Positions 1-29,901 of a stretch of DNA of 29,901 nt are shown here, one piece after another (position 1 is the first letter of the stretch; each line of letters starts with the position of its first letter). The notes beneath the pieces are model-generated. The model was not told the origin of the DNA. It did not search any database and saw only the letters and a program-made list of their open reading frames with translations. This stretch comes from Deltaproteobacteria bacterium (GTDB lineage Bacteria > Bdellovibrionota_C > UBA2361 > SZUA-149 > JADYYL01). The position numbers were made by a program, and so were the translations under genes. The stretch is taken from assembly GCA_020853655.1 (NCBI GenBank), contig JADYYL010000268.1, positions 1 to 29,901 on the forward strand, read 5' to 3'.

Positions 1-61
1 ACTTGTGATAGCGGGGCGATAGAGAATCGTAGTAATTTTTGACCGCATCGTTTGCGTATCT

Positions 62-100
62 CGCGTCTGCTTGCTTGCGAGCAGACGCGCTTTGCCTTTC
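62..100 (+). terminator. Probable rho-independent terminator of an upstream + strand gene
   Basis: Perfect 10-bp inverted repeat CGCGTCTGCT (62-71) / AGCAGACGCG (80-89) followed by pyrimidine-rich CTTTGCCTTTC. Confidence 0.5.
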
Positions 101-256
101 GGTGTTGCACAGAAGACAGACTCGTATAGGTCGATCGAATGCGAGCACATCGCAGGCGACAAACGCCCTCCGGGTGTGTCGGAGCAGCTTCCATTTGAAG
201 GTAGGTGAACTGCTCTGGATATTCCTTGGGTTTCACTCATTTCTCGCAGGATTCAG

Positions 257-1561
257 ATGCTGCTCCGAAAAGCCCCCACGTTCGGCCTCGTTACACTACC
301 AATGCTCTTGTGCTTCCCCTCGTTGAGCTTTGCGGCTCCCAAACCTCCGCGCGCGATTTGTTATAACAATTCGACCGGTGCGATCGCTCTCCGGACGCGA
401 TGCCGCGCTGGCGAGACGAAGTTTCTTACCCGCGCAGAACTCGTGGGTGCGCAGGGAGCCACTGGAGCGCAGGGTCCTGCCGGAGAAACTGGAGCCGTGG
501 GTCCAACTGGCCCAACTGGTGCGACCGGCCCAACTGGTGCGACCGGTGCGACCGGTGCGACCGGTGCGACCGGTGCGACCGGCGCGACCGGCGCGACCGG
601 TGCGACTGGCGCGACTGGCGCTACCGGCCCAACTGGGTCCGATGGAACTTTGCGAGCCTATGGTGACGGATCAGATGGCGATCAGGTGTTCAGCGCAACC
701 ACCACATTAGATCCCGTCAGGCAGTACAACAACATCACGATCGACAATGGGACAACTCTCAATGTTCCCAGTGGTGCCACAATCCGTTGCACCGGGACCT
801 TGACTAACAACGGTACTATTTCGGTTGCGGCATTTGGCGGCGGCGGTGGTTACGGCGCCACGAATGCAGATACTTTTCTCATTCCAGTTGACGTTGCTTC
901 TGCCGGTCTCGGTTCCTATCCCGCCCAAAATGGTACCTATGGAACTTCGGCAGGGACCGTCTTCGGAGGAGCGAGCGGACCGGCTATGGATCCCTCGATT
1001 GCAGCGGCGCAGTTTCGTCCAACTTCTGCGGCTGGTGGCGCCGGTGGAGGACGTGTTTCGGCGTTTGGTGGGAGTGGTGGAGGCTCGCTGCGAATTATGT
1101 GCGCAGGTGGAGTGAGCAACGGTGGCACGGGACTTATTCGGGCGAATGGGGCGACGGGAAGTACGGGAACTGGGGGAGGCGCAGGAGGTCTCATCGTCAT
1201 CGGATCGCAAATCTCAGTTACGAATGCGGGCACGATCTCTGCTGTGGGCGCGGCTGGTGGCGCGGTTACTGTGACCTCTGGTGGCGGTGGTGGCGGTGGT
1301 GGCGGAATCGTGCACCTTATTGCTCCTACCGTGAGCAATACGGGAACCATCAACGTTTCTGGTGGAAACGGTGTTTCCGCGGCCCTCGCGGGAACTGTAA
1401 CGTCCTCGCCGCGCAGTGGAGGAGGAGGCGGTGGTGGGCTCGGAGGAGGGGGTGGGCCGGGTGCGAGCGTCTCCACCGACGGAAGTACCAGTGCGTCGAG
1501 TAGCGGATCTGCAGGCTTGACGATTACCTCCAACGTCGATCCAACTGCGCTCGGGCTATAG
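257..1561 (+). CDS. Secreted collagen-like protein with glycine-rich C-terminal head (434 aa), paralog 1
   Basis: Signal-peptide-like N-terminus ending [10 protein letters not shown]; small two-Cys domain; about 22 contiguous Gly-X-Y triplets (mostly GAT/GPT); C-terminal domain with repeated GGxGGG runs separated by TIxxxG strands; collinear with 23942-25201, which supports the ATG at 257. Confidence 0.85.
536..625 (+). repeat. 9-bp tandem repeat (GGTGCGACC)n encoding (Gly-Ala-Thr)10
   Basis: Five perfect GGTGCGACC copies at 536-580, then five variant copies. Confidence 0.9.
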
Positions 1562-1837
1562 TGGGCAGTGGCAGATGTTGGAGAGATTTCGACGACTTTT
1601 CTGGGAACCGAGTGACTGGGGAATATCTGTCGGTCAGGACGTTGAGAAAGGAAATTGAGTTCTCGGTCTGGTCAGACGAAGGCTGCTCGCCGAGCGCTCG
1701 ACTCTTCTAAAAGTTGTCAAATTCCATCGAGCGAAGAGCGACAGCTCAACACTCGATGGCCCTTGGCTGCGCGTCGCAATAGAGTTGGGTAACGACGCGC
1801 TTTTTTCACCCGACGCGCGACTCTACTCGCCAGCTCT

Positions 1838-3331
1838 CTACGGCGCCGTGCGAAAGGTCGAGGGAGCCGCTGGTGGAGTGGAGTCGCCGGGCGGGGTCCC
1901 TCCGCTCGTCAGACCGATCGTTTCGTTCCCCGTGACATACATGCCCGCCGGGATGATGTCGGTTGTGCTTCCATCACCATCGAGGTCCAGATAGTCAACG
2001 CCCAGCGTGCGGGCCGGCGACGATGTTTGGAGATGATAGTCAGTTCCTCCAACAAATCGCGGATCGGCAACCTGTGACGCCGGCGCTGCGGCATCCTGAT
2101 TGAGAGTGCTTTGCCACGTGGCAAGTGAGCTGAAGTTACCTGAAGCGCTCGCAGCGAACTGACCGTAGCCGAAGAACAGATTGTGCTCCGAATCGTAGTA
2201 AGCGGGGTTCTGGAGTTCCGTGTTGACAACATTCGCCGCGGTGGCGAACGACGCGTTATTGACCATGATGTTGTTCCAGACGACGATCCCCGCGTTCGCG
2301 ATCAAGCCGTTCGAAACCCAGATGGTGTTCTGCGAGCCGACGGACGTGTTGTTTACGATCTTGGCGTGCGCCGGATTGTTCAGGACATTTGTTCCGTCAA
2401 AATTCCAAACGCGCACGGCCGCTTCCTGGCAGTTCCCGAAGAAGTTTTGATGGATGACGATGGGATTCGCTGCATTGTATGGCGCACCGGCGTGTAGCCC
2501 GATGCAACCGCCTTGCTGGACGTTCGCTTTGCCGATGTTGTGAAAGTAATTGTATCGAATGACCGAGCGATGCGTAAGCGCGCTTGAGAACGGCCCCCCT
2601 TTCACGAAGACACCCGCGCCGCATTGGGAGAAGTCGTTGTTCTCGATAATGAAGCCTTCGGACGAATACGTTTTGACGCAGGCGCCGTTAAACGTGTTGC
2701 CAGTCGTGAATATGTTCTGAATTCGATTGTTGCGGATTACAGTTCCAACCGTTTGCTCGATACGGATGCCCGCGTGGTTATCGTTGGCGGAGTTCGAATT
2801 GCCGTTACCGAGAATCGTGAGATTCTGAAACACACAACCCGTCGAACCCCACGAGGTAACCGGTCCCGTATCGGGGCGCGAGGGCGCGAGCGACTCGTCA
2901 ATCGTGAAGCCATCCCAAGTAACGTAGTTCTGGTAGTAGCAGCCGATGATCGGTCCAGCGCCGCTGGTGTACACTAGACTGACCGTACCAACCGCGCGGT
3001 AGGTGACCGGGTTGCCAATCGTTCCCGCATTCTGCGAGTAAAACGCGGGCTCGTTTCGTGTATTTGAACCGGCAGTTGAGTACGTTCCCGCGGAGACCAG
3101 GACCACGTCGCCCGCCTGGGCCGCCTGTGCGGAGACCCGCGCTTCTCGATCCGTGCTCCCCCACGCTGCACGCCCCAATGTGCGCCAAGGATTCGACGCG
3201 TTATTCGCGGCATAGGTGGTGGAATCGTTTCCAATCGCACTGTCGACATAGAGCGTCTTTGCTTCGCTGAGAACTGGAACACAAAATGCGGCGAGGCAGA
3301 ATGTTAGAGCGAGGTACTTCAATAAACTCAT
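1838..3331 (-). CDS. Secreted right-handed parallel beta-helix protein (polysaccharide lyase-like fold), about 497 aa
   Basis: Start reassigned to ATG 3331 (GGAG RBS, signal peptide MSLLKYLALTFCLAAFCVPVLSEA); N-terminal LYVDSAIGND...NPWRTL...AGDVVLVSAGTY motif; Asn-rich IxNNxI repeats; late DPRF...DYHLQTSSPA motif typical of such proteins. Confidence 0.8.
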   Translation of the reverse strand: MSLLKYLALTFCLAAFCVPVLSEAKTLYVDSAIGNDSTTYAANNASNPWRTLGRAAWGSTDREARVSAQAAQAGDVVLVSAGTYSTAGSNTRNEPAFYSQNAGTIGNPVTYRAVGTVSLVYTSGAGPIIGCYYQNYVTWDGFTIDESLAPSRPDTGPVTSWGSTGCVFQNLTILGNGNSNSANDNHAGIRIEQTVGTVIRNNRIQNIFTTGNTFNGACVKTYSSEGFIIENNDFSQCGAGVFVKGGPFSSALTHRSVIRYNYFHNIGKANVQQGGCIGLHAGAPYNAANPIVIHQNFFGNCQEAAVRVWNFDGTNVLNNPAHAKIVNNTSVGSQNTIWVSNGLIANAGIVVWNNIMVNNASFATAANVVNTELQNPAYYDSEHNLFFGYGQFAASASGNFSSLATWQSTLNQDAAAPASQVADPRFVGGTDYHLQTSSPARTLGVDYLDLDGDGSTTDIIPAGMYVTGNETIGLTSGGTPPGDSTPPAAPSTFRTAP

Positions 3332-3621
3332 TGAGGCTCCAGCAAGAGAAAGAGAGAGAGGGGGATCAAATTCACAACGCTTAATTGTCGGCCGATCCGC
3401 TCTTCTGGCATTGCAACAACGAGCGTCGGAGAACGAGGGTGATTGTCTCATGCCGGGAGAGCGCTGTTCAAGCGGATGCCCCTTGGCACAACCCATTTCT
3501 GGGTTTGTAGGAGCGTCACGAGTAGTTAGCCCAGCCCAAGGAGCCTTCACAGAGACGGAAAGGAGAAAGGTTTGAGAGAATCAGCCTAGCACAACCTTTG
3601 TTTTGAAAACCTCTGTGACGA

Positions 3622-3665
3622 TCCGAGAGGGGGATGAGAGCACTATCGCTCCACCCCCTCTCGGA
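3622..3665 (-). terminator. Strong hairpin just downstream of the AAA+ regulator gene, possible terminator
   Basis: Perfect 12-bp arms TCCGAGAGGGGG (3622-3633) / CCCCCTCTCGGA (3654-3665), 23 nt after the stop at 3689; no clear U-run. Confidence 0.45.
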
Positions 3666-3688
3666 GATCGTGCCGCGAATCCTCCTCT

Positions 3689-6061
3689 CTACTTGCCCAT
3701 GCTTATCTGTACGCGTCGGATCTCCGGCCCGAATGTCGCCATCGCATCGAAGACCCAAGCTTCCTCTCTTCCCAAGAGCAATGACTGCTCACGGCGATCA
3801 GTCGTCATTTCTAACGACGCGAGATAAGCCAGAGCACAAAGCTGTCGGATACTGAGCGTTGGAAGTTTAGGCTCATCAGCCCGAACCGGCCTGCGGAGTT
3901 TCTCGTCTTTCTCGAGCCGCTTCCGAACGCTGCTCACCGGCCATCCGAGCTCTCGAGCGGCGCGCTCCTCGCTTCCCTGGTTCTTCGTCAGAGCCCGCCG
4001 AATCGCGAGTCTAAGCAGAACGGGGACATTGAACGTGTGAATCTCGAAGCGTTCGAGAATGAGTGCCTTCCGCTCATCTCTTGAAGGGAGCCCCGATCTT
4101 GCGGGAGGAGCGGGCGGTACCGAAGGGAGTGCCGCTGCCTCCTCTCCCGGAGTATCACCATCGACGTCCGGCGGATCTGCTGGACGCTCAGGTTCCGGGC
4201 TTGGAGCGGGAGGATCGGGATCCGGTCCTCGTGGAGCTGCGTTCGCCTCCTCTCCCGGAGCATCACCATCGACGTCCGGCGGATCTGCCGGAGACTCAGG
4301 TTCCGGGATTGGTGCTGGTGGTTGGGGAGGCGGCGCTGGCGGAGCCGCCGCAGAGGGATCGGGCGAAGCTGTCCGCGGGTCGAAGAGAACTCGAAATCCT
4401 CCGCGATCCGTCACTTTCATTCCGAGTCGCGCCCCCTCATTCAGCATCGCTTGCTGAAGTTGGTCGAGGTGGACCGGAAGATTCCACCGCTCCAAGTCGA
4501 AGGTCGGAACTGCCTCGCCCTCCTTGGCCTGCATCACGCTCACATACCCGTTGGACCTTCCCAAGAGTCTGCACGCTTTCAACTGTTGACCCTCGGACCT
4601 TGCAAGAGCGACGACCAGCGCCATCCTCCGCAACGTCGACATATCCCAGCTTGGGACCCAGTATGGGCCTTCCACCGGGGGAAGGGGAAGCGCCAGAGGA
4701 TCTGCCGCCGAGGCAGTGGCGCGCGTTCGTGAGAGCGGCGTTGCTGGCGTGACACCCGGAACACGAACCATGGTCGTGCCCGTGAGCGCTTGGTCGAGCC
4801 GCGTCGCTTCCGCGGTGACCACGCGATAGAGCTCCCCGTGGTCGACGGGGAGATTCCAGCGCGCGGCGTCCACCTCTGGTAGTGGCGAACTTCGCACCTT
4901 GAACAAGTTGATCACGTATGCGGTTGCGCGTCCGAGCATTCGCTCCGCGCGGTGTTTATTTCCGTTCGACCGGGCGAGCGCAACCGCAACCGCCATCTCG
5001 AACAGCTGCTTCAGATCCCAGGTCGGGATCCAGAACTCCGCGCTCCCATCCGACGGGAGCGGGAGTGGTTGGTCGATAGATGCGGCTTGCGCTGCACCCC
5101 TCGACGCGGGGAGTGGAGGTGGCGCAGGCGGATCCGACCCGGCTGCGCTGGCCTCGTCGGGATGAGTCGCCGCGGTTGTTACGGCGGCATCTTCTTCGTT
5201 GCGGTCCGCGACCGGGGCTGGTGTCGAATCGCAAAACTCCACGCCTTGCGGTGCAGCTGATCTCGCATCGCCCACGTTGGCGAGTTGATCGAGCATCGGT
5301 TCCTTGCCCGGTGCGATGATCGAATCGACATCGATAGTCGACCGACTTTCGCTCAAGAGCACGGCGACCTCCAAAACGCTCACGAGCTCTCGCACCCCAC
5401 CGTTCCACGGGAGGGTTGCGAGGTACTCGAGCGCTTCGCCAGAGAGACGTGCCGATCCGTTGCTCAACGCGTCGACGATATCGCCGGCGATCACCGGGAG
5501 ATCCTCGATATGTTCGTTGAGTGGTGGAACGTCAATGGAGAGAACGCGCAGTCGGTACAAAAGATCGGCGCGAAACGTGCCGGCCTTCACGCACTCTTCG
5601 AGGTTCACGTTGGTCGTTGCGAGGATCCGGAGACCCGTCTCGCCCGTTCCGCCGGCCGTGCGGAGCTCCTCGTCGAAGAGTCCGAGGAGCACCGCCTGAG
5701 AGGCCATCGGAAGGGCTGAGACTTCATCCAGGAGCAACGTGCCGCCTCTCGATTCTCGAAGGATGCTCGCCGGTGAGTCGAACAGCTCGTCTCGCATCCG
5801 GTGCGGATCGAAGAACAGCGAGCACGGAACGACGACAAGTGGACGCTCCGCGCGCGATGAGTTGCGGTGCGCGATTCGAGCCGCGAGCTCCTTCCCCGAT
5901 CCGGTTCGGCCGGAAATGAGGAGAGGTGAGTTCGACGCTCCGTAAAGCTGAAGCAGTCGTGCCACACGCGAAAGTGCTGCGCTGCGGCATCTCTGGAACG
6001 TTGCGATTCCCCGTTCGATAGTCCATCGAACGGGGGCCGTGCTGACGAGCTCGTCCGCCAT
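3689..6061 (-). CDS. Atypical NtrC/Fis-type AAA+ transcriptional regulator (sigma54-interaction-domain-like, GAFTGA-less) with multiple Fis-like HTH modules, 790 aa
   Basis: Walker A GRTGSGKE, Walker B LLLDEV, sensor I RILATTN, FRADLLYRL, WNGGVREL; GGAG RBS upstream of the ATG; C-terminal AIRRALTKNQGSEERAARELG Fis-like HTH plus two related upstream modules. Confidence 0.8.
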   Translation of the reverse strand: MADELVSTAPVRWTIERGIATFQRCRSAALSRVARLLQLYGASNSPLLISGRTGSGKELAARIAHRNSSRAERPLVVVPCSLFFDPHRMRDELFDSPASILRESRGGTLLLDEVSALPMASQAVLLGLFDEELRTAGGTGETGLRILATTNVNLEECVKAGTFRADLLYRLRVLSIDVPPLNEHIEDLPVIAGDIVDALSNGSARLSGEALEYLATLPWNGGVRELVSVLEVAVLLSESRSTIDVDSIIAPGKEPMLDQLANVGDARSAAPQGVEFCDSTPAPVADRNEEDAAVTTAATHPDEASAAGSDPPAPPPLPASRGAAQAASIDQPLPLPSDGSAEFWIPTWDLKQLFEMAVAVALARSNGNKHRAERMLGRATAYVINLFKVRSSPLPEVDAARWNLPVDHGELYRVVTAEATRLDQALTGTTMVRVPGVTPATPLSRTRATASAADPLALPLPPVEGPYWVPSWDMSTLRRMALVVALARSEGQQLKACRLLGRSNGYVSVMQAKEGEAVPTFDLERWNLPVHLDQLQQAMLNEGARLGMKVTDRGGFRVLFDPRTASPDPSAAAPPAPPPQPPAPIPEPESPADPPDVDGDAPGEEANAAPRGPDPDPPAPSPEPERPADPPDVDGDTPGEEAAALPSVPPAPPARSGLPSRDERKALILERFEIHTFNVPVLLRLAIRRALTKNQGSEERAARELGWPVSSVRKRLEKDEKLRRPVRADEPKLPTLSIRQLCALAYLASLEMTTDRREQSLLLGREEAWVFDAMATFGPEIRRVQISMGK
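4137..4307. repeat. Intragenic 63-bp direct repeat (4137-4199 and 4245-4307), period 108 nt
   Basis: 59/63 identical by manual alignment; encodes PEPESPADPPDVDGDAPGEEA and PEPERPADPPDVDGDTPGEEA. Confidence 0.9.
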
Positions 6062-6369
6062 GCTGCACCTCCAATGCCGCCGGAATCAAATGTGATGATG
6101 TAGTTAGAAACCGTAGCTAGGCTGTTTCTCTACAGTGGCGCGTATTGAGGCCCACCGGAGAGAAACGGTGTATCAACTGCTCGGACGGATGGAGAAAGAA
6201 CCGAAGTCAATCGCAATGATGCCGATACTACCAGCCGCGATAGAACAAAGGCCGCGAGCAGGAATGGCGAGCCGGAACGGGGCTCGATCGGAGGAGCGTA
6301 GCGCGGTGGGATTTGTGTTGCAACTTTTCGCGGAATCGAGAGTTCCCGCGGCACCACGTGCGGAGCGGC

Positions 6370-7275
6370 TTAAGCGCGCTCGGCGAGCACGATCATCAAC
6401 GCCCCGACGATCATCGCGCCGGAGACGAGTAACTTGAACGGCTGCGCCTGCTCGCGAAACGCTACGACGCCAAGAAATACCGCGAACGCAATACTGAGCT
6501 GACCGATGGCCGCCACATACGCGACAAGTGTGAACTCGTTTGCAACAAAGTTGAGTTGATATCCGAGTCCCCAGAGGAGAGCGACGGAGAAAGCGGGTAG
6601 TGGGGCGGAGCGTATCATCGCGATCATCGGCACTCGCTTCGCTATGAGTGCAACGGTGAAAAGGACGAGGGAGCCACCCAGAATCAACCCGATGAATGAG
6701 ATCGAGTCGATCATCGGCGCAGCCTTTTTCGTCGTCGTGACGATCGTGGCGAGACAAAGTGAGCAAACGATCATCCAGCGAAGTGCCTGGCTGGACAGAA
6801 TGCTCCTCCATTGGAATTTCTCCTCGCCATCGCGTTCGATGCTCAGCAGGCATCCTCCCCCAACCACGATGACAATCCCAATGAGCGCCTCAATCGTTGG
6901 CACCTCGGACAGAAAGGCCATTCCGAACAGCGCGATGGCCACGGGGAAGAGGGAGCAAAGCGGCATGACGATAGAGAACTCGGCACTGCGGAGCGCAGTC
7001 ATGAACGCCACTTCTGCGGCTACGCTGGCGAGTATTGATACGCCTAAGAAGTACCAGAATGTAGTGGGGTCGGTAATCGCTACTTCCCGCACCTGAAACG
7101 GGTGCACCAAAGCAGCAACCAACACCCCGCCGAGGAGAGTAAGCCAAATGACTACCCAAGAGTCGACTGTGGCGGCGAGATGTTTCTTAAAGGCATCCGC
7201 GCTTGCAAGAAGCACGGAGGACACAAGGGCCAGCACGATACCAGTCATTTGCGTTCTCTTGTCGGTCCTTGTCAC
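6370..7275 (-). CDS. EamA/DMT family transporter (start may be ATG 7248)
   Basis: About 10 hydrophobic segments in two repeats; motifs AFMTALRSAEFSIVMPL...FGMAFLSE and VAYVAAIGQLSIAFAVFLGVVAFRE. Confidence 0.85.
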   Translation of the reverse strand: MTRTDKRTQMTGIVLALVSSVLLASADAFKKHLAATVDSWVVIWLTLLGGVLVAALVHPFQVREVAITDPTTFWYFLGVSILASVAAEVAFMTALRSAEFSIVMPLCSLFPVAIALFGMAFLSEVPTIEALIGIVIVVGGGCLLSIERDGEEKFQWRSILSSQALRWMIVCSLCLATIVTTTKKAAPMIDSISFIGLILGGSLVLFTVALIAKRVPMIAMIRSAPLPAFSVALLWGLGYQLNFVANEFTLVAYVAAIGQLSIAFAVFLGVVAFREQAQPFKLLVSGAMIVGALMIVLAERA

Positions 7276-7666
7276 CCGCTTCCCGAGTGCAGAACGGGAA
7301 GCGGAACTCGATGGATAGTGTAGGAGGGGAATCTGTCATCACTCAGCGGTCGAGATCAACGGTCGGTGCAAACCGATCGCCGATCTCAGTCATTTCTTTT
7401 TGCGGGTCGCGATGCGCGCTCAAAGCCGCTCCCATCGCGCCGCGATGCTCCGGGGAATGTCTCGTTCCTCGTTCGAGAACCGATCCTCTGCGCCCGGCGG
7501 CAAGCGTCGAGACATGACGGCCCCGTCGGTAAAGGAGGAGGCGGTCTCGTGTGGTGGCTTGTTATTCTTCTCTGTCCGGGACAAGTTTGCGAGGATGCAA
7601 CCCTGCCTCCCGGTTCGGCTTCCAATGTGAATAAAATGAGGGTCCGAGACCCTCGGGGCGAAAACC

Positions 7667-8200
7667 CTAGAACACATATGTCAGTGCGGCGAGAATTGCC
7701 GCGCACGACCATATCCACGCAACTTCCGAAGCGACGCCGGCTGAGACCTTACCCAGGTAGGAGGGCTGCAGCACGCGCGTCGACAGCGGAATCGAGCGGA
7801 TCGGTCGCCATCTGAATCGATACCGTCGCCGGGTGAACGGGAGCAGAAGCGCTACGCCGTCTCGCCCGTTAAAGAGATCGAGCAGAAGATGCGACTGATA
7901 GCCCCAGAACACGACGGCACTGAGTGGGCCCGATGCGTCGAACCCGCGCATGAGCATGACCAAGAGCGGCGCTACGAACAGGCTGTGCGTAATGCCGCGA
8001 TGGGTGAACACGCGGTATCGGGAACTTTTCGCCACGATGGCGTGCCGGAGCTCGAAGACGACGTCGATATCCGGCAACGCCGCAGAGAGAGCGCCGGTGG
8101 CAACTGCTTGCCACACGGGGAGCTCTGGTACCACTCGAGCCGCGATCGCTCCGATCGCGGCCCCGAAGATTCCGTGCGAAATCGGCGTCGGCATGATCAT
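7667..8200 (-). CDS. YdjM-like membrane metal-dependent hydrolase, about 177 aa
   Basis: Start reassigned to ATG 8200 (purine-rich RBS GAAAGAGGGA); motifs MPTPISHG, LPDID, HRGITHS, SHLLLD, PF...RY. Confidence 0.8.
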   Translation of the reverse strand: MIMPTPISHGIFGAAIGAIAARVVPELPVWQAVATGALSAALPDIDVVFELRHAIVAKSSRYRVFTHRGITHSLFVAPLLVMLMRGFDASGPLSAVVFWGYQSHLLLDLFNGRDGVALLLPFTRRRYRFRWRPIRSIPLSTRVLQPSYLGKVSAGVASEVAWIWSCAAILAALTYVF

Positions 8201-8208
8201 TCCCTCTT

Positions 8209-8829
8209 TCAGCAGAGCAGGAAGCTCGCGGTGCCCAGGAGGGCGCCGACGAGCGTCTGCGGAATGGTGTGCCGACGAAGATAGACGCGCGACCAGCAGA
8301 CGGAAGAGGCGAGCAGGATCAGCAGCGGCGCGGAGAGGTGCAGATCTCGCACCCCCATGACCGCAACACCTGCAATCGCCGCAGCGTGAATGCTCACCTT
8401 CCACCGCAGCGTGAAGAGCAGGAGCAGGATCGCTGAGACCAGGTGGGCCGACGCGAGGCTCTCGAGCAACGCGGGTGCTTCGCTGATAACGAGCGCGCTC
8501 CACCCAGCCGCTGCGCCGACGATGGACCAGAGGAACGGAAGGAACCGCTCGCTGCGGTTGTTCATGTGGAGGTCCGAGATCCGGCCCCGAACACGGTAGG
8601 TGACCAGGAGCGCGAGCGGAAGCACGAGCGCGAGTAGCGTGTAGGTTTCTGCATACCCGCGAAAGTCCTCGATGGAGTACTTCGCCATCAGCAGAACCAT
8701 GCCGATCAGCACGAACGGCGGGCAGAGGATCTGAGAGAGGGCCTTTGCGACACCGGTCGCAACCCCTCTGACCAGTCTCCGCGTCGAACCGATTTCGAGT
8801 TCAAGCGAATCTGCGATTGCCGTTGACAT
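8209..8829 (-). CDS. PAP2-superfamily membrane protein, about 206 aa
   Basis: Start reassigned to ATG 8829 (GGAGG RBS); about 6 TM segments; WKVSIH and WSRVYLRRHTIPQ resemble the PAP2 C2 and C3 motifs. Confidence 0.7.
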   Translation of the reverse strand: MSTAIADSLELEIGSTRRLVRGVATGVAKALSQILCPPFVLIGMVLLMAKYSIEDFRGYAETYTLLALVLPLALLVTYRVRGRISDLHMNNRSERFLPFLWSIVGAAAGWSALVISEAPALLESLASAHLVSAILLLLFTLRWKVSIHAAAIAGVAVMGVRDLHLSAPLLILLASSVCWSRVYLRRHTIPQTLVGALLGTASFLLC

Positions 8830-9373
8830 AGTGAACCTCCCGGAAAAACCAAGGATGAGACTCTCGAAGACGACACGTCGTAACGGGTCTCCAGGAGAGC
8901 CAACACGAGGAGGGCTACCGAACCGGAAGTGAGAAAGAGCGAGTCTTGCGTGGAGCAAAGTTCCATCTCAACGCGCAAGCCGCGGCGGCGCGCCGCTGAT
9001 GTCCATCAGGTGAGTCGTAACTCGGGCAACGGGATTTCAGAAGTGAGGACTGTGTGAATTTGGCGAAGATGATTGCTTCCGAGCGCTCGGCTGGCAGGAG
9101 AAGATGAGGATTGCGCTCAGGAGACGAAGCCGTGCTCTGCTCACAGAAATTGAACAGAAACTGCTCGGACTTCGTCGATGCGCACGGCGGGCGCGATATC
9201 CGACGATACATCTTCCCGCCACAAGCCCCTGCGTAGCGGCGCCTGTGTAGCGGCGCTTTGTCATAAGACCCGAATGGGACCTTCTGCATAACTCTGCGCA
9301 TACCCGAAACGTCTACGGGCTGAGTGCCGATAATTCCTACGAAGTTCGAGCAAGCATCCAAGCCATGTGCGAA

Positions 9374-9402
9374 TTGTTAGCTATGGTACTTAGTGCTATA
9401 GT
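9374..9402 (+). promoter_or_regulatory. sigma70-type promoter with overlapping imperfect palindrome (putative TA operator)
   Basis: TTGTTA (9374-9379), 17 nt, TATAGT (9397-9402), with extended -10 TG at 9394-9395; GCTATGGTACT-T-AGTGCTATAGT is an 8/11 inverted repeat. Confidence 0.6.
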
Positions 9403-9434
9403 AGGGGAGCTCGCGCTGGGCGAGTAGTTGGGAA

Positions 9435-9805
9435 GTGAGAAGTGTGTTTACGGTCAGAGCTTTTCATCGCTGGGCAAAGCGAGCGGAGATCTCCGACCTC
9501 GCGTTGTTTCGGGCGATTGAAGAGCTCGACGCCGGGCTTATCGATGCGCGTCTTGCGGCCACCTTTTTAAGAAAAGGATCCCCGCTTCCTCGAGAGGAAA
9601 GCGGGGCGGTGCCCGAACGATTGTCGCTTACTTGACGGCGAGACACGCGTTCTTCATTTACGGTTATCTGAAAAACGAGAAAGAGAATTTGGATGGGGTG
9701 GAGCTTTCCGCGCTCAAGCAGTTTGCTGCTCACTTGATGAGACTTTCTGATGCAGAGCTCGAGCGCCTGATCATACGACACGAGATATTTGAGGTCAGAG
9801 GTTAA
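9435..9805 (+). pseudogene. higB: RelE/HigB-2-like type II toxin interrupted by a 1-nt frameshift near 9555
   Basis: Frame 1 gives MRSVFTVRAFHRWAKRAEISD...GLIDARL. Adding one G at 9555 continues GGHLFKKRIPASSRGKRGGARTIVAY...FFIYGYLKNEKENL...EVRG to TAA 9803-9805, which overlaps the antitoxin ATG (TAATG). Restored product is 123 aa. Confidence 0.85.
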
Positions 9806-10137
9806 TGGCCAACAAACGACTCCGACATGAACTCGTCGACGGAATGCGCGCGCTGGAGAAGATTGGCATCGTCGGCAGTACGACGATGCGCCACTTCGAC
9901 GTGCGTCTCCTCGGCGCTCCACCATCATTCTCTGCACGACAGATACGCCAACTGCGTGAAAGCTTCGAAGTGAGCCAAGCGGTCTTCGCCGCGCTTCTCA
10001 ACGTCAGCACCTCTACCGTCCAGAAATGGGAACAGGGCCAGAAGGAACCGACCGCCGCGGCGCTCAGACTTCTGCAGGTCGTGAAGAGGCATGGGCTTGC
10101 GGTCGTGCTACCGGAGAACGTTCGGAGTGCGGCGTAG
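9805..10137 (+). CDS. higA: XRE/Cro HTH antitoxin (HigA-2/YiaG-like), 110 aa
   Basis: IRQLRESFEVSQAVFAALLNVSTSTVQKWEQGQKEPT HTH; TAATG coupling; toxin-first order as in HigBA. Confidence 0.85.
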   Translation: MANKRLRHELVDGMRALEKIGIVGSTTMRHFDVRLLGAPPSFSARQIRQLRESFEVSQAVFAALLNVSTSTVQKWEQGQKEPTAAALRLLQVVKRHGLAVVLPENVRSAA

Positions 10138-10585
10138 TTGCTCGACTCGTGAGTCTTTCCCCGTGAACGTTACGGAAGGAGTCCCGAGACCGAGATCGGT
10201 AGCGGCGGTGTGGGATCATCCACAGTTTGAGCATCGATGCGCATGTTGCGCGCGGATCTCGCTTGGTCTGGTTAAGGCTGCGCAGAGTCTCGGGGGAAAG
10301 ATCCGGAAGATCGGGGGAATACCTGCGAGAATACCCGCAAAATCACAAACTTGGCATGGTGTGGCATAATTCGAGGTCGATTGCTCTTTTCACTTCTCGA
10401 TATCAATTTCCGAAACGCCCTCTCCCGTTCGTTCACTTCGAAGGGACGAGAGATGGGCGAGAGTTTGGTTTTTTCGGTATCTCTGCGCCGGACGGCTTCC
10501 ATCTCCTGAACTCTCGAACCTCGGCGGTTCGGGAGGTGGATGCCTCCTACCAGTTCGCGCTGGTAGTTTCGCGGGGGGATACCCA

Positions 10586-11263
10586 ATGTCAGTGAAACTG
10601 AGAGTGCCGTCGGGTCAGAGTTGGGAACTGGTGCCGGACTATCGGGAGTCACGTCGAGTCGGGGAGGTCGTGCGTATCCTCGAAACTATCAGGAGCGCAG
10701 GATCGGCCTCGATGTTGCTCGAGCGGGTGCTGATCGGCGTCGTGGTTGTCACCGTCGGCGGCTTGATCGGGATGGTCTGGCTCCACGATGACTTCAGTAG
10801 TCTATCGAAGGCCCTGAAACTAGCCGCCACGATTTTCTGGATCTACGGGGGTGCTACGGGCTTCTTTTATATCATGGAGTTGACGAGCGGTTGGCGAACC
10901 CTGAGCCCCACCGTTTTGAATCGGTGGATCGCCCCGTTCGTCGTCGATTCTCGACTGTCTTGGATCGAGACACCCATATTGCCGTCTACGCGGGTCTCCT
11001 TTCAGGAGGACTCCGTGCGCGCGCATTACTGGTCCATGTTGAGCCGGGTGAACCTCGCCGTCGATGCGGAGTGGTCGCGAAGCGGAGACGACGCCGATCG
11101 CGATGATGCCCTTCTATGGTTCCGAGTGGGTTGGTGCGGATTGATGTTCCAAGTCGTCGCAGACAACCCCGAATCGGAGTCTCTGCTGCGCGCCCTGGTG
11201 AAAGGCAATCTCTCCAGATCGCAAATCTACGAGCTGCGCAGTCGTGTGCAAACTCGCCGGTAG
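10586..11263 (+). CDS. Hypothetical two-TM membrane protein, 225 aa
   Basis: ATG with GGGGGA RBS; two hydrophobic segments (VLIGVVVVTVGGLIGMVWL; LAATIFWIYGGATGFFYIM); no family recognised. Confidence 0.6.
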   Translation: MSVKLRVPSGQSWELVPDYRESRRVGEVVRILETIRSAGSASMLLERVLIGVVVVTVGGLIGMVWLHDDFSSLSKALKLAATIFWIYGGATGFFYIMELTSGWRTLSPTVLNRWIAPFVVDSRLSWIETPILPSTRVSFQEDSVRAHYWSMLSRVNLAVDAEWSRSGDDADRDDALLWFRVGWCGLMFQVVADNPESESLLRALVKGNLSRSQIYELRSRVQTRR

Positions 11264-11823
11264 TTAGACAGGACGCGAGGCACGATGGAACTCCGTGTTC
11301 CGTCTGCCTCGCCGTCTTCGGTTCTCCTCTCTCGCCCGTCTTCCTCTTTTCATGAAACGATCGATCCTTCACTCCTTCGGTGTTCACGCCGTCTGCGAAC
11401 TTCATTGGCCGTCATCTGTTGTTCTTTGGGGCGGAGGGATGACAAGTGATTCCCGAATGTTACAAGCCCGAAGCGTTCCGCCGGGCAGATGTCTGAATAC
11501 CCCGGAAGTTCTGAGAGGCACATTGCGCTCTCAGACGAGAATAATGTTAAGTCAGCCGCTCTTTGTCGCACCATATTGAGTAGAGGAAGTGTCACGTCTT
11601 TTTGCTGGGTTCGCCCCAGCTGAAAGGCGTGGGCCATATGTTTTAAGCAGAGTGCTGCTTGGAGAGTTCTGAGAACTTTCCGCGCAGCATTCCGCTGCAA
11701 TAGTAAACCGGGGTGATCTCGAGGATTGCGACCGGCGTTTTTACGCCGGCGTATTTACCGTTGAGAGATCGCCTATTCTTGGACCACGGCTCTTGAGGGC
11801 TGTGTGTTCCGACGGAGTACACC

Positions 11824-12570
11824 ATGGAAATGAAGCGTCATGCGGTCGTCGTGAACGTCGATGCAACGAGCGGGCACGTCAACTTGAAGCTGTCGGGAAA
11901 CCCCGTCGGCATCAAGGCGCGGGATTTGGTTGCTGGCACTGGGCAAACTATCTCTGCGCACTCTCCCTTCGGCTGCGCCGTGAGCGTTCGCCGGAGGAAC
12001 GTGAAGTCCGGCGAAGGGAGTCATCGGCGCGTGTGGGTCGAGGGCGTCGGCGCGGATATCTACATCGCCGACCCGGGCCAGCACCCGGACGGGTTCGAAG
12101 CTGGGAAGAGGGCGTTCGCGATCCACGGAGCGATCTCCGTGGATGTGCCACTCAACAGCGAGGGCAAGCCGGCCGAGGCCGAGCGGGATTTGAATTTCCG
12201 CTACAAGCTGAAGGCAGGAGTCGATGCGCGTCCTCGGAGTTCGGTGGCATGCTTTGTCCCGTACTACCAGGAAGACGTCCCGAGTAACGCCATGTTCCTG
12301 CGCCAGATCGGGTCGACGGACGGTCAATCCTTCACGGGCATCAAGTGGGGAGACTCTGGGACGAGTGATCGGGTGCACGTCGGAGGCGGCAACTTCGTTG
12401 AGGTCACTTCGACGCAGGTCGGCGAAGTTCTGCAGACCGAAGTTCGGCCCGGCCGCGGCGTAGCGTTCTTCCGCTGCCGCGTCGAGTGCAACGCCAGTGG
12501 GAAAGGCGCGTTCACGCGTGCCATCGCCACCCGTGCTGCTGACGGCAAGGTGACGTTCGAGCTGAAGTAG
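11824..12570 (+). CDS. Hypothetical, probably beta-rich cytoplasmic protein, 248 aa
   Basis: GGAG RBS; strong G/C bias at third codon positions in this frame; no signal peptide; no family recognised. Confidence 0.7.
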   Translation: MEMKRHAVVVNVDATSGHVNLKLSGNPVGIKARDLVAGTGQTISAHSPFGCAVSVRRRNVKSGEGSHRRVWVEGVGADIYIADPGQHPDGFEAGKRAFAIHGAISVDVPLNSEGKPAEAERDLNFRYKLKAGVDARPRSSVACFVPYYQEDVPSNAMFLRQIGSTDGQSFTGIKWGDSGTSDRVHVGGGNFVEVTSTQVGEVLQTEVRPGRGVAFFRCRVECNASGKGAFTRAIATRAADGKVTFELK

Positions 12571-12576
12571 CAAGAT

Positions 12577-12630
12577 CCGCAAACCCTGGTTGAACAAGTT
12601 CTTTGTTTTAGGTTCAACTAGGGTTTGCGG
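12577..12630. repeat. 19-bp inverted repeat or long hairpin (terminator or REP-like element)
   Basis: CCGCAAACCCTGGTTGAAC (12577-12595) / GTTCAACTAGGGTTTGCGG (12612-12630), one G:T wobble, 16-nt AT-rich loop, 6 nt after the stop. Confidence 0.65.
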
Positions 12631-12803
12631 CCCCCGTCTTTCAATCACTTCCTTAATCTCTGATCTCAGTCGGTCTGTTGCGGTCCAGTCAGACTCTCTT
12701 CGAAACAATCGATCTCTCACACTTCGCGCACACTCCTATCGCGGTCGCCTCCCTTGAGATTATTTCACGCGAAGCCACTCGCTGAGTGATATACGAGATC
12801 CAC

Positions 12804-14042
12804 ATGACACCTCAGACTCCCCCAGCGCCGACGCTTCCTCTCAGCACGCACTTCGCCGTCCCATGCTACGATGGCCCGTGCTTCGCGAGACTTCCCGATC
12901 TTGCGCGAGCAGTGTTTACCGGAAGCCCGGCTCCTTGGGCGATGCGACACGAACTGTCTCAGATCGATACTCTGGTGTTTCTCTTTGTTGACGGTTTTGG
13001 CCGCGACCATTTCGAGCGTTATCAAACATCTCTTTCCACGCAGGGCCTGTTCTCCGATCCAGAGGTATTCATCGGAAGCTCTCAGTTCCCGTCCACCACT
13101 GCTGCGCATGTTACGACTCTGGGTTCTGGCCTCTCCGTCGGCGAGCACGGCATATACGAGTGGTATTACTACGAGCCACTTGTCGGAGAGATCGTCCTTC
13201 CACTGGTTTACTCGCTTCAGGAGACACGTACCCGAGATTCGCTCCGCTCGATCGCCTCGCCCGAGAGCGTCTTTCCGTTTCGCACTCTGTTCGAAGAGCT
13301 CGATGAGCACGGTGTTGAGAGCATGCTGTTGCAGCCGTCTAACATCTCAGGTTCGGCATATGGCAGCGCCGTACAAAGGGGCGCGATGCTGGGCGGGTTT
13401 TCCTCCCTAAAACGCGCGGGAGAACTGCTCTGCGACGCGGTCGATAGGTGCGACGGGAAACGGCGCTTCGTGACCCTTTACTATGACGAGATCGATAGCG
13501 CGGGCCACAAGTTCGGAGTTCACTCGCCCGAGCAGGACGCCAAAGTTCGCGACTTCTTCACCATGCTCGGCGGCGCGGTATCCGGCATGCAGCGGAAACG
13601 GACACTGTTCGTTCTCTTCGCAGATCATGGAATGACGCACCTGAGTCCTGAGACCACGCGATACGTCGACCGCGAGCTCCCGCAGTTCGAGCACATGCTG
13701 GAGCGGAGCAAGAGTGGACGGGTCCTCGCTCCCTGTGGATCCTCGCGCGATCTCTTTCTCCATGTACAACCCGATCGCGCGGAAGAGGCCGTCGCTCTGT
13801 TGCGACGACAATTCTCAGAGATCGCGGTGACGGCGCTGACGTCAGATTTGATGAACGCGGGGTATTTTGGACCGAATGTGAGTTCACGACTTCGTGATCG
13901 AATCGGAAATGTTGTCGTACTCCCCTTCGAAGGGCATGGAGTGTTCTGGTATGGCGGCGGAGAGTTTCGGCAACACTTCCTGGGGAACCACGGAGGGCTC
14001 ACCCCGGCGGAACTGGAGATCCCGATCGTTCTGTTTTCATAG
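12804..14042 (+). CDS. Alkaline phosphatase superfamily, type I phosphodiesterase / nucleotide pyrophosphatase-like (alternative start GTG 12786)
   Basis: FVDGFG, FPSTTAA (Thr nucleophile), DEIDSAGH, ADHG, GNHGG: the full bimetal ligand set; no signal peptide. Confidence 0.85.
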   Translation: MTPQTPPAPTLPLSTHFAVPCYDGPCFARLPDLARAVFTGSPAPWAMRHELSQIDTLVFLFVDGFGRDHFERYQTSLSTQGLFSDPEVFIGSSQFPSTTAAHVTTLGSGLSVGEHGIYEWYYYEPLVGEIVLPLVYSLQETRTRDSLRSIASPESVFPFRTLFEELDEHGVESMLLQPSNISGSAYGSAVQRGAMLGGFSSLKRAGELLCDAVDRCDGKRRFVTLYYDEIDSAGHKFGVHSPEQDAKVRDFFTMLGGAVSGMQRKRTLFVLFADHGMTHLSPETTRYVDRELPQFEHMLERSKSGRVLAPCGSSRDLFLHVQPDRAEEAVALLRRQFSEIAVTALTSDLMNAGYFGPNVSSRLRDRIGNVVVLPFEGHGVFWYGGGEFRQHFLGNHGGLTPAELEIPIVLFS

Positions 14043-14249
14043 CGACGGATCGTAACCTCCCTCCTTCAAAGCGCCGCGAACTCATGCCAAGGCGCCAGAA
14101 CGATCACACTCGGTCCGCAATCATCCGATCCAGCACTAGGAGATCCTCGGTAGTACCTGCCCGAGAAACTTCCCAACACGCCAAGGGCTTAAGTTCGCTA
14201 GAAACTTCGACGAGTTTCCACGGGAAGTGCACAACTCCTGGAAGTTCAG

Positions 14250-17200
14250 TTGAATCGATTTCTCCCACTGTTTCTGGCATCGTTGTTTGTCGTCGCATTT
14301 GCGACGGCGTCAACTGCGTTTGCTCAAGGGGAGACTGTCTACTTCGATAGCGCTCGGCAGGAGTCGCTCGCCGAATCTTCAGTCGGATCGGAGCCAGGTT
14401 CCTTCCTCTCTCCCTCGTCATCCGTTCCTTCGACGCCTCCAGCCGTCGCCATCGTTCGAGATTCTGGACGTTCGAACAACCGCGTCGACGTCGTGTTCGT
14501 CGGCGACGGATTCACGTCGTCGTCGATTCCCGGTTATGCCTCGCGCGTGACGGAACTCGAAAGCAGCATGTTCTCCGAAACACCGCTCGCTCAATACAAG
14601 AAGTACTTCAACGTGCACCGAGTGGACGTTCTTTCGTCACAGAGCGGCGTTGACCACGAGAGTGGCTACCCACAGTACCGCGATACCGCGATGGGGATGG
14701 AGTACTACTGTAACGACTCGCCGGATACGCTCTGCATCGATATCAGCCAGGCGTATGTCTATGCAGGCTATGCCCGCGACGTCGACCAGATCATCGCGCT
14801 GGCGAAGTCGACCCGTGGCGGTGGTGCGGCGTATCCCTTTAGCGATATCGCGCTCATGGGGTCTGACCACCTCGCGGCACCCCAGCACATCATGCACCTC
14901 TTCGGACACAGCTTCGGAAACCTCGCCGATGAGACCTCTGTCGGTGGATGGGAGGAGTTCACGGGATTCGAGCCGGCAGAGCCGAACGCCTCGATGTTGA
15001 CCTCTTCCGATCTCCAGTCACAGCGGGTGAAGTGGTATCGCTGGTTAGGAGTCACCGACGGAGCCCTCGGCGAGATCGGAACGCACGAAGGTGCGATGGG
15101 AAGTGCGCGGCGCATCTACCGCCCCACCGCGAACTCGAAGATGCGGGAGTTGAATCAGTCGTTTAACGCCCCGTCGATCGAATCGCTCATCATCGAGACC
15201 TACAAACTCGTCAGCCCGATCGATGACGCGACGCCAGCAAACGCTGTGTTGACTGGCCGCGAAACGCTCTCCGTCACCCCGCTCGAGCCAGTGGGGCATT
15301 CGCTCGACATCCAGTGGAAGATCGACGGAATCGCCGTTCCAGGGGCGACCGGACGAACGTTCCGCCCGAACGACTATCCGATCAGCGACGGCACGCATCA
15401 ATTCTCCGTCGTCGTCACGGACAACACCCCGATGGTCCGAGACGAAGTCGCACGCGGTCGCTACATGACGGCGACTCGTTCGTGGAGCATCCCGATCGAT
15501 CAGAATCCACCTACGATTCTCGTTCACCCGGAAAGTCAGACACGCTTCCGCGGCGGAGTCGGGTACTTCGTCGGGCAAGCAAGCGGCGAAGACCTTCGGT
15601 ATCAATGGTATCGCAACGGTGTCCTCATTCCTGGCGCGACGACTACGAGTTACACGACCCCAGGCGTAACGCTCGCCGACTCGGGCGCCCGCTTTCACTT
15701 CGTCGTCTCCAACGTCGCTGGCGCTGTGGCGAGCAACCCCGCGGTGCTCACGGTGGTGAATCGCGCGCCGGTCATCGGGACTCTCGGTGCCATGTCCTTG
15801 CTTCGACGAGAAGTGCGGCCGTTGGCTGTTCCGCTCAGTGATGCTGATGGCGATCCGCTCACGATGACCGCCGAGATCATCGAGCCGAATACTGGGGCAA
15901 CCGTAGCCGTGAGCGGGTCGACGGTGACGGTCACCGCGGGACCGACGTTCATCGGAACCTTTCAGGTGCAACTCTCCGTCTCGGATGGATTCGAGACCGT
16001 TACAAAGCTCTTGACTGTTCTCGTGTACAACGGGATGCCGACGCTCGAGCAGCTTCCGAACGTCAGGATGCCGTGGCGGAGCGAGGAACTGACCTTCATC
16101 CTCACGGCGAGCGATCCTGACAACGACCCGCTGACGTTCTCGGCGACCGGTATGCCGCCGACGGGAATCGCTTCGATCTCTCCGACGGGGAACATCCTCA
16201 GAATTCGGAAGGCCGCCGGGTTCCAAGGGCTACTCAATGTCACCTACTCCGTGAGCGATGGTGCCGTCTCGGTGACGAAGAACTTCGCGATCGAGATCGT
16301 GAACAACGCGCCGACGATCGCGGCGATTGAGGATCAATCGATCGCTTGGAATGAAGACTCGCGAACGATCGGGACTGGCGTCGCGGATGCTGACAACGAT
16401 CCGCTGACGCTGTCAGTGGTCGGAACGCCGTATACTGCGCCGCGCGACCTCGATCAGATCCATGATTTCTATTTCGGCCGGGGCACATGGAGCTACGATC
16501 TCTTTGGCCTGAAAGAGAAGCACTTCTCCGGCACGAAGAACCAACAAGGGCGTGAGTTCCGCTACTACATTCTACCGAACGGCGATCTCTATGAAGAGCG
16601 AGGCTCGGCAGCTTCCTCGATCAAGCTTGCCAGTCTTCCCACCGCGTTTCACGCTGATCCAGCGTTGCTATTTGATGCCGGAAACACGCCGATCCCACCG
16701 ATGCACTTCGAAGGCGCGAACCTGGTGATCGACCCGGAACCGAGCTTCCGAGGCGCGTTCGTCGCGACAGTCACAGTCTCTGATTCGCTTCTTACGGCGA
16801 CCGAAGCGTTCGTCGTCACCATGTATGACGCGAAGCCCTATTTGAAGAAGCTTCCGCCCTACCTGCGGATGCACTGGCGAACTGATGTCCTTCAAACACC
16901 GGCGATCGCGGTCGATCCCGATGGCGATCCGAACGGCGCCGTGTCGACGACCACTGCGTCGCTCTGGGATACGACTGATCTCTGGGACACGATTCACTCG
17001 CTCGAGCTGATTCCCAACGACAATCCATATGACGTTGGATTCCGTCGAAACGCGAGAGGGCTCGGGGAACGCTATCTTGCGCGACGGGCGATCTCGCCAA
17101 CTCCTCCGAACATCTATTACATCCTCCCGAATGGAGAGCTGTATCACTTTGGTGGCTCGCTCGAGTCGAGCACGCTCGTTACGAAAGTGCCGCCAGCATT

Positions 17201-20200
17201 CTTTGAGGACGTCGGATGTGAGGAACTCTACTATCGAAGCTCAGCGACCGACGCTGTGCGCGACCAAGACTGGAAGCCGAAGTTCATCTGGCCTGACGAC
17301 TGCAAGTACACGGCGCTCTCATTTCTTCCTCCGCCGGCGGCAGACCCTATTCTGGTCTCCGTTGCGAACGGCACACTGACGATCAATCCTGCGCACCGGT
17401 GGCTGGGACGTTCATTCATCGAAGTTCGTGCGTCGAGCGGGGGATACTCCGACACACAGGTCGTTGTCTTCGACGCGTTCAACAGTCGCCCACAGGTCGG
17501 CGATGCGGAGTATGCCGTGCGAAACGGTTTGCCGTCGCTGAAGTATCAGATCGTGGAGCACGATTCTGCGGACGAACCGCATCTCGTGCCGAGTATCGTT
17601 CCGGTGAATCTCCACGATCAAGATATGCGCTGGGGCCGGGAACATCAGATTCAAACGATTGAAGGGGATGACTACAACAAGCGCGGCTGGCGCGAGCGAT
17701 ACTTGACCGGCAAAGAGAACGGCGTTGATACGCTCTATTTTATCCTCCCGAACAACGAGCTCCATCGCTTCCAGACGACGATTGAAGACAGCCCGTTTGT
17801 CATGCCCGTTGCTGGTCATCACTATGATAGTCCGGCAGGGTGGGTATTCGGCGCCTCTGTCTATCAACCGACTCCTGTTCCGACCCGTCCGATCTGGGTG
17901 GAAGGCGACACGGTGTACTTCGGCGTCGGAACGACCCTCACCGAACTTTTCACCCAGTGGTCACTCCTCGTTGCTGACGGCAACGGCTACGGCGTGTCGA
18001 ATGACTTTCTCTCGAACTACAACAACGCGCCCGAGATTGAGCCGATCGATGAGCAGCGCATCCACTGGCGTGAATCAGACCGAACCGTGGCGCTTGAAGC
18101 AAGCGACCACAACGGCGACCCACTCACATTCAGCGCGAGCATCCTCAGCGATGTGACGGCGTTCAATCTCGACCATCAACTCGACTTCTTCATGCCGACG
18201 CAAGGCATTCGGTTCAACGTGGAGAATGCCAGTGAGAAGTATATCTCTGCGACGAAGCGTCAGACCGGAGGAAACTTCACCTATTTCATCCTCCCCTCGG
18301 GGCAGATCTGCGAGTTCGCGAACTCCGTGCAGACGAGCATGAACCGCTGTGTTGGCACGGTTGCTCGCGCTTATTACGACGACCCCACACTCTTATTTGA
18401 CATGCCGGAGCCGACGTTTGTCCCGGTCGATCTGAATATTGCCGGCACGACCCTGACGATCCATCAACGAGAAGAGGGATGGACGGGTCGGGTGCGGGCG
18501 CGAGTCTCTGTGTCGGATGGAGCGGCGTCGGCGTCGACTGATTTCGTGATCTCAATCTTTAACAACACGCCGGTGCTCGCGGCGATTGACGCTCAAGACA
18601 CGAGCTACCGGTCGATGAGCCTCAGCGTGCCGCTTGTTGGTAGCGATGTCGACCTGCTCGACCGCGCGCACCTCAAATACAAGGTCACGTTTGCCGGCGA
18701 CGAGCATCGAGCCCGTGAATACGATCAGACCTTTGACTTCCGCTCTCCCGACGCCCCGATCTTCAATCGTGACGGGTGGCACGAGAAGATCCTGCTCGGC
18801 CTGTGGAGCGGATCGTATACGGAATTCGCGCTTCTTCCGAATGGAGAGCTGTATCACTGGGAAGGCACGAAGTCGGCGAGCACCAAGATCGGTCGTCTTG
18901 ATGAGCGCTTCTATCGGAATCCCGCGCTGCTCATCAACGTTGTCGACCCGACGCCGGTTCTTCCTGATCTCGACATGACGCAAATCGAGATTGCCAATAA
19001 CGTCGTGACCTTTGTGTTCCCGCCGGACTATCGAGGCACCGCAGTCGCACACGTTGAACTGACTGATGGCAATCTCTACACCCGACGAGACATCACGATC
19101 ACGCGCCAGAATCACGCCCCGGTTCTTGGTCCTATTGCGGATCGAGCGATGCACTGGCGCGAGAATACAGCTTCATTCAACCCGGTCGTGTCGGACGTCG
19201 ACAACGAGCCGCTGACGATCACGGTGCGCCAAGAGAATCGCACGATCCCGTATCAGCTCGATCAGCTCTACGACTTCCGCATGCCCGATACAGGAATGTT
19301 GTTCAACCAGATGGGCATGCAAGAGAAGATCATCCAGGGGAAGACCGACCCGGCGACCGGACGGTTCTGGTATGCGATCTTCCCGAGTGGGCAGGTTCGA
19401 CAATACCAGAACAAGACCGTTCTTGGTCCGCTGTTCGGCACTGTCCCCACTCAGTATTATGACGACCCGTCATTGCTCGTCGACGTTCCCCCTCCGGGCA
19501 TCACGCTTGCGACCGTGACCGCAACCGGAACGAACTTCGTGATCGACCCGGTGAATGGCTGGACCGGCAAACTGCTCTTCACGGCTGAGCTCTCCGACGG
19601 CGAACTCTCTGTCTATCGAACCTTCAAAGTTGCCATCTACAACAACAAGCCGAATCTGCTTCCGGTGCAACCGACCTCCATGTCACGTCGCACGGACTCG
19701 ATCACGGTTGCACTTCCTGCGAGCGATGCCGACTCTCCCGATACGACTTATCTCGTGCGATCGGCTCGTCTCGGCGGTGCAGAGCATGCGGCTTACGAGC
19801 TCTGGCAGCGGTATCGCTTCTCGGCGCGAGTCGCGGGCCATGGCTACAACCTGCTCGGCTGGCGCGAAAAGAGTATCAACGGCGTTGATGCTGGAACGAG
19901 CAAGGAATACCTCATCCTGCCATCAGGCGAGATTCGCGAGCGACGTGGTGCGGTGGAAAACAGCCCGGTTGTTGGCCGAGTCGCGACCACATACTACGCT
20001 GACCCAAGCCTGCTCTTTGCTCCCGCCGTTCCATCGGCTGTTCCATCGGTCGCCCTGTCAGTGACGAACGGTGTTCTTACCGTGAATCCGGCGGCGAACT
20101 ACGAAGGCACATTCCCGATTCTTCTGCAGACGACGGATGGACACGAGTATGACAACGAGCCGTTGAGCATCACGGTTGGCAACTACCGGCCGGTGCTCGC

Positions 20201-23200
20201 CGTTCCGAGTGCTCAGTCGATGCACTGGCGAAACGGCAAAGCGGAGGTCACGCTGTCCGCAACGGATGCTGACTCCGATCCGCTCACCTTCAGCGCGGCG
20301 TTCAGCGGCGCAACTCTGCCGGTCACCTTCGCGATACAGGGGAACAAACTGACCATCACGGCGAAGGGCGATCCCGTCATTGGAACGGCAACCGTTCAGG
20401 TGTCCGTGAGCGACGGCTTTGTCTCTGATACCAAGACCTTCGCCTTGACGTTGACGAACACCGCTCCATCAATGCAATCGTTCACAAACGTTGAGCGCCC
20501 ACATCGCACCCGTGAGATACTGATCCCCGTCGTTGCGACCGACCCGAATGGAGATCCGCTCACGCTGAGCGCGACCGTCCTCGGCGCGAATGTCGGGGCG
20601 TCTTTTACCGGCACGACGCTCAAGTTAGCGATCCCAGAGTTCTATGCAGGCTCGTTTGCGGTCAACGTGTTCGCGACCGACCGCATCGTCTCTGTCTCGA
20701 AGAGTGTGACCGTATCAATTGGTAACCGCGCGCCGGTCCTCGCGCCGAGTGGGAATCTTCAGGTGCCGTGGAGAGAGAACTCCGCAAGCGTAGGGTTCAC
20801 GGTCAGTGACCCGGATGGCTCCGATCTTTTCCTTTCAACGCGTATTGTTGGTGGAGACATCGCTTCTTCATCCACAATCGTCGGGTCGCAAGTCATCGTC
20901 AGTCTCCCCAGCCATAATCTCGGAACGACGACAGTCGAAGTCAGTGCCTCAGACGGAGACCTCACCGCCCGGACGACGTTTACGGTGCAGGTCATCAACC
21001 ACGCACCAGTGCTTCGCGTCGATCCGCAGTTCATCGAGCTTGGGACGCGCGTGCACACCGTGAGTATCGCCGCGACCGATGAAGACAACGATCCATTAAG
21101 CTACGAAGCAGAGCTGATCGAAGAGCAGCGAATCGCCTATGAACTCGACCAGGTGCATAACTTCGAACTCCGCTTTGCCGACTACTTCTATGACCTGCTC
21201 GGCAACCAGGAGAAGTATATCCAAGGCACGAAGAACGAAGCCGAGGGACTGTACTGGTATGTGATCTATCCGAACGGTGACTTCTACGAATGGCGCGAGC
21301 GCTTGAGCGATAGCTTCTACTATGGACGGCTGCCGACCTCGTTCTACGAAGATCCAACGAAGCTCTTCGATGTCTCCGCTCCGGGAACGTGGGTCTCGCC
21401 CGGCTCGATCCAACTCGTCGGCTCGGATGTGACCATCAACCTCAATCCGAACTACGTCGGCCAGTTTATGATCCGCGCCAAAGCCTCGGATACCAAGGCG
21501 ACGACGACCTTTGATTTCATCGTTGAAGTCATCGATCCAAACGGCGGAGAGGACGACTCCGATGACGACGATGATTCCAGCTGCGAGCCGACGATCAAGT
21601 TGCATCACGGCGAACACAACGTCAGTTCGTGCAAGGTTGCCTTTACGGCAGAGGGACGCATTGGCGACTCGGCAACGGGGCCGGGACACAGAACCTTTGA
21701 GATGGATATCTCGCGCTCAACCGCGGGGCCGTTCAAGGACGGCGAGACGAAGAACTATGTCTGGGTGAGCGGCCGCAGCACACCGTTTAAGCTCGTTTAC
21801 AACGACGAAGCCGAGACCGCGGAGTTGACGATCGACGGGAACGTTGTGACTCATCGCTCCGTAAAGGAAGACGATTTCACCGACATGTTCATCCGCGCTC
21901 GGGCCGGTGACAGTGGCCATTCGATCAAGTTGTATGACCTTGTCTTGAACGGCGTGACCATCGGCGAAGGCGTTGAAGCTTCGCCGAACGCTGGTGGCGT
22001 TAACGTCCTGCAGATCACGGCGCCGGGAATCAATCGCGGCTTCACCCTCGAGGGGAATGTGAAGATGACCTTCACAGGAACCGCCGTGAAGAACTCCGAA
22101 CTCGCGTTCCAGATCTCAACCTCGAATGTCCATGACCATGAAGAGGAATGCGAAGACGACCACGGCGGCCGGAAGGTGACGATCTGCCACTGCCCACCCG
22201 GGAACTCCGATAACTGCCATACGATCTCGATCTCTCGGAGTGCGCTCGAAACGCACCTTCAGGAGCACGGCGACTTCATCGGCGAGTGCCCGGGCGATCC
22301 AGGAGATGATGTCATTGCTGCATGCGATGCAGGTCCAGTGCTGCAGTCGCCGGTCTTCGGAGTGTGGAACAGTGTGCTCAACATGCAGAACACGCTTGAA
22401 CTCGCGAATCGTGAGTCCACGGCAATGTCCGTGACGTTGACCCTCTACTCGATTCTCGGAGAGCAGGTTCACAGAGATACGTTGTCAGTGCCCGCACTTG
22501 GCCAGTTATCGGTAGGGTTCAATAATCTTCCTGGATTCGTGGAGAACTCGAACGGTGTCTTCAAACTTGAGTTCAGCGGGAAGCTCGATGGCCGAACGGT
22601 CTATCGTCGACCAGACGCAACTGGCGGATCAGAGTTCATGTTTATCCTCCCACTGACAGATGGGCTCTTCGGCGAGACCGCAGTTGGGTTCAATACGACT
22701 CAACCGTCGACCATCTCGTCCGAGAAGGCCAACGCTGTGATGAACTGGCTTTCGATCGCAAACCTCGATCGCGAAGTGAAGACGTTCCAGGTCGATACGT
22801 TCGATCAGAAGGGACGACTGTTGCTCCGCCGGAACGTGACCCTCGAGGGACTCACGCGGGCGACGATCGATGGTGGGCACGATCTCGCGGGTCGAAATAA
22901 ATCGGGCACGCATTTCATCACGCCGCTCGATCTCAATACCCACTATCTCGCAGAGCTGACCCGATTCGGCGGCGATGCGAAGGCAGGATTCACGCCGTCG
23001 ACTTATCGGTTCGCGTTCCCGGCTGTGGCACAACTGGTTCAAAGTGACCGCGGTTATGTCGGACTTCGCAATCGGGAAGGGGAGATGAGTTGGGTTGAGG
23101 TGGCAAATCGCAGCGGCGTCGCGGGACGCTACGCGATCAATCTGTTCAACTCGAAGGGGAAGCTTATCGAGTCGATCGATCAGAAGATTGCAGCAAACGG

Positions 23201-23696
23201 ATACGCGGTCGTCGATGCGAAGCGCTTCCTCAAGGTCGGCGAGCAAGGCTACGCACAGATCATTCCGTTCGCGCCCCGTTCCTATATCGCCCAGGGCATT
23301 ACGTATCACACGTCGCTGAAGACGAAGGGCAGCGTGACCGCGGCTCACAGTGCGGTGGCTCGAAGCGATTCCCAGTGTTTGCTGACGTCCGGTTTTAATC
23401 TCAGCGCGGGCGACAACTGGCTCCTCGTTGCCAATACTTCGAATGTGACGACAAACATTGCCGTCACAGCGAACACCGCTGGGCAAGCTTCCGAACGTAT
23501 CGTCTCACTGAAGGCGCGCTCATCAATTCTTCTCCCGTTGCACGACCAACGCCAGATGAGACTCGCTCCCGGAACGCAGGGCTTGCTCAACGTTCGCGCG
23601 GGGAATCGTGAAGCGAAGCTGTTCGGTGAGATCGTCCGGTCAAAGGTGCGGGATAAGAAATACGTAGACTTCTCAGCGGCGATTCCGCTGCGATAG
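14250..23696 (+). CDS. Giant secreted multidomain protein (3148 aa): M64-like pseudo-peptidase, 2 Ig-like domains, 13 cadherin-like repeats with 8 inserted modules, beta-sandwich, Cys/His module, 4x C-terminal repeat
   Basis: Signal peptide MNRFLPLFLASLFVVAFATASTAFA; M64 motifs VDVVFVGDGF, FNVHRV, HLFGHSFGNLADE, KWYRW, YRPTANSKM; repeated NxAP...D.DxDPLT...VSDG units; uninterrupted 9.4-kb ORF. Confidence 0.9.
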   Translation: MNRFLPLFLASLFVVAFATASTAFAQGETVYFDSARQESLAESSVGSEPGSFLSPSSSVPSTPPAVAIVRDSGRSNNRVDVVFVGDGFTSSSIPGYASRVTELESSMFSETPLAQYKKYFNVHRVDVLSSQSGVDHESGYPQYRDTAMGMEYYCNDSPDTLCIDISQAYVYAGYARDVDQIIALAKSTRGGGAAYPFSDIALMGSDHLAAPQHIMHLFGHSFGNLADETSVGGWEEFTGFEPAEPNASMLTSSDLQSQRVKWYRWLGVTDGALGEIGTHEGAMGSARRIYRPTANSKMRELNQSFNAPSIESLIIETYKLVSPIDDATPANAVLTGRETLSVTPLEPVGHSLDIQWKIDGIAVPGATGRTFRPNDYPISDGTHQFSVVVTDNTPMVRDEVARGRYMTATRSWSIPIDQNPPTILVHPESQTRFRGGVGYFVGQASGEDLRYQWYRNGVLIPGATTTSYTTPGVTLADSGARFHFVVSNVAGAVASNPAVLTVVNRAPVIGTLGAMSLLRREVRPLAVPLSDADGDPLTMTAEIIEPNTGATVAVSGSTVTVTAGPTFIGTFQVQLSVSDGFETVTKLLTVLVYNGMPTLEQLPNVRMPWRSEELTFILTASDPDNDPLTFSATGMPPTGIASISPTGNILRIRKAAGFQGLLNVTYSVSDGAVSVTKNFAIEIVNNAPTIAAIEDQSIAWNEDSRTIGTGVADADNDPLTLSVVGTPYTAPRDLDQIHDFYFGRGTWSYDLFGLKEKHFSGTKNQQGREFRYYILPNGDLYEERGSAASSIKLASLPTAFHADPALLFDAGNTPIPPMHFEGANLVIDPEPSFRGAFVATVTVSDSLLTATEAFVVTMYDAKPYLKKLPPYLRMHWRTDVLQTPAIAVDPDGDPNGAVSTTTASLWDTTDLWDTIHSLELIPNDNPYDVGFRRNARGLGERYLARRAISPTPPNIYYILPNGELYHFGGSLESSTLVTKVPPAFFEDVGCEELYYRSSATDAVRDQDWKPKFIWPDDCKYTALSFLPPPAADPILVSVANGTLTINPAHRWLGRSFIEVRASSGGYSDTQVVVFDAFNSRPQVGDAEYAVRNGLPSLKYQIVEHDSADEPHLVPSIVPVNLHDQDMRWGREHQIQTIEGDDYNKRGWRERYLTGKENGVDTLYFILPNNELHRFQTTIEDSPFVMPVAGHHYDSPAGWVFGASVYQPTPVPTRPIWVEGDTVYFGVGTTLTELFTQWSLLVADGNGYGVSNDFLSNYNNAPEIEPIDEQRIHWRESDRTVALEASDHNGDPLTFSASILSDVTAFNLDHQLDFFMPTQGIRFNVENASEKYISATKRQTGGNFTYFILPSGQICEFANSVQTSMNRCVGTVARAYYDDPTLLFDMPEPTFVPVDLNIAGTTLTIHQREEGWTGRVRARVSVSDGAASASTDFVISIFNNTPVLAAIDAQDTSYRSMSLSVPLVGSDVDLLDRAHLKYKVTFAGDEHRAREYDQTFDFRSPDAPIFNRDGWHEKILLGLWSGSYTEFALLPNGELYHWEGTKSASTKIGRLDERFYRNPALLINVVDPTPVLPDLDMTQIEIANNVVTFVFPPDYRGTAVAHVELTDGNLYTRRDITITRQNHAPVLGPIADRAMHWRENTASFNPVVSDVDNEPLTITVRQENRTIPYQLDQLYDFRMPDTGMLFNQMGMQEKIIQGKTDPATGRFWYAIFPSGQVRQYQNKTVLGPLFGTVPTQYYDDPSLLVDVPPPGITLATVTATGTNFVIDPVNGWTGKLLFTAELSDGELSVYRTFKVAIYNNKPNLLPVQPTSMSRRTDSITVALPASDADSPDTTYLVRSARLGGAEHAAYELWQRYRFSARVAGHGYNLLGWREKSINGVDAGTSKEYLILPSGEIRERRGAVENSPVVGRVATTYYADPSLLFAPAVPSAVPSVALSVTNGVLTVNPAANYEGTFPILLQTTDGHEYDNEPLSITVGNYRPVLAVPSAQSMHWRNGKAEVTLSATDADSDPLTFSAAFSGATLPVTFAIQGNKLTITAKGDPVIGTATVQVSVSDGFVSDTKTFALTLTNTAPSMQSFTNVERPHRTREILIPVVATDPNGDPLTLSATVLGANVGASFTGTTLKLAIPEFYAGSFAVNVFATDRIVSVSKSVTVSIGNRAPVLAPSGNLQVPWRENSASVGFTVSDPDGSDLFLSTRIVGGDIASSSTIVGSQVIVSLPSHNLGTTTVEVSASDGDLTARTTFTVQVINHAPVLRVDPQFIELGTRVHTVSIAATDEDNDPLSYEAELIEEQRIAYELDQVHNFELRFADYFYDLLGNQEKYIQGTKNEAEGLYWYVIYPNGDFYEWRERLSDSFYYGRLPTSFYEDPTKLFDVSAPGTWVSPGSIQLVGSDVTINLNPNYVGQFMIRAKASDTKATTTFDFIVEVIDPNGGEDDSDDDDDSSCEPTIKLHHGEHNVSSCKVAFTAEGRIGDSATGPGHRTFEMDISRSTAGPFKDGETKNYVWVSGRSTPFKLVYNDEAETAELTIDGNVVTHRSVKEDDFTDMFIRARAGDSGHSIKLYDLVLNGVTIGEGVEASPNAGGVNVLQITAPGINRGFTLEGNVKMTFTGTAVKNSELAFQISTSNVHDHEEECEDDHGGRKVTICHCPPGNSDNCHTISISRSALETHLQEHGDFIGECPGDPGDDVIAACDAGPVLQSPVFGVWNSVLNMQNTLELANRESTAMSVTLTLYSILGEQVHRDTLSVPALGQLSVGFNNLPGFVENSNGVFKLEFSGKLDGRTVYRRPDATGGSEFMFILPLTDGLFGETAVGFNTTQPSTISSEKANAVMNWLSIANLDREVKTFQVDTFDQKGRLLLRRNVTLEGLTRATIDGGHDLAGRNKSGTHFITPLDLNTHYLAELTRFGGDAKAGFTPSTYRFAFPAVAQLVQSDRGYVGLRNREGEMSWVEVANRSGVAGRYAINLFNSKGKLIESIDQKIAANGYAVVDAKRFLKVGEQGYAQIIPFAPRSYIAQGITYHTSLKTKGSVTAAHSAVARSDSQCLLTSGFNLSAGDNWLLVANTSNVTTNIAVTANTAGQASERIVSLKARSSILLPLHDQRQMRLAPGTQGLLNVRAGNREAKLFGEIVRSKVRDKKYVDFSAAIPLR

Positions 23697-23941
23697 CGAG
23701 CTAGTCACTGACCAAGTTCAGGTGATTTAACGCGATATAAACTCCCTCGAATCCAGAAGCACACGAGTTCGCTCGCGCGAGACTCGGTCAATTTTCTCTT
23801 TTCAGATCACTCGTACGAAGGGATATTTGTGAGCTGCACGGCGGCTCATTCGGCGCGACCTCGCGTCAACGCGTTTGGGGATCTTCCGTGAGAGATGTGT
23901 GATGCAGACGTCTTCACTTCATTCGCATTGGCCAGGAGTCT

Positions 23942-25201
23942 ATGGATCTTCGCAGAGCGCTCGCCGCCGGATTGATATCGCTTCCAGTTATTTCCCTTTC
24001 ACCTTCGTCCAGCGTTGCAGCGCCAAAGCCACCTCGAGCGATCTGCGCGAACAACACCACAGGGGTGCTTGCGCTACGTACTCGATGTCGCGCGGGTGAG
24101 GCAAAACTGAACACCCGCGCGGAGCTCATCGGAGCGCAGGGACCAGCGGGGGCTCAGGGGGCGACCGGGGAGGCCGGTGCGGTAGGCGCGACGGGTGCAA
24201 CGGGAGCGACGGGCGCAACAGGCGCGACTGGAGCAACCGGTGCGACAGGGGGTGTCGGGGCCACTGGAGCAGCCGGCGCCGATGGAGCCATTCGAATCTA
24301 TGGAGATGGAACGGACGGTGACGTCGTTTTCAATCTCTCGACGACCTATGAACCGACGAGTCAGTACAACAACATCACCGTCGATGTTGGCCAGACGCTG
24401 ACGATACCCACCGGGGCAACGATTCGGTGCGCGGGCACTCTGACAAACAATGGAACGATTCTCGTGGCAGCGTACGGTGGTGGGGGTAGCATCGGCGCGC
24501 CTTCTGCTTCCGTTACTGTTCCCTCTGTTGATATTCCGAACGCCGGACTCAGCGCGTACACGGCGCAGAATGGTTCGTATGGAACCTCAGCTGGTACGCT
24601 GATCGGAGGTGTCGGCGGGCCGTCGATGAATAGCTCCGTTGCGATTGCTCTGTTGCAGCCGTATCCCGCGGCGGGTGGGGCGGGTGGTGGAACGCAAGGT
24701 CAATATGGAGGAAGCGGCGGCGGCTCTCTTCGCATCCTTTGCGCTGGTGCCGTACAGAATTCGGTCACGGGGATCATTCGGGCGAACGGCGGTTCCGGAT
24801 CGAGCGGAACTGGAGGGGGCGCGGGTGGGTTGATCATCATTGGTTCGCAGACCTCAATTACGCAAGCGGGCACGATCAATGCGAACGGTGGAAATGGCGG
24901 TGCGGCCACAGCATCTTCAGGAGGTGGTGGAGGGGGTGGTGGCGGTATCGTTCAGTTGATCGCACCGGTGGTGAATAGTACCGGAACTGTGAACGTTACG
25001 CGCGGGAACGGTGCTTCCGCGGTAGGCGCGGGCACTGTGTCCAGTTCACCGCGAAGCTCAGGTGCTGGCGGTGGTGCACTCGGTGGTGGCGGTGGTGCCG
25101 GAGGGAGCGTCCTCGCGGACGGCAGCACCGGTCTTCCCTCTGATGGTAGCGATGGATATTCGATCGTTTCGCTCAAAGATCCTACCTCGCTTGGGCTATA
25201 G
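23942..25201 (+). CDS. Secreted collagen-like protein with glycine-rich head (419 aa), paralog 2
   Basis: [17 protein letters not shown]...[10 protein letters not shown]...TRAEL nearly identical to 257-1561; about 17 Gly-X-Y triplets; same Gly-rich head. Confidence 0.85.
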
Positions 25202-25209
25202 AAACTGAT

Positions 25210-25243
25210 GCGCGAGGTGCTCGGTCGCCGACCGATCTCGCGC
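25210..25243 (+). terminator. Hairpin after collagen-like paralog 2
   Basis: GCGCGAG/CTCGCGC outer stem and TCGGTC/GACCGA inner stem, 8 nt after the stop; no U-run. Confidence 0.35.
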
Positions 25244-25632
25244 GCGACTCCAGTGATTCTGAAAGCGTCGGGAGTATCCACTCCGGGCGTGTGTGGGAGT
25301 GTGGTTGGCCAAATCTCCGCTCTCCGCTGGGGGCCGTTATTGACCCACAAACGTGATCGGATTCCCAGGACCTCTCCGAACGGCGCTCGTTTGGCTGTCG
25401 AGTTTTACGCCCAGCGATAAGAGGCGAGGACGTTGAAGGCTTGTAACGGGTGAGGAACTCTACGAAATTCGAGGTGTCCCATCCGGCGCTCCCAACACAA
25501 TCGCGTCTCAGCCGCTCCGAATGCGAGCGTAAAGAGAACGCACAAATCAGCCGTTTGATCTCATAATGTCAAGTGCGTTCGGATAAGCCGGTTCTGGCGA
25601 TAGCAGCTCACTCGTTTTTGCAGAGAGAGATC

Positions 25633-27273
25633 ATGCGCTCACGATACCTTCGAGCTTTGTGCTCTTTTCTCCCAATTTTCTTCGCGTCTGTTGCCTCTGC
25701 AGACATCACTCTCAATCCCGGCACGACGTATCAGACTTTCGACGGTTGGGAAGGAACCGGCCAGATGGCGCAAGGCTCGCCCCGATACTCTTTGTTCAAA
25801 GATGAGATCACCGACCGCCTCGTGAACGAGCTCGGCATCACTCGAGTTCGACTGGAGGTCAATCCAGCGATTGAAAACACCGTCGACTATCAGCAACAGT
25901 ATCTTAACGGTCAGATCACGCGTCAGGAGTGGAAGTGTCGCAACTTCTCGACGGTCAATGACAATAGCGATCCCAATAGCTTGAATCCCGCCGGGTTTAT
26001 CTGGCGGTTACTCGACGAAAAGATCGACTCCGTGATTATTCCGCTTCGGCAGCGAGTTGCAGCGAACGGCGAGGCATTCTGGACAAATCTGACCTACGTT
26101 GCGTTTACCGACATCTGGAACAACTGTGGAGGATTGGGTCTCACAAACGCCCATACGAACCCGCAAGAATACGCAGAGTTCATGCTCGCGATATTTCAGC
26201 ACATGCAGTCGAAGTATGGATTCGTTCCGGATTCCGTGGAGTTGTACCTCGAGCCTGACAACGTGACGATTCCGATCTCCTGGAATGGAACGCAGCTTGG
26301 ACAAGTGCTTGTCGCGACACAGGCGAAGCTGAGCGCGAACGGATTCAATCCAAAGTATGTCGCCCCTTCGACAATGAATATGTCGACCGCCGTGACGTAC
26401 TTCGATCAGCTTGCCGCCGTTCCGGGTGCGCTACAGCATGTTAGCGAAATCAGCTACCACCGCTATACCGGCGTCTCTCTTTCTGCATTGCAGCAGATCG
26501 CGAGCCGCGCTGTGCAGCACAATAAGCGAACTTCGCAACTGGAGTTTATCGGCGCTTCGTACGAGAACCTCCACGAAGACCTTACCGTCGGGCGAAACTC
26601 AACCTGGGCGCAGTTCACGTTGGCATACTCGGAGTGTGCAGAAGCGCCACAGTTCCCATGCGGCAACTACTCGAATCCTCCGTCGGCGAGTGATGATATC
26701 GGCGGAAATTACTATCTCATCGATGATTCGAGCACGAATTACACCATCTACATGGGCTCCCGAACGAAACTTCTGCGGCAGTACATGAAGTTCATTCGTC
26801 CCGGTGCCGTGCGCATCGCCGCGAGTACGACCCAGTCCAATCTTGATCCCGTGGCGTTCATCAATCCCGGGGGGAAGTATGTCGTTGTGGTGAAAGCCCA
26901 CAACGTCGGATCGCCAATCGTTGTAAACAACTTGCCTGCAGGAACCTACGGTCGGAGTTATGCGACTTTGAGTGGAAATCCGGTCACTCTTTCCGACGTG
27001 ACGATCTCTGCCGGGCAGAGCGTGACAATTCCGGGACTACCAGAGTGGGGCGTCGCAACTGTTCACGCAAAGACGGGTGGAACGACGTTCTCGCCGTGTG
27101 ACCTCAACTCAAGCGGTTCTACTGACATCGTCGATGTTCAGCTGAGCGCGAACCAAGTGCTCAATGTGATTCCATGCTCCAACGGAGACATCAATCAAAA
27201 CGGATCGTGTGGGGTGGACGATGTGCAGCGGGTGATTAATGCGGCGCTCAACCTTACGTGCGTCACCCAGTAG
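25633..27273 (+). CDS. Secreted clan GH-A (GH30/GH5-like) glycoside hydrolase with C-terminal dockerin-like domain, about 546 aa
   Basis: Start reassigned to ATG 25633 (signal peptide ending VASA|DITLNPGTTYQTFDGW, resembling the GH30 QTxDGxG motif); candidate acid/base LEPD (26251) and nucleophile QLE (26542); YMKFIRPGAVRI and VAFINPGGKYVVV as in the GH30 beta-domain; duplicated DLNSSGSTDIVDVQ / DINQNGSCGVDDVQ loops. Confidence 0.8.
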   Translation: MRSRYLRALCSFLPIFFASVASADITLNPGTTYQTFDGWEGTGQMAQGSPRYSLFKDEITDRLVNELGITRVRLEVNPAIENTVDYQQQYLNGQITRQEWKCRNFSTVNDNSDPNSLNPAGFIWRLLDEKIDSVIIPLRQRVAANGEAFWTNLTYVAFTDIWNNCGGLGLTNAHTNPQEYAEFMLAIFQHMQSKYGFVPDSVELYLEPDNVTIPISWNGTQLGQVLVATQAKLSANGFNPKYVAPSTMNMSTAVTYFDQLAAVPGALQHVSEISYHRYTGVSLSALQQIASRAVQHNKRTSQLEFIGASYENLHEDLTVGRNSTWAQFTLAYSECAEAPQFPCGNYSNPPSASDDIGGNYYLIDDSSTNYTIYMGSRTKLLRQYMKFIRPGAVRIAASTTQSNLDPVAFINPGGKYVVVVKAHNVGSPIVVNNLPAGTYGRSYATLSGNPVTLSDVTISAGQSVTIPGLPEWGVATVHAKTGGTTFSPCDLNSSGSTDIVDVQLSANQVLNVIPCSNGDINQNGSCGVDDVQRVINAALNLTCVTQ

Positions 27274-27573
27274 CGATCGCACGGGTGGCTTCCGCGTCTT
27301 TGATCCTGTGACTTGAACTGAGCTCCATTTGCGACACGGACTGTCGTGCTCAAATATTTCCGCCTCAAGAAGAACGGCACTCTTCGAACTCATTTGAATA
27401 GCTTGAGGCGGGAGGTCGATCGCTCCTGCGAGACGCCTCGAGTGAGAATATCGGATTCGGCAAAATGACGGCGCTCGAAGTCGTTGAACCAAAATTAAAA
27501 AATGATTGTGGAGCCGCACGGAGAGAGCTGTAGAAGCCTCTCTCCGTTACGGATCGCTACGCCGGAGGGCCGC

Positions 27574-28173
27574 TCATCGCGCGACAGATGCCCGCGGCAA
27601 ATCGACCTGAGTGCGATAGGCGTCACACGTAAGCCGAACCTCATCACGCCATCCCTGGATGAAGCGCGAGAAGGTCAGTGTCTCCTCGTTGATCGAGAGA
27701 GGCAGTCCTCCACGTTCGATCCGAGCGCGGAGGTAGTAGGCGAATGAAGGCGGGTACTCGACCTTGGCGTCTTTCGCGCGGCGTTCGAGCCGGGACAGGA
27801 TCGCCAGAATTCGGTGTCCTTGAGCCTCGAACGCGCGGAAGACCTCCGGATTGCTCAGCGCCTTCAGAGGGTAGTCCGGTTCGGCCTCCTGGTACATCGT
27901 CCAGAAGTAGACTTCGTGCTGCAGGCGCTTGACATCGCGTCCTAGCAAATTGGCGATATCGTCCATTTGCGTCAAGAAGCGCGTCCTTTCTGCCTCTCGG
28001 TCGTCGCTGCTCTGGGAAGCCGCGGCGACCTTCGCTGCGTTCAGCCACTGAGCACCGAACAGGGTGTTCATCCGATCCACGAGCATCACGAGTTCGCGAC
28101 GATCGTCGAACTTCATGCCGAGCCACCCGAAGATGATCACGAGCCAGAACAACCCCAACCATCCAAACAGCAT
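27574..28173 (-). CDS. Hypothetical protein with N-terminal membrane anchor, about 199 aa
   Basis: GGAGG 6 nt before ATG 28173; hydrophobic MLFGWLGLFWLVIIFGWLG followed by a helical soluble region; good codon bias. Confidence 0.6.
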   Translation of the reverse strand: MLFGWLGLFWLVIIFGWLGMKFDDRRELVMLVDRMNTLFGAQWLNAAKVAAASQSSDDREAERTRFLTQMDDIANLLGRDVKRLQHEVYFWTMYQEAEPDYPLKALSNPEVFRAFEAQGHRILAILSRLERRAKDAKVEYPPSFAYYLRARIERGGLPLSINEETLTFSRFIQGWRDEVRLTCDAYRTQVDLPRASVAR

Positions 28174-28416
28174 AGGGACCTCCCACGAGTAGGCGCGCAA
28201 GATGCGCGCAGTGAACCTGTAACGAATTTCGAGCTGCCGCTGAGGCGGTCGAGAGAGACCTCCGCAACGACAAACCAGAGAGCGCTACCCGAAGAGAGGA
28301 GGAAGAAGAGGAGGAAAAAGAGCGGCAAAGAGCGAAGTGGAAAGGCCCTTCAATCTACCACGATTCCGGAAGACGAGGCATCTCTCGCTGAAAACCCTCG
28401 AGTTCCCCCGGGTTCC

Positions 28417-29901
28417 TTAGGGCGATGGTCCCGTTCGGCCTTTCAGGTCAGTGGCCGAATCCGGGAGCGGGCATTCGTCGCAGATGATGGCTCGAGGGAA
28501 GTCAGCGGCATAGGGCGAGAGCACCGCGACGCCGCAATCTTCGCACTGGCGTTCGAACAATGCCCGCGGCGCTCGCTTCTGAAGCCGCCGACGATGGCGG
28601 CAGAAGAAGCAGTCGCCGGCAGGTGCAATCCCAAGTTGACGACGAATGACAAGCTCGCGCTCCGTGTAGCGGAATCCCTTTCCGCATTCGTTGCATTGCA
28701 GCGTGCTGAGGTGGATGTCCGGCGTGAGGGAATTCAATGATGATGGGGGTGCCTCCCCTCCACCGACCGAAGGAGTGTCATCCTCATACCAGCTCAACCC
28801 CTGCGCTAGCGCTGCGTCGCGTGAGAGCGGGAAGTAATCCTGCGCGAGCGAAAGATTGTAGGGAATCGGAGCATCCTTCATAGGAAAAAACTCGCCCCAC
28901 TCGCCGGTGCGTTTCATGTGCTCTACGATCTCTGACACTTTCTCGTGATACTCGACCTCGGAGTACTGTCGGTTCAGAATGCAGTGCTTGCCGCCGCGAA
29001 TGCCGACGCAGCCAAACAGCTCGGACGAGTGCCAACATTGATCGCAATAGGTGAGCTCCCGCACGTTGCTCACGCAATGACTGGAAAACTTGACATCATA
29101 CGCGCCGATGCCCACGTTCTGACATTCGTAGATCAGTTCGCACTGACCGCACGCGTAACAGTCGACAACGTCTCGAGCAGGTGGGAAGGAATGAACAGCG
29201 TAGCGGCCATCCTCAAGCCCACGGCAATCGAAACACTCGACAGCGCGAACGCAGTCGACCAGCGAATGTCCCGAACTCTCCTCGCACCGGACCGTTCGTG
29301 AAGCACGAATCGGAAACTGTTGCCGAAACTCCTCGAATTGTTGCGAGAGCTCGGATATCCCCGCAGCGGTCTGCAACTTTTGCCGGAACTCCTCGTAAAC
29401 CTCCGCCGATACCGGCTGGTTGAAAATATGGTGAGTCTTGTGCCGAAGGTTGACGCAGAGGATGCACGACCGACAGCCGATGCAATTGTCCAGGAAATAT
29501 GACTCCGTGCAGTTTTCACACTGCTCGAGGTACGCGCTCGTGTAGCACCGTTCCGACTCGATCAGCTCCGCACAAAGTTCGCTTCGGTGAACGACGCAAC
29601 AGTCTGCACAGTCGCGGCAGTCTTCGTAGAAGTAGCCGTAAAGACACCCATCGTTGATGCCCGATTGGAAGAGAAGATAACAGTTCTTATTGAGCCCAGC
29701 GTAGTTCGTATATTCCGAGTTCACATCGCGGTGGTGATCGACAAACAGGGCAGGACGGGGGACAGCGCGCTGAAGCTCTGCGAACTGCTCGAAGAATGGG
29801 CGAGACGGATCAAAGTCTCGGCCGTAATCTCTGGCGTCCCATGCTTCGCTATGCCACGCCACATTACTGTAGATCGCGAAAGGACTCGACGGTGGAAAGC
29901 T
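28417..29901 (-). CDS. Cys-rich repeat / zinc-ribbon protein (conserved hypothetical family), 5'-truncated by the window edge
   Basis: Frame stays open to the edge (FPPSSPFAIYSNVAWHSEAWDARDYGRDFD); FFEQFAEL, NSEYTN, KNCYL, hexapeptide Cys repeats, GEWGEFFP, YNLSLAQDYFP and C-terminal CxxC pairs. Confidence 0.8.
   Translation of the reverse strand, partial: SFPPSSPFAIYSNVAWHSEAWDARDYGRDFDPSRPFFEQFAELQRAVPRPALFVDHHRDVNSEYTNYAGLNKNCYLLFQSGINDGCLYGYFYEDCRDCADCCVVHRSELCAELIESERCYTSAYLEQCENCTESYFLDNCIGCRSCILCVNLRHKTHHIFNQPVSAEVYEEFRQKLQTAAGISELSQQFEEFRQQFPIRASRTVRCEESSGHSLVDCVRAVECFDCRGLEDGRYAVHSFPPARDVVDCYACGQCELIYECQNVGIGAYDVKFSSHCVSNVRELTYCDQCWHSSELFGCVGIRGGKHCILNRQYSEVEYHEKVSEIVEHMKRTGEWGEFFPMKDAPIPYNLSLAQDYFPLSRDAALAQGLSWYEDDTPSVGGGEAPPSSLNSLTPDIHLSTLQCNECGKGFRYTERELVIRRQLGIAPAGDCFFCRHRRRLQKRAPRALFERQCEDCGVAVLSPYAADFPRAIICDECPLPDSATDLKGRTGPSP

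Follow-up and report, generated by a model that had tools for sequence, protein, structure and literature searches.

This locus raises the question of whether an AAA+ protein of the enhancer-binding lineage carries several HTH modules behind its ATPase, and what such a protein might do. Within the window, that is, the whole stretch of 29,901 nt that was analyzed, the first-pass annotation had placed several HTH-like modules at nt 3689–5035, in an AAA+ regulator with about 540 aa following the AAA+ domain. We found this reading to be correct: a single gene at nt 3689–6061 encodes an intact protein of 790 aa (P0001) with its stop codon at nt 3689–3691, the same frame was recovered in a genome search, and the tail beyond the AAA+ and lid region, which ends near aa 248, comprises 542 aa. 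The gene and all of its features described below are on the minus strand. A Shine–Dalgarno-like GGAGG, read directly at nt 6068–6072, lies 6 nt 5' of the ATG at nt 6061, and just 8 in-frame codons are present upstream of this ATG; therefore, P0001 has no space for an N-terminal domain.

Pfam models, an alignment with paralogs, and the NtrC1 structure 1ny6 place a sigma-54-activator-type AAA+ core and lid at aa 26–248 (nt 5318–5986). Residues 26–176 match the Sigma54_activat model (PF00158) with an e value of 2.9e-25, the AAA_lid_14 model (PF25601) is also matched, and the nearest solved structure is the NtrC1 ATPase (1ny6, e value 1.6e-31). The core keeps Walker A (GRTGSGKE), Walker B (LLLDEV), the arginine fingers (FRADLLYRL), and sensor II (VREL), and alignment with three paralogs from the same genome revealed that K57, D112/E113, R164, R170, and R224 occupy invariant columns. 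Compared with these paralogs, which carry GAFTSA, GAFTGA, and GAFTDA, P0001 lacks 11 residues including the GAFTGA motif, and the alignment places this L1-loop deletion at aa 92–100 (nt 5762–5788), between ELF and DSPASI. The same genome encodes RpoN (Sigma54_DBD, e value 3.3e-63, contig C195) and nine other activator-type AAA+ matches, of which the three aligned ones retain a GAFTGA-type loop; therefore, the loss of GAFTGA is specific to P0001. Only 25 aa precede the core, and they contain no receiver or ligand-sensing domain. The core shares no more than about 40% identity with any homolog, and among its 119 nearest AAA+ homologs 118 have exactly one HTH and none has more than one. Long-ORF matches in five related genomes were considered as orthologs of the core and rejected as ordinary membrane-PAS-AAA+-HTH activators with GAFTGA or GSFTGA loops.

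The tail alternates between HTH-like modules and linkers, which had been described as long and Pro/Ala-rich; they are indeed so and are also acidic. Linker 1 (aa 249–335, nt 5057–5317) is acidic, Ala/Pro-rich, and predicted to be disordered, and linker 3 (aa 559–659, nt 4085–4387) has 35 Pro in 101 aa, a pI of 4.1, and a 108-nt tandem repeat in 1.9 copies at nt 4137–4345. An AF2 model of the whole protein from its single sequence was unusable (pLDDT 38).

Module 1 (aa 336–434, nt 4760–5056) consists of an FWIPTW N-terminal strand, a predicted Fis-type three-helix HTH core (aa 347–392), the RWNLPV motif, a long helix, and a C-terminal strand, and module 2 (aa 462–558, nt 4388–4678) is its duplicate. 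Residues 332–434 and 459–558 align with 40% identity across 103 aa (e value 2e-23), and the two modules have 42 invariant positions in common. The duplication seen in the first-pass annotation is therefore confirmed, whereas the size given there, about 80 aa, is too small: the repeat is nearer 100 aa because the helix and terminal strand after RWNLPV belong to it.

The HMMER analysis with HTH_8 that had been proposed for the modules succeeded for module 3 but not for modules 1 and 2: the Pfam HTH_8 model (PF02954) does not match module 1 and reaches 13.7 bits (e value 0.052) on module 2, below the cutoff of 22. The profile–profile comparison, also proposed, did connect modules 1 and 2 to HTHs, as hhalign against a profile of the HTHs of homologs gave a P value of 3.5e-6 and a probability of 87.6%; in 200 column shuffles the top probability was 6.5%, and none of the 200 reached the real alignment. 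The Atlas clusters nearest to modules 1 and 2 belong without exception to HTH_8 or HTH_50. The AF2 model of the module is of low confidence (pLDDT 60); residues 12–57 of module 1 in this model superimpose on the DNA-binding domain of NtrC1 (4l5e) over 46 of 46 residues at 1.5 Å and rank it first of 48,161 chains with a Z score of 5.1, a low value for a helical domain of small size, and the same pLDDT 60 model superimposes on Fis at 1.3–1.5 Å. The HTH cores have a pI of 10.9 (module 1) and 9.8 (module 2), and the C-terminal extensions range from acidic to neutral (pI 4.6 and 7.2). Profile comparison and modeling together support modules 1 and 2 as probable diverged Fis/NtrC-type HTHs with a family-specific extension. 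Two other matches were rejected: a Ros/MucR zinc finger for RWNLPV (e value 0.28), which arose from likeness to KWDLPVDYP with no Cys/His ligands aligned and no Pfam match, and an SLT_3 lysozyme-like match on module 1 (e value 0.013), which is well below the cutoff.

DNA binding by modules 1 and 2 is not secure because their recognition helices, like that of the corresponding module in the metagenomic relative P0003 described below, show the lowest conservation within the repeat and have few basic residues; the RK-x-L basic patch of HTH_8 is missing. The sequence of helix 3 is different in all three copies, and the residues that are invariant sit outside the recognition helix (WxPxW, AL, G, RWNLP, and the L/E/R of the extension helix). 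This pattern is just as compatible with a role in protein binding or a purely structural one, and arguments from conservation are thin, as the family has two members only. Prediction of a complex between modules 1 and 2, as the speculative intramolecular Fis-type dimer of the first-pass annotation, gave a score of 0.11, which counts neither for nor against such a dimer.

Module 3 (aa 660–727, nt 3881–4084) had been described as canonical looking, and this holds: with a Fis-type HTH_8 at aa 686–718 (nt 3908–4006) and an RKRL recognition helix, it scores 24.8 bits against the Pfam gathering score of 22 (24.4 bits in a six-frame search), matches the NtrC DNA-binding domain 1ntc with an e value of 0.013, and is aligned by hhalign with a probability of 96% and a P value of 2.8e-9. 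It is strongly basic (pI 11.3). The degenerate fourth HTH that had been proposed corresponds to module 4 (aa 728–790, nt 3692–3880), which is acidic (pI 5.3), is kept in P0003, and opens with LPTL in register with IPTW. Its similarity to the other modules is in register, although weak (hmmsearch e value 0.054; hhalign against modules 1 and 2, P value 1.5e-3), and to that extent the proposal stands. Its identity as an HTH does not, since hhalign against a canonical HTH profile gives a probability of 1.3%, and on these comparisons module 4 would statistically not be classed as an HTH.

Scanning 1.8 billion representative proteins returned a single relative, P0003, a 345-aa stand-alone metagenomic protein on a 1.5-kb contig from a Logan run, which reproduces the tail but has no ATPase. 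It contains, in order, a module-1-type unit (29% identical to P0001), a spacer of about 97 aa that is acidic and rich in Pro, and then modules 3 and 4 (37% identical), with identities overall in the range of 28–37%; the spacer before module 3 is nearly equal in length and acidity in the two proteins. The stretch of about 330 nt found 5' of P0003 is apparently non-coding, and P0003 therefore is not a truncated fusion. The alignments show that the tail of P0001 is a cassette of the P0003 type fused to an ATPase, with the first unit duplicated. A second metagenomic protein, P0004 (276 aa), is unrelated and has three Pfam HTH_8 stretches (e value 1.6e-20), so that tandem HTH_8 as such has a precedent; a third candidate, P0005, was rejected as a spurious low-complexity match. 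No tail homologs beyond P0003 and the weak P0004 were found in a word-indexed database of 5.8 billion proteins, none were found in 40 relatives, GTDB representative contigs, or JGI metagenome contigs, and a search of 123 other genomes of its phylum did not recover the gene. The first-pass annotation did not recognize the architecture, and we likewise found no described family with this layout, nor anything relevant in the literature on tandem HTH_8 or duplicated Fis-like architectures.

The MAG from which P0001 comes is fragmented (498 contigs, 72% complete). The P0001 gene is present at 99–100% identity in at least ten wastewater studies from 2015 to 2025, three of its four strain SNPs are synonymous, and one metatranscriptome contig covers its 3' end. 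Overlapping contigs of other runs bridge the junction of AAA+ domain, linker, and module 1 (nt 5142–5374 and 4854–5205, 99–100% identity), an independent contig covers nt 4006–4419 (end of module 2, linker, and module 3) without any difference, and sequence from module 3 to the stop codon is recovered in other contigs at 99–100% identity, such that contigs from four runs leave only nt 4420–4853 uncovered. The architecture of P0001 is real and nearly unique; outside a single uncultured wastewater lineage, the gene has one distant relative, from a metagenome.

The surroundings of the gene offer little guidance to its function. An inverted repeat with 17-nt arms (88% complementary) at nt 3622–3665, directly 3' of the stop codon, is a possible terminator hairpin that has no T tract, and a terminator scan found no consensus terminator near P0001. 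Scans around the gene for promoters, terminators, sigma-54 promoters, and operator repeats returned nothing exceeding chance and identified no target promoter or repeated operator, and the -24/-12 consensus is matched in the window only at sites with two mismatches, which are not clearly enriched. The adjoining genes, which include genes for secreted proteins, have a loose cell-exterior theme and suggest no regulon beyond it; neither a partner gene nor a PspA-like partner is evident among them, and PHROGs and PADLOC gave generic HTH and RtcR/PspF-type AAA+ matches only, with no phage or defense context.

The most likely reading, to which we give about an even chance, is that P0001 is a sigma-54-independent AAA+ protein of the NtrC/enhancer-binding lineage that acts as an ATP-dependent DNA-binding regulator anchored by module 3. 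Such a protein would assemble as an ATP-dependent oligomer, as do its relatives, would bind DNA chiefly through module 3, the sole unit whose HTH_8 recognition helix is canonical and basic, and may regulate sigma-70-type promoters or otherwise remodel a DNA-bound target in the manner of TyrR, Rhodobacter and Caulobacter NtrC, and VpsR. Modules 1 and 2 would then be diverged Fis-type HTHs with basic cores and a family-specific clasp (WxPxW strand, RWNLP motif, helix, and strand) that most likely add lower-specificity DNA contacts, providing either avidity or several sites per oligomer through the long tethers. Because a sensor domain is absent, expression level or a trans-acting partner would control its activity.

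Other explanations give the tail a different role. Modules 1 and 2 could be HTH-derived protein-interaction or regulatory modules that gate the ATPase in cis in place of the missing sensor or recruit a partner, leaving module 3 alone to touch DNA; their clustering of invariant positions outside the recognition helix, the variable helix 3 with few basic residues, the acidic to neutral extensions, and the failure of both modules to reach the Pfam cutoff all speak for this, yet their HTH cores are basic, their fold and register match DNA-binding Fis/NtrC domains, and a nearby partner gene is not evident, so that we regard it as unlikely. In line with the idea of the first-pass annotation, an oligomeric ring with 18 or more HTH units on tethers of about 100 aa could instead be an ATP-driven machine for DNA bridging, looping, or nucleoid organization rather than a gene-specific regulator. 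Three HTH-type modules per chain with long Pro-rich spacers between them, the similar spacer before module 3 in P0003, and the intact ATPase motifs would suit such a machine; however, a nucleoid protein is expected to be widespread, and the gene turned up neither in the 123 other genomes of the phylum nor in the scan of GTDB representatives, there is no indication of abundance, and module 4 and possibly modules 1 and 2 may not bind DNA. We consider this quite unlikely, and the associated idea that the stand-alone P0003-type cassette would be the ATPase-free counterpart of such a multivalent looping or bridging motor is just as doubtful.

Two further explanations concern the tail as a product of evolution or of assembly. 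The suggestion that it is a largely neutral, lineage-specific elaboration by recent duplications and low-complexity expansion, its extra modules having no selected function and the protein being an ordinary atypical NtrC-like regulator or one in decay, could draw on the near-orphan status of the gene (one species and one distant metagenomic relative), on the recent 108-nt tandem duplication in the linker, on the degenerate module 4, and on the low identity of the core to any homolog. We think it very unlikely, as the frame of 790 codons is unbroken, modules 1 and 2 still share their 42 invariant positions after diverging to 40% identity, which implies long retention of both copies, the order of units is kept in P0003 at 28–37% identity, and the gene stayed stable across samples between 2015 and 2025, its variation being mostly synonymous. 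That P0001 is an assembly artifact, a chimeric MAG contig in which an AAA+ gene and the gene of an unrelated HTH protein were joined, is extremely improbable: although the MAG is fragmented and the tail occurs elsewhere as a separate gene (P0003), the reading frame is continuous and contigs of other runs cross both the AAA+/linker/module 1 junction and the region from the end of module 2 to the stop codon.

If the extra modules bind DNA, P0001 would represent an NtrC-type AAA+ motor that was rewired off sigma-54 and works with a DNA-binding tail of several contacts, which would widen the known range of atypical enhancer-binding proteins and add an extended Fis HTH subtype with a WxPxW strand and RWNLP clasp; a looping or bridging motor, if true, would work in a way not yet described among proteins of the enhancer-binding lineage. 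The practical impact is limited, since the protein is confined to one uncultured wastewater lineage and one distant metagenomic relative, with no regulon, phenotype, or partner as an anchor.

In its domain layout, P0001 resembles PspF of Escherichia coli, a sensor-less enhancer-binding protein with its core near the N-terminus, a C-terminal HTH_8, and control in trans. PspF retains GAFTGA, activates sigma-54 promoters, and has one HTH on a short linker. P0001 likewise has its AAA+ core almost at the N-terminus, no cis regulatory domain, and HTH_8 C-terminal of the core, a layout that implies control in trans, but it differs in lacking GAFTGA and in having multiple HTH-type modules and long linkers. 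An enhancer-binding-type AAA+ core whose L1 loop is deleted or replaced is shared with NtrC of Rhodobacter capsulatus and Caulobacter, VpsR of Vibrio cholerae, NtrX, and TyrR/PhhR, and the Fis-type HTH is common to P0001 and these atypical regulators. NtrC proteins without GAFTGA act at sigma-70 promoters (10.1101/2023.06.06.543975), and action at such promoters is expected of the atypical regulators as a group. In these regulators a receiver or ACT/PAS sensor sits at the N-terminus and a single HTH at the C-terminus, whereas P0001 is sensor-less and its HTH-type modules, three plus a degenerate fourth, are spread across 540 aa and separated by long Pro-rich spacers; there is no close sequence relationship, since identity of the core to any homolog does not exceed about 40%. 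With the DNA-binding domains of Fis and NtrC (4l5e, 1ntc, and 1fia), modules 1–3 have the three-helix HTH_8 core in common, as predicted in the case of modules 1 and 2, which in addition carry the WxPxW N-terminal strand and an RWNLP-helix-strand extension of about 45 aa that Fis and NtrC lack; conversely, they are without the basic recognition-helix patch of Fis and NtrC, and dimerization helices of the Fis/NtrC type were not identified in them. P0004 has tandem Fis-type HTHs and lacks the AAA+ domain, the WxPxW/RWNLP extension, and the Pro-rich spacers, its similarity to the P0001 modules being limited to the HTH core, and P0003 has the same cassette as the P0001 tail but no AAA+ domain and only one module-1-type unit.

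The 790-codon gene is a single unbroken frame (3689–6061, minus strand). A GGAGG lies 6 nt 5' of its ATG (6061) and just eight more in-frame codons are available upstream, too few for an N-terminal sensor domain; the AAA+ core begins approximately 25 residues after the protein start. The gene stands alone rather than abutting its neighbors, an EamA-type transporter gene upstream (gap of approximately 308 bp) and a gene for a secreted protein downstream (gap of approximately 357 bp). A Pfam search with the latter (1838–3550, minus strand) gave zero matches; it encodes an Asn/Gly-rich repeat sequence that appears beta-helix-like. This ORF has a clear signal peptide from about residue 74 onward, so that translation probably starts near nt 3331 rather than at the GTG at 3550. 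An imperfect inverted repeat (3622–3665; 17-nt arms, 88% complementary) lies just 3' of the stop of the 790-codon gene and includes the word GAGAGGGGGAT, which occurs a second time at 3356–3366. A 226-aa ORF without a family match (6173–6853, minus strand) overlaps the 3' part of the EamA gene (6370–7275) in another frame and is probably spurious.

The protein is an enhancer-binding-type ATPase that has intact catalytic motifs and lacks both the sigma-54 contact loop and a sensor. It matches the Pfam Sigma54_activat model (aa 26–176, 2.9e-25) and an AAA+ lid (aa 184–248), and of all solved structures it is most similar to the Aquifex NtrC1 ATPase (E 1.6e-31). Many NtrC-family equivalogs in NCBIfam were matched, all below threshold, and the protein is therefore an orthologue of none of them. 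Among 5.8 billion proteins, the nearest homologues of the AAA+ core are generic NtrC-family response regulators with approximately 35–43% identity; a search of related genomes found no orthologue, and the long AAA+ matches in those genomes belong to activators of the membrane-PAS-AAA+-HTH type whose loops are intact. When the ATPase is aligned with three activators encoded in the same genome, Walker A and Walker B, the two arginines of FRxDLxYRL, and that of sensor II show no change, and an 11-residue gap takes out the GHxxGAFTxA segment, present in these paralogues as GAFTSA, GAFTGA, and GAFTDA. Because GAFTGA, a defining feature of true sigma-54 activators, is missing, the protein does not qualify as one. 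The source MAG (72% complete, 498 contigs), from a small phylum with 124 species representatives, encodes rpoN and at least 10 activator-type AAA+ proteins, and the AAA+ query has nine other matches in it. Given the presence of rpoN and of a GAFTGA-type loop in all three aligned matches, loss of the loop looks specific to this gene.

In the approximately 542 residues that follow the AAA+ lid, three Fis-type HTH modules, two of them diverged and one canonical, are carried on long linkers that are acidic and rich in proline. Self-alignment of aa 332–434 and 459–558, which contain modules 1 and 2, gave 40% identity over 103 residues (E 2e-23) with 42 invariant positions, confirming the duplication proposed in the first-pass annotation; the units are nearer 100 aa than the approximately 80 aa suggested there. 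Its coordinates and motifs were otherwise borne out by this alignment, Pfam, and a profile of modules 1 and 2. The second unit is followed by a spacer of 101 aa (35 Pro, pI 4.1) in which a tandem repeat (4137–4345; 108 nt, 1.9 copies, 84% matches) encodes a recurring 36-aa acidic Pro-rich unit that is unchanged in an independent wastewater contig. Module 3 (aa 660–727) and module 4 (aa 728–790), the last unit with 63 residues, complete the tail. The profile of modules 1 and 2 also finds module 3 (E 3.6e-4) and gives a weak match to module 4 (E 0.054), both in the same register, which starts with an aromatic-x-P/H-T-aromatic/Leu motif (FWIPTW, YWVPSW, FEIHTF, and KLPTL).

Module 3, previously noted as canonical-looking, is an HTH: it matches Pfam HTH_8 at aa 686–718 (24.8 bits, cutoff 22), the NtrC DNA-binding domain 1ntc (E 0.013), and, by hhalign, a profile made from the HTHs at the C-termini of the nearest homologues (96% probability, P 2.8e-9). 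Modules 1 and 2 are below the Pfam threshold, but four further lines of evidence point the same way. They align with the same profile over 48 columns spanning all three helices, at 87.6% probability (P 3.5e-6) compared with at most 6.5% in 200 column-shuffled controls, and the ESM Atlas clusters closest to them, whether in features or in structure, all belong to HTH_8 or HTH_50. An AF2 model of the module from a three-row alignment, of low confidence (pLDDT 60), begins with a strand, continues through three helices and then a short and a long one, and ends with a second strand. Residues 12–57 of this low-confidence model (aa 347–392) superimpose on the NtrC1 DNA-binding domain 4l5e (46/46 residues, 1.5 Å), the first of 48,161 chains (Z 5.1), and on Fis (1.3–1.5 Å); the low absolute values of these structural scores are usual for a domain of only 45 residues. 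Module 4 is acidic (pI 5.3), and in hhalign its match to the HTH profile reaches 1.3% probability and its match to modules 1 and 2 P 1.5e-3, leaving it unsupported as an HTH. The HTH interpretation is largely upheld, and of the three to four HTHs first proposed, the defensible count is three plus a degenerate fourth unit.

Exactly one HTH is present in 118 of the 119 nearest AAA+ homologues and more than one in none, in agreement with the earlier view that several are atypical of enhancer-binding proteins; the 11 HTH_8 matches in the same genome are each in a separate ORF. When 1.84 billion cluster representatives were searched with a profile, the only hits were the query, one spurious match, and two metagenomic proteins, P0003 (345 aa, E 3.6e-10) and, weakly, P0004 (276 aa). 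P0003, on a 1525-bp contig from a Logan run with approximately 330 nt of apparently non-coding DNA 5' of it, has no AAA+ domain and consists of a single module-1-type unit, a spacer of approximately 97 aa that is acidic and Pro-rich and nearly equal in length to that of the 790-aa protein, and modules 3 and 4. The tail is thus a cassette able to stand alone; in the 790-aa protein it is joined to an AAA+ core, and the first unit of the cassette is duplicated. The two known members are compatible with either fusion or fission. No further tail relatives were found in a word-indexed database, 40 relatives, GTDB representatives, JGI metagenomes, or the 124 phylum genomes. The unrelated P0004 (L010:803-1633), preceded by three small ORFs without family matches, contains three stretches that match Pfam HTH_8 (E 1.6e-20), which shows that tandem Fis-type HTH arrays also occur outside this family and are not unique in principle. 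A literature search found no paper describing such an architecture, which the first-pass annotation had likewise not recognized.

That the gene is an assembly artefact is very improbable. Contigs from three DNA runs are 99–100% identical to it, overlap over the junction between AAA+ and module 1, and cross the end of module 2, the linker repeat, and module 3 with zero differences; together, the four runs examined cover the gene independently except for nt 4420–4853. Words of the gene turn up in over ten studies of wastewater or activated sludge dating from 2015 to 2025, and sequence of the source MAG recurs in such metagenomes. Three of four strain variants are synonymous, and a metatranscriptome contig covering the 3' end hints at transcription, which DNA carry-over could also explain. 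We consider it unlikely that the tail is neutral elaboration or decay.

The HTH cores of modules 1 and 2 are basic (pI 10.9 and 9.8), the recognition (third) helix is the least conserved stretch among the three known module-1-type copies and lacks the basic patch of canonical HTH_8, and the invariant residues are in an N-terminal WxPxW strand, an AL...G...A.R..G core, and the RWNLP motif with the following helix. These features are compatible both with DNA contact of low specificity and with an interaction surface put to a new use. The RWNLPV motifs (4820–4840 and 4445–4465) resemble KWDLPVDYP of Ros/MucR (PDB 2jsp; E 0.28), probably by chance, with no zinc ligands aligned. Module 3 is basic (pI 11.3), and its RK-x-L recognition helix is also retained in P0003. 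On balance we give roughly an even chance to an ATP-dependent, sigma-54-independent DNA-binding regulator that would be anchored on DNA by module 3, with modules 1 and 2 supplying added contacts or a partner surface and activity set by expression level or a trans-acting factor. That modules 1 and 2 are instead protein-interaction or regulatory units is a distinctly weaker candidate, and the multivalent bridging or looping machine first suggested is rather less probable still.

This architecture is unusual and is known from one uncultured lineage. The proposed sigma-54-independent regulator is analogous to Rhodobacter and Caulobacter NtrC, VpsR, NtrX, and TyrR, which function without sigma-54 (10.1101/2023.06.06.543975). 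The 790-aa protein lacks a sensor and carries several HTH modules, and it thereby departs from every described atypical NtrC relative.

Follow-up and report, generated by a model that had tools for sequence, protein, structure and literature searches.

The 29,901-nucleotide stretch of DNA analyzed here (the window) contains an open reading frame, P0001, that encodes a multidomain protein in whose stalk one small domain, the module, occurs eight times. Modeling of one repeat with its insert places the module inside an Ig/cadherin-like domain, between strands 3 and 4, and not between domains. We give a probability of about 0.5 to the reading that P0001 is a Sec-exported split-domain stalk whose nested knobs are binding modules, with a multivalent hold on an insoluble polymeric target.

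Domain organization of P0001

P0001 (14250..23696; 3,148 residues) was taken from the ORF list and its translation, begins with TTG and runs without an internal stop; it and all features described below are on the + strand. The hydrophobic N terminus, up to AFA-Q, resembles a Sec signal peptide, and the giant protein would be Sec-exported and reside at the surface or be secreted. It has an M64-like peptidase head (residues 69–269, 14454..15056; Pfam PF09471, E = 9.2e-25), in which HLFGH is found at residue 216 where HExxH is expected. The catalytic Glu is likewise missing from the homologues P0028 and P0031, and the head of P0001, lacking this residue, appears from its sequence to be catalytically dead.

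The stalk comprises 13 cadherin-like (Big_9) repeats, eight of them split by the module and five plain (1, 2, and 10–12). Plain repeats 1 and 2 (residues 504–685, 15759..16304), which match Pfam Big_9, Cadherin_5, and Cadherin_4, are followed by seven successive composite units, repeats 3–9 (residues 686–1980, 16305..20189), each a split Ig domain with a nested module; these were delimited from the module spacing (period 173–216 residues) and a consensus of 144 composite units. Plain repeats 10–12 (residues 1981–2252, 20190..21005), recognized by sequence and devoid of module matches in the profile search, lead to the composite unit of repeat 13 (residues about 2253–2430, 21006..21539), which is identified by a DEDNDPLSY motif at residue 2277 and a module match. 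A choice-of-anchor W domain (residues 2460–2622, 21627..22115; NCBIfam NF041928, E = 4.5e-37) lies C-terminal to the stalk. Over the whole protein, the host repeats match PF17963 (E = 3.5e-21), PF17892 (E = 1.4e-10), and PF17803 (E = 1e-6), and the tandem-95 repeat NF012211 scores 53 bits, under the NCBIfam cut-off of 90. A regular-expression search locates the Ca-type motif DxDxD(G/P) ahead of the third strand in repeats 1, 2, 3, 4, 6, 8, 10, 11, and 13; repeats 5, 7, 9, and 12 carry degenerate forms of it.

The module and its place in the host repeat

Even with the HMMER filters off, searching P0001 with a profile of the eight segments gives these eight module domains and no more. The copies are 80–90 residues long, and copies 2–8 are 23–41% identical to copy 1 (residues 730–811, 16437..16682; profile i-E 1.5e-35), which was also located by the genome search. 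Copy 2 (residues 908–998, 16971..17243; i-E 2e-30) is followed by about 35 extra residues with two Cys. Copy 3 (residues 1123–1203, 17616..17858; i-E 2.2e-28) matches profile positions 16–82 only, the part corresponding to the N-terminal helix being degenerate. Copies 4 (residues 1304–1386, 18159..18407; i-E 2e-36), 5 (residues 1488–1565, 18711..18944; i-E 4.3e-32), 6 (residues 1666–1747, 19245..19490; i-E 1.3e-37), and 7 (residues 1847–1926, 19788..20027; i-E 3.3e-34) complete the run, and copy 8 (residues 2295–2376, 21132..21377; i-E 9.6e-38) is parted from copies 1–7 by the three plain repeats. Leave-one-out profiles made from seven copies recover each omitted copy with E-values, scaled to a database of 1e6 sequences, of 9.9e-9 to 3.9e-21, far beyond chance. 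Only the Glu of "EK" and the Pro of "ILP" are invariant across the eight copies.

Each module is preceded in the sequence by a DxDxDPLT strand, with the motif degenerate in repeats 4, 5, 7, and 9, and is followed by the GxxLTIxP...VSDG half of the repeat; the plain repeats have a short loop of 5–8 residues at the insertion position. An earlier sequence-only reading of this DNA had described eight copies of ~80 residues, placed after the D.DxDPLT.S strand of repeats 3–9 and 13, with a short loop in the plain repeats, and had proposed the consensus [AP]Y.LDQ..DF......YN..G..EKY..G......Y.ILP.GE.Y.........G.....YY.DP.LL. The count and the placement are confirmed, the positions that it gave agree with the profile matches to within a few codons, and the consensus is essentially right.

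The composite unit of repeat 8 (residues 1620–1809, 19107..19676) was modeled with AF2 (pLDDT 94.7, pTM 0.83). In the model, the module is preceded by three strands and followed by four, and the host repeat is a seven-stranded β-sandwich that superposes on solved cadherin-like domains. Foldseek searches of the PDB with the composite model returned only two-domain Ig tandems with a TM of about 0.2; VIA was used for the composite because its nested topology confuses Foldseek. In the VIA alignments, single contiguous cadherin/Ig domains from the PDB, including SraP (4m00), protocadherin-15 (6bwn), and cadherin-23, span model residues 1..180 with about 90 residues aligned and the module looped out (Z = 10–10.8, rmsd 2.1–2.3 Å). 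A 110-residue cadherin-like protein from AFDB covers model residues 1–190. Because single cadherin-like domains align over both halves of the repeat, the module is assigned, on the strength of the model, to the interior of the domain. The chain would thus exit the β-sandwich after the third strand (DxDxDPLT), form a knob of ~85 residues, and return to complete the sandwich.

AF2 modeling of the module alone (copy 6, residues 1663–1750) gave a pLDDT of 94.8 and a pTM of 0.84. The predicted structure begins with a helix and the conserved loop N..G..EK[WY], continues with four antiparallel strands that form a meander round a W-Y-x-I-L-P-N-G-x-L-Y-x-W hairpin, and ends in a pair of short helices; in this model the module is an autonomous small α/β domain of ~85 residues. 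Two modes of occurrence are found: nested, recurring about every 177 residues, or in direct head-to-tail tandem without an Ig host, recurring about every 82 residues, as in P0042 (443 residues, five modules), P0034, P0036, and P0056. Some tandem-array proteins terminate exactly where a module ends.

No Pfam or NCBIfam family could be assigned in searches with 130 modules, no solved relative was found in the PDB (the top Foldseek match has an E of 2.3 and the top VIA match a Z of 3.9), and a search of the protein Atlas by features gave no usable match. The top VIA matches of the lone module, NFACT-N/FbpA-type domains with Z = 3.9, were rejected as too weak. Weak Pfam matches to DUF6593, Choline_bind_1, Kelch, and RCC1 were also rejected for want of any individually significant stretch; the summed scores of such matches, like those to designed propellers, arise because one hairpin pattern repeats. 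Matches to the choline-binding repeat (PF01473), seen in 11 of the 130 modules with a best E of 0.0069, cover one hairpin each and fall below the Pfam cut-off. The sequence-only reading knew of no named family for the module and held that it lies within the Ig domain; it had asked for a model of one repeat plus insert, and had named beforehand a match to a characterised family, or models with the module between Ig domains, as results that would count against it. The searches of Pfam, NCBIfam, and PDB sequences and folds gave no such family, and the AF2 model and VIA alignment do not put the module between domains.

That reading had also regarded the copies as plugged into the same loop. They are nested in one loop, but they are not eight independent plug-ins, the composite itself being the repeat unit. 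The ~177-residue composite of half Ig, module, and half Ig also occurs in more than 100 other proteins, and the consensus of 144 composite units retains both Ig halves together with the module. The composite would have been amplified as one unit, with the consequence that the rod would bear a row of sideways-projecting knobs.

Family distribution and candidate functions

At E ≤ 1e-3, homologue searches find the module in 1,072 protein clusters (631 at E ≤ 1e-10), with 2 to 9 copies in the relatives. Large planctomycete proteins are among those that contain it, in agreement with the sequence-only reading, and one cultivable carrier is Blastopirellula marina DSM 3645 (locus L028). It is located mostly in C-terminal extensions of secreted peptidases and is sometimes the last domain of the protein. 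The N-terminal regions scanned (n = 111) include Peptidase_S8 in 32, M64 in 6, and M10 in 6, in addition to trypsin, C25, M23, CAP, and PPC; reprolysin and calpain heads were also seen. Over 682 modules, the polar loop is conserved at N24 (87%), G27 (93%), E30 (94%), and K31 (80%). By sequence comparison, the module is an unnamed yet widespread domain family. With more than 1,000 protein clusters, usually several copies per protein, and a typical location on secreted proteases, it is nevertheless without a name or a structure, and defining it would improve the annotation of many very large proteins now labeled "hypothetical" or "cadherin domain" in Planctomycetota, Bdellovibrionota-like bacteria, and Myxococcota. 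The composite unit, small at about 185 residues and confidently modeled, lends itself to expression, crystallography, and binding screens.

A binding function of the module, for which the sequence-only reading had suggested a multivalent lectin-like role, is plausible by analogy. It is favored by the split-domain design of RTX adhesins, by the fact that the module often follows a secreted peptidase, and by the conserved polar residues N24, E30, and K31 of the loop. The knobs may bind, and their multivalency would keep the protein, and in relatives a protease head, on an insoluble polymeric target; candidates are the surface of prey or of particles, cell walls, and the glycans or proteins of a matrix. 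The best candidate for a contact or metal site would be the invariant Glu with the adjoining conserved Asn/Lys loop. Because the M64-like head of P0001 is apparently dead, targeting of a protease to its substrate would not be the whole story for this protein. A module that binds a polymer would be a new targeting module for extracellular enzymes. More tentatively, the modules may constitute a new family and a new fold of polymer-binding domains (the polymer being a glycan, peptidoglycan, or a matrix protein, and binding possibly assisted by a metal at the Glu/Asn loop) with which predatory and particle-attached bacteria (Bdellovibrionota-like, Myxococcota, and Planctomycetota) would anchor both secreted peptidases and pseudo-peptidase adhesins on their prey or on particles.

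Several of these features can be read differently. In RTX adhesins, between one and three binding heads of different kinds are found near the tip; a single module repeated along the rod, here 7+1 times and not at the tip, fits a structural role equally well. Such a knob would have no external ligand; it would make the stalk thicker or stiffer, act as a spacer along it, or protect it from proteases, whether foreign or of the cell itself, with residues conserved only for the fold and for packing on the host Ig. The composite pTM of 0.83 suggests a fixed orientation of the module on its host domain, and most of the conserved residues are hydrophobic or aromatic and located in secondary-structure elements. 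Many of the conserved aromatics are in the four β-strands and the helices of what is a very small domain and therefore may be fold core instead of a binding platform. The searches, moreover, detected no similarity of the module to lectin, CBM, or other binding families (Pfam and NCBIfam with 130 modules; PDB Foldseek E 2.3; VIA Z 3.9). We nonetheless consider a purely structural role doubtful: occurrence in tandem arrays and as a terminal domain, both without an Ig host, is not what one would expect of a part that only braces an Ig rod, and a loop with near-invariant polar residues (E30, N24, and K31 at the frequencies given above) exceeds the conservation usual for a spacer.

Cadherins mediate cell–cell adhesion, and the cadherin-like host domains with DxDxD Ca-type motifs, the many copies, and their regular spacing would also suit knobs that make homotypic or heterotypic contacts between stalks or neighboring units, to build a surface lattice or fibre or to join cells. 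The module is, however, confined to one gene of the 72%-complete genome, and we regard self-association of this kind as improbable. It is highly improbable that the meander is a relic of a PQQ-like β-propeller blade and that several modules close into a propeller-like ring. In favor of this reading, the sequence matches in the PDB are only to perfectly repetitive designed propellers (Bagel, Cake, and Scone), over the W-Y-x-I-x-P-N-G-x-L hairpin, many of the weak Foldseek and Atlas neighbors are propellers, and P0001 has eight copies. Against it, the low summed E-values of these matches arise because the targets are repetitive; each blade match amounts to 7–9 bits (i-E 9–39), and the fold TM is at most 0.33 in the PDB (Foldseek) and below 0.5 in the Atlas. 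Furthermore, the lone module is predicted to be closed and helix-capped with high confidence, the copy number varies among relatives, and copy 8 stands apart from the others.

Comparison with split-domain adhesins and other repeat systems

The module shares with PQQ-like blades and CW_binding_1 hairpins the pattern aromatic-aromatic-x-hydrophobic-x-P-[ND]-G-x-L-aromatic; unlike propellers or the superhelix of 20-residue hairpins, it is predicted to be a single helix-capped unit, with a per-unit likeness below significance and a TM under 0.5. Like PPC, PKD, and P-domains, it is a small extracellular domain that follows secreted peptidase heads such as S8 and M10, singly or in several copies, and PPC co-occurs with it. 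Those domains are β-sandwiches arranged in series, whereas the module is a nested α/β domain with no relation to them in sequence or fold. The host domains of P0001 match the Big_9 and Cadherin_5 profiles (PF17963, PF17892; tandem-95), and their two halves together superpose on solved domains. Standard repeats of this type have about 90–95 residues and a short loop after the DxDxDG strand; in P0001, this loop holds a domain of 85 residues, and the profiles cover half-domains only.

Among known systems, the nearest in design is the "split domain" with a projected ligand-binding domain of RTX (LapA/FrhA/MpIBP/AhLap-type) adhesins. In these adhesins, it is the domains budding from split Ig-like domains that bind the ligand, and in AhLap the Ig domain is split after its first strand (PMC12077191). 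P0001 resembles them in being a giant repeat protein, presumably extracellular, that has Ca-type motifs and in which, according to the model, an Ig-like stalk domain is interrupted, a globular domain is set sideways, and the chain returns. P0001 is not an RTX adhesin: Pfam and NCBIfam searches at E ≤ 0.1 reveal neither RTX/HemolysinCabind nonapeptide repeats nor a retention module, no type I secretion signal was detected, and the N terminus is Sec-like. The split comes after the third strand and not, as in AhLap, after the first, and the budding domain has an undescribed fold in place of the CBM, PA14, vWFA, or peptide-binding heads of RTX adhesins. P0001 also differs in repeating one small module eightfold, with the composite as the amplified unit. 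If the knobs do bind a polymer, modules nested in the stalk repeats would form a "bottle-brush" of binding sites, a mode of display undescribed for RTX adhesins, and split-domain display would be widened from a few RTX tip domains to a whole repeated stalk.

The giant gene and its eight modules

P0001 is encoded by a single unbroken ORF of 3,148 codons in the window (14250–23696, + strand). Its immediate upstream neighbor is a Phosphodiest (NPP-type) gene (12786–14042), a 419-residue ORF that has no Pfam match lies just downstream (23942–25201), and a collagen-repeat protein is found at 257–1561 (Pfam Collagen). The first 25 residues of P0001 look like a Sec signal peptide. They are followed by a Peptidase_M64 domain (aa 69–269, Pfam), a stalk of cadherin-like repeats that match Pfam Big_9, Cadherin_5 and Cadherin_4, and a choice-of-anchor W domain (aa 2460–2622, NCBIfam), all on the + strand. 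The zinc motif of the M64 domain, HExxH in the family, is HLFGH in P0001 (aa 216–220; window 14895–14909) and lacks the catalytic Glu. Because the M64 heads of two module-bearing homologues, P0028 (HQLGH) and P0031 (HLLGH), also lack this residue, its loss looks old and common to the relatives rather than a recent defect.

The eight modules of the stalk align over ~82 columns, with 23–41% identity to the first copy. A profile built from all eight and run with filters off found exactly eight domains in P0001, at aa 730–811, 908–998, 1123–1203, 1304–1386, 1488–1565, 1666–1747, 1847–1926 and 2295–2376 (+ strand), and each left-out copy was regained by a leave-one-out profile with E-values, calculated for a million-sequence database, of 9.9e-9 to 3.9e-21. 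When the entire assembly (2.9 Mb, 72% complete) was searched in six frames, no module sites beyond these were found. The eight-copy observation is therefore real, and the positions proposed by a sequence-only reading are right to within a few codons. Copy 2 is followed by ~35 additional residues (aa 999–1034; window 17244–17350) that are present only in repeat 4; one Cys lies just within the module end (VGCEE) and another in the extension (DDCKY), a pair that makes a disulfide-stapled extra loop possible. Between the last composite repeat and the C-terminal region is an Asp/Ser-rich acidic linker, GGEDDSDDDDDSS (aa ~2431–2446; window 21540–21590). A Cys/His-rich acidic segment, HDHEEECEDDHGG...CHCPPGNSDNCH...GECPG, directly follows the choice-of-anchor W domain (aa ~2628–2695; window ~22130–22330); it has no family match and may serve as a linker that binds metal or is knotted by disulfides.

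Nesting within the cadherin-like repeats

In sequence, each module comes after a DxDxDPLT-type strand and before the "GxxLTIxP ... VSDG" half of the repeat, at a site that holds only 5–8 residues in the plain repeats (1, 2 and 10–12). The consensus of 144 aligned composite units, drawn from P0001 and more than 100 other proteins, keeps the Ig N-half, the module and the Ig C-half. With this alignment as input, AlphaFold2 gave a model of aa 1620–1809 (pLDDT 94.7, pTM 0.83) in which a rigid composite comprises three strands, then the module (a helix, a four-stranded meander and two short helices) and then four strands. Foldseek was misled by the nested topology, and the model was compared with 48,161 PDB representatives using VIA-align. 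Single contiguous cadherin or Ig domains, including SraP (4m00, residues 662–751), protocadherin-15 (6bwn, residues 589–689) and EC domains of cadherin-23, match across model residues 1 to 180 over approximately 90 of their residues, with Z of 10–10.8 and rmsd of 2.1–2.3 Å. In the predicted structure the two halves therefore complete a single cadherin-like sandwich, which the module interrupts between strands three and four. The earlier proposal that the modules lie within, not between, Ig domains is borne out by the model and its alignments, and we hold this anatomy of the modules and stalk with high confidence.

An unnamed domain family

Modeled alone (aa 1663–1750, 130-module alignment), the module has a pLDDT of 94.8 and a pTM of 0.84, with a helix at positions 3–12, strands at 31–38, 42–48, 53–59 and 62–69, and helices at 73–76 and 78–81. 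The expectation that no named family covers it was borne out: Pfam gave only sub-threshold hairpin likenesses for the eight or 130 modules, NCBIfam had no family for it, Foldseek against the PDB reached at best E 2.3 with TM of 0.33 or less, and VIA reached at best Z 3.9. Matches in the AlphaFold DB and ESM Atlas are otherwise only the same module in unnamed multidomain proteins (TM 0.67–0.83, identity 26–30%) labeled as S8 or S1 peptidase, cadherin-domain protein or type II secretion protein. A farther AlphaFold DB match is to residues 147–250 of the MMPL-labeled A0A518DQ68 (TM 0.70, identity 16%), and the same knob may thus also be inserted in a periplasmic loop of a membrane transporter.

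A module profile run without filters against 1.84 billion cluster representatives matched 1,072 proteins at E ≤ 1e-3, of which 631 reach ≤ 1e-10 and 139 reach ≤ 1e-30, usually with 2–9 copies each. The module is a sizeable unnamed family whose predicted fold is unmatched. Among the best 150 of the 1,072 proteins, module-to-module distance is bimodal: roughly 290 pairs are spaced by ~160–200 residues, the nested composite as in P0001, and roughly 155 by ~70–100 residues, direct head-to-tail arrays that have no Ig host (for example P0042, P0034, P0036, P0056 and P0011). In several tandem-array proteins the end of the module is the exact end of the protein. These arrays and protein ends, together with the stand-alone model, show that the module is an autonomous domain; the unit amplified in the P0001 gene is the ~177-residue composite, not the bare module.

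Conservation was counted over 682 modules, with residue 1663 of P0001 as position 1. The most constant positions include Asn24 (87%), Gly27 (93%), Glu30 (94%), Lys31 (80%), Trp/Tyr32 (93%), Trp45 (68%), Tyr/Phe46 (91%), Pro50 (85%), Asn/Asp51 (73%), Gly52 (95%), Trp57 (72%), Asp/Asn77 (83%), Pro78 (79%) and Leu81 (90%). The aromatic residues are mostly in strands and helices and may form the core. Asn24, Glu30 and Lys31 lie within the loop preceding strand 1, and this polar trio is, from its conservation, the best candidate functional site.

In a set of 111 N-terminal regions from module proteins, 32 are S8 subtilases, six M64 and six M10; others are trypsin-like, C25, M23, CAP, PPC or SdrD_B, and reprolysin and calpain heads also occur on module proteins. 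Module proteins usually have a secreted peptidase at the head and the module-bearing stalk behind it. The planctomycete-type proteins P0042, P0034, P0023, P0036 and P0011 have an "L-E-x-L-E-x-R-x-L-L-S/T" motif at the N-terminus in place of a classical signal peptide; the leader of P0001, unlike theirs, is of the classical hydrophobic type. In GTDB species genomes, scanning with a narrow pattern found 26 module loci, mostly in Planctomycetota (Pirellulaceae, Gemmataceae, Planctomycetaceae, Isosphaeraceae, Thermoguttaceae and Blastopirellula marina DSM 3645), in agreement with the sequence-only reading, which placed similar segments in large planctomycete proteins; others are in Bdellovibrionota-labeled and Myxococcota MAGs. 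The source MAG, with 2.9 Mb in 498 contigs and 72% completeness, falls in a GTDB phylum of 124 species genomes, 16 of which, all in its own order, have the module, and in an even sample of Planctomycetota it occurs in at least 4 of 301 genomes at E ≤ 1e-5. The distribution of the family is thus broad yet patchy.

Possible function and comparison with known systems

The knobs would stick out to the side of the rod as binding modules, through which the protein would be anchored multivalently to an insoluble target. We assign this binding function a probability of roughly 0.4–0.5 because in RTX adhesins the ligand is bound by domains budding from split Ig-like domains (PMC12077191), because the modules keep company with peptidases and because the polar loop is conserved. 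It is rather unlikely that the knob is purely a structural brace or spacer, and a role in self-association is improbable. Closure of module blades into a propeller is very improbable. A PDB sequence search with the module returned only designed, perfectly repetitive propellers (Bagel, Cake and Scone), whose blades score 7–9 bits each against its W-Y-x-I-x-P-N-G-x-L hairpin. Membership in a propeller family was rejected, the small E-values being sums over identical designed blades, and the likeness is a lead on the origin of the module. The family is experimentally tractable.

The design of P0001 works as the split-domain display of RTX adhesins does, but P0001 lacks the hallmarks of that family: neither RTX repeats nor a type I secretion signal was found in it with Pfam and NCBIfam, and the protein apparently has a Sec leader instead. 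Its host repeats are ordinary members of the Big_9/cadherin-like domains.
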